The notes under the pieces are model-generated. The model had not been told where the DNA came from. It saw only the letters and a list, made by a program, of their open reading frames with translations, and did no database searches. From the IMG/VR virus record IMGVR_UViG_3300037634_004613, positions 1 to 40,743 of that record: a stretch of 40,743 nucleotides of DNA, one strand, 5' to 3'. The position numbers and the translations under genes are program-made. Positions 1 to 40,743 of this stretch are shown one piece after another; the first letter of the stretch is position 1, and each line of letters opens with the position of its first letter. This stretch comes from a virus. Its lineage: Duplodnaviria > Caudoviricetes.

Positions 1-1822
1 CATAATCCAGATCAAATGAATCTTCATCTAATGTTGTCATATTAACGGTAACCTTTACACCATCAGTTATTGAAAGTGCTTTTGCAAATCTCTTTGCAAC
101 TTCCAATGTTTCTTCTTTAGATAAGCCGTATGGTCGTCCTTTCGCTTCTCTGATTTTCTTAGATTCTTTCATGGTGTATTTCCTTTTAAAGGCTTCATTA
201 ACTGAATCCATAATGTATTTTTTACGAATCAATTTCTCAGCTTTTTCAATTTGAGCAGTATTCCAACCATATTTCTTACCAAGTTCTACTGCTACTTCAT
301 ATGGATCATCAGCTACAGTGTATGTATTCATATGAGGTTTAATAGTTGCATCAGTAGGTGGTGTTGCTTCATTAACAGATTCGTCAAGTTCAATTTCTCC
401 TTTGTGAAATTCAATTTCAGGAGAACTAAATCCTTTAAGTTTTACCATTACATAATTATCGGAAGAATCTCGTAACACAAAACCTTTCTTACCTTTAAAT
501 CTTTTAGCATCACCTTGCCGTTGAAGTTTAGTAACAATTATTTTATCTCCCTTCTTAAAAGGATTACCTTCTTTCTTTTTATTAGTTGCTTCATTAACTG
601 ATTCGCTTAAATTATTATACCATTTCATTAATTCGTCATAAGACATATCGTATGCAGGATGATCGTCAGTAGCATCAAAGGCTTTTAATTCTTTAGGCTT
701 GTCCTTCAATAAGTTTTGTAGAGCTTTATATCTATTGTCGACAGCATTTTTTGTCTTGGTTGCATTAAATAGATTGTCTTTAGGCATTTTCCATTTTACA
801 TCCCAATCTTTTTTAGTAAAGCCTTCATTAACGGATTCGGCCATTGCTTCTATATCATATTGAATTCTTTCCAATGGCGTCTCATCATTAAACACTACAT
901 TTTTCTTAACCCAATCAATTAAGCCTGGTTCATAATTAGCATTCTGTGCCATATCATATGCATTTCTCCAACCTTCATTGGATGATACATCATCAATCCA
1001 TCGGTCGTATTTCTTTTGATTCCAATTTGGCTTGTCCGCAACTACTTGCTTAGGTGCTTTCGCTTTGTAAGTATCCTTCGAAGGATCATAAACTCCTATA
1101 GGATCGCCTTTATATCCTCGCATTTGTTGTCTAAACTTCTTAAGTGCGTAATCAGCATCATCAAGAGCAGAACTATCAGAATAAGCACCATACTTCTCTC
1201 GGCCTAATTTGATTTTCATCTTTTTCTGCTTAGCCGGGTCTGTTTCAAGATGCAGATCCTGGAGCATTGCCTCTCCAGATGGTCCACCTAAAGTAAGTTC
1301 ATCGAGCGGTTCATCATCTAATGCACGGCGTTTGTCTTTCAAGGCCTTCTCTTCAGCATCTAATGCTTTTTCTCTAGCTTTTTTAACATCCTTAGTTATC
1401 TCAGATAAACTAATACCGGTAGGATCAAATCCTTCCTCGGTAGTTGGTTCTTCTTCTTCTGGCTCTTCTTCTGGTACTTCTTCATCCGGCATATCATCCC
1501 CACCTTCTTCACCTTCTTCCTCAGGAGCTTCTTCATCACCTTCCGGTGCTTCCTCAGGCTCATCTGATTTGAATTGATCTGCCATTGCTGTATTATATGT
1601 TTCTAAATCAATAATATTATCAGCAACTAATAAATGATCAATATCCTGATATGAGAATGGTTCCATTTCGCCATTCGGTTCCATACCTTGTCCTATTAGA
1701 GGATTTTCTACATCATCGGCATCAGTAATAGTTAAATACCGACTATCGACATATACTTTTAGAGGAACACCTGTAACTGCATATTGAGCAATAATAGTGT
1801 TGTCAAAGAATTTTTTGTCCAT
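1..1822 (-). CDS. Large modular protein/putative polyprotein (>607 aa, truncated by window edge): N-terminal domain, acidic linker, then small domains separated by (E/D)SVNE-[AG] linkers; candidate internal head protein
   Basis: Translated by hand from ATG at 1822 (MDKKFFDNTIIAQYAVTGVPLKVYVDSRYL...). The frame stays open to position 2 (...TLDEDSFDLDY) with no stop, so it is absent from the ORF track. ATATTTAT motif lies upstream. Confidence 0.9.
   Translation of the reverse strand, partial: MDKKFFDNTIIAQYAVTGVPLKVYVDSRYLTITDADDVENPLIGQGMEPNGEMEPFSYQDIDHLLVADNIIDLETYNTAMADQFKSDEPEEAPEGDEEAPEEEGEEGGDDMPDEEVPEEEPEEEEPTTEEGFDPTGISLSEITKDVKKAREKALDAEEKALKDKRRALDDEPLDELTLGGPSGEAMLQDLHLETDPAKQKKMKIKLGREKYGAYSDSSALDDADYALKKFRQQMRGYKGDPIGVYDPSKDTYKAKAPKQVVADKPNWNQKKYDRWIDDVSSNEGWRNAYDMAQNANYEPGLIDWVKKNVVFNDETPLERIQYDIEAMAESVNEGFTKKDWDVKWKMPKDNLFNATKTKNAVDNRYKALQNLLKDKPKELKAFDATDDHPAYDMSYDELMKWYNNLSESVNEATNKKKEGNPFKKGDKIIVTKLQRQGDAKRFKGKKGFVLRDSSDNYVMVKLKGFSSPEIEFHKGEIELDESVNEATPPTDATIKPHMNTYTVADDPYEVAVELGKKYGWNTAQIEKAEKLIRKKYIMDSVNEAFKRKYTMKESKKIREAKGRPYGLSKEETLEVAKRFAKALSITDGVKVTVNMTTLDEDSFDLDY
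194..838 (-). repeat. Four dispersed in-frame linker repeats encoding ESVNE-G, ESVNE-A, ESVNE-A, DSVNE-A
   Basis: + strand ttcattaac(g/t/a)ga(t/a)tc at 824-838, 590-604, 368-382 and 194-208, all in the frame of the 1..1822 ORF. Spacing is 78, 74 and 58 codons. Confidence 0.9.
1433..1561 (-). repeat. Low-complexity Glu/Pro/Gly-rich acidic linker (EPEEAPEGDEEAPEEEGEEGGDDMPDEEVPEEEPEEEEPTTEE)
   Basis: ttc-rich tract on + strand, translated in the frame of the 1..1822 ORF. Confidence 0.85.
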
Positions 1823-1840
1823 TAAATTATACCCTTTGTT

Positions 1841-1848
1841 ATAAATAT
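1841..1848 (-). promoter_or_regulatory. Putative phage late-promoter motif ATATTTAT
   Basis: The same octamer lies about 18-23 nt upstream of the starts at 1822, 6199 and 33010, each in a short intergenic gap. Confidence 0.55.
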
Positions 1849-1858
1849 AGGTTAAGTA

Positions 1859-2200
1859 TCATTTCCAGAAGATTTGAATGCATAATATTATAACGCATAA
1901 CATTATAGATATTGCCGTTTTCATGTTAACGCCTTCTCCCATGAAGTACCACGTGAAGATGCTCATTATAATCATTCCTGATGCAAATGAAAGCATTCTG
2001 CCTGGCCATAAGAGTCCATCGAAGTGTTCTACGGCATATCTAGTTGATAATAAAAATATGTATGCTACTATCGATCCACCGGCTACCGATAGCAATACTG
2101 GATGCTTTCTAGCCCATTCATTAAAGAATTGTGAATTAAGCTGTAACCATACCAACGCCTGGCCTACTATTAGTAAGGCCATACTAATTAATAACTTCAT
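1859..2200 (-). CDS. Small 4-TM membrane protein, DMT/EamA/SMR-like
   Basis: 113 aa with four hydrophobic segments; C-terminal FMGEGVNMKTAISIML resembles the DMT 'GE' loop; ATGA overlap with upstream gene. Confidence 0.6.
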   Translation of the reverse strand: MKLLISMALLIVGQALVWLQLNSQFFNEWARKHPVLLSVAGGSIVAYIFLLSTRYAVEHFDGLLWPGRMLSFASGMIIMSIFTWYFMGEGVNMKTAISIMLCVIILCIQIFWK

Positions 2201-2676
2201 ATAAATTTGAATTCTTTAAGAGCCGTTTCTAATACTTCGGCTGGGGTTCTATGGCCGTGGCTTCCGGTATATATCTTTGGCATTAACTCTTCTTCATTTA
2301 TAATACTAACGGTCTTATTAGGATCAATAATATTATCAGCCTCACCAAACACAAAATACATAGGAGGCTCATGCTCCCCGGGTGGTCCCACTTCTGGTTC
2401 AAACGGTCGACTATGCAATGCTGGATTAAGCATCATAGCTGGTATATTATAACGTCTACTTATTATATACGCCAGGTACCCCCCCATACTAGATCCTATT
2501 ACCAAGTCAGGTTTAAATGACTCTACGAATGTAATAACACGTTCTAACGGGTCGTTACGGTAATCAATGTATGGATTAAGTACTTCATATCCTAATGAAC
2601 GTAACCATTTCACTTTATCGCAATTAGTCTTGCTTTCTAATCCATGCAAATAAGCTATCTTCATCATCTCTCTCAT
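2197..2676 (-). CDS. YqiA/YcfP-like (UPF0227) alpha/beta hydrolase (esterase)
   Basis: YLHGLES oxyanion motif, GSSMGG nucleophile elbow, LNPAL, Asp (DNII) and His (GHR). Confidence 0.85.
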   Translation of the reverse strand: MREMMKIAYLHGLESKTNCDKVKWLRSLGYEVLNPYIDYRNDPLERVITFVESFKPDLVIGSSMGGYLAYIISRRYNIPAMMLNPALHSRPFEPEVGPPGEHEPPMYFVFGEADNIIDPNKTVSIINEEELMPKIYTGSHGHRTPAEVLETALKEFKFI

Positions 2677-2686
2677 CTTTTACAAT

Positions 2687-2718
2687 TAAAGATAAGGAAT
2701 TTAATTCAATAAACCAAA
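2687..2718 (-). promoter_or_regulatory. Bacteroidota sigma70-like promoter TTTG-N20-TATCTTTA
   Basis: Minus strand TTTG gtttattgaattaaattcct TATCTTTA; one mismatch to the -33 TTTG/-7 TAnnTTTG consensus, with canonical spacing. Confidence 0.65.
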
Positions 2719-2724
2719 TGTAAT

Positions 2725-3288
2725 TTACAGATTACCGACTAGAATTTTTGTAACAGGAGTGCCGCCAATCTTACGTGTATACCAACCATCGCCTGGCTTA
2801 GCGCCTTTTGGATGTGCCCCATGCCATTCAATATCTTTCTTCAAGACCTTGCGTACGGTAGCCTCATCATCTATGGTAGGTACTCCACCTCTCTTATGAA
2901 ATGAATCGAAAGCCGATCCTGATAGCTCTACATAATGGCCTGGTAGCTTTAATTCTTTGGTCTTTTGTATTAATAGATTTTTAATTTTCGCATGCGTGCC
3001 GTCGTGCCCGATACCAGTATGCTTTACTCCTAATGGTGTTTTCTTACCAAAATATGTAACATCAATTTCTGGATCGCCATCTATATCAGCTACCTTCCAA
3101 TAACTTAGATCTGGATCTGTGATATCATCTGGTGATTTAATTTTTAGATGGCCTCCTATAGGAGCATATGCATTCTGAATCAAATCAAAAAGAACTTGCT
3201 TGATATCCTCGAGGTCATCACGTGATGGTGCTACATACTTACCTTTCGGTAATTCTAATTCTGATAAAAGATCTTTAAGTTTAATCAT
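2725..3288 (-). CDS. MIKLKDLLSE-leader protein, hypothetical; paralog of 4595..5131
   Basis: Shared 10-aa leader; collinear similarity to 4595..5131 (DIDGDPEID/DVDEDPMPD, GHDG/ATDG, GVPTIDD/GAPVIMD, DGWYTR/DGYYER). Confidence 0.85.
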   Translation of the reverse strand: MIKLKDLLSELELPKGKYVAPSRDDLEDIKQVLFDLIQNAYAPIGGHLKIKSPDDITDPDLSYWKVADIDGDPEIDVTYFGKKTPLGVKHTGIGHDGTHAKIKNLLIQKTKELKLPGHYVELSGSAFDSFHKRGGVPTIDDEATVRKVLKKDIEWHGAHPKGAKPGDGWYTRKIGGTPVTKILVGNL

Positions 3289-3632
3289 TTTCTAAAAAAG
3301 TAATGTATGTCTTGATCTATATTGTAAATAAAAAACAGGCCGGATTGTTTAGGCGTCATTTCTATTCCTTTACTATCTTGTGCAATATAATGATATGTAT
3401 GATTGCCTTTAATATGTTTTTGTTTAACTTTATTGGCCGGAAACCATTTATGAAATTCTTGTTTTGATAGTTCTTTACTTTGTCCTTCATCTCCCTCATC
3501 AGGGTTTCCTACGTATCTAGACATATCTGATGCATTTGGAAATAGATTACAAATTTCTTTTCCACTTTCTCCACCTACATCAACACAACTGCCGATATAT
3601 CTTTCTGGTAATATGTCTTTTAATTTAATCAT
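3285..3632 (-). CDS. MIKLKDILPE-leader protein, hypothetical
   Basis: 115 aa ORF with shared leader and ATGA overlaps on both sides. Confidence 0.8.
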   Translation of the reverse strand: MIKLKDILPERYIGSCVDVGGESGKEICNLFPNASDMSRYVGNPDEGDEGQSKELSKQEFHKWFPANKVKQKHIKGNHTYHYIAQDSKGIEMTPKQSGLFFIYNIDQDIHYFFRK

Positions 3633-4159
3633 TCGGCCAATTCCGTTTCAATATCTAAATCTGGATACTTTTGTTTGAGCGTATCTACCGCGGCTATATT
3701 CTTTGGAGAATCATCTATAAAGAAAATACTATTATATCCTTTCTTGATATGTGCCTCAATCCATTTTGCTTTTTTCATTGGATCGGAAGAACCTACACCA
3801 ACCACATAAGGACTAATACCTACTTGATTCTTAAAGAAATGACGTAATGGAAATGCTAATCCTCTAGCAGTTAATACTGTTACCTTTGTTTGTGGATTAC
3901 CTAATTCTGCCTTAAGGCGCTTAACATTATCATCTATTGTTCGTGGATTCTTTAGTTTGCTATTGAAATCTCGGAAATCAAATTTATCTCCTGGCTCTTC
4001 TTCGTATACGGCATACTCGGCCGGATCTAATTTAATCTCTTCACCATTTGTTTTGGTAACATAAATATATGCTTCTGATTTGGCTAGTGTATCGTCAAAA
4101 TCAAATACAGCTAATCGCTTACCTTGGAATTCATTTAACAATTCTGCTAATCTAATCAT
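3629..4159 (-). CDS. MIRLAELLNE-leader HAD-superfamily phosphatase (PNKP/Swiss-army-knife RNA-repair HAD-like)
   Basis: HAD motif I VFDFDDTL, motif II VLTAR, motif III K (KKAKWI), motif IV FIDDSPKN. Confidence 0.8.
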   Translation of the reverse strand: MIRLAELLNEFQGKRLAVFDFDDTLAKSEAYIYVTKTNGEEIKLDPAEYAVYEEEPGDKFDFRDFNSKLKNPRTIDDNVKRLKAELGNPQTKVTVLTARGLAFPLRHFFKNQVGISPYVVGVGSSDPMKKAKWIEAHIKKGYNSIFFIDDSPKNIAAVDTLKQKYPDLDIETELAE

Positions 4160-4598
4160 TTTGTATATGCCTTTTTGCCTTTAATAAATATTCTCGACTT
4201 ATTGGTACATCTTCTTTACCTATCTCAGCATCATCCGTTGGTATATTTTCATCTACAGTATCGCCAGACATTTCCCATGGTCCCCAATGTCTTTCTCTTA
4301 ACATCATTACGCATGCCTCTGTCGAAGTATACTTAATACAATCTTCTTCATTAATATTTCCAATGGCATAATATACGATCTTTTGTATCTTTAACTTTTT
4401 ACCATTGGAATAATCTAATACATTATCACCATCTTCCACCCATGCATGGCCAAATCTCTTACCAGATAGCTCTCCTTGGCCGGCAGGCATTCCGTGGACT
4501 AATATATAATCTTCATTATCCATCGCTAATTTACCAGCAGCTACATAACAGTCGCCAAGCTCTTTAAATTCACACAATAAGGCTGTTAATCTAATCAT
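4152..4598 (-). CDS. MIRLTALLCE-leader protein with transglutaminase/papain-like Cys-His-Asp triad
   Basis: GDCYVAA...LVHG...GHAWVED...VLDYS pattern. Confidence 0.65.
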   Translation of the reverse strand: MIRLTALLCEFKELGDCYVAAGKLAMDNEDYILVHGMPAGQGELSGKRFGHAWVEDGDNVLDYSNGKKLKIQKIVYYAIGNINEEDCIKYTSTEACVMMLRERHWGPWEMSGDTVDENIPTDDAEIGKEDVPISREYLLKAKRHIQND

Positions 4599-5131
4599 TT
4601 GCCATACATCCTTTTGACAACCATGCCACCTTTCTTAAGGTCTCTTTCATAATATCCATCTTCAAGATGCTTTATGAATTTTGGTCCAACCATTTTTTCT
4701 AATCGAGGCTGGTCCATAATAACCGGAGCTCCTTTAGCGATCATAATGTCATTCATCTTTTTGGATGCTTCTAAAGTATAGCCTTCTGACTTAACCATAT
4801 CAACAACTTTTTGTACTACGGCCTTTTTAGCTTCTCTGCCTCCATCTGTTGCTAATAATTTGATACGTCCTTTTCTTACCAATATAAATGCATCTGGCAT
4901 TGGATCTTCGTCCACATCAATTAGCATTACTATTTCATAGCTGGATTGCAGTTCTGATGCCGAAAAGGCAGATAATTGAAGTCCTTCTGCATTATAAACT
5001 GTTTTATACATCCGAAACAGCTCTTCCATAATAGATGGGTCTATGGTAGTGAGATCTTGCTTAATCCATTCTTTCTTAGGATGGTTATCTAAATCATAAT
5101 CTTCACGTAATATATCTGCTAGTTTAATCAT
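4595..5131 (-). CDS. MIKLADILRE-leader protein, hypothetical; paralog of 2725..3288
   Basis: Shared leader; collinear similarity to 2725..3288. Confidence 0.85.
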   Translation of the reverse strand: MIKLADILREDYDLDNHPKKEWIKQDLTTIDPSIMEELFRMYKTVYNAEGLQLSAFSASELQSSYEIVMLIDVDEDPMPDAFILVRKGRIKLLATDGGREAKKAVVQKVVDMVKSEGYTLEASKKMNDIMIAKGAPVIMDQPRLEKMVGPKFIKHLEDGYYERDLKKGGMVVKRMYGK

Positions 5132-5591
5132 TATTTATTTGAAAATGATCCGGAAGGTGTTTTTTAAAATAACTTAAATCATCCTTATCAAAACCCAATC
5201 TTTGTTGATTACTTGTATTTAAATATACACCTTTACCTCCACTTTCCTTGCCTGTATAAGTCCAATATCCTTTAGCAACAACTGTATCTTTATATCTTAT
5301 GTTTTTATCTACTTCGAAACTTGGATATGATGCTGCTTCATTAATAAACTCTTCAATCGGCTCCGGCGGATGTTCTGCTGTTTCCTCATTATTACCTTCA
5401 AGGTCTTTTCCTTCTTCTGCCCACATCTTCGCTTCTTCCTCGGTATCATAACTACTTCGCCAGCCATACTCTGGAGATCGTGCATACCAGGTATCTGATA
5501 TTGCGCCTTTCCAATAATCGCCTGGTTTCTTTCTTGTATCTAGCAATGTACCTGGTACAAATTCTTTTATTAAATCTTTTAGTTTGATCAT
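5124..5591 (-). CDS. MIKLKDLIKE-leader two-domain protein with internal EEFINE-A linker
   Basis: Shared leader; acidic linker ending PIEEFINE-A separates two ~70-aa segments. Confidence 0.8.
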   Translation of the reverse strand: MIKLKDLIKEFVPGTLLDTRKKPGDYWKGAISDTWYARSPEYGWRSSYDTEEEAKMWAEEGKDLEGNNEETAEHPPEPIEEFINEAASYPSFEVDKNIRYKDTVVAKGYWTYTGKESGGKGVYLNTSNQQRLGFDKDDLSYFKKHLPDHFQINND

Positions 5592-6199
5592 TATATTATA
5601 TCCTGTATATCCTGGCTGTCGAGTAATGTATATGTAAATGAATTACCCCAAACGTCTTCAGCTTGTTTTGCTACCCACATTAGTTTATTAAAATCTTCGT
5701 AATTGGCTATCACCTGGCAACCTGCACTCCATTTATCTATTTGAGTTGACGTACCTGTTGATGATGCTCTATGAATATTAATCCCATAAATACCTTCCTG
5801 AATATTGTCTGGTTGCATATCATAACAATTATCTTTATTATCATCACGATATACTTGTAATGGTTTCATCTGCTTTAGAGCTTCATATTTACCTTGGTGC
5901 ATGCCAATTGAATAAGCACCTCGATATTGGTTTGGAACTAAAATAGCTACACCATCTGGGTTCAATAGATTCTCTGTATAGTATTTACCTGGATCTGTTG
6001 TGCAATTCCATTGGTGGTATTGTAAATCATTACCTACTTTGTATGATACCGTAAGTAGATCGTCAAATTTGTTAGTTACCTCATCAAATGTATCTGAATT
6101 TCTGATACCGACAATATTAAGATTGTAGTTACCATTCTCAAACCATTTATATCCTTTAGCCTTAACAGCTGCTTCTACTTGTTCTCGGGTAAATTCCAT
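5591..6199 (-). CDS. Putative peptidoglycan-active enzyme, L,D-transpeptidase (YkuD)-like His/Cys catalytic motif; candidate lysin
   Basis: NLNIVGIRN, TTDPG, GINIHRA...KWSAGCQV matches an HxnSxGC pattern; AGGAG RBS upstream. Confidence 0.6.
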   Translation of the reverse strand: MEFTREQVEAAVKAKGYKWFENGNYNLNIVGIRNSDTFDEVTNKFDDLLTVSYKVGNDLQYHQWNCTTDPGKYYTENLLNPDGVAILVPNQYRGAYSIGMHQGKYEALKQMKPLQVYRDDNKDNCYDMQPDNIQEGIYGINIHRASSTGTSTQIDKWSAGCQVIANYEDFNKLMWVAKQAEDVWGNSFTYTLLDSQDIQDII

Positions 6200-6216
6200 A
6201 CAAACTCCTATTTGAA

Positions 6217-6224
6217 ATAAATAT
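6217..6224 (-). promoter_or_regulatory. Putative late-promoter motif ATATTTAT heading the lysin-like/leader-protein operon
   Basis: Minus strand cttcATATTTATttcaaataGGAGtttgtATG. Confidence 0.55.
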
Positions 6225-6228
6225 GAAG

Positions 6229-6438
6229 CTAATCCTTTTTAAAGAAGTTTTTTAACTCATCTGGCGACGCATACCGTAAACCGGTTTGGCAAATGTTACA
6301 GTACCATTTTACTTCACTTCGATTTTGTTTGAGACTTGTATCGGCGTGGGTGCAATTTGACTGGATGTCTTTAAGCTCATTTTCAATAGTTTGTTTATCA
6401 GAAACAAGCTTCTTGACTCGATGTTTATCTGAATCCAT
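6229..6438 (-). CDS. Small coiled-coil plus Zn-ribbon-like protein
   Basis: CTH...CNIC; related GTATTTAT motif at 6446-6453 upstream. Confidence 0.65.
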   Translation of the reverse strand: MDSDKHRVKKLVSDKQTIENELKDIQSNCTHADTSLKQNRSEVKWYCNICQTGLRYASPDELKNFFKKD

Positions 6439-6462
6439 TACGCAGATAAATACCGGTCTAAC

Positions 6463-6549
6463 TCACATAAACAGTAATCCAATTGTAATTAAAGCAAGGC
6501 CTACTACTGATATCCACCAGAATATATTCAACCAATAATACCGCTTCAT
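6463..6549 (-). CDS. Small single-TM peptide (MKRYYWLNIFWWISVVGLALITIGLLFM); likely true start is 6549 rather than 6699
   Basis: Hydrophobic 28-aa ORF; the upstream part of the tracked ORF overlaps a better-coupled ORF at 6596..6724. Confidence 0.45.
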   Translation of the reverse strand: MKRYYWLNIFWWISVVGLALITIGLLFM

Positions 6550-6595
6550 GTGTAGTGTTATTAACACAACCAATGCCCCTAGATCACTAGTTACT

Positions 6596-6724
6596 TTATT
6601 GACCTGGCTTTTTATCTGAGCTATAATAGTCCGTATCACTTTTTTTTGGTTTTTTTCTTTTAATTTTTTGTTTTGCTGGCTTTTCATCAATATAATCATC
6701 TAAATCTTGTACTCGAATTTTCAT
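6596..6724 (-). CDS. Small Lys-rich protein (MKIRVQDLDDYIDEKPAKQKIKRKKPKKSDTDYYSSDKKPGQ)
   Basis: 42-aa ORF translated by hand; ATGA overlap with the stop of 6721..6969. Confidence 0.55.
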   Translation of the reverse strand: MKIRVQDLDDYIDEKPAKQKIKRKKPKKSDTDYYSSDKKPGQ

Positions 6725-6969
6725 TCTGGTATCCTTACTTTAAGCTTGTCAATACGAGTTAAAAACCCTTCGATAGTATGAGATTTATTTCCTGCGTCTT
6801 TGATTGTAACATGAGGGAGCATATCCGGTCTCTTATCAACCATATTCATTAAGGCCTTTAATCCGGACCCTGCCCAGAATACACCAAACCCATTATCCTC
6901 ACCTAAGGTGTTTGTATCTTTGAAACAATCTTCTGCCGATTCTCCTGGCAACATTATGTAAAATATCAT
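6721..6969 (-). CDS. Hypothetical protein
   Basis: 82 aa with ATGA coupling to both neighbours. Confidence 0.7.
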   Translation of the reverse strand: MIFYIMLPGESAEDCFKDTNTLGEDNGFGVFWAGSGLKALMNMVDKRPDMLPHVTIKDAGNKSHTIEGFLTRIDKLKVRIPE

Positions 6970-8252
6970 TTTCTTACTATTAAGTCTCGTTCATAACTCT
7001 CAATATTAAATATCGAGATCTTAAGGTTACCTAACTCAAATTCTCCTAATTCTCCCGTATCTTGTATAATATCTGCAAGTTGCTGTATATTACCAAAGTC
7101 TGGTTCTGTGAAAGTAGTACCATCTATCTCAACTAATATATCATTATTCATTTCATTGTCATAAGGTACTATTCTTTCTGATAGATCAAATAAAGTATTC
7201 TCCTGCTCCTTTTCCACATAATCCCAAGCTCTGCCTATAGTAAAGGTTTCTTGTGTATAAATAGTATCACACCATGGCTCTAATAATTCTAGCAACTGCA
7301 GATTACCGTTTTTCAACTTGATACCTATATTATATTTAGGTGATATGATTGGTTTCATATATTGGTCATGCTTAATAGTAGTGCCCCATTTACGAATGAA
7401 GTTTCTCATATTAACAGTAGTAGTATGCAACCATTCTGGAGAATCCTTGCCTGGAGCTCCACCTGAGGCTGGATTAAATCTACTACCTCGGCTAGTCATA
7501 TGATATACAAATCCTTCCCAGGTCTGAATGAACTTAACTCCATTTAATTGAAATCGATTAAAGATATCCGAATCTTCTTTTGACTGTGGTGCGAATAATT
7601 TATCATGACCACCTATCTCTTGGAAGTCTTTTTTCCAAAATGCCCAAGGTGCAAATATACCTTCTGTTTGAGGTTGCATATTTTGCTGATTAACATCATA
7701 AAACCTTTCATGGATATACTCCCTAAATCCTGTATTATGATACCAATCTAATAATTCTCTTTCTTTAAACTCTTCCGGCTCGACTCCAAAATCTTTCAAC
7801 AATTTCTCAGGGCCTGGTGGATGTAGTGGTGGTTCAATTCTAGTAAGTGATACTATTGTTTTTTCTCTAGGTATAATTTCTGTTGCTCCATATAAATCTT
7901 TTTGATTAGGAATAAATGCATACATTTGTCTTTCAATAGCATCTAAAGCACCAGGACATAAATACATATCAGCATGATAAATCATACAAATATCATGCTT
8001 AGCTACTTCATCGACCAATCTATCATTTAATATAACTAATCCTTGCCTTTCTGGACCTTCGTTTCTGATTGCTTGAAACTGCGAATCCGTTTCCATTGTC
8101 TCCTGGCACCATTCCCAAGTTTCATCTGTAGATGCGTCATCTGCAACACATATCTGTACATCATGGATTCCTTGATTCCTTCTAATAGAATCATATGCCC
8201 ATTTAAGATATTTGAAATTATTGCGTGACGGTATTATGAAGCTTATTTTCAT
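6966..8252 (-). CDS. GT2-family glycosyltransferase with C-terminal extension
   Basis: ISFIIPSRN, VADDASTDET, HADM (DxD-like), GGHD...EDSD. Confidence 0.9.
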   Translation of the reverse strand: MKISFIIPSRNNFKYLKWAYDSIRRNQGIHDVQICVADDASTDETWEWCQETMETDSQFQAIRNEGPERQGLVILNDRLVDEVAKHDICMIYHADMYLCPGALDAIERQMYAFIPNQKDLYGATEIIPREKTIVSLTRIEPPLHPPGPEKLLKDFGVEPEEFKERELLDWYHNTGFREYIHERFYDVNQQNMQPQTEGIFAPWAFWKKDFQEIGGHDKLFAPQSKEDSDIFNRFQLNGVKFIQTWEGFVYHMTSRGSRFNPASGGAPGKDSPEWLHTTTVNMRNFIRKWGTTIKHDQYMKPIISPKYNIGIKLKNGNLQLLELLEPWCDTIYTQETFTIGRAWDYVEKEQENTLFDLSERIVPYDNEMNNDILVEIDGTTFTEPDFGNIQQLADIIQDTGELGEFELGNLKISIFNIESYERDLIVRK

Positions 8253-9111
8253 TTTCTATAATATTTTTTACATACTCATTAAGATTTCTCTTTGGAGCGT
8301 ATCCTAATACTTCTGTTGCTTTACTGAAATCAGCTAATGTTGTTTTTGCTTCACCCGGCCGCTTAGGAATATGTACATATTCCGTGCCATACATTTCTGC
8401 TACTTCATTAATGGAATAATTCTTACCACGTCCTAATTCAAAAAACTCTCCTTGAAGTTCTGGATGGTCTATACAAGCAACTAGAGCATCACAAATATCC
8501 AATACATGAGTGAAGTCTCTTCTCTGTTCCCCATCACCTGTTACTGTAAGTGGTTTATTAGCCGCATACTGTTCATCAAATATCTGTACTACTGTTGAAT
8601 AAGCAGAATCCCCAGGTATCATATGGTCGCCGTATACATTATAAAAACGTGTTATAATGGTAGGTACCCCATATACTTCAGAATACATTTTACATAACTC
8701 TTCTCCTACCCATTTAGAGAATGTATATGGATTCTTATATACACCTCCATGCGTTGAACTAGAACCGGCGTAGATAACAGGTGTTTTATTTTCACGTGCA
8801 TATTCCAATATCTTTTGAGTTCCTACCATATTAGAATCAAATGTAGGATTAGGATTGGTAAATGATGGCTGGATTCTTGCAAGTGCAGCTAGATGATATA
8901 TCACATCTGGCTTGATACTTTCCATTATGGCAGTACCTGATTGTGATTCTATATTAGCATTTAAATATTCTACTCCAGGCTGCTTATTTTCTACATATCC
9001 TGTTGAATAGTTATCAATTACTACTATAGTAGCTTCTGGGGTCTTTTTTTTAAGTGTTTTGATTAGATTGGTACCTACAAAGCCGGCACCTCCTGTAACT
9101 AGTATTTTCAT
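8218..9111 (-). CDS. NAD-dependent epimerase/dehydratase (extended SDR)
   Basis: GGAGFVG, HLAA, YTFSK (YxxxK), RFYNVYG, GDGEQRRDF. Confidence 0.92.
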   Translation of the reverse strand: MKILVTGGAGFVGTNLIKTLKKKTPEATIVVIDNYSTGYVENKQPGVEYLNANIESQSGTAIMESIKPDVIYHLAALARIQPSFTNPNPTFDSNMVGTQKILEYARENKTPVIYAGSSSTHGGVYKNPYTFSKWVGEELCKMYSEVYGVPTIITRFYNVYGDHMIPGDSAYSTVVQIFDEQYAANKPLTVTGDGEQRRDFTHVLDICDALVACIDHPELQGEFFELGRGKNYSINEVAEMYGTEYVHIPKRPGEAKTTLADFSKATEVLGYAPKRNLNEYVKNIIENENKLHNTVTQ

Positions 9112-10049
9112 ATCTTCTCCATTATTTTGTTAAACTGTTCTATATATTTACTTTCCGCATAATGTTCTTCATACATCAATTTTGCTATATTACTGCAATA
9201 TAAATAAAAATCATCATCGTTCCTAAGCTTCCGTGCTATCTTTTTAGCTGATTCTAAATCTCCCAACTCTACGGTGCAATCCGGATGACACGTTTCCTGA
9301 GTATCCAATCCTTTATAACCAATACAAGGAATGCCTAAATAAGCACAATTCAATGCAAATGTTCCGGCAGCATGAGTCCTCATTAAGTGAACTCCATATT
9401 TTACCATACTCAATTCATCTATCCATTGCGCCCAATTCATATATGGTAAATGGTTGATATCTAATTCATCTTCTCTTTCAATCTTTCTACCCATACTCGG
9501 AGCTTTGATTTCGCAACCAAATTCTTGAGCAATTATCATCGAATCAAATCCACCATACCAGCTGGTCATGTTACCACCGATCATAACTTCATTCATATTT
9601 TTATACCGGCCGGTAGTTATATCTTTGATACTATCCTCAATCATTAAACTAGGCATTACATATGTATCCTTACCGGTTAATCCTGCATAATATCGTTGAT
9701 CACGTTTGTTATGACATAATAGGAAATCGGCTTCTTGTAAAGTGTTATAATACCATATTTGAAGTTCCATTGAATAATCCTGCCATCCCCAATTCGGACC
9801 TTCTTGCATTATGGCTACCTTCTTACATATCTTTCTAACTGATGGTATAAGATTATCAATAAAGGTTAACTGCTTTGGTATGATTACAATACCTAAATCA
9901 TATTGTGTATCTTCCGGCCATGGTGTGATTGCAAATGAATGATGATCTGCATTTAACGCACACCGCCAGGCCATATCCGTACGCATATTAGGATAATTGC
10001 GTGGGATTTTTTGATTGATAGTTCCTTCTGTAAAAAATGCTGTTTTCAT
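9108..10049 (-). CDS. GT-B-fold glycosyltransferase-like protein
   Basis: C-terminal AGTFALNCAYLGIPCIG resembles the GT4/GT1 E-A-x-x-G-x-P region; cluster context. Confidence 0.6.
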   Translation of the reverse strand: MKTAFFTEGTINQKIPRNYPNMRTDMAWRCALNADHHSFAITPWPEDTQYDLGIVIIPKQLTFIDNLIPSVRKICKKVAIMQEGPNWGWQDYSMELQIWYYNTLQEADFLLCHNKRDQRYYAGLTGKDTYVMPSLMIEDSIKDITTGRYKNMNEVMIGGNMTSWYGGFDSMIIAQEFGCEIKAPSMGRKIEREDELDINHLPYMNWAQWIDELSMVKYGVHLMRTHAAGTFALNCAYLGIPCIGYKGLDTQETCHPDCTVELGDLESAKKIARKLRNDDDFYLYCSNIAKLMYEEHYAESKYIEQFNKIMEKI

Positions 10050-10705
10050 AATTCATTTAATGTTTTAAATTCTATGCCTTGAGATTTTAGATGCCCCAAG
10101 GATACTCTCATTTGTTGATAGTTATGTTCATTCCATATATTATCATTCCAATCTCCAGCAATATGAGACTGAAACATAATTCTTCCTTCATGTGTAGATA
10201 TATCGGTTTCATGAATACCATCCGCGCCGAATATCATTTTACAGTCCCATTGTAAATTACGATTATGTTCATAATGTACGGCTGAATAATTAAAATGAGG
10301 TCCTAGGCATTTAACTGCCACCGGATGTGCCAACCAGCCTGGATTTCTCCATCCTGCAGGCTTATGATTTACAGCATGCCATTCTTCTAACATCATATCT
10401 ATTCTAGACATTACCTTTTCTTTTGTATCTAATTCAAAAAATTCACATTCTCCGATATCGGTTCTTTCACACATATGATAATGTCCATGAGCTGCTAATT
10501 CAAAATATTTTTTTGATTTCAGCCAATCAATCCAGTCTTTATGTTTTGATAACGGAAATTTGTTATGGTAATTTGATGGAATGAATAATGTAAACTTTGC
10601 ACCAAACTCTTTATTGAGTCCATCCAAATAATTCATGCATTTATCTCCCTCGATGCCCCATCCGTGTTCTGGGTGTATATCGTCTATAGCTATTGTCACT
10701 TCCAT
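10046..10705 (-). CDS. Polysaccharide deacetylase (NodB/DUF2334-like)
   Basis: IAIDDIHP, ELAAHGHYH, GWRNPGW; probable start at MEVT (10705). Confidence 0.8.
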   Translation of the reverse strand: MEVTIAIDDIHPEHGWGIEGDKCMNYLDGLNKEFGAKFTLFIPSNYHNKFPLSKHKDWIDWLKSKKYFELAAHGHYHMCERTDIGECEFFELDTKEKVMSRIDMMLEEWHAVNHKPAGWRNPGWLAHPVAVKCLGPHFNYSAVHYEHNRNLQWDCKMIFGADGIHETDISTHEGRIMFQSHIAGDWNDNIWNEHNYQQMRVSLGHLKSQGIEFKTLNEL

Positions 10706-11679
10706 ACGTCCTCCCATGTATATGACTTATAATTTGGATTGAATAGGTTTTGATAGTTTTGTTCACACATCTGATTAGCTTTTATATACCAATCATTACT
10801 TCTTCTCTTTTCATTCATTGTCCCATCCTTACGTTCTCCTTCGATATACATTCGCTTATCCGGATGATTGCGGTTATGAACTAGTAATATATTCTTTATT
10901 ATATACTGTGGTATATTGCCTAATACTTTATTTGTCATATACATAAATGCTGAATCTTCATGAACAAAGAAAACTGACTTAGGTATATTAACTCCTGCTT
11001 TAATTACTTCTGATGATATGACTAATCCACAACCGTTGAATTTGTGTTGTGGCAATACACGTAAATCTACTTCATCTATCTTTTCATTAATAGCATTCAT
11101 CTCATGTTTAGACATTGTATATCTTAAACTCCACCATTGATCTGGTGTATACATATCCGGTGAATCATAAAATGGTTTGTCTGTAAAATCCGGATGTTCT
11201 AAAGGTTTCCATGAATTATCCCACATTTTACAAGTTCCAAAGAATCCTAAATACTTTGGATTATTATTTTGCAATGACATTTGATGTAGGCTATCTAATA
11301 TAATAAATGTTTGCTTAGGTATCAATGCATCAGACTCGCCCCACATAAGAACATCAGAACCATTACAATAAGCTGAATTGAAATCTCTCCTGTAATCAGC
11401 AATTGTATATAAATTGGCCGAGAAATTAACATTCCAATCTTTCCGATCGGGTCTATCTGCTATATATGGCTCAAGAATGCTTGTTATTTTTTTAATGCAT
11501 TCTTTTTTAGTTGCCTTTGAAATGCATTTTTCTAGATCTTCATTAAGAACAATATCAAAATCAACCTGTACTTCACCATCATATGCATCAATAGCATCTT
11601 TTAATGAATCTACATATTCTTCAATGACATCACATTCGAACCATTGGACCAAACATCCTATTGCAAATTTAGTTTTCAT
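10696..11679 (-). CDS. GT-A-like glycosyltransferase
   Basis: WGESD acidic motif, NGCGLVI, HEDSAF, LVHNR; cluster context. Confidence 0.6.
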   Translation of the reverse strand: MKTKFAIGCLVQWFECDVIEEYVDSLKDAIDAYDGEVQVDFDIVLNEDLEKCISKATKKECIKKITSILEPYIADRPDRKDWNVNFSANLYTIADYRRDFNSAYCNGSDVLMWGESDALIPKQTFIILDSLHQMSLQNNNPKYLGFFGTCKMWDNSWKPLEHPDFTDKPFYDSPDMYTPDQWWSLRYTMSKHEMNAINEKIDEVDLRVLPQHKFNGCGLVISSEVIKAGVNIPKSVFFVHEDSAFMYMTNKVLGNIPQYIIKNILLVHNRNHPDKRMYIEGERKDGTMNEKRRSNDWYIKANQMCEQNYQNLFNPNYKSYTWEDVWK

Positions 11680-12412
11680 ACAAATACTTATAAGTTTTTT
11701 CTATCCAATAAGGAACCACTTCTTCTTTTTTACCTGGAATTCCATTAAAATGCATTACATAACCCATTCTTGTATGTAACATATCGTCTCCTATAATTTC
11801 TCTTTTGACCATACCTCCCATGTTATACTTCCATGGCAATAATTTTAGATCTATGTTATGATGACGTATCATATAATTTAATGGAGTTTGATCTGTACCA
11901 GTACCGTAATTATTTTGTATGGTTTGTATAATTTGTTGATTATTAAAATAAAAATCTGTCATGGATTTGAAAAATTCTTTATGTTTTTTATTAACAATCT
12001 GAAATCCTGCATTACCATAAGTCCAAAAATCAAACCATTCATTTTTGAAAACATATTTTTTATAATGTTCCATCCCCCTCAATATCCAATCATAACTACC
12101 GGTATCATGTACCATACAATATTTATGTTCTGTCTCATTAAAGAAGTTAGGACAATTTGGATGGACGATTGTATCTGCATCCACCATTAATATCTGATCA
12201 TAATCAATTTCATTAGCTTCCAACATATCAAACAAAAAATAGCGTTGCCATATAATATTCATTTGATTAATACCTACTACTGGTTCTTCCATTAACAATA
12301 ATTCTGCATCATATTTGTCACAAAAATGTTTCCAAGAATTAATTGAATATTGGTATTCTTTCTTTAATTGGCCATCTTTTTTGAACGCCACCATAAAAAC
12401 TATATTTTTCAT
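11669..12412 (-). CDS. GT-A glycosyltransferase (GT8/GT34-like)
   Basis: MVDADT (DxD), NAGFQIVN, DQTPLN, HFNG. Confidence 0.8.
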   Translation of the reverse strand: MKNIVFMVAFKKDGQLKKEYQYSINSWKHFCDKYDAELLLMEEPVVGINQMNIIWQRYFLFDMLEANEIDYDQILMVDADTIVHPNCPNFFNETEHKYCMVHDTGSYDWILRGMEHYKKYVFKNEWFDFWTYGNAGFQIVNKKHKEFFKSMTDFYFNNQQIIQTIQNNYGTGTDQTPLNYMIRHHNIDLKLLPWKYNMGGMVKREIIGDDMLHTRMGYVMHFNGIPGKKEEVVPYWIEKTYKYLYEN

Positions 12413-13806
12413 ACCTTTCCTTTTTTACAGATACAGCCCTCCATATCATTAAACTTAACTCCGCCGGCATGCACTAAATCTTCTGGTTTTTCTCCTATAA
12501 ATTTTTCAAGTATCAATTCACCATTATCTACTTTCTCATCTATTGCCTTTCTTACCTCATTAACTCCGGAGCCGGGGTCATTAAGGCCATAATCATCAAA
12601 TATAAAAATAGGATTGCTAAAATGTTTAAGTGAATTTTCAATATCCATTTTTACTTGATGGTATTGGTGTCCGGCGTCGATAAATACAACATCTGCATCT
12701 GTAGGTAAATGATCTGACCACGGTTCTTTATATAAATCCATTTTCACAAATTCTACATTTGGTCGATCACTATTACGCTGTCTTGCTTGTTCAAGATTCC
12801 AATCATCCCATTCAACAGCAATTACCTTGCCAAAAATATAACTTAACATTCTTGTTGACTGTCCTTGTGATGCACCTATCTCAATCGTTACCTTATCTTT
12901 GAATTCTTTATGACAGAACATTTCTAAAATATCACGCTTAAATTTTCTAGAAGTAGTATATTTTGCAGTATCTTTATGGTCCATCTGATCGAGTATAGTT
13001 TCATTATCGAGTTCCATATAATTATGTTTTACAAGGTTCCATGTATCTGCCATCATCTTTGATCTCTGATCTTTTGGTATTCCATTAAATACCCAATTAT
13101 ATCCATATTTGATAAAAAATGGTGTTTTATCATTTCCATCTTGCCAATTGTGATTAAATAATTCAGACCTCTGCATATGAGTTAACTTAAACCCTTTTGG
13201 TAAATCTAATTTCATATCGATATTATTCATTTGAAGCCAATAATTAAATGGAGTTTGTTCTGTCCCCTTCTTTACTATATTATCTTGTAGTTCACAAAAT
13301 TTATCTACATTATCATAATATAATTGTTTGAATGATCCAAAAAATTCTTTATGTTGTTCATTAAAAATAATTACTCCTGAACTAACATATTTTTCTTGAT
13401 CTAATTCAAAATTATCAAAAAATGATTTGTATCCTTGTATACTATCATATATCCATCTCATGTTATCTGTATCAGGCCAACCACAAAATTTATGTTCAGT
13501 TAATTCAAATACATTAGGTGCATTCCATTTTATCATACATGAACTATCTACTAAAAATATTTGATCATATTCTATACCCTTTCTTTCTAACTCATCAAAT
13601 ACAAATATTGCTTTTTGCCAATTAACTCTAAATCTAAACATATCTGATTCGATTGGTTCATTAAATTCTACAAAGATACAATCATTTTGTTCACACCAAT
13701 ATTTCCAAGTAGCTTTAGAATATTCAAAATATTCAAAATTACCGTACTTTTCTGATAAATCAGGATTTTTAACTCCTATCCAATAAACTATATTTTTCTT
13801 ACTCAT
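12409..13806 (-). CDS. Fusion: GT8/GT34-like domain (paralog of 11669..12412) plus class I SAM methyltransferase (Methyltransf_24-like)
   Basis: N-half collinear with 11669..12412 (LVDSSC, SSGVIIFN, EQTPFN); C-half IEIGASQGQS, VFIDAGH, IFDDY. Confidence 0.8.
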   Translation of the reverse strand: MSKKNIVYWIGVKNPDLSEKYGNFEYFEYSKATWKYWCEQNDCIFVEFNEPIESDMFRFRVNWQKAIFVFDELERKGIEYDQIFLVDSSCMIKWNAPNVFELTEHKFCGWPDTDNMRWIYDSIQGYKSFFDNFELDQEKYVSSGVIIFNEQHKEFFGSFKQLYYDNVDKFCELQDNIVKKGTEQTPFNYWLQMNNIDMKLDLPKGFKLTHMQRSELFNHNWQDGNDKTPFFIKYGYNWVFNGIPKDQRSKMMADTWNLVKHNYMELDNETILDQMDHKDTAKYTTSRKFKRDILEMFCHKEFKDKVTIEIGASQGQSTRMLSYIFGKVIAVEWDDWNLEQARQRNSDRPNVEFVKMDLYKEPWSDHLPTDADVVFIDAGHQYHQVKMDIENSLKHFSNPIFIFDDYGLNDPGSGVNEVRKAIDEKVDNGELILEKFIGEKPEDLVHAGGVKFNDMEGCICKKGKV

Positions 13807-14521
13807 AATTTGTAATTATAGATTTAATCGTATCAACTAGATTTTTATCGTTCCATCTACCCATTTTGAAATGTAGAAGTTTACATTTATTTTGAAATAT
13901 CATTCTACACCAATGTTCTATATCATCATGTTCACAGTTCCAAATTTCATTAACTAATGAAGTTATTTTATATTGATTTGTTGTGGCACCATCATTTTTA
14001 TGAATATTCAAATCTTTAGCTGTTATTTCATGTAATGACCATTGATCATATGCTGTTCCATGATGGCCTGACCAGTCTCTACTTTGTTTATGTTCTTCTT
14101 GTTTTACTGACCATGCATCTAAAAACTTTTTTGATATTTCATTTTTCTTAAAAAATACATTGCCGGCGCTAGTTGTTCTAGTATAAATTCTTGTAAGACC
14201 AATAGTTTCTATCATATCAAATACTTCAGCTAAATCTGACACGATATAGTTGTCCATATCTAAAAAACAAAAATTATCTAATGTTCCTTCTCTATCCCAA
14301 TAATCTAGCATGCAACCGACTTTCTTACCTGTATTTACAACCCATTCAGTATCTTTTTGTGATATATTTATGAATTCTATTCTACCATTACGAGTATCAT
14401 CAGACCATCCATCTGTGTATATATAAATTTTTCTAGCATTAGTTGCTAACCATGATTGTATAGAAAAATTATAACAGTCTTTATAATTTTCTGAACAAAA
14501 CCCTATTATATCATATTGCAT
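13799..14521 (-). CDS. Nucleotide-diphospho-sugar transferase (GT77-like GT-A)
   Basis: FLDMD (DxD), SAGNVFF, YDQWSL, WNC, LLHFK. Confidence 0.7.
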   Translation of the reverse strand: MQYDIIGFCSENYKDCYNFSIQSWLATNARKIYIYTDGWSDDTRNGRIEFINISQKDTEWVVNTGKKVGCMLDYWDREGTLDNFCFLDMDNYIVSDLAEVFDMIETIGLTRIYTRTTSAGNVFFKKNEISKKFLDAWSVKQEEHKQSRDWSGHHGTAYDQWSLHEITAKDLNIHKNDGATTNQYKITSLVNEIWNCEHDDIEHWCRMIFQNKCKLLHFKMGRWNDKNLVDTIKSIITNYE

Positions 14522-14536
14522 TACTTATCTTTTTCA

Positions 14537-15253
14537 TTAATAATAAAACTTTTTTAATTCTTCTAATTGCTGTTCTATTGCTTTTGTTTGAATTGAGCCC
14601 TCTAAACACTTATCTTCTCCTAATGCTTTTGAATGAATAGTTACATCATCTTTATTAAAAACTTTTTTGATAAGTATTAGTAATCCAAACTTAGTTACGT
14701 ATTCAGCACTTTGTATAATACTTTCATTGAGATATTTTGGACTGTTCCAATTATTCATTAGTTCTAAACATTGTTTAGACCATTCTAATGTTGTATTTCC
14801 ATTCCAAATAGCTTTTGAATATCCATATACTACTCCTTTCTGAGATAAAAACCATTCTAACAAACTAGCATTGCTATTTAGTTCTGGACCTAATATAGAA
14901 GTTTTAATAGACTTTGTTTGTCTACTTAAATTACGTATATAATCTGCCGCTATGTTTTTTGATATACCATAATCATCACTATCCATTTCACAATCTGTTC
15001 CTGGATGTACTACACGACATGGAGAATTTAAATCTAACCAAATAGGAAGTTGCCAATTGATATCAAAATTAGTTGTTCTTTGTGGGATAGCACCAATACA
15101 ATTGATGATATAATCACCATCAAAATTTCTAATAAAAGTTTTATTGTCTGGCCATCGATCTGTTGTTGTAATAACATTTACATCGCTAGCGCGTAGATAT
15201 TTTTTAACCATATGACCTAACATACCTTTATGTCCTAATACTAATACTTTCAT
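14537..15253 (-). CDS. RmlD-like NDP-4-keto-6-deoxysugar reductase (short)
   Basis: LGHKGMLG, INCIG, GTDC, YGISK, TSILGPEL, WNGNTT. Confidence 0.8.
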   Translation of the reverse strand: MKVLVLGHKGMLGHMVKKYLRASDVNVITTTDRWPDNKTFIRNFDGDYIINCIGAIPQRTTNFDINWQLPIWLDLNSPCRVVHPGTDCEMDSDDYGISKNIAADYIRNLSRQTKSIKTSILGPELNSNASLLEWFLSQKGVVYGYSKAIWNGNTTLEWSKQCLELMNNWNSPKYLNESIIQSAEYVTKFGLLILIKKVFNKDDVTIHSKALGEDKCLEGSIQTKAIEQQLEELKKFYY

Positions 15254-16194
15254 ATTACTCCAGAGTCTTTTAAAAATTGATCCGTTTCTTCTGATTTCAT
15301 TAAACTTATATCAGAACTAAATGCCCAATTTTCATGATTAATAATATTATCTGTGATCATATAATACCGATCATATTCTTCTGTTCTAAATGATTCTGTT
15401 TCTGATATCATTGCTTCATGAAGCTTTTCGCCTGGTCGTATACCTACATACTTTAATTTAATTTTATCACTATACATTCTTCCTAATGATTTAGCAATAT
15501 CCGTTATCTTTAATGCTTTAATTTTTGGAATAACAATTTTACCATGTGAATCATGATGATCATAACTCCATTCAATTAAATCAACAGCATCATCAAGAGT
15601 TAACAAAAATCTTGTCATATCTTTATGAGTGATAGGTAATTCAGTTACTCCTTTACTTAATAAATCTTTAAAGAATGGAATAACTGATCCAGTTGATTCT
15701 AAAACGTTGCCATATCTACATAAACATACTTTAATATCTGTTTGTTTATTTGCAAAATCTATATACAATCTTTCTGAAATTGCTTTACATTGACCATACA
15801 CATTAATTGGTGCACATGCTTTATCTGTAGATATAAACATTAATGTTTCAATTTGATGATTACATACTGCAACACTGTCAATTAAATTTTTATGTCCTAC
15901 AATATTTGTTTTAACACTTTCATACGGATTTGATTCACATATTGGAACATGTTTTAATGCAGCTGTATTAATTACAACATTTGGTTTATATTCATTCAAT
16001 GCCTGTAATAATGATGCTTTATCTTTCACATCACCAATGCAATATGTAGCATTAGGATATGTTCTTTGCATTGCAACATGTTTGTGTTCATCACGTGATA
16101 ATATAATAATTTTATTATCCTTATAATAACGCCGAGTCAATGTTTTTCCTAAGGCGCCGGCGCCTCCTATTATCAATATAATTTTATCTTTCAT
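15250..16194 (-). CDS. UDP-GlcNAc 4,6-dehydratase, CapD/PseB/FnlA family (Polysacc_synt_2)
   Basis: SRDEHK, AALKHVP, STDKA, YGQCK, RYGNVLES.GSV, MTRF, GIRPGEKLHE. Confidence 0.92.
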   Translation of the reverse strand: MKDKIILIIGGAGALGKTLTRRYYKDNKIIILSRDEHKHVAMQRTYPNATYCIGDVKDKASLLQALNEYKPNVVINTAALKHVPICESNPYESVKTNIVGHKNLIDSVAVCNHQIETLMFISTDKACAPINVYGQCKAISERLYIDFANKQTDIKVCLCRYGNVLESTGSVIPFFKDLLSKGVTELPITHKDMTRFLLTLDDAVDLIEWSYDHHDSHGKIVIPKIKALKITDIAKSLGRMYSDKIKLKYVGIRPGEKLHEAMISETESFRTEEYDRYYMITDNIINHENWAFSSDISLMKSEETDQFLKDSGVI

Positions 16195-16198
16195 ATAC

Positions 16199-16230
16199 GT
16201 AATATAATAATTTTTTATCGTTTATCTAAA
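16199..16230 (-). promoter_or_regulatory. Promoter-like TTAG-N19-TATATTAC
   Basis: Variant of the motif seen upstream of 34614, 37807 and 40641. Confidence 0.45.
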
Positions 16231-17282
16231 TGTTCTTGTAATTTAATTATATCAATCCTCCATGGTGAATTCATTCCACCTGAGATAGATAATGCATTTG
16301 TTCCTGTAATTACATCTTTTCTGCGATTTACAAATTCTGTGCCATCAAACATAATTAAATTTGTATGGTTTAATGCATACTTAAGTCTTTCATTGGTTGG
16401 AAAAAATTCTGGACTATTAATCGATATCACATTAGTGTTTGGTTTACAAAAAAGTACATTAGATAATCCTCCACCAATTGGTCCAATTACAAATTCCGCG
16501 TTCCTAAATAGTCCTATTTTTTGTTCCATACTAAGGTCTTCACAGAATACTTCTTCAAATCCATAATCTTGTAACATTTCTACAAGAGCATCCTCATTTA
16601 CACAACGTCGTTGGTTTGTATAATCTGTACCAATATTATTTGATTTTTCACGCGTCCATGTCCTTCTAGAAACATATATCTTTTTTGCTGTACTAGGAGT
16701 ACCTGGCATAGAATCCATTATATGAAATACATCACTATGAGGTGGTTCTAATGACATTCTATTATGCGTTAATGATGATCCTATTATCATAGTTTCATAT
16801 TCTGTTTTAGCATCTAGGAATATTAAATCATCTTTCATAATACCTAACAATTCTAATGTTTCATATACAAATGTATATAAATCAGATTCGCCATCCGGAG
16901 GACTTATTAAAATTTTTAAATCTGGTGTTTTTGTCTTTTCAATAAAATAAGAATATAAGTATGGAACTGTATCATATATCCAATGAAAATAATTTGCACA
17001 ATTATATACAAAATAAAATACTGGGGTAGTTTCTATTTTATTAATATTTGTATTTTTACATTTCCATTCCATATCTGATTCATAGACTGTACCTCTACCT
17101 AATGACATAAATCTTTCTATAGTAGGAAGAAGCAATTCATCTCCTGTTTTTATGAGTGGCTGTGGATAATGAATACTATGTCCTTCTATTACACAATTTT
17201 TAAAATACCCAACCTTAATATCTCTTTCATCGGAAATACGTTTAATATCACTTACCGATTTATCCCAATATTTTATTTTCAT
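16215..17282 (-). CDS. GT61 (DUF563) glycosyltransferase
   Basis: NYFHWIYD, KIYVSRR, RRCVNE, EQKIGLF.NAEFVIGPIGGGLSNVLF; probable start MKIKYW at 17282. Confidence 0.88.
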   Translation of the reverse strand: MKIKYWDKSVSDIKRISDERDIKVGYFKNCVIEGHSIHYPQPLIKTGDELLLPTIERFMSLGRGTVYESDMEWKCKNTNINKIETTPVFYFVYNCANYFHWIYDTVPYLYSYFIEKTKTPDLKILISPPDGESDLYTFVYETLELLGIMKDDLIFLDAKTEYETMIIGSSLTHNRMSLEPPHSDVFHIMDSMPGTPSTAKKIYVSRRTWTREKSNNIGTDYTNQRRCVNEDALVEMLQDYGFEEVFCEDLSMEQKIGLFRNAEFVIGPIGGGLSNVLFCKPNTNVISINSPEFFPTNERLKYALNHTNLIMFDGTEFVNRRKDVITGTNALSISGGMNSPWRIDIIKLQEHLDKR

Positions 17283-17967
17283 AATTCTCCAAATCTTTAG
17301 GTGTTCCCCAACAATGATATTTATCAACACAAAATATATTGATATCATTTACAATGTTATTAAAAATACTATCAATGTAGTATTCATTTTTATCCTTACT
17401 ACTATTATAAAAACCATCTAAAAAGTATTGAGCCTTTTTAAAATAAAAAGTTCCAACAATAGCATGACTATTAAACGGATCACTGAATATATCAGATTTT
17501 ACATGAACTTTTTTAATTAACTTATCTCGTATTTCAAGCCAACTATATGAACTAGGATTATCTGAAAAAGCTTTATTGTTTGTTGTGGTCCAGACTATTA
17601 TATCGCTATCACATTTAAAATTATTGTATTCTAATCCATAATCACAACTACTTATTAATATTTCATCATCTGGTTTTATACTAGATTTTTTTATTCCTAT
17701 CTCTGCTGTACGTGCTTGTCCATCCGTAGTTTCATCTATTGTAATAATTTCTACATTAGGATACTTATTCTTTAATATAGAATCTAAACTATAATTTTCA
17801 ATATGTTCGGTACGGCAAACAAACACATATTTTTTAGCTTTAGGTAAACAATCAACTGCTTTAATTATCATTGGTTCACCATCAACATTTAGTAATGGTT
17901 TTGGCAAATCAAATCCTTCTATAGCAAACCGCGAACCTTCGCCAGCCAATGTAATTAAATTAGTCAT
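17260..17967 (-). CDS. Sugar-phosphate nucleotidyltransferase (NTP_transf, LicC/GlmU-like N-terminus)
   Basis: LAGEGSRF...PKPL, GQART, SCD, GTFYF, EYYI, WGTPKDL. Confidence 0.85.
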   Translation of the reverse strand: MTNLITLAGEGSRFAIEGFDLPKPLLNVDGEPMIIKAVDCLPKAKKYVFVCRTEHIENYSLDSILKNKYPNVEIITIDETTDGQARTAEIGIKKSSIKPDDEILISSCDYGLEYNNFKCDSDIIVWTTTNNKAFSDNPSSYSWLEIRDKLIKKVHVKSDIFSDPFNSHAIVGTFYFKKAQYFLDGFYNSSKDKNEYYIDSIFNNIVNDINIFCVDKYHCWGTPKDLENYENKILG

Positions 17968-18400
17968 CTAACAATCCTATATAATCAGAACATACTCCAT
18001 ATACATTTGTTGGTTGCCAATTTTCTATATCCTTTTTTGACAACAATGGTATGATACAATTTTCATCAACGTTATTTATATCATGAGCCCAAATTAATTT
18101 ATTACTTATAATAGTATATGATTCTTTTTCATGGTAAAATAATCTTAAATCTTCTTTAAGCAGATGAGTTAAAGCTTCAAAATTTTTACAATGTATCCAC
18201 AACTTATCTGTGTTTGATAATAAAAAACCTATCGATGTTTTATATTGTGGTTCATCATGACCTAACCAAAGTCCATCTTTATACCATACATCTATTTCAA
18301 CATCATAACCCAAATGTATAGCATTTCTTATATAATCGGGATCATTTTCCAATTTTGGAATACGACCACCTGTATTTCCTCTATGAGATATTAATTTCAT
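17960..18400 (-). CDS. Glycerophosphodiester phosphodiesterase/PLC-like TIM-barrel protein
   Basis: ISHRGN, EN, GYDVEIDV, LGHD, WIHCKN, GVCSDY. Confidence 0.8.
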   Translation of the reverse strand: MKLISHRGNTGGRIPKLENDPDYIRNAIHLGYDVEIDVWYKDGLWLGHDEPQYKTSIGFLLSNTDKLWIHCKNFEALTHLLKEDLRLFYHEKESYTIISNKLIWAHDINNVDENCIIPLLSKKDIENWQPTNVYGVCSDYIGLLDD

Positions 18401-18741
18401 AATTCTTCAATCCTTTTTGCTTTATCATCGATTAACAAATCAAAATGCGGTTTTGGATTAATACACGTACCAGTTACTAAATCATGAAACTTGCAACCCC
18501 ATGCCTTTAATTGTTGCAATGTATGATCCTTATAATCTTTTTTTGTCATTGACCCGCGCGCGGTCCAGTATATAATTTTCCAACCTTGGTCATATAACTC
18601 ATTAACTTTGGCTATATTATCCATATTAGGTTCTGATAGGTCATATCGTCTTTTACCAGAGTAAAAACATATAGTTTCGTCTATATCCACTAATGCTGTT
18701 TTTTGACCTTTTGAGTATTTACTTGCTTCGTGAAATTTCAT
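18397..18741 (-). CDS. Capless HAD phosphatase (capsule-biosynthesis phosphatase EcbF/BcbF-like)
   Basis: VDIDETIC, YWTARG, KP...IDDKA. Confidence 0.85.
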   Translation of the reverse strand: MKFHEASKYSKGQKTALVDIDETICFYSGKRRYDLSEPNMDNIAKVNELYDQGWKIIYWTARGSMTKKDYKDHTLQQLKAWGCKFHDLVTGTCINPKPHFDLLIDDKAKRIEEL

Positions 18742-19552
18742 TATATTCCTTCCAGTAATTATAACAACTTAATAAATCTTGGTTTGTCTTTACTTGGTCA
18801 CCAGATAATATTATTTGCCATGCTTTATAGTTTTCTAATTCACTTGGCGTTCCAAATACTGTAACAAAATCAGTATCATATATACCAACCTTTAAATTAT
18901 CTTGTATCAATAAATTATATACCAATGTTACATAATATTCTCCATTAGAATGCTTTATTTCTTTATCTATCGTTTCTTGAAAATATTTTTTTATGTATGA
19001 ACCTTTTCGAAAATAATATGTACCTGTTGATGCATGTTCTGTCCAATGATTATCTGTATATGGCTCTTTTTCTTTAATTTCTATCATTTGATCACCATCC
19101 ATTTTACAGTATGCCATATATGTAGATGCTAATCTATGTGGGTGAAATCCAGTATGAGTTAATACACATCCATCTACTTTAGTTTTATCTACCCATTGTT
19201 TAAACTTATCGTAATCCCATAAATAAGGATTATCGCAATAACATACAATAACTGGCTCATTGTCATCGATTAAATCCATATATGGAATTACCGTAAATAC
19301 TGGACCGCGGTTATGTTCTGGAACTGAAACTACTTTTGATTTTTTATGCAATCTATGTAATCTATCATGCATATCTGTTTCTCTTAAATGACGTTCATTG
19401 CAAATAAAAATAATTTCATCATCTTTATCAAACATATCTACTATCTTACTAATGATATAATCACCATCAACCCATATAAATGGTTTAGGATTTTTATATC
19501 CTTTATCAACAAACCGCTGTCCTAATCCAGCCATTGGTATTATAATTTTCAT
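18719..19552 (-). CDS. Sugar-phosphate nucleotidyltransferase, paralog of 17260..17967
   Basis: IPMAGLGQRF...PKPF, YCD, STGTYYF, GEYYV, FGTPSEL. Confidence 0.85.
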   Translation of the reverse strand: MKIIIPMAGLGQRFVDKGYKNPKPFIWVDGDYIISKIVDMFDKDDEIIFICNERHLRETDMHDRLHRLHKKSKVVSVPEHNRGPVFTVIPYMDLIDDNEPVIVCYCDNPYLWDYDKFKQWVDKTKVDGCVLTHTGFHPHRLASTYMAYCKMDGDQMIEIKEKEPYTDNHWTEHASTGTYYFRKGSYIKKYFQETIDKEIKHSNGEYYVTLVYNLLIQDNLKVGIYDTDFVTVFGTPSELENYKAWQIILSGDQVKTNQDLLSCYNYWKEYNEISRSK

Positions 19553-20952
19553 TTACTTTTCCTTAATTGTTCAAATTCTAATTTTTCAATTTCATTTAAC
19601 TTATCAATTGATAACGTATTTAAATCATATTGTAACTTAATACTATTATAATAAGTTTTCATTTTTACATACCATGGATCATTTGAATCACGAAATATAT
19701 ATTCATCAGGAGTTAAAAACCCTTTTGTCATTTGCGTTGATTTTTGTAATTTAAATGATTTTGCAATTTTAATAACTTCATCATGTAAATTTAATACCTT
19801 ATCATAATCATTGCTATTGATAATAATCCCATGATTTTGTAAAAAGTATATATCATATGTATGAGAGTTAGATCGTATAAATTCGAAAAGTGCTAGACCA
19901 GGTTTTAGTACTGGAACTATACAATAATCGTATTTATTATATAATAAATCAATAGTTGTTTCAAAAGTTTTACTACAGAGTATAGGCATTAATATATCTG
20001 GATGTGTATGTAATACGTATTTTTTTAAAATACTATGCATTCCTGATTCCATTGATGGAACTCCTTTATTTTGTACGGATGCATTTAATATATTAAAATA
20101 TTTTCGTTCATCCAAATCTTTTATAAAAGAAATATAATCTAAAAAATATTCATTATCTAAATTACACCAGCCAGTAAAATAATCTACATTAGATAAACAT
20201 GTACCACTACTCTTAATAAACATATGTGATTTAAATTTTACACTAACATTGCCAGCTGGTCCTTGTACTATATCACTAGAGCTCACAGAATTTGATAACA
20301 AAACTAAGCTTGATATGTGATCAAAATATTCTAATAACTGATCTAAAATATTATCAAATAAATACTTTGACGATTTTTTATCTACAATTAATTTTACTTG
20401 TCCATTAATTTTACTAAATTTTAAAATTAAATCAGCATACTCACGTTGATTCTCTATAAAATGTGAATCAGATTTACGACGATTTATAGATTCTATAACT
20501 TGATTTTCTGTCTTCCCGCGTTGTGTAGTATCACGTGCTATTTTCCATAATTTAGTTAATTCATCATCAGTATCTACATAAATTTTAAAATCAGATATAT
20601 ATTTCATTTTATCACTATAAAATGCATGCAATCCTTCGTTAATGATAAATGGCTTAGGTGTTATCAATTTAGGAGCGTCAAACTCGCCAGTATCATGATT
20701 GTATACAGATCTATATATAGATTTATTATCCTTCAATTGAGAAATATGAAAATCTCCCAATTCAATGTTATTTGCATCTGGATGAAAATGAGTGATAGTA
20801 TTCCAAGCGATATGATTTCGTACATACTTATGCAGATCATCAGTGCTAAATAAAACCGATCTATCAGTACCTATACAATAACGTATTAAGTTAGCTATTG
20901 TAGTTTTACCAACACCTGATTTTCCTGATATACTAATTACAACTGGTTTCAT
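19549..20952 (-). CDS. Fusion: phosphoribulokinase/uridine-kinase-family P-loop kinase plus class II aldolase/epimerase domain
   Basis: SGKSGVGKTT, TDDLHKY, YNHDTGEF, EGLH, WKIARD; C-half GNVSVK, IKSSG, PSMESGMH, VLHTHP, LQNHG. Confidence 0.82.
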   Translation of the reverse strand: MKPVVISISGKSGVGKTTIANLIRYCIGTDRSVLFSTDDLHKYVRNHIAWNTITHFHPDANNIELGDFHISQLKDNKSIYRSVYNHDTGEFDAPKLITPKPFIINEGLHAFYSDKMKYISDFKIYVDTDDELTKLWKIARDTTQRGKTENQVIESINRRKSDSHFIENQREYADLILKFSKINGQVKLIVDKKSSKYLFDNILDQLLEYFDHISSLVLLSNSVSSSDIVQGPAGNVSVKFKSHMFIKSSGTCLSNVDYFTGWCNLDNEYFLDYISFIKDLDERKYFNILNASVQNKGVPSMESGMHSILKKYVLHTHPDILMPILCSKTFETTIDLLYNKYDYCIVPVLKPGLALFEFIRSNSHTYDIYFLQNHGIIINSNDYDKVLNLHDEVIKIAKSFKLQKSTQMTKGFLTPDEYIFRDSNDPWYVKMKTYYNSIKLQYDLNTLSIDKLNEIEKLEFEQLRKSK

Positions 20953-20960
20953 ATAATAAT

Positions 20961-21701
20961 CTATTTACCGCTTTTATGATTATAGACGCCTAATCTAAAA
21001 TCTTGTCTTTCAATCTGAATATTATTATTATTTAATGATTTAAATATATATTGTTCAATTTTATCATATCCTATTTTTTCTCCAGTATCAGCATATGCAT
21101 CCATTGCATTTAGACCTGCAATTGCAAATTGATCACATACAACCATATTATATTCATTTGGTGCCCATCCATGATCACGATAGCTTTTAAAATTATTATT
21201 TTCATCTCCACGTACATATCCCCAACGAGATGGAACAATTATTTTATTAGTATCTAATGTAGTTGGTAGATTTATTTTCTGTGTAAAGAATAACTCTCCT
21301 CTAACTTTTAAAACATATGCATATTCAATATTATTATTTTTTGCATACTCTTTACGAGCATTATTGCAATTTAAAATTTTTCTATACATATTTTTATACC
21401 TAATTGCACCGTCGCATTGAGGACCTTTAGTATTCATTTCTGCCGTAGTCTGTTCTGTTGCTAAATATTTAACATCAGCTACTTCTTTTAACATACTAAA
21501 GTCGTAAACATTAGACATATCAATATCATATCCATTATTGCGACGCGTATCTATAGGCAATGTTCCAGATTCTATATATGTTTCAACAAAAAAATGAAAA
21601 TCAAAGTTATTATGGTCTAATAAATTATTCCAACTTTTAAATACATCATTAAGTGTTCTCATATAACCGGCTAATTGTACAGCTATTAATGGTTTTGTCA
21701 T
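20961..21701 (-). CDS. Putative glycosyltransferase-like protein
   Basis: IAVQLAGYMRT, Y..VLKVRGE, DQFAIAG pattern typical of proteins in phage and giant-virus glycan clusters. Confidence 0.55.
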   Translation of the reverse strand: MTKPLIAVQLAGYMRTLNDVFKSWNNLLDHNNFDFHFFVETYIESGTLPIDTRRNNGYDIDMSNVYDFSMLKEVADVKYLATEQTTAEMNTKGPQCDGAIRYKNMYRKILNCNNARKEYAKNNNIEYAYVLKVRGELFFTQKINLPTTLDTNKIIVPSRWGYVRGDENNNFKSYRDHGWAPNEYNMVVCDQFAIAGLNAMDAYADTGEKIGYDKIEQYIFKSLNNNNIQIERQDFRLGVYNHKSGK

Positions 21702-22495
21702 ATTAAATTCCTTTTTGATGGTCCATGATAATATTCTGGGATATTTCTTGTACTAAATTGTCTAGATTTGTTTAATGAAAATTTATCAATCATTGAGTTA
21801 TATTTATCTAATAATGAATCATTTAAATTATTATTTACCAATGGTAATAATTTTCCACCATGGGTAATATGTATATATTGGAAAAAAGGTAAACAACCAA
21901 AATGACCACAATTAATATATGAATCATGATACAAACAAAATATTCTATATTTTTGACAATACTCCATTACTGAAATAGATTCAATAGTTCTATAATTTAA
22001 AGTTTTAAATTTATTCATGATGTCCATAAATGCGGAAATTTTCCAAATAGATGGATTCACGTTATATATGTATTGATTTATATTTTCTTCTTTTACTAAA
22101 GAAAACACTGAACCGTCTTTGGATATTTCAATTGTTTCAGTATTTGGATTATGTATTATATTTTTATACTGTAAAGTTATTCTATCTAAATTATTTTGTT
22201 TCATATTATCTAATAAATGTTCAATAAGAGTATCATCTCTTTTAACCAAAATATCAATATCATGAATAAACAATGCATAATCTAAATCTAATTTTGTTAT
22301 TTCTAATAACCTACTAGCATATGGCATTGAATCATCATAAAATATTACCTGTTTATATTTTGAATATAATTCAGTTAATTCTTGATCAGAATTATTTATC
22401 AATAAAATCTTATTGTCATATGATTCCAAATAATGTGTTTGTGTAAGCAATACATCTAAAAATTCTGTATGTGAATATACGATATATGTTAACAT
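21698..22495 (-). CDS. GT-A-like glycosyltransferase
   Basis: YASRL, FIHDID (DxD), NVNPSIWK, HITHGGK. Confidence 0.6.
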   Translation of the reverse strand: MLTYIVYSHTEFLDVLLTQTHYLESYDNKILLINNSDQELTELYSKYKQVIFYDDSMPYASRLLEITKLDLDYALFIHDIDILVKRDDTLIEHLLDNMKQNNLDRITLQYKNIIHNPNTETIEISKDGSVFSLVKEENINQYIYNVNPSIWKISAFMDIMNKFKTLNYRTIESISVMEYCQKYRIFCLYHDSYINCGHFGCLPFFQYIHITHGGKLLPLVNNNLNDSLLDKYNSMIDKFSLNKSRQFSTRNIPEYYHGPSKRNLI

Positions 22496-22496
22496 A

Positions 22497-23138
22497 TTAT
22501 TTCTTATTATATCTATACGTTGCTATAACATAATATCTAGGATCAATAACTTCTTTAGAAACTAACTCAAAATTTAAATTATATTTTTCTGTTATTTCTT
22601 TATGTGCTCGAGCTTCGGCTACCGAATATTCATCATGTTTAGTTGCATCATTCATTAAATATGCACCCCAATCATCATAAACTATTAAAGAACCATCGCA
22701 GAGTAAATCGTTTTGAATAACATATTCTAGTACATCTATAGTAGCTGAGTATATGTCACAATCCATATGTAACAATCCTATTTTTTTATTTCCAAATCTA
22801 GGTGTAAGTGAATCATTTAATGTATCACAAAACCAACCTTCTACTAAATTTAAATTTGGTATAGCTGTTATATTTGGGTGTATCGTTCCTCCGCATCCAA
22901 ATTTACCAGTAGGCCATGGTGAATTTTTATCTAACTTTTCTTCTGGTAGTCCGTTAAAAGAATCAAACCCCCAAAATTCAGCATCAATACCATGTTCCAT
23001 ATAAGATCCGTGATAATCTACTAAAGAATGCCCCTGCATTACTCCAAATTCTAAAAAAAGTTTATTCTGTAAAAAATCTTTATTTGTCGATATTAGATTA
23101 TATCTTAATTTCTCTTTTATTTGCGCATTTATATCCAT
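22497..23138 (-). CDS. TylF/MycF/NovP-family O-methyltransferase
   Basis: LEFGV..G.S, GFDSFNGLP, GWF.DTL, LHMDCDIY, VYDDW. Confidence 0.88.
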   Translation of the reverse strand: MDINAQIKEKLRYNLISTNKDFLQNKLFLEFGVMQGHSLVDYHGSYMEHGIDAEFWGFDSFNGLPEEKLDKNSPWPTGKFGCGGTIHPNITAIPNLNLVEGWFCDTLNDSLTPRFGNKKIGLLHMDCDIYSATIDVLEYVIQNDLLCDGSLIVYDDWGAYLMNDATKHDEYSVAEARAHKEITEKYNLNFELVSKEVIDPRYYVIATYRYNKK

Positions 23139-23145
23139 TGTTTCC

Positions 23146-24513
23146 TTATTTATCTAAATCTTTAGCAATTGCCCAAGACCGTCTTGTTTCTACTTGATGA
23201 TGTACATGGCATGTTCCTACCAAAATACATTTTGCTCCTTGTTCTGCCCAACACATTACATTTCCTTCATTGCCGCCCCATTTACCATCTCCACCATTAT
23301 GATGTTGATTGATTATAAACAAATCACCATTTGGTTGTTTCCATTTATGATAAAATTCTTTTGTAAATGCATATAAATGGCCACCTAAATGTTTTCTAAA
23401 TTCATGTCCTACAATTTGTGTTATTTTACCTGTAGGACCTGATGATAATTGTATATCATTTGTTATACCAGATGCTAAAGGACCGTATATAGAATTATCA
23501 CTTTCTTTATCGTTTTCAATATGTTGAATAAGATTATTTATCGTATCATTAAATACAATATCATCGCCAGTTAATATAACTATATCACATCCATTATCAA
23601 TAGCTTGTTTAACTCCTAAACTCCATGCACCTGTTATACCTTTTTCAAATTGATTTTCTATGTACGTATAATGCATATTATCTGTTGATATATCAACAAT
23701 TTCTGAAAAAGATGTTCTTGGTTGAGATTCGTTATCAATAACAAATGTTTCAAAATCATAATCACATGAATTGTAAAAACTTATTACACTTGGTTGAGTA
23801 ACCTCTTTTCCTGCAGGTCTTATATCATCTGATTGATGAAATGCAAATGTATATCCTATCTTTGTATTTTTTTCATAAATTTTATGCACATTATCAAGTC
23901 TATGATGATATCCTCTAGTCTTTCGACCTACATAAGGATCGAATGCACTGCTTGCGTCCATAAAACTATTTTTTTTATTATATTGCCAAAGATCGTGTAT
24001 AAATACATTAGATGCCATTCCACTAGCGAATAAAAACAATTTATGTTCATTTGGTTTAATTTTTGATTTAATTTGGTCTAGAATTTCATCATATTTTAAC
24101 CAAACGTTATTAAATGGTATTTCGATAAATTCATTTACAAATGGTAATACAGCTAACGATTCATTACCTACAAATACAACATGCACTTTTTCAAGTATAT
24201 CAAATATTTCTTTCATACCACGCTCAATACTTAAGTCATGCCAAATATCTGAATTTACCCATTTTTGAGGCCATGCTGTATTATTTGTTCCGTGTTGGTG
24301 TCCCATATAATATGATTGAGGTTTTGATGCTATTTCTACTAATCTTTCTCCTAATTCTTTATAATATTTATTTCCATCACAATTGGCATCCCAAGTACGA
24401 TCTTGCCTAGCACATAGCCATTCTCCATCACCCCATCTTGAAAATGCAAATGGCACCATGTTTAATATATTATCATTCAATTCTTTTAAGAATAATTCAT
24501 CTAGTTGTTTCAT
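23146..24513 (-). CDS. Fusion: GT-D (DUF1792)-like domain plus GT2-like domain
   Basis: FSRWGDGE and D..SAFD (GT-D hallmarks); C-half VIDNES, GAWSLG, TGDDI, GGNE. Confidence 0.7.
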   Translation of the reverse strand: MKQLDELFLKELNDNILNMVPFAFSRWGDGEWLCARQDRTWDANCDGNKYYKELGERLVEIASKPQSYYMGHQHGTNNTAWPQKWVNSDIWHDLSIERGMKEIFDILEKVHVVFVGNESLAVLPFVNEFIEIPFNNVWLKYDEILDQIKSKIKPNEHKLFLFASGMASNVFIHDLWQYNKKNSFMDASSAFDPYVGRKTRGYHHRLDNVHKIYEKNTKIGYTFAFHQSDDIRPAGKEVTQPSVISFYNSCDYDFETFVIDNESQPRTSFSEIVDISTDNMHYTYIENQFEKGITGAWSLGVKQAIDNGCDIVILTGDDIVFNDTINNLIQHIENDKESDNSIYGPLASGITNDIQLSSGPTGKITQIVGHEFRKHLGGHLYAFTKEFYHKWKQPNGDLFIINQHHNGGDGKWGGNEGNVMCWAEQGAKCILVGTCHVHHQVETRRSWAIAKDLDK

Positions 24514-24515
24514 AA

Positions 24516-24659
24516 TTAATTACTTACCATTTTTAAATACAATTTTTTTCCATCTTTACAAACTACAAATGCATTTGGGTATGGATCCTGTAGAGATCGT
24601 ATTTTATTATATAATTCTTCTGCAGTAAATTCTTCAAAATCTTTTACATTTATTACACT
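24516..24659 (-). pseudogene. Start-less remnant of a formyltransferase C-terminal domain (Fmt/ArnA-type)
   Basis: Hand translation SVINVKDFEEFTAEELYNKIRSLQDPYPNAFVVCKDGKKLYLKMVSN*. It follows the TAA of 24660..25667 in frame; the only in-frame ATG is four codons before the stop. Confidence 0.7.
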
Positions 24660-25667
24660 TTATTTATTATTCATATATTCAATTACTTCATTAATTGATT
24701 CTTCTAGCGATATTTTATGTTCAAATCCTAATATATCTTTTGCTTTACTAGTATCAGGTATTCTTTTTTGTACATCATATTGATAAGGGTTATCAGATAT
24801 ATATTCAAATGATAAATCCGGATTCAATTTTTTCCAAATAATTTCTGCTAGTTCTAATACCGATGTTGCAACATTTGTAGAAATATTGAAATCTGTATTT
24901 ACTGCCTTTTCACTTTCCATACACATTCTAATACCCCTTGCTAAATCTTTTCCATTGGTATAACATCTAACTTGATTACCTTCGCCTAATATATGTAACG
25001 GATTTTGTCCTTTAAGAATTTTATTAATTAAATCTGGCAATACATGTGACATCATTAATTTTATGTTACCACTTGTAACTTCATGTTCATGAATTGAATC
25101 TTCTTCGCCAATGCCAACACAATTAAATGGGCGAATAATTGTATATGGTAACCCATACTGTTCATGAGCTCCTTTAGCAAAATACTCAACTGCTAATTTT
25201 TGAAAACCATATGTAGACGCGGGAGGTGCACATTTTTTTGTTTCTATTTCTGGTGTTGGATATACATCCGTTTCTTCAAATACCATTGAACTTGACAATA
25301 CACATATACGTTCTAAATAACCAGATTTATATCCTTTAATTGCCGAATCAAATGTTTGAGCTATAATTCGTTCATTTGCAGCTAGCAAATCATATGCAAA
25401 CTTATGAAAATAACTAATACCTCCGATCATTGCAGCGCCGGCAATAATCATATTTGGTTTTTCAGTTTGAACTACTTGATCAAATTTATTATCTAAAACA
25501 TCTAATTCATAAAATATAAAATTTTTATGAACATCATGTGGTCTTGATAATTTTCCATATTTTGAATAATTATCAATTCCAATAACTTTATATCCATTGT
25601 TTAATAATTCGTTACATATATAACTTCCAATAAATCCTTGACTGCCTGTTACTAATATTTTTTTCAT
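24660..25667 (-). CDS. NAD-dependent epimerase/dehydratase (UDP-glucuronate decarboxylase/ArnA-like SDR)
   Basis: GSQGFIG, AAMIGGI, SSSMVFE, YGFQK, RPFNCVG, GNQVRCY. Confidence 0.88.
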   Translation of the reverse strand: MKKILVTGSQGFIGSYICNELLNNGYKVIGIDNYSKYGKLSRPHDVHKNFIFYELDVLDNKFDQVVQTEKPNMIIAGAAMIGGISYFHKFAYDLLAANERIIAQTFDSAIKGYKSGYLERICVLSSSMVFEETDVYPTPEIETKKCAPPASTYGFQKLAVEYFAKGAHEQYGLPYTIIRPFNCVGIGEEDSIHEHEVTSGNIKLMMSHVLPDLINKILKGQNPLHILGEGNQVRCYTNGKDLARGIRMCMESEKAVNTDFNISTNVATSVLELAEIIWKKLNPDLSFEYISDNPYQYDVQKRIPDTSKAKDILGFEHKISLEESINEVIEYMNNK

Positions 25668-26458
25668 TTTCGCATTCCATTAAATACTGTTGTTTCGTAT
25701 TTTTTATTTTCTGATAAAATTATATCAAAAAAATCTATATTTAAATTTAATTGTTTTACTAATGATGCAATTGCAGAAGTATCTTTTGGTAAACACATAC
25801 CACCAAAGCCTCTCAAGTTTTCATTACAGTCTAAATACTTATCTAAAATATTTTCTCTATTAATAATAGCATCTTTTATATTACTATAATTAACATCTGA
25901 CGCTTTGCATACTTCATAGAAACTATTTGCAAATGTTATCAATACTGCATTGTAAATGTTATTAAAATATTTACAAAATTCAGCTTCTGTTTCTGAAACT
26001 TGAATTATCTTTTTTGGATATTTTCCATGAGATTTTTTAATTAATTCAAATACCATTTTATTATCTGTACCTATAACCAATAAGTCATGATTTTCACAAA
26101 AATCTGGGATCGCACATCTTTCCCTTAAAAATTCTGGAACAAAGCAAATATTTGAATTTTTAAATTTTTCTTTGATATTTTTTGTCGTACCTGGAACTAC
26201 TGTCGATTTAATTGCAATTACACCTTGATAATTATTATGATATAATTCTTCAATAACTTCTTCAACTATAGAAACATCACATTTACCATTATTCCCAATT
26301 GGCGTTGGCACGCAGATGTAACATATTTCAGTATCTAATACATTTTTTAAATTTGTATTATATTTTATATCATGAAATTTAACTATATGTCCTAATGCTT
26401 CAAATCCAAATTTAATAGCACTTCCAACGACTCCTATACCTATTATTCCTATTTTCAT
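25664..26458 (-). CDS. UDP-glucose/GDP-mannose dehydrogenase family (lacks C-terminal UDP-binding domain)
   Basis: GIGVVG, ICVPTP, IKSTVVPGT, PEFLRE, AEFCKYFNN, GFGGMCLPKD. Confidence 0.9.
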   Translation of the reverse strand: MKIGIIGIGVVGSAIKFGFEALGHIVKFHDIKYNTNLKNVLDTEICYICVPTPIGNNGKCDVSIVEEVIEELYHNNYQGVIAIKSTVVPGTTKNIKEKFKNSNICFVPEFLRERCAIPDFCENHDLLVIGTDNKMVFELIKKSHGKYPKKIIQVSETEAEFCKYFNNIYNAVLITFANSFYEVCKASDVNYSNIKDAIINRENILDKYLDCNENLRGFGGMCLPKDTSAIASLVKQLNLNIDFFDIILSENKKYETTVFNGMRK

Positions 26459-27444
26459 TTTTTCAATTCCTTTATTTGTCGCCTGACTGTATCAAAACTA
26501 TACAATTCATTTACTTTATTAAATGCATGTTGCATTATTTCAACTCTTTTGTTTTGATTAGAAATAATATTTTCAATAACATTTTCTAATTGAGATAAAT
26601 TATTTGTCGCTAATTCAGGAAATAAATACTTATGACTATTATTTAATCCACCTACATTAATAACTCCAGCTGCTGCGACCTGTATAGCCTGAGATCCTGG
26701 AAACCATTCTATAGGATCTAAATTAAAGTGAAAGGTAGATTGTGACCATATGTTATATAAATCTCCTAACACTGGAACATATTGATCTCCTTTATAATAA
26801 CATGGTATATTAAATTTATTACTAATATGTTTTGTAAATTCTAATGTATTAGCACGTCTACCATGTGTAGGAGTAGTATACATAAATATACTATCACGTT
26901 TTTCAGTTTTATAATAATTTTTATAAATATAATCAACATCAACTGCAAAAGGTATATAAGATACTTTTCTTTTACAGTCATTAATTAAATGAGTTAAAGG
27001 TGATTTTTTTAATTCTGGAAATGGTTGAACTACTGCATCACATTGATTTAAAAATTTTATACGATTTTTATGTTTTTCACTTTGAAATGCCGGAGAGTAT
27101 CCTGCTGATCCTACATTTCCTAAAAATATTTCTTTTATCATTCCAATGATAAAGGCATTTGGATATTTTTTTCTTAGTTTATCAACAGTATAAGTATTAA
27201 AATCTTTTTCTATTGCAACTATAATAGTTTCTAAATCATAGTCAGGTAAATGATCACCCCATTCCTTCCAATTTAAAAAACATCCATCAAAAATAAATGG
27301 ATATGACCACATCCCAATCATAGATTTCATAGAAAGTGAATTATGATTAACAGTTAATTCATTATTTTTATATGAATAAGATTGTTTATCTTTTATGTAA
27401 TAAGATTCAACACCACAATTATCAACTATAAATGCAAACTTCAT
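26455..27444 (-). CDS. GT-B-like glycosyltransferase
   Basis: IPFAVD, FHFNLDP..FPGSQAIQVAAAG, C-terminal helix HAFNKVNELYSF. Confidence 0.6.
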   Translation of the reverse strand: MKFAFIVDNCGVESYYIKDKQSYSYKNNELTVNHNSLSMKSMIGMWSYPFIFDGCFLNWKEWGDHLPDYDLETIIVAIEKDFNTYTVDKLRKKYPNAFIIGMIKEIFLGNVGSAGYSPAFQSEKHKNRIKFLNQCDAVVQPFPELKKSPLTHLINDCKRKVSYIPFAVDVDYIYKNYYKTEKRDSIFMYTTPTHGRRANTLEFTKHISNKFNIPCYYKGDQYVPVLGDLYNIWSQSTFHFNLDPIEWFPGSQAIQVAAAGVINVGGLNNSHKYLFPELATNNLSQLENVIENIISNQNKRVEIMQHAFNKVNELYSFDTVRRQIKELKK

Positions 27445-28469
27445 TAAGTAGATACTCCATCTAGATTTTCAAATAATTTATATACATGTAACGCAATGTT
27501 TTCTGGCTTATATAATTCAGAAAACTTTTTTCTTGCATTTTCTATAATATAACGATAATTATTGTAATTTCCCAATATCATTTCAATTTTATTTTGAAGA
27601 TCGGAAAAATCGTGTTTACATGCGATATATGTTTCATTATCTATAAATGGGTCTAAACACGTATCTATATAACTCATATCTGGCTTAATAAGTATTGCAC
27701 CAAACATTGCCGCTTCTAGATCTCTTGGTGCCATTTCGCCATATCCAAATGGAGCAAAAATTATTTTAGAATTAATTAATTTTTTATAATATTCTTCTGA
27801 AGAAACACGTTTTCCTTGAACAAGTTTAGCAATATTATAATTTGATTTATTTAGTATATCAATACTTGGTTTTCTAAATTTATCATAATAATCGCTTTGT
27901 ATTAAGCCATGTTCATGACTTAATGTCAATGATGGATATTGAAACATTGCCGATACATCATATTCTTTTACATAAGAATAATCATACCACTGGACATTTA
28001 TTCCTGCCCAATGAGTTGTTAACCAATTAGTCCCTGATAAGACAATACGATTTGAATATTGATCAAAGTCGTCTAATTTATAATCTCCGGGGCCCCAATA
28101 ATATCTTCCTAATTGCCATCCTTGTTTGTATAATGATCGATCTTTTAACAGACTGTTTTTAAGTAATAGTAATGCATCTGATTCTTTGAAAACTTCATAT
28201 GCTCCTATTAACGATGTAGAATCTTGTCCATCAAGTAGCATATAATCACCGGTGATTTTTGATAGAAATTCTAACCCAGTATCTACCGATTCTTGTAATG
28301 ATACTTTTTTGTTTAGAAAACTAGCCTGCGCGATCCAAGCATAATCATATGAATCTCCTTGAGTGAATTCAATTCCTACATCTCGAAGTACATTCTGAGC
28401 CCATAAATAAGGACGGAAAGCACATTCATTACGATGTTTATCTAACTCATATAATTTTATTTTAATCAT
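27444..28469 (-). CDS. GT-B glycosyltransferase (Glyco_trans_1_2-like)
   Basis: YYKKLINSKIIFAPFGYGEMAPRDLEAAMFGAILIKP. Confidence 0.75.
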   Translation of the reverse strand: MIKIKLYELDKHRNECAFRPYLWAQNVLRDVGIEFTQGDSYDYAWIAQASFLNKKVSLQESVDTGLEFLSKITGDYMLLDGQDSTSLIGAYEVFKESDALLLLKNSLLKDRSLYKQGWQLGRYYWGPGDYKLDDFDQYSNRIVLSGTNWLTTHWAGINVQWYDYSYVKEYDVSAMFQYPSLTLSHEHGLIQSDYYDKFRKPSIDILNKSNYNIAKLVQGKRVSSEEYYKKLINSKIIFAPFGYGEMAPRDLEAAMFGAILIKPDMSYIDTCLDPFIDNETYIACKHDFSDLQNKIEMILGNYNNYRYIIENARKKFSELYKPENIALHVYKLFENLDGVST

Positions 28470-29104
28470 ATAGTTTCGTAAAATTCATTTTGCATTTCTT
28501 GTCTACCAATATCTTTAATATGCCATAATGCAAATGAACCATCTACTGGTAATTTAGATATAGTCTTGTAACCAGTCAATCTTTCGTGAACTTTCCTTTC
28601 CCAAACAATCTCAGGTTTATTCTTATACAAACGTAACTGAGAATCATTAGGCCAATTAACCCAACCATCTTCATTAACGGTCCATCCCCATTTAGCAATG
28701 TGCTGTTCCGTAAGGCCGTCGACGATATTAACGCGGGGTACCCATATAGCATCAACATTATCATTTGTTTCTAATATTCCTGGTAAGTTAAGGATTAATG
28801 CCTCCGCTGGCATTTCATCAGCGTCTATTTGAAATATCCAATCACCTGTACAGCATTTGTTTAAGAAGTTCTTATGTGCTGCAAAATCATTGTTTAATGG
28901 ATGGTACGATACTCGTATATCAATATAAGCATCATATACCCCTGCAAAGTCCTCTACATAATTTTCAACTTCTTCGCTTCCATTCTCATCATCAACCATA
29001 ATAACTAGTTGGTCTGTAAGTCGCATATTATGCTGTAAGAAATCCAGAAGCCTTTTTATTTCCTCTAATTCATTGCAAACTGGTATTGCGTATGATATTG
29101 TCAC
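28466..29104 (-). CDS. GT2-family glycosyltransferase
   Basis: ISYAIPVCNE, FAAHKN, GDWIFQIDADE, QLRLY, VHERL. Confidence 0.9.
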   Translation of the reverse strand: MTISYAIPVCNELEEIKRLLDFLQHNMRLTDQLVIMVDDENGSEEVENYVEDFAGVYDAYIDIRVSYHPLNNDFAAHKNFLNKCCTGDWIFQIDADEMPAEALILNLPGILETNDNVDAIWVPRVNIVDGLTEQHIAKWGWTVNEDGWVNWPNDSQLRLYKNKPEIVWERKVHERLTGYKTISKLPVDGSFALWHIKDIGRQEMQNEFYETI

Positions 29105-29283
29105 GCTAGAATTCCTTTGCTTAAGATTAATGGCGAGCCATCTTTATGCTTGTTTATCAGAAAGCAAGTACCGGTTTCACTTTCTTCAATAATTAATTTC
29201 TTATCCTTAAATGATTTGTAGTTAGCATAAACGTATTCTGTTACCTGCTCTATAATATTATCTGCTAATTTTTCTTTTGTCAT
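29101..29283 (-). CDS. Hypothetical protein
   Basis: 60-aa ORF overlapping the next gene by 4 nt. Confidence 0.65.
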   Translation of the reverse strand: MTKEKLADNIIEQVTEYVYANYKSFKDKKLIIEESETGTCFLINKHKDGSPLILSKGILA

Positions 29284-29291
29284 AACTTATT

Positions 29292-29582
29292 TTATTTTTT
29301 AGCTTGTGGCTTTTTTCTTGAACCCCTACGAGTTTTAGATTTTTTTGCTAGATCATATGGTTTTGAAACTTTAGTTTTACTAGCTTCGCATTTTGCTAAA
29401 CCAGATGTAAGTTTACCAATCTTTTCTTCATGCTCAATATAATTTCGAGTTATCCTATCATGTATGCGCTGATAATCTACATTGCATTCTGAGTTACGAT
29501 CACGAATATCTCGAGCTAATTTAATATTTGCATATACAGCTAATACTAGTGCTGTTAATGCCATTATGTTTGCTATAATCAT
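29292..29582 (-). CDS. Membrane-anchored coiled-coil protein with basic tail
   Basis: N-terminal hydrophobic helix, Lys/Arg-rich C-terminus, AAGGAG RBS. Confidence 0.7.
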   Translation of the reverse strand: MIIANIMALTALVLAVYANIKLARDIRDRNSECNVDYQRIHDRITRNYIEHEEKIGKLTSGLAKCEASKTKVSKPYDLAKKSKTRRGSRKKPQAKK

Positions 29583-29746
29583 TTTTTCTCCTTATATTTG
29601 AATTTAAATTCTAATTGTTTATATGTACTTGTTGATACATATTCTTTTTCTTCTTCAATAAGCTTATTATAATAAATTCTTATCAAATTTCCTAATTCTT
29701 TATCATCGGCAACCGTTTCTATCAATTGCCGGATCTCATCATTCAT
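29579..29746 (-). CDS. Small hypothetical protein (MNDEIRQLIETVADDKELGNLIRIYYNKL...)
   Basis: 55-aa ORF translated by hand; fills the gap and overlaps both neighbours (8 nt and 4 nt). Confidence 0.65.
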   Translation of the reverse strand: MNDEIRQLIETVADDKELGNLIRIYYNKLIEEEKEYVSTSTYKQLEFKFKYKEKK

Positions 29747-30236
29747 TGACAGCCTCCTCTTCCTGATATGTCTTTGTAATTACTCCATAGAAAGCATCTA
29801 ATGCCGATTCAAACTCAGGTTGCTTGAATTGTTTAGCATTTTCAATATCAACCCGGTTGGTATAATATTGATTCTTGACTCCTGGTACTGGGTAATTTAA
29901 TCTTTCTTCACCTTCAATTGCAATTACTTCTGCAACTTCCCAACACCATTCGGCAATATCTTGACCTTTTGGATATAGCATTACCGTAGGAGTTACCATT
30001 GTAGATGGATACCAGGTTAGTCCTGATTTATCATCTTCAAATTTAAGCTCCCGCATTAATTCCGTTACATGCTCTTCATAATGCTTAATTATATCGGAAC
30101 CAGTCTTCCAACTATCTTTGGTAGTATATCCTGATTCCATGCATAATCGAGATTCTTCATTGGTCTTTTCATCAGACTCGATTATCACACATTTATTGCC
30201 TGTTATTGGCGATGTATCATCATAATCTATTTTCAT
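29739..30236 (-). CDS. Hypothetical protein
   Basis: 165-aa ORF (SPITGNKC...LCMESGY...TWYPS). Confidence 0.75.
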   Translation of the reverse strand: MKIDYDDTSPITGNKCVIIESDEKTNEESRLCMESGYTTKDSWKTGSDIIKHYEEHVTELMRELKFEDDKSGLTWYPSTMVTPTVMLYPKGQDIAEWCWEVAEVIAIEGEERLNYPVPGVKNQYYTNRVDIENAKQFKQPEFESALDAFYGVITKTYQEEEAVNE

Positions 30237-30239
30237 GTT

Positions 30240-31559
30240 TCAGATTTTTTTAAGTTTTGGTAATTTAAGTTTAGGAGCTTCACTAGCACCTACCTTTTTA
30301 AGCTTTGGTAGCCGAAGTGCAACTGGCTCTGGTATGGTAGCTGCGCTAGCTTCAATCATTTCAACTAATTTATCTGCCATGGCATCCATATTGAAATTTT
30401 CATTGATATGTTTACCTTGCTTTTTAGCTCCTGGCTTGTATCGGTCATAATTGCTAAATACATCATGCATTGCTTTTGCAGCTTGTGAATAATCTACTGT
30501 AAACCATTTGCCTTCCTTAAGGATATGATTATCTACGGCAGATGCATGTACATCTGTTAATTTACCTGGTAATAGCAATGCACAATCTGGCTTAAGGAAA
30601 TCCACATGCCCTGACCAGCTGGTAGTGATAATAGGCTTTTCACAAGTACCAAATTCTGCTAATGGTCTTCCATACCCTTCACCTTTGGTAAGCGATACCA
30701 TTGCTTTTACTTTAGGATGATTATATAATGAATTAATTTCATCTTCAGTCATATCACCATGCAATAAATATACATTTGGAGCTTTATTACCATATGGCGC
30801 AAGTACACTGGATATCTTATTCATAATATCATCTCGATCCATTATACTAAAAGTTGCACCGCTAGTTTTAAGTATTAATGCAGGCTTTTTTGTTCCTGAG
30901 GTATGTTTGAATGCTTCTGCAAATGTCTTTATAAGCATTCCGATATCTTTTCGGTCCTGCCCAATATCTCCCCTGAGCCAATGGCCAAGGAACAAAAAGC
31001 AAAACTTTTCTTTAACATCTTTCATTTCAGTGATAATAGATTTTTCAATATCATTTGTTCTATGAAAGATGTCAAGATCTACACCTTCAAATAACACCTC
31101 GACTGGTTTTTCTAATCGTAATTCACCAATCTTCTGCTTTGTCTTATCATCATACTTATCAAACACACAATCTTTAAATACTTTTTTAGAATGCTCTGAT
31201 ACTGTAATAATCTTATCCATTCGGTTGCAACCTTCGATCCACTGCGGAGCACAAACCGTAGTTTCAATTCCAGCTGTAATGCCAATATTATATTTTCCAT
31301 GCGGCTGAAACTCGTTTGGAACTGATACCTGAATATGTATATCAGGCTGCCTGGTAATATTAGTATTTGCAATTCTGCTAATAATATCTTGATCTGCTTC
31401 CGGATCTAATGCTGTCATTGGACAAGCGCCCCATGGCATTGATACTATTTGAATTTCATATTTATCAGAATCAATTAATGATCTCACAATATCTCTTGTA
31501 TGATTACCATATCCCGATCGTGTGCTAACGGGACCTTGTACTACAATAAACTTTTTCAT
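30240..31559 (-). CDS. GT4-family glycosyltransferase with duplicated C-terminal L[RK]LPKLKK motif
   Basis: TRSGYG.H, GITAGIET, TKGEGYGRPLAE, WSGHVDF. Confidence 0.88.
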   Translation of the reverse strand: MKKFIVVQGPVSTRSGYGNHTRDIVRSLIDSDKYEIQIVSMPWGACPMTALDPEADQDIISRIANTNITRQPDIHIQVSVPNEFQPHGKYNIGITAGIETTVCAPQWIEGCNRMDKIITVSEHSKKVFKDCVFDKYDDKTKQKIGELRLEKPVEVLFEGVDLDIFHRTNDIEKSIITEMKDVKEKFCFLFLGHWLRGDIGQDRKDIGMLIKTFAEAFKHTSGTKKPALILKTSGATFSIMDRDDIMNKISSVLAPYGNKAPNVYLLHGDMTEDEINSLYNHPKVKAMVSLTKGEGYGRPLAEFGTCEKPIITTSWSGHVDFLKPDCALLLPGKLTDVHASAVDNHILKEGKWFTVDYSQAAKAMHDVFSNYDRYKPGAKKQGKHINENFNMDAMADKLVEMIEASAATIPEPVALRLPKLKKVGASEAPKLKLPKLKKI

Positions 31560-33010
31560 AGTACTCCCATTTTTTCATTAATCTTTTGCGGCCTTACCCG
31601 ATACATTGAAATCTTTTTTCTAGGCGTCCACTTTTCTAAGCATTCATTAATACATTCAATAAATCTAAATGACATTCTTCTCGCCGACATATTAGATTCA
31701 TCTCCTAATACCCATTCTCTCCCATCTGCTCCCATTTGTTCTCTATCATCCGGTGCAATATCATACCAATACTTGATAGCCTTTGCAGCATCATTGAAAT
31801 CAGCTCGGTCATCAAATATAAAAGGTGTTACAGGAGAACCTGCTAAAGATCGATTGCTAGGAAATACTGGTTTTGACCATCTTCCATGGAATGTATATGT
31901 CCCGGCATGGTTAGTTGGAAAATCAGTTGAGAATTCAATCCATTTACCATCATCATCCGTAAATCTACATCCATCTTGCAATCCACCTGTTACATTATTA
32001 ATGATAGGAGTACCTGCATGTAATGATTCGCACCAGGAAATACCAAATCCTTCATTGGATGCCATATTGATAGTTACATCTGCGATATTGTACATGAAGT
32101 TCATCATTTTAGTATCTACAGGCTTATCACTAAAGATAACTTTATATTTAGGGCAAACAGCTGTTTTAACTGCATATAAATCCGTACCATTTTGATCGAT
32201 AGGCTGGGTATGCATAAGTAATGCACATCGCTCTGCTTTTTCTTTAGGCAACGTCTCACAGAAATTATTAAATGCCAATACTACATCTCCTGGATGCTTT
32301 CTATGTATATTACGGTTATTCCAGAATACTACAAAATCAATATCATTAGTCTTTTGAAATTCTTCCTTGAATTTAATAAATTCATCATAGCCATCCGTTA
32401 ATGGTGTAATCGGAAAGAATTTCTTTTCATTAACTCCATGCGGTACCCATTGTACTGCCCAATCAGGCTTTGGAAATTTCTGTAATACATTTTTTACGAT
32501 ATTCTGCGTTTGCCGTGATATATTCATTAGCAAATCACATGACTCATAGAACGGCTCGTTCCAAGTTGGATAAGGCAAATCATCCCATATGTTGTAATAC
32601 ATTAATGGCATGGTCTGACGAATTTCATGTTCTATCTGATATAACCATTGCCAGAATCTAGGATCTGTAAAATGTAATATAGCATCTGGCTTTTCTGTGT
32701 TAATGATCTGCTTTAATATATTAGCATCTCCATATCCATCTACAGGATATATTTTAACAATTGCATCTTCGACTCCTGTTTCTTTTCGGGCATCTTCTGA
32801 TATATCAAATACTTTACCAGCATCTGGATGCTTGATTGCTGCTCCTAATTGTACCCAATCATATTCTTGGCAAGTACCTAGCACAAATTCACGTGCCATA
32901 GTTGCAATGCCAGAATGCATCCGCAAATCATCAGCTAATAAAAGTATTTTCTTTTTCTTTGGCTTGTTAGGATCTATCTTCCTTAGCCGAGGTAACTTAA
33001 TTGAACTCAT
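31556..33010 (-). CDS. GT4-family glycosyltransferase with N-terminal IKLPRLRK motif
   Basis: LLADD..MHSG, VPHG, NRNIHRK, SNEGFGISWCES..AGTPII. Confidence 0.9.
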   Translation of the reverse strand: MSSIKLPRLRKIDPNKPKKKKILLLADDLRMHSGIATMAREFVLGTCQEYDWVQLGAAIKHPDAGKVFDISEDARKETGVEDAIVKIYPVDGYGDANILKQIINTEKPDAILHFTDPRFWQWLYQIEHEIRQTMPLMYYNIWDDLPYPTWNEPFYESCDLLMNISRQTQNIVKNVLQKFPKPDWAVQWVPHGVNEKKFFPITPLTDGYDEFIKFKEEFQKTNDIDFVVFWNNRNIHRKHPGDVVLAFNNFCETLPKEKAERCALLMHTQPIDQNGTDLYAVKTAVCPKYKVIFSDKPVDTKMMNFMYNIADVTINMASNEGFGISWCESLHAGTPIINNVTGGLQDGCRFTDDDGKWIEFSTDFPTNHAGTYTFHGRWSKPVFPSNRSLAGSPVTPFIFDDRADFNDAAKAIKYWYDIAPDDREQMGADGREWVLGDESNMSARRMSFRFIECINECLEKWTPRKKISMYRVRPQKINEKMGVL

Positions 33011-33032
33011 ATAACTCCTTAAACTATTTAAT

Positions 33033-33040
33033 ATAAATAT
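33033..33040 (-). promoter_or_regulatory. Putative late-promoter motif ATATTTAT heading the glycan cluster
   Basis: Minus strand gtATATTTATattaaatagtttAAGGAGttatATG. Confidence 0.55.
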
Positions 33041-33053
33041 ACATTAGGGACAG

Positions 33054-33266
33054 TTAATCATCTTTTTTCTTGGAGAAAATATAGGTATCAATTGGCCAAA
33101 ATACTAATGCTCCTATAAATTGAAATCCGATAACTGTTGCCCAATGTGGCCATTGCAAAACATCTGTAAATAAATAAAGGCAAGGAGTTGTAATAAAGAA
33201 CCCTGCTTGCCATTTTGCCATATACTTACCAAATGTCTTTGTGAAATAACTTTTTATTGTTTTCAT
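33054..33266 (-). CDS. Small 2-TM membrane protein (GtrA-like half)
   Basis: KYMAKWQ..F, two hydrophobic helices, W.ID.YIF C-terminus. Confidence 0.55.
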   Translation of the reverse strand: MKTIKSYFTKTFGKYMAKWQAGFFITTPCLYLFTDVLQWPHWATVIGFQFIGALVFWPIDTYIFSKKKDD

Positions 33267-33664
33267 GATATAATTACTACTGGTTTATCTAATTTTTTTA
33301 CACTTTTTATTGCACTTTCTGTCCCATTGGCAACTGACCTTGCCGGTACCAATGCTATCATTTTATCACACGCTTTTGCAATTAACATATTCCTATGATG
33401 AAACTGTGATACGTGATATGGCTTTCCATAATAAGAATCTGGCATTACTGAATATAGATTGCGTGGTGTATGTGCTGGATTGTATTCTTGATACTTTAAT
33501 CCAAATTCAATTGCATATTTTTTTACATGGTGGTCGGCACCATCCTTAGCTCCACCACTAATGATTATTAATTCATCGCCTACTTTACGCTTAAGAGATG
33601 TTAGTATATCTTTTATCTTGCGAGTATTATTATATTCTCTCGATCCGATTATTGCTACTTTCAT
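33263..33664 (-). CDS. SLOG-superfamily protein (YspA/DUF2493-like)
   Basis: VAIIGSR, IISGGAKDGAD, RNMLIA, GT..AI. Confidence 0.85.
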   Translation of the reverse strand: MKVAIIGSREYNNTRKIKDILTSLKRKVGDELIIISGGAKDGADHHVKKYAIEFGLKYQEYNPAHTPRNLYSVMPDSYYGKPYHVSQFHHRNMLIAKACDKMIALVPARSVANGTESAIKSVKKLDKPVVIIS

Positions 33665-34614
33665 TCTAATATTCTTTTAGCCTTCGGACATAAATCTTCA
33701 TTATTAGCAAATTCACAATAGCGACAGTTTTTGCGTCCTTTACCTCCAACCGCCGGATATTCCTTATCTAATTTATATGAACCATCTTTATTGAAAGAGG
33801 ATTCAATGAATTGAAATAAATCTCTATTCAATTTATTACGAGTCGGCTTGCCACTTGCAGGCCGGAATTGCTGCACTCTCTTCTGCGGAAACATAGCTCC
33901 TTCAATCAATTGACGCTTCACTATAAAGTATTCAATATGAATCTTTTCTGGATTAACATCAAATTGCTTAGCATAGAACTCTTTATATAATACCAATTGC
34001 TGAGCTTTAAGCTTATCAGCCTTTTGATATTTATTCCATCCCATTGTACTAGTCTTGATATCTATTATAACAATTTCATCCGTAACAGTATTGCGTAATA
34101 CTATATCTAGAAAGCCAATCATCATAATATGAGAATGTTCTTCTGATACCGGATGGCATATTGGAACTTCAATTCCTACCAACTCCCAATTCTTATTAGT
34201 GAAGTATGCAGACCGCTTACGCTTTACCCAATCCAATATTTCAATCCCATGGGTATAAAATTCACCCATCTGGCCTTTAGTTGTAAAATGTTCTACACCA
34301 TTATCCAATGACTTCTTATATTCAGCTTTCATGTTATCAGATAACATAGTATGCAATGGTAATGCATCGGCAGCCTTAATAGATTCCGTATACATAACTG
34401 TAAGATATGTCTGGAATGTTTCGTGAAATGACGATCCGAAGAGGGTGTGTATACTTTGCTGGAAAGTCCTCAATCCATGCGCATATCCTAATTCCCATTG
34501 TTTAGGACATTTAGCATACATTGCATATTGAGAATAAGATATCTTCCGATCCTCTTTCTTAGGCTCTCTCAGTGAGAATTTAATAAGAGGACTAATATAA
34601 TTAGATTCTTTCAT
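33661..34614 (-). CDS. PD-(D/E)XK exonuclease (RecB/Cas4-like, probable Fe-S cluster)
   Basis: ISYSQ...CP, FGSSFHE, GFLD, IIDIKTS, QL.LY, CRYC...C. Confidence 0.88.
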   Translation of the reverse strand: MKESNYISPLIKFSLREPKKEDRKISYSQYAMYAKCPKQWELGYAHGLRTFQQSIHTLFGSSFHETFQTYLTVMYTESIKAADALPLHTMLSDNMKAEYKKSLDNGVEHFTTKGQMGEFYTHGIEILDWVKRKRSAYFTNKNWELVGIEVPICHPVSEEHSHIMMIGFLDIVLRNTVTDEIVIIDIKTSTMGWNKYQKADKLKAQQLVLYKEFYAKQFDVNPEKIHIEYFIVKRQLIEGAMFPQKRVQQFRPASGKPTRNKLNRDLFQFIESSFNKDGSYKLDKEYPAVGGKGRKNCRYCEFANNEDLCPKAKRILE

Positions 34615-34617
34615 ACT

Positions 34618-34649
34618 ATAATATAAGAAAAATTATTGTAAGCTACAAA
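34618..34649 (-). promoter_or_regulatory. Promoter-like TTTG-N20-TATATTAT
   Basis: Same bipartite motif as upstream of 37807 and 40641. Confidence 0.6.
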
Positions 34650-35021
34650 TTATTTCTTCCATAATCCACGTTCTACCAACTGAGCTATGATACCGTAATT
34701 TGTAATATCTTGATAGGTATCTACTAATGATTCGTTGTTTGCTTCGCGCTTACTTACAAGCAAATTCTTCCATCGGTTAACTTTATCATTTAATCTAAAG
34801 AACAATCCAGATAATGCAAATTTCTTTTCATCGTCTGTTTCAAGATTAGTACCTTGAGAAATATTCCCCATTCCATAGTCGAGATGTTTTTTGCAAAATA
34901 ACTCAAATTGCTCATCCATAACTTGTATATAACCATTATATATAGTTGGATATTCTTTCATCATGATTTCTCGTGATAAAGTTTCTATGGATTGAGGTTT
35001 TACATCGCTATTCTTTGTCAT
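34650..35021 (-). CDS. DUF1599/nucleotide-modification-associated domain 1 (Nmad1) protein
   Basis: KKHLDYG..NI, RLNDKVNR, NESLVDTYQDITNYGII. Confidence 0.8.
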   Translation of the reverse strand: MTKNSDVKPQSIETLSREIMMKEYPTIYNGYIQVMDEQFELFCKKHLDYGMGNISQGTNLETDDEKKFALSGLFFRLNDKVNRWKNLLVSKREANNESLVDTYQDITNYGIIAQLVERGLWKK

Positions 35022-35461
35022 TTTGGTTTTTTCAATAATCTTTTAATATTAGCATCGTCGTTACCATACCGCTTTAATTCAGATACCAATTCTTCCTTTG
35101 GTAGCAATTCTAAATAATCAGATGCTTCTTGTTTATTCACCCAAAAGCGGTCGCATATGAACTTCACCAGCTCCGGTTGATACTTATTACCTTTCTTACC
35201 TTTAATATACTTAGAAAAAGTCTTTACCTTAGGTAGCAGTTCATAATACAATTGATATACCTGCTTCTTATCTAACAAGCCAATAGTATATTGCTGTAAC
35301 ATATCAACCAACTCAATATAATCAGGATTCATTGATAGAAATCTATTTATTAGATATGGAGCAAATGACTTTTGGTCTAGTTCAGATAATTCACTCCATG
35401 GAACTTTCTTATGAGTTAAATTAGCAAGATGGTCAAAGATAGTTAATGCTTTCTTAGCCAT
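35018..35461 (-). CDS. Clamp-loader small subunit (T4 gp62-like)
   Basis: FAPYLINRFLS, YELLPK.K.FSKYIK; adjacent to RFC-like subunit and clamp. Confidence 0.75.
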   Translation of the reverse strand: MAKKALTIFDHLANLTHKKVPWSELSELDQKSFAPYLINRFLSMNPDYIELVDMLQQYTIGLLDKKQVYQLYYELLPKVKTFSKYIKGKKGNKYQPELVKFICDRFWVNKQEASDYLELLPKEELVSELKRYGNDDANIKRLLKKPK

Positions 35462-35711
35462 TCAGATCTGAATCCTTAGGTAAAAACTCTGAATTGATAT
35501 GTCCACAATCGTCACAACGAAATAGCGGAAGTGGAACAATCTGTTCTTTACCAGTAGGTGAAATTATCGCTGACAGCCTTTTGAACATTTGAACTGAGCG
35601 AAAGATCTTTCCTCCACATTCTTCACAACAAATATCTTTAAGATCGCTTGCACTAATCTTTAATCGAGTAGGATCCTGTTGTCCTATATTTAAATCGATT
35701 TCTTTTCCCAT
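35454..35711 (-). CDS. Zn-ribbon protein
   Basis: CEECG...CDDCGH. Confidence 0.75.
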   Translation of the reverse strand: MGKEIDLNIGQQDPTRLKISASDLKDICCEECGGKIFRSVQMFKRLSAIISPTGKEQIVPLPLFRCDDCGHINSEFLPKDSDLNG

Positions 35712-35717
35712 AACTTA

Positions 35718-36650
35718 TTACTTTATTTCTGTTAACAATTTTACCATCATCGCCATAACATGCAATTCTTTATCAACTGCAAACGAATCCTGATATTGAG
35801 CTTCTGCAAGTATTAATATACAACTTGCTACATGGCCTTTAGCATAATTATCTATCTCATCAAAAAGAAAGCGATATAATGCCGTAAAATCTCTTACTTT
35901 ACTATCATTAATTAATTGACGGATCTGCTTGAAGCATTCTTTCTTGTCAGATTCATTATTTATTATATCAAGCAGTTTCGTCATATAATTTGCTTGAACA
36001 ATACTATGCTCATCCAACTTCAATACGTTATCTACCGTATGACTCTGACACGTATTAAGTATTCTACGGATATCCGGATAACCATTGTTGACAACAGTGA
36101 CAATATCATTGTTATCAAATGTAACTTCTCTTTCTTGTAAGATAGCTACCATTCGTTTAGCTACATCTGCTTTGGATGGCGGCTCTATACCAAACACCTG
36201 ACAGCGAGATTGAATAGGATCAATAATCTTTTCAACATAATTACAAGTCAATATAAATCTTGTAGTCTTTGAAAACGTCTCCATTAGGTTACGAAGAGCG
36301 GCTTGAGCATTGGCCGTTAAGTAATCTGCCTCATCGAGTATACAGATCTTCCATCTACGGAATCCAATGGTACTAGCAAAATTCTTTATCTTCTCTCTTA
36401 CCGTTTCTACGTTATTCTCATCAGATGCATTGAGATACATTACATCAGCATCAACATTATTAGCAATAATTTTAGCTAGCGTAGTTTTACCAGTACCAGC
36501 TCCTCCACAAAACAATAAATGTGGTACATCACCTGATTCTAAATATACTCTAACTTTACCTACAATATGCTCATTGCCAACATACCCATCATCTAGATCT
36601 TTAGGTCTATACGATTCTACCCATAGGCTATTTTCTACATTTCCAAACAT
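35718..36650 (-). CDS. Clamp-loader AAA+ subunit (T4 gp44/RFC small-subunit-like)
   Basis: LWVESYRP, PHLLF.G.AGTGKTT, LNASDE, ILDEAD, AQAALRN, FILTCN, IQSRC. Confidence 0.95.
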   Translation of the reverse strand: MFGNVENSLWVESYRPKDLDDGYVGNEHIVGKVRVYLESGDVPHLLFCGGAGTGKTTLAKIIANNVDADVMYLNASDENNVETVREKIKNFASTIGFRRWKICILDEADYLTANAQAALRNLMETFSKTTRFILTCNYVEKIIDPIQSRCQVFGIEPPSKADVAKRMVAILQEREVTFDNNDIVTVVNNGYPDIRRILNTCQSHTVDNVLKLDEHSIVQANYMTKLLDIINNESDKKECFKQIRQLINDSKVRDFTALYRFLFDEIDNYAKGHVASCILILAEAQYQDSFAVDKELHVMAMMVKLLTEIK

Positions 36651-36656
36651 TTGTTA

Positions 36657-37094
36657 TTAGTTACCTGATGAACCAAATCCTCCATCGCCTCTTTCTGAAT
36701 CAGATAACTCTGATACTTCTTCGAGTTCAATTTGTGGATATGGCATAATAATTAATTGTCCTATTCTCTCTCCTTCCTGATATTTACGTATCATTGGATA
36801 GTTCATATCCTTTGGAAATCGATATCTAAATTTAATTTCACCGCGATAGCCGGAGTCTATAACTCCTACACAATTTGTTAATGCCAAATCTGTCTTGCTA
36901 ACAGAACTTCTTGGAAACATTAATCCTACATGACCTTCTGGTACCTCTATTGCGATTCCAGTAAAGTATTCAATGTAATTGTAGTTTGCATTAAACTCCA
37001 TGGCTACTGCAGTGAAATCTAGTCCAGCATCCCCATCTTTAGCGTATTCTGGTATAACTGCTTTGGGATGTAACTTTTTAATCGCTACTTTCAT
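36657..37094 (-). CDS. dut: Trimeric dUTPase
   Basis: DAGLD, PRSS, GVIDSGYRGEI, RIGQL, RGDGGFGSSG. Confidence 0.96.
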   Translation of the reverse strand: MKVAIKKLHPKAVIPEYAKDGDAGLDFTAVAMEFNANYNYIEYFTGIAIEVPEGHVGLMFPRSSVSKTDLALTNCVGVIDSGYRGEIKFRYRFPKDMNYPMIRKYQEGERIGQLIIMPYPQIELEEVSELSDSERGDGGFGSSGN

Positions 37095-37807
37095 GATGGC
37101 TGTAGCTGGACTAGATAATATGTACTTGCAAATCCATCACCTTTAAAAGTAACTCTTGCCAATCCTGCTGAAGATACTTCTAAGCTACCTTCCGTTGCAT
37201 CTTTATTAGCTGTTAAGATTTCTTTGAATAGATTTGCATTGAAACAAACATTAGCTATATCCGCATCAACAGTAGCATCGACATTAAATGTAATTCTACT
37301 TGTTTTCATGCTAGAATAATTGATAATGAGCTCAGCTTTATTATTAGATGTATTAACAGCAAAATTAGTTGATTCTGGTAATGCATTCTTCGATTTGATA
37401 AATCTATCAGCAAACCCCTTGTCAAGTTTAATCTTAACAGTAAAATCAGGCAACTGCTTCATTTTAGGTACTTGCCTAATAACAGCTAAGTCTGCTAGCA
37501 TAAAGGTAGCATCTGAATTACTATCCGATACCTGCAGGCTATACGCAGTTTCTTCTGCTTTTTTGATATCAACATTGATATCATTTTCTAATGCAGATAG
37601 TATCTTTACAAGTTGAGATGTTGCATAAACTCCTAACTCGCCATTCGGTAGATCAAAATCTTCTGCAGACACAGTACCTACAACATTCTGGTCATCTGTA
37701 ATAAAGTCGCAAGACATTGTTTTATCTGCTACAACTAGTTTAGTACTATTAGCATTGCCAGCCAAATAATACTTATCAATAAACGAAATTAACTTTTTCT
37801 TTTCCAT
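37091..37807 (-). CDS. DNA sliding clamp (T4 gp45-like)
   Basis: 238 aa with two-domain beta/alpha pattern (GVYATSQLVKIL, LEVSSAGLARVTF, TYYLV); next to clamp loader. Confidence 0.8.
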   Translation of the reverse strand: MEKKKLISFIDKYYLAGNANSTKLVVADKTMSCDFITDDQNVVGTVSAEDFDLPNGELGVYATSQLVKILSALENDINVDIKKAEETAYSLQVSDSNSDATFMLADLAVIRQVPKMKQLPDFTVKIKLDKGFADRFIKSKNALPESTNFAVNTSNNKAELIINYSSMKTSRITFNVDATVDADIANVCFNANLFKEILTANKDATEGSLEVSSAGLARVTFKGDGFASTYYLVQLQPS

Positions 37808-37811
37808 AACT

Positions 37812-37842
37812 ATAATATATAAAATTTTTACTAAATATCAAA
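37812..37842 (-). promoter_or_regulatory. Promoter-like TTTG-N19-TATATTAT
   Basis: Minus strand TTTG atatttagtaaaaatttta TATATTAT agttATG. Confidence 0.6.
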
Positions 37843-39018
37843 AAACTTACTGAAAGTTTCATTATTTGCCATTGTTAATGTTTGGCCACCATATTTGTTA
37901 TACAATCCTACATGTTTTTCATATACCATATATGGATCATCTGATTCGAACATTTCTTCCATGCTCTTTAATACTAGATAAAAATCACGTGGTAATACCT
38001 TTTCTAGTAACTCGTCATGTGCATTTACCAATTCTTTAATCTGCTTAACTGTTTCAGTATATACAAACAAATTATTCATTGTCATTTTATTATATACATT
38101 CGCATCATATTTAGCAACTTCATCAAAAGTAAATCCTTCATATACCGGATGACCTAATGGATTAGGCACTGCCGTTCCTGGTATATATGGAAGGTTTTCT
38201 CCTTTTGGAAAGTATAAATCAGTAAAGGTCATTTTACTCAATTGAGCCGAATGAAGTGAAGTTCCATACACTGGATATAATCCTGGTGATGAAGAATCTG
38301 TCGATATTTGGATTCTACCTCCATAATGCTTATTCATCATCTTTTGGAAATATGCTAATAAGAAGAAATCAGATATTTTGGAGATTCCTAATACGTGTAT
38401 GAACTTGTTTTGCTTTTTTTCAAATTCTCTATGCTTAAGTAATGGAGCTAATCCACTCATAAACATTGATACTCTTTTCTGAGCACCACCAATACACCAA
38501 CCGTTGAAATCAAAGTCTCTGACTCGGTTATACCAAGTTTCATATTCTGCAATACTATTACCTTGTATTACATTTAAGAATTGAGTTTTACCTGATTGGT
38601 TCTCTGCGAAATATTTAAAATTCTCATATGAGATATCTAAACATTCTCTAAACTTACCTTCATACTTAATACGCGGCGGTATATCCAGGTTAACGGCAAT
38701 ATCCGAATTGGCCTCCAGCCAATGGAATATCTTCTCTTTGATCTCTGGCGACCATTTAATAGCCCCTGTAACCAATTGGAATCCTCCGGAATCACCTATA
38801 ACCTGGACGTCATCACCACAACCATACTTCTGCCTGGCTTCCATATCTTTATAATGGTGACCGGCAGTAATTAGGAAGTATGGATGTCTCCATCGCTCTG
38901 GAAATGACTTGTCGTAGAATCTAGCAGTTAAGCCAGGCTTAACCTCTTTATTCTTTTTCAGAGCATCTGCACTACCACCTGCTGATAATGAGGGGTAGTA
39001 TATTAATTCTTTACTCAT
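37831..39018 (-). CDS. TGT-fold guanine transglycosylase, DpdA-like (7-deazaguanine DNA modification candidate)
   Basis: DSGGFQ, LDIPP, NVIQG, GWCIGG, IHVLG, STDSSS; no TGT Zn-binding CxCxxC seen; probable start 39018 (ATGA overlap). Confidence 0.78.
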   Translation of the reverse strand: MSKELIYYPSLSAGGSADALKKNKEVKPGLTARFYDKSFPERWRHPYFLITAGHHYKDMEARQKYGCGDDVQVIGDSGGFQLVTGAIKWSPEIKEKIFHWLEANSDIAVNLDIPPRIKYEGKFRECLDISYENFKYFAENQSGKTQFLNVIQGNSIAEYETWYNRVRDFDFNGWCIGGAQKRVSMFMSGLAPLLKHREFEKKQNKFIHVLGISKISDFFLLAYFQKMMNKHYGGRIQISTDSSSPGLYPVYGTSLHSAQLSKMTFTDLYFPKGENLPYIPGTAVPNPLGHPVYEGFTFDEVAKYDANVYNKMTMNNLFVYTETVKQIKELVNAHDELLEKVLPRDFYLVLKSMEEMFESDDPYMVYEKHVGLYNKYGGQTLTMANNETFSKFFDI

Positions 39019-40196
39019 ACATTTATTCCTTTTCTTGTTAGTAGATGCTTGCATAATTCTTTTTCATGCCAAACATTTAATTCATAATCAATTCCGCTTG
39101 AAACGATCATTGCCTCGGCCAATATACCAACATCACATGCTTCTGCAATACCATGCTCCGGTCTCTTTGTTTTAATAGCATTATTCAATACTTTTAAAGC
39201 ACTATCAACTTTAAATGGAGTATATCTTCTACTAGCCTCAACCGTTTCTTTAAATGATCTAAAATCAGGATATACTAAATCAGTATCAAATACATCACCT
39301 TCAACTGCTGTAAATGCTACATAATCTTGTAATGCAGTATTGAATTGTATTTCTGAAGTCCTAAGTTTGTCATAATATTCCTGCTTGGTAATTCCTTCAT
39401 AGATTTTAAACCTTGGCTCGGCCTTTGCTAACTCTCGCAACGCTTCCACGGTACCTGGCATCATACTTCTAATTTCTTTACCTGAGGTAGTTATATGCCA
39501 TTCCCATTTTGGATTTGCATCTAGGAATTGCTCCGCCACTTCCATCATAAAGAATGGATTCTTTTCTTTATCAAATCTTGAAGTATAAACTACTACATTA
39601 TCCTTAAAGGTCTTTTGAATATTGCCAGCGGTATTCCGAACTGATTCTGAATGAACTGGTAATCCTAATACATGAATAGGTGCAGTAAACCCTGCTTCTC
39701 TCAATTGGTCTCTATGAATTGTACTTGCTACAAATATGCCAGCTAGATATTTATCAAATCCTAACTCGTAATAACGCATCCATTCTCTCATTGGAAACGT
39801 GAAATCATATTCGTCAACCGATTGAGCCCAGCACCTTGTATAAACCTTTACATTTTTATATCCATACAAGTCCCAAGCATAAAATAATGCTTCAACTCCA
39901 GGATGCCACATATCTTGAATATATACAACATCGCCATCTTGGAAATCATCAGACCGGATAGCTTCAAGTAATCGTGTTACTTGGCTCATTGCAAATACTC
40001 CACGACCTACTGCATCTAATACAGCACCGACTTTAATTTCCTGATCAGGATCATAATCGCCAGGCACAGATATAAAATCTACATCATCCTTAAATTGATT
40101 AAATGCCGCTGGCATCCAATCTTCTGTCAATTGACCTGTATACCTTGCTTTAAGAGGTTCAAGGCCTAAATACCATACTTTTTTCTTTTTTGTCAT
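39015..40196 (-). CDS. GT-B (GT4-like) glycosyltransferase coupled to the TGT-like gene
   Basis: SRFDKEKNP, YYDKL, FNTALQDYV...EG, YPDFRSF; probable start MTKKKK at 40196. Confidence 0.75.
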   Translation of the reverse strand: MTKKKKVWYLGLEPLKARYTGQLTEDWMPAAFNQFKDDVDFISVPGDYDPDQEIKVGAVLDAVGRGVFAMSQVTRLLEAIRSDDFQDGDVVYIQDMWHPGVEALFYAWDLYGYKNVKVYTRCWAQSVDEYDFTFPMREWMRYYELGFDKYLAGIFVASTIHRDQLREAGFTAPIHVLGLPVHSESVRNTAGNIQKTFKDNVVVYTSRFDKEKNPFFMMEVAEQFLDANPKWEWHITTSGKEIRSMMPGTVEALRELAKAEPRFKIYEGITKQEYYDKLRTSEIQFNTALQDYVAFTAVEGDVFDTDLVYPDFRSFKETVEASRRYTPFKVDSALKVLNNAIKTKRPEHGIAEACDVGILAEAMIVSSGIDYELNVWHEKELCKHLLTRKGINV

Positions 40197-40197
40197 A

Positions 40198-40641
40198 TTA
40201 TTGCTCGTTCCTATCATACTTATAATCATCAGGCGTAATTCGCTGCATACAACCTTTCATAGATTGAATAGAAGCATACTTACCAGTATCAATTGAAATA
40301 GTATCTGTACTCTTAAGAAGATCGATTGGATACCTATCCTCTATTCTATAGATTATATGCACTCGATTAAATACGCCTAATGGAATATTTTTAATTGTAC
40401 CTTTATCTGCCTCGATAGTTACTACTTGATTAGTTTCTAATATTTCTAATATATCATCCCAAGCATCATTCGGCTCTGGTGGCAGATATGGTTGATTGCA
40501 GTTTCTCACATATTCAATAGTAAAATAGATATGTGGATACTCTTTATAATTTTCTGGAATATGCTTTCTTACAAATACCGTATCGATATCTGCAAACCGG
40601 CCTTCGCATTCACGGCCATACCAATGAGATTTACCTTTCAT
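40198..40641 (-). CDS. Hypothetical protein heading the GT/TGT-like operon
   Basis: 147 aa (WYGRECEG...TVFVR...PHIYFT...YKYD). Confidence 0.75.
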   Translation of the reverse strand: MKGKSHWYGRECEGRFADIDTVFVRKHIPENYKEYPHIYFTIEYVRNCNQPYLPPEPNDAWDDILEILETNQVVTIEADKGTIKNIPLGVFNRVHIIYRIEDRYPIDLLKSTDTISIDTGKYASIQSMKGCMQRITPDDYKYDRNEQ

Positions 40642-40663
40642 CTTTTAATTGCTTGATTTGTAA

Positions 40664-40695
40664 ATAATATATGAAATTAATTTCAATTATCCAAA
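40664..40695 (-). promoter_or_regulatory. Promoter-like TTTG-N20-TATATTAT
   Basis: Minus strand TTTG gataattgaaattaatttca TATATTAT. Confidence 0.6.
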
Positions 40696-40743
40696 AGAAA
40701 AGAATTGATTTAATGCTGCATTATTAGGAATCGTACCCCAATT
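40687..40743 (-). CDS. C-terminal tip of an upstream gene (NWGTIPNNAALNQFFSFG*), possibly family-B DNA polymerase
   Basis: Open frame from the window edge to TAA at 40687-40689; ends in a hydrophobic clamp-binding-like motif reminiscent of the T4 gp43 tail; replication context. Confidence 0.45.
   Translation of the reverse strand, partial: NWGTIPNNAALNQFFSFG

Follow-up and report, generated by a model that had tools for sequence, protein, structure and literature searches.

Six consecutive genes at positions 2725-5591 (minus strand) of the viral DNA analyzed here, a stretch of 40,743 nucleotides (the window), encode diverse proteins that share the N-terminus M-I-[KR]-L-x-x-[LI]-[LI]-x-E. Its pattern suggests that this ten-residue leader is probably a variant of the capsid-targeting sequence (CTS) of phage T4, which would load exchangeable cargo proteins into the head, would be removed by the prohead protease, and would end in a modular [ILV]-x-E joint. 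In a six-frame scan of the 40.7 kb, [KR]-L-x-x-[LIVM]-[LIVM]-x-E matches six times, each time at residues 3-10 of a gene of this coupled array. The core of the leader (residues 4-10) is present in 6/54 window genes, whereas it occurs internally 11 times over 12,349 positions (binomial test, P about 1e-11, only a rough value because the motif was picked post hoc). A chance motif was rejected as an explanation, and a signal peptide was ruled out upon inspection, as the leader lacks a hydrophobic stretch. The sequence-only reading, i.e., an earlier interpretation of the window by a model, had listed all six ORFs and leaders correctly, including Glu at residue 10 and L/I at residue 8 in 6/6 cases. 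The pattern also holds in an alignment of 59 GNAT-family rows (L4 in 55, I/L7 in 59, L/I8 in 58, and E10 in 59), in which positions 5 and 9 are variable. In a small sample, 173 leader-bearing proteins fall into 86 body clusters, and one exact form of the leader occurs in about 1100 stored viral stretches.

The CTS of T4 has the sequence MKTYQEFIAE (PMC8442874) and is removed from IPI, IPII, IPIII and Alt by gp21, which cleaves after L/I-X-E (PMC9026906). According to mutagenesis, targeting depends on residues 4 and 7, and processing on residues 8 and 10 (PMC9026906); these are the very positions that are fixed in the leader. Common to both are the length of ten residues with hydrophobic positions 4, 7, and 8 and Glu at position 10, the L/I-x-E end, a conserved leader in front of divergent bodies, a tandem variable locus, and a gp21-family protease together with a gp23-type capsid, which are found here in relatives. 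However, T4 has Y4/F7, whereas the leader has aliphatic L4/L7, and the cargo consists of folded enzymes of neutral or acidic character (GNAT, HAD, papain-like), whereas the T4 internal proteins are small and basic. There are also many more cargo genes and several leader classes per genome, modules are additionally chained as polyproteins at the same joint, and the lineage is distant and probably infects Bacteroidota. Homology to the bodies of IPI, IPII or IPIII was rejected: the mature cargo bodies have a pI of 4.8-8.0 (acidic in four), include GNAT, HAD, and putative papain-like folds, and have no match to a PHROG internal protein at E 0.1. The three internal proteins of T4 carry, to our knowledge, the only well-tested short head-loading tag. 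The CTS has been proposed in a review as the means by which T4-like phages load various proteins (PMC9026906). Rather than the undescribed system for which it had been considered a candidate, the array probably represents a variant of the described CTS/internal-protein system.

All six cargo genes lie on the minus strand. Cargo 1 (5124-5591; leader MIKLKDLIKE at 5562-5591), identified as an ORF and by the six-frame motif scan, has 155 aa and consists of two modules, between which I-E-E-F-I-N-E serves as the joint (residues 79-85, about 5337-5357). The first module has other fusion partners in L272, L274, L275, and L283, and the second is found within other proteins behind acidic/[LMV]-x-E joints. 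Cargo 6 (2725-3288; leader MIKLKDLLSE at 3259-3288) has a GNAT fold according to its structure model (pLDDT 92.6), in which leader residues 1-8 score below 50 and lie outside the fold; acyl-CoA binding and transfer are predicted. All 50 rows retrieved by Foldseek and VIA-align are of the GNAT type, including RimI (Z 10.6, rmsd 3.5, 133 aligned), and the motif G94-H-D-G97 ahead of the central helix is at least 90% conserved in the family. The ESM Atlas returned unnamed clusters only (at 0.91), and the search of isolated phages with cargo 6 gave no matches other than pT24 and an uncultured phage of 735 kb. Its paralogue, cargo 2 (4595-5131; leader MIKLADILRE at 5102-5131), shares 27% identity and the invariant columns with the cargo 6 family, and its GNAT fold is inferred from the cargo 6 model.

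Cargo 3 (4152-4598; leader MIRLTALLCE at 4569-4598) is a Cys-His protein that may be papain/transglutaminase-like. In an alignment of 36 sequences, C17, H35, H51, and D62 each show a conservation of at least 90%, and C17, H51, and D62 represent a candidate Cys-His-acid triad. Its fold matches are weak (best Z 5.7, mostly papain-clan enzymes), Pfam Transglut_core3 was hit at E 0.06, and Foldseek gave no match at E 0.001. Cargo 4 (3629-4159; leader MIRLAELLNE at 4130-4159) is a HAD phosphatase, in which DFDDT, LTAR, and FIDD represent the HAD DxD motif I, the Thr of motif II, and the acidic motif IV; it matches phrog_415 (E 1e-8) and, under the cut-off, HAD-IIIC (E 5e-4), with no match by sequence search in the PDB or among isolated phages. 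The 105-aa body of cargo 5 (3285-3632; leader MIKLKDILPE at 3603-3632) has no match in Pfam, PHROG, NCBIfam, PADLOC, or the ESM Atlas. Searches of PADLOC, NCBIfam, Pfam and PHROG with the six bodies and the adjacent polyprotein yielded only the HAD match and weak rows. The bodies had been described as a HAD phosphatase, a Cys-His-Asp enzyme, two paralogues, and two unknowns, with similarity ending after the leader. The HAD phosphatase and the two paralogues hold, the conserved Cys, His, and Asp residues are in line with the second assignment, one of the unknowns is the two-module cargo 1, and similarity does extend beyond the leader between the two paralogues, the other bodies being mostly unrelated.

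The leader glutamate also marks module boundaries. The array is hypervariable among strains, which amounts to a strain-level remodelling of cargo: cargo 5, for example, is missing from it in L272, L274, L275, and L283. In relatives that are 83-99% identical, other modules precede the bodies of cargo 2, 4, and 6 in fusion proteins, within which these bodies start at D11, F11, and L11 after E-P-I-E-E, S-S-L-N-E, and Y-K-L-S-D-I-L-S-E, respectively. Among 15 longer cargo-6 homologues, which represent about four fusion lineages and not 15 events, the end of [LIVM]-x-E coincides with the joint in 8 and lies within one residue of it, as judged by eye, in 12, given a background of 0.007 per residue, and the whole leader core is kept internally without Met in 7. 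The adjacent polyprotein (2..1822, minus strand) runs off the window and has 1056 aa in the near-identical L281. As had been read from the sequence, it is linked by VNE, its modules being joined at S-V-N-E (residues 333, 411, 485, and 543); its own start lacks a leader of the array type. The modules have no Pfam or PHROG family match, the polyprotein has no match among isolated phages, and its N-domain was not found among viral contigs. In 20/21 homologues, [LIVM]-x-E stands before module 334-408, which directly follows several types of leader. More generally, polyprotein modules elsewhere follow either an array-type leader or the T4-like K-[TS]-[FY]-x-E-F-[ILV]-N-E: among 116 N-termini of homologues, 22 carry a T4-like leader ([FY]-x-x-[FY]-[ILVA]-x-E) and 14 an aliphatic one, as compared to 0 and 9, respectively, of 342 control N-termini.

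The sequence-only reading had itself named translation-initiation bias as a possible sole cause of the shared start, which would then be an initiation or gene-overlap signal that was spread by leader-copy recombination and has no function as a peptide. M-I is a frequent start in the window (12/54 genes), M-I or M-K opens 35/54 genes, and all six array genes overlap neighboring genes; the M-I start in part reflects ATGA/ATGATTAA overlaps. Moreover, some joints may be recombination scars, because an 8-base repeat flanks one insertion, over the L-N-E codons. Orthologues without the leader occur as well, namely 3/15 for the HAD protein and, for the Cys-His protein, L088, L028, several of P0148-P0157, and gp61 of mycobacteriophage Barnyard. 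However, synonymous codons in 165 leaders vary as they do in the bodies, and the peptide is therefore what is kept. In diverged sequences, the core is retained at internal positions that lack Met, E10 is invariant (59/59) across differing leader types, and none of the 48 further coupled genes in the window has the leader. Initiation bias might thus contribute to M-I, but not to residues 4-10; pure initiation bias was rejected, as was a DNA-level repeat as the origin of the leader, and a start signal devoid of peptide function is highly improbable.

The motif, its conservation pattern and its modularity are accompanied by the head machinery in relatives. The window, a 40.7-kb fragment, contains no head genes, but a PF03420 protease (gp21 family) and a PF07068 Gp23 capsid were found in relatives, and the T4-type protease/scaffold/gp23-capsid set is present in G001, G003, G004, G006, and G008, the last two from a separate set (2/5 genomes, 1/1 complete). 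In the search of G002, the most syntenic long relative, no head gene was hit. The protease-bearing G006 and G008 have no clamp-loader match and are therefore not near kin in replication genes. In the complete, 145-kb genome of G008, the leader occurs on 7/185 ORFs, with 0/49 replication/sugar genes, 0/55 small early-like genes, and 0/39 tail genes; the head operon and the leader clusters can be far apart, with a distance of about 70 kb in this genome. A loose form of the core opens 57/85 major capsid proteins of relatives and 0/54 portals, 0/65 neck proteins, and 0/51 PhoH proteins, and it also matches 6/12 primase and 4/41 terminase N-termini. Of 54 intervals between protease and scaffold, 20 contain a leader gene (12/13 sampled via the leader pattern, 8/39 via the capsid protein, and 0/2 in isolates). 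Leader-type starts, such as MISIYNILKE and MRLLELLRE, are nevertheless present in an isolated relative, Flavobacterium phage immuto.

These observations bear on the alternative that the leader loads prohead core or filler proteins, which aid assembly and are shredded or retained, with nothing functional being injected. The leader core is similar to the starts of capsid and scaffold proteins and to the end of the gene that precedes the protease (of the ISLKDIL type in 5 listed cases), and a conserved gene between protease and scaffold bears it. Four of the six bodies contain extra, possibly cleavable internal [LIV]-x-E sites, four bodies are acidic, and IPIII of T4 itself affects head assembly (PMC9026906). 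Nevertheless, the bodies are enzymes of compact build in which residues of a catalytic type are conserved, cargo 5 and 6 contain no internal site, and the array is, unlike core genes, hypervariable between strains, which makes a mere filler role unlikely. A structure prediction for the scaffold dimer of a relative with a 32-residue leader-bearing N-terminus (score 0.01, mark 0.32) speaks neither for nor against docking, and a literature search found no virion proteomics or cleavage data on such leader proteins.

The array is coupled to a putative endolysin gene without leader (5591..6199, minus strand; phrog_33083, E 2e-15; phrog_3000, E 5e-39), which leads the run. A TATTTAT[AT] motif 5' of this lysin-cargo run (6217..6224) and TATTTATA 5' of the polyprotein (1841..1848), both on the minus strand, are likely late promoters. 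TATTTAT[AT] is found upstream of portal (35/56), neck (51/61), tube (8/10), and lysin genes (7/10), as compared to 1/48 replication/sugar genes; this late-gene association is weakened because operon-internal genes lack the promoter motif anyway (MCP, 0/82). Across the window, ATATTTAT is not enriched (16 seen, 18.7 expected), but only by position. In one RNA run (0.06 share), window positions 1-7000 matched just short, divergent contig pieces. Coupling to the endolysin would also fit a role of the L-x-x-L-L helix as a docking or degradation tag for a chaperonin, a protease adaptor or the lysis machinery in the late cytoplasm, and the cargo 6 model indeed predicts an isolated, amphipathic helix at leader residues 4-10. 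However, such a tag does not account for the invariance of the terminal Glu, for the register of ten residues, or for the interchange with T4-like leaders and is quite unlikely.

The propeptides of giant-phage head ejection proteins (SPN3US gp53/gp54 and those of phiKZ) and the signal of P1 DarB are N-terminal packaging signals on ejected proteins, a role that is proposed here for the leader. Giant-phage propeptides similarly provide diverged paralogues with identical N-termini and are cut after Glu in SPN3US (PMC5694885, PMC9024508), but most exceed 100 residues, compared to ten here, and the P1 Dar proteins lack a consensus. Polyvalent proteins (Iyer et al., 2017, PMC5512222) also mix GNAT, ART, PRTase, and peptidase domains and are predicted to be co-delivered with DNA; the likeness to their GNATs is by domain class only. 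They are processed by their own zincin, whereas mostly separate tagged genes or prohead-protease-type joints are found here. Among leader-bearing proteins elsewhere, Pfam matches (26/92) include ART-PolyVal, which is found behind a leader of the array type, PRTase, NUDIX, RimK, and wall hydrolases, all of them classes that have been reported from polyvalent proteins that are injected (PMC5512222, PMC7824862). A DNA-polymerase-type exonuclease also bears the leader, which counts against the cargo reading.

In the CTS-like reading, cargo made late would dock via leader residues 4 and 7 onto the scaffold core of the head under assembly, and cleavage behind L/I-x-E10 would be carried out by the gp21-family protease. 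Once released, the bodies (two GNAT-fold proteins, the HAD phosphatase, the papain-like enzyme, and small modules) would remain in the head and would likely reach the host along with the DNA. The common [ILV]-x-E joint would allow cargo modules to be swapped, chained, or dropped, as separate genes or polyproteins. We infer late expression, docking, cutting, and packaging; ejection and a role in host takeover or anti-defence, toward which domain classes alone point, are the least supported steps. The address-label system suggested from the sequence is thus partly supported, by the positional match to the T4 CTS, the E10 module boundaries, Met-less retention, the interchange with T4-like leaders, the protease of relatives, and the late-gene motif. 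It is conceivable, if less than probable, that a large aquatic T4-type lineage has evolved plug-and-play injection, in which leaders that mimic capsid or scaffold ends and a universal joint serve dozens of swappable enzymes (acetyltransferases, phosphatases, ADP-ribosyltransferases, and peptidases), loaded one by one or as polyproteins that a protease matures, and in which these enzymes form a pre-made and rapidly evolving arsenal for anti-defence and takeover.

An isolated relative would allow a direct test of the CTS-like reading. If the leader works as in T4, it marks in a single step, among the hypothetical proteins of an uncultured but abundant group of phages, those that are packaged and delivered before phage gene expression, and it suggests that tailed phages possess polyproteins that are matured by a protease. 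The tag could then serve to spot candidates for injection by these phages and, if the plug-and-play reading is true, would provide a sequence key to hundreds of effector families.

The window (40,743 bases, 32% G+C) carries nearly all its genes on the minus strand. There, six overlapping genes within 2725-5591 open with the leader M-I-[KR]-L-x-x-[LI]-[LI]-x-E: MIKLKDLIKE in cargo 1 (5124-5591), MIKLADILRE in cargo 2 (4595-5131), MIRLTALLCE in cargo 3 (4152-4598), MIRLAELLNE in cargo 4 (3629-4159), MIKLKDILPE in cargo 5 (3285-3632) and MIKLKDLLSE in cargo 6 (2725-3288), all on the minus strand. A six-frame scan of the window matches the pattern at these genes only, which bears out the sequence-only reading of six consecutive genes with a common ten-residue leader. 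The objection raised there, initiation bias, applies to the first residues: 35 of 54 window genes have an M-I or M-K start, a feature linked to gene overlap, which leaves L4, [LI]7, [LI]8 and E10 as the informative positions. For residues 4-10, the leader core, the objection fails, with 6/54 genes matching versus 11 internal matches in 12,349 positions (P ~1e-11, a post hoc value for a motif chosen afterwards). Codon usage of 165 leaders matches that of the bodies that follow residue 10.

Sequence comparison identifies the leader as a module with a fixed boundary. A GNAT-family alignment of 59 sequences (49 of 120 listed homologues, both window paralogues and eight loci; long fusions and fragments omitted) retains L4 in 55/59, I/L7 in 59/59, L/I8 in 58/59 and E10 in 59/59, with positions 5 and 9 variable, and distant family members carry different leaders ending on the same Glu. 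In four related loci (L272, L274, L275, L283), cargo bodies are 83-99% identical and the array has a different make-up: it lacks cargo 3 and cargo 5, and cargo 2, 4 and 6 are fused behind other modules, beginning exactly at residue 11 after I-E-E, L-N-E and K-L-S-D-I-L-S-E. Among 15 longer cargo-6 homologues, representing about four lineages, [LIVM]-x-E lies exactly at the module joint in eight and at most one residue off in 12; seven have the full leader core without Met. Counted against this reading were leaderless orthologues of cargo 4 (3/15, at least two changes on the tree), several of cargo 3, and an 8-base repeat over the L-N-E codons that flanks one insertion. That the leader is a by-product of initiation or recombination strikes us as very improbable.

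Cargo 6 has a predicted GNAT fold (pLDDT 92.6; RimI match with Z 10.6, rmsd 3.5, 133 aligned) that begins at residue 14-16, the leader being modelled as a low-confidence helix outside it. Cargo 2 is its paralogue (27% identity); the array thus contains the proposed pair of paralogues, for which the statement that similarity ends after the leader does not hold. Cargo 4 is, as proposed, a predicted HAD phosphatase, and cargo 3, read as a Cys-His-Asp enzyme, conserves these three residues, but its papain-clan structure matches are weak (best Z 5.7). In cargo 1, I-E-E-F-I-N-E separates two modules. The second of these recurs within other proteins, of which one shows a short match to gp072 of Flavobacterium phage immuto, a small head-operon gene. 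Family-profile and ESM Atlas searches with the cargo 5 body gave no match. None of the mature bodies is basic, and further possible protease sites occur in four of them. One exact leader form occurs in an estimated ~1100 stored viral stretches; 173 leader proteins form 86 clusters, and 26 of 92 scanned match Pfam, including ART-PolyVal, PRTase, NUDIX, zeta-type kinases, RimK, wall hydrolases, OmpA and an exonuclease. That the leader proteins serve as core filler seems unlikely. Other lineages hold long gene runs with other common leaders (L009 79-9842, L008 9674-16903, L294 4090-10516, L295 6760-13237), of the MKITKRQLRRIIKEE-type (~20 in L009), MNxLREYIRELLxE-type, MKHIKLFEEF-type and MKKSELRxIIKEE-type.

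The adjacent polyprotein (2-1822, minus strand) has S-V-N-E joints at residues 333, 411, 485 and 543; its counterpart in locus L281 has 1056 aa, and other strains carry different module sets. In the library, 425 proteins share modules with it (150 of 425 listed). Module 334-408 is preceded by [LIVM]-x-E in 20/21 homologues, and MIKL-, MKKSEL- and MKYIKTFEEFINE-type leaders occur immediately in front of it; for module 187-328 a preceding [LIVM]-x-E is less clear (11/76 within the chosen position window). Among 116 homologues whose start is not the polyprotein's own first module, a T4-like aromatic leader opens 22 (versus 0/342 controls) and an aliphatic leader 14 (versus 9/342). Between array and polyprotein, at 1859-2676, lie an alpha/beta hydrolase (UPF0227) and a small membrane protein, both leaderless; loci L001 and L004 and phage pT24 also have this hydrolase next to cargo 6, and it is the opening module of polyprotein P0202.

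Judged from sequence, the system would work like the capsid targeting sequence (CTS) of phage T4. The T4 CTS is MKTYQEFIAE (PMC8442874), with targeting by residues 4 and 7 and processing governed by 8 and 10, and the prohead protease gp21 cleaves after L/I-X-E (PMC9026906). The register is that of the window leader, which has L at 4 and L/I at 7 instead of Y4 and F7. The cargo bodies lie outside the protein families of the T4 internal proteins, whose divergent cargo is in print (PMC3012670), as are the P1 DarB signal (PMC9024508), giant-phage propeptides (PMC5694885), and GNAT and ART domains in injected polyvalent proteins (PMC5512222, PMC7824862). The idea of an undescribed system is narrowed accordingly: CTS-type loading is already published, whereas this leader and protease-jointed cargo polyproteins were not found in the openly accessible literature searched. 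Virion proteomics for this phage group was likewise not found, and may exist in subscription papers, the immuto paper or supplements.

As to the expected co-occurrence with gp21- and gp23-type genes, the relatives G001, G003 and G004 have immuto-type protease (PF03420), scaffold and capsid (PF07068) genes, but head genes were found neither in the window nor in a search of G002, which is syntenic with it. The clamp loaders of G003 and G004 match the window's at 60-62%. One relative with cargo 6 has a portal protein most similar to those of phages immuto (57%) and Mel-JY01 (52%), and we infer a Bacteroidota host. A loose leader core opens 57/85 capsid proteins (e.g., MDLNNLLNE), 11/54 scaffolds and 0/54 portals, and 20/54 protease-scaffold intervals contain a leader gene, as do 8/39 of those found without using the leader. 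The loose core also opens 6/12 primases and 4/41 terminases. That the leader is a cytoplasmic docking tag we consider quite unlikely. In the complete genome G008, the strict leader is on 7/185 ORFs, six clustered with a cargo-2 orthologue and one directly after the protease, and on no replication, sugar, early-like or tail gene. In L141 (11675-12139 and 25626-26867), L184 and L187, an R-M-Q-K-L-A-G-I-I leader class copies the scaffold's conserved C-terminal tail; L186 (2600-5517) and L197 have a tandem pair of major capsid protein genes.

TATTTAT[AT] stands upstream of structural genes and lysins, but of only 1/48 replication and sugar genes. This late-gene-associated motif precedes both the run of putative endolysin (5591-6199) and cargo genes (motif at 6217-6224) and the polyprotein (1841-1848). 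As TATTTATA, this motif reads as the T4 late promoter consensus in reverse complement, and it keeps that orientation ahead of structural genes throughout the group, including L141. A ~26-kb part of the window (6966-33010) is made up of consecutive glycosyltransferase, NDP-sugar and methyltransferase genes, including GT2, GT61, TylF, methyltransferase 24 and a kinase-aldolase fusion (19549-20952). At 37831-39054, a weak TGT match (PF01702, E 9e-4) may mark a base-exchange enzyme for DNA modification; a 7-deazaguanine preprint reportedly mentions phage immuto.

The leader system appears real and is well supported by comparison. Cargo proteins would be made late in infection and docked by the leader on the scaffold core, the prohead protease would cut after E10, and the freed bodies would be retained in the head and delivered with the DNA. 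Leader-driven head loading and cutting is probable, and ejection of the cargo with an effector role is perhaps half as probable.
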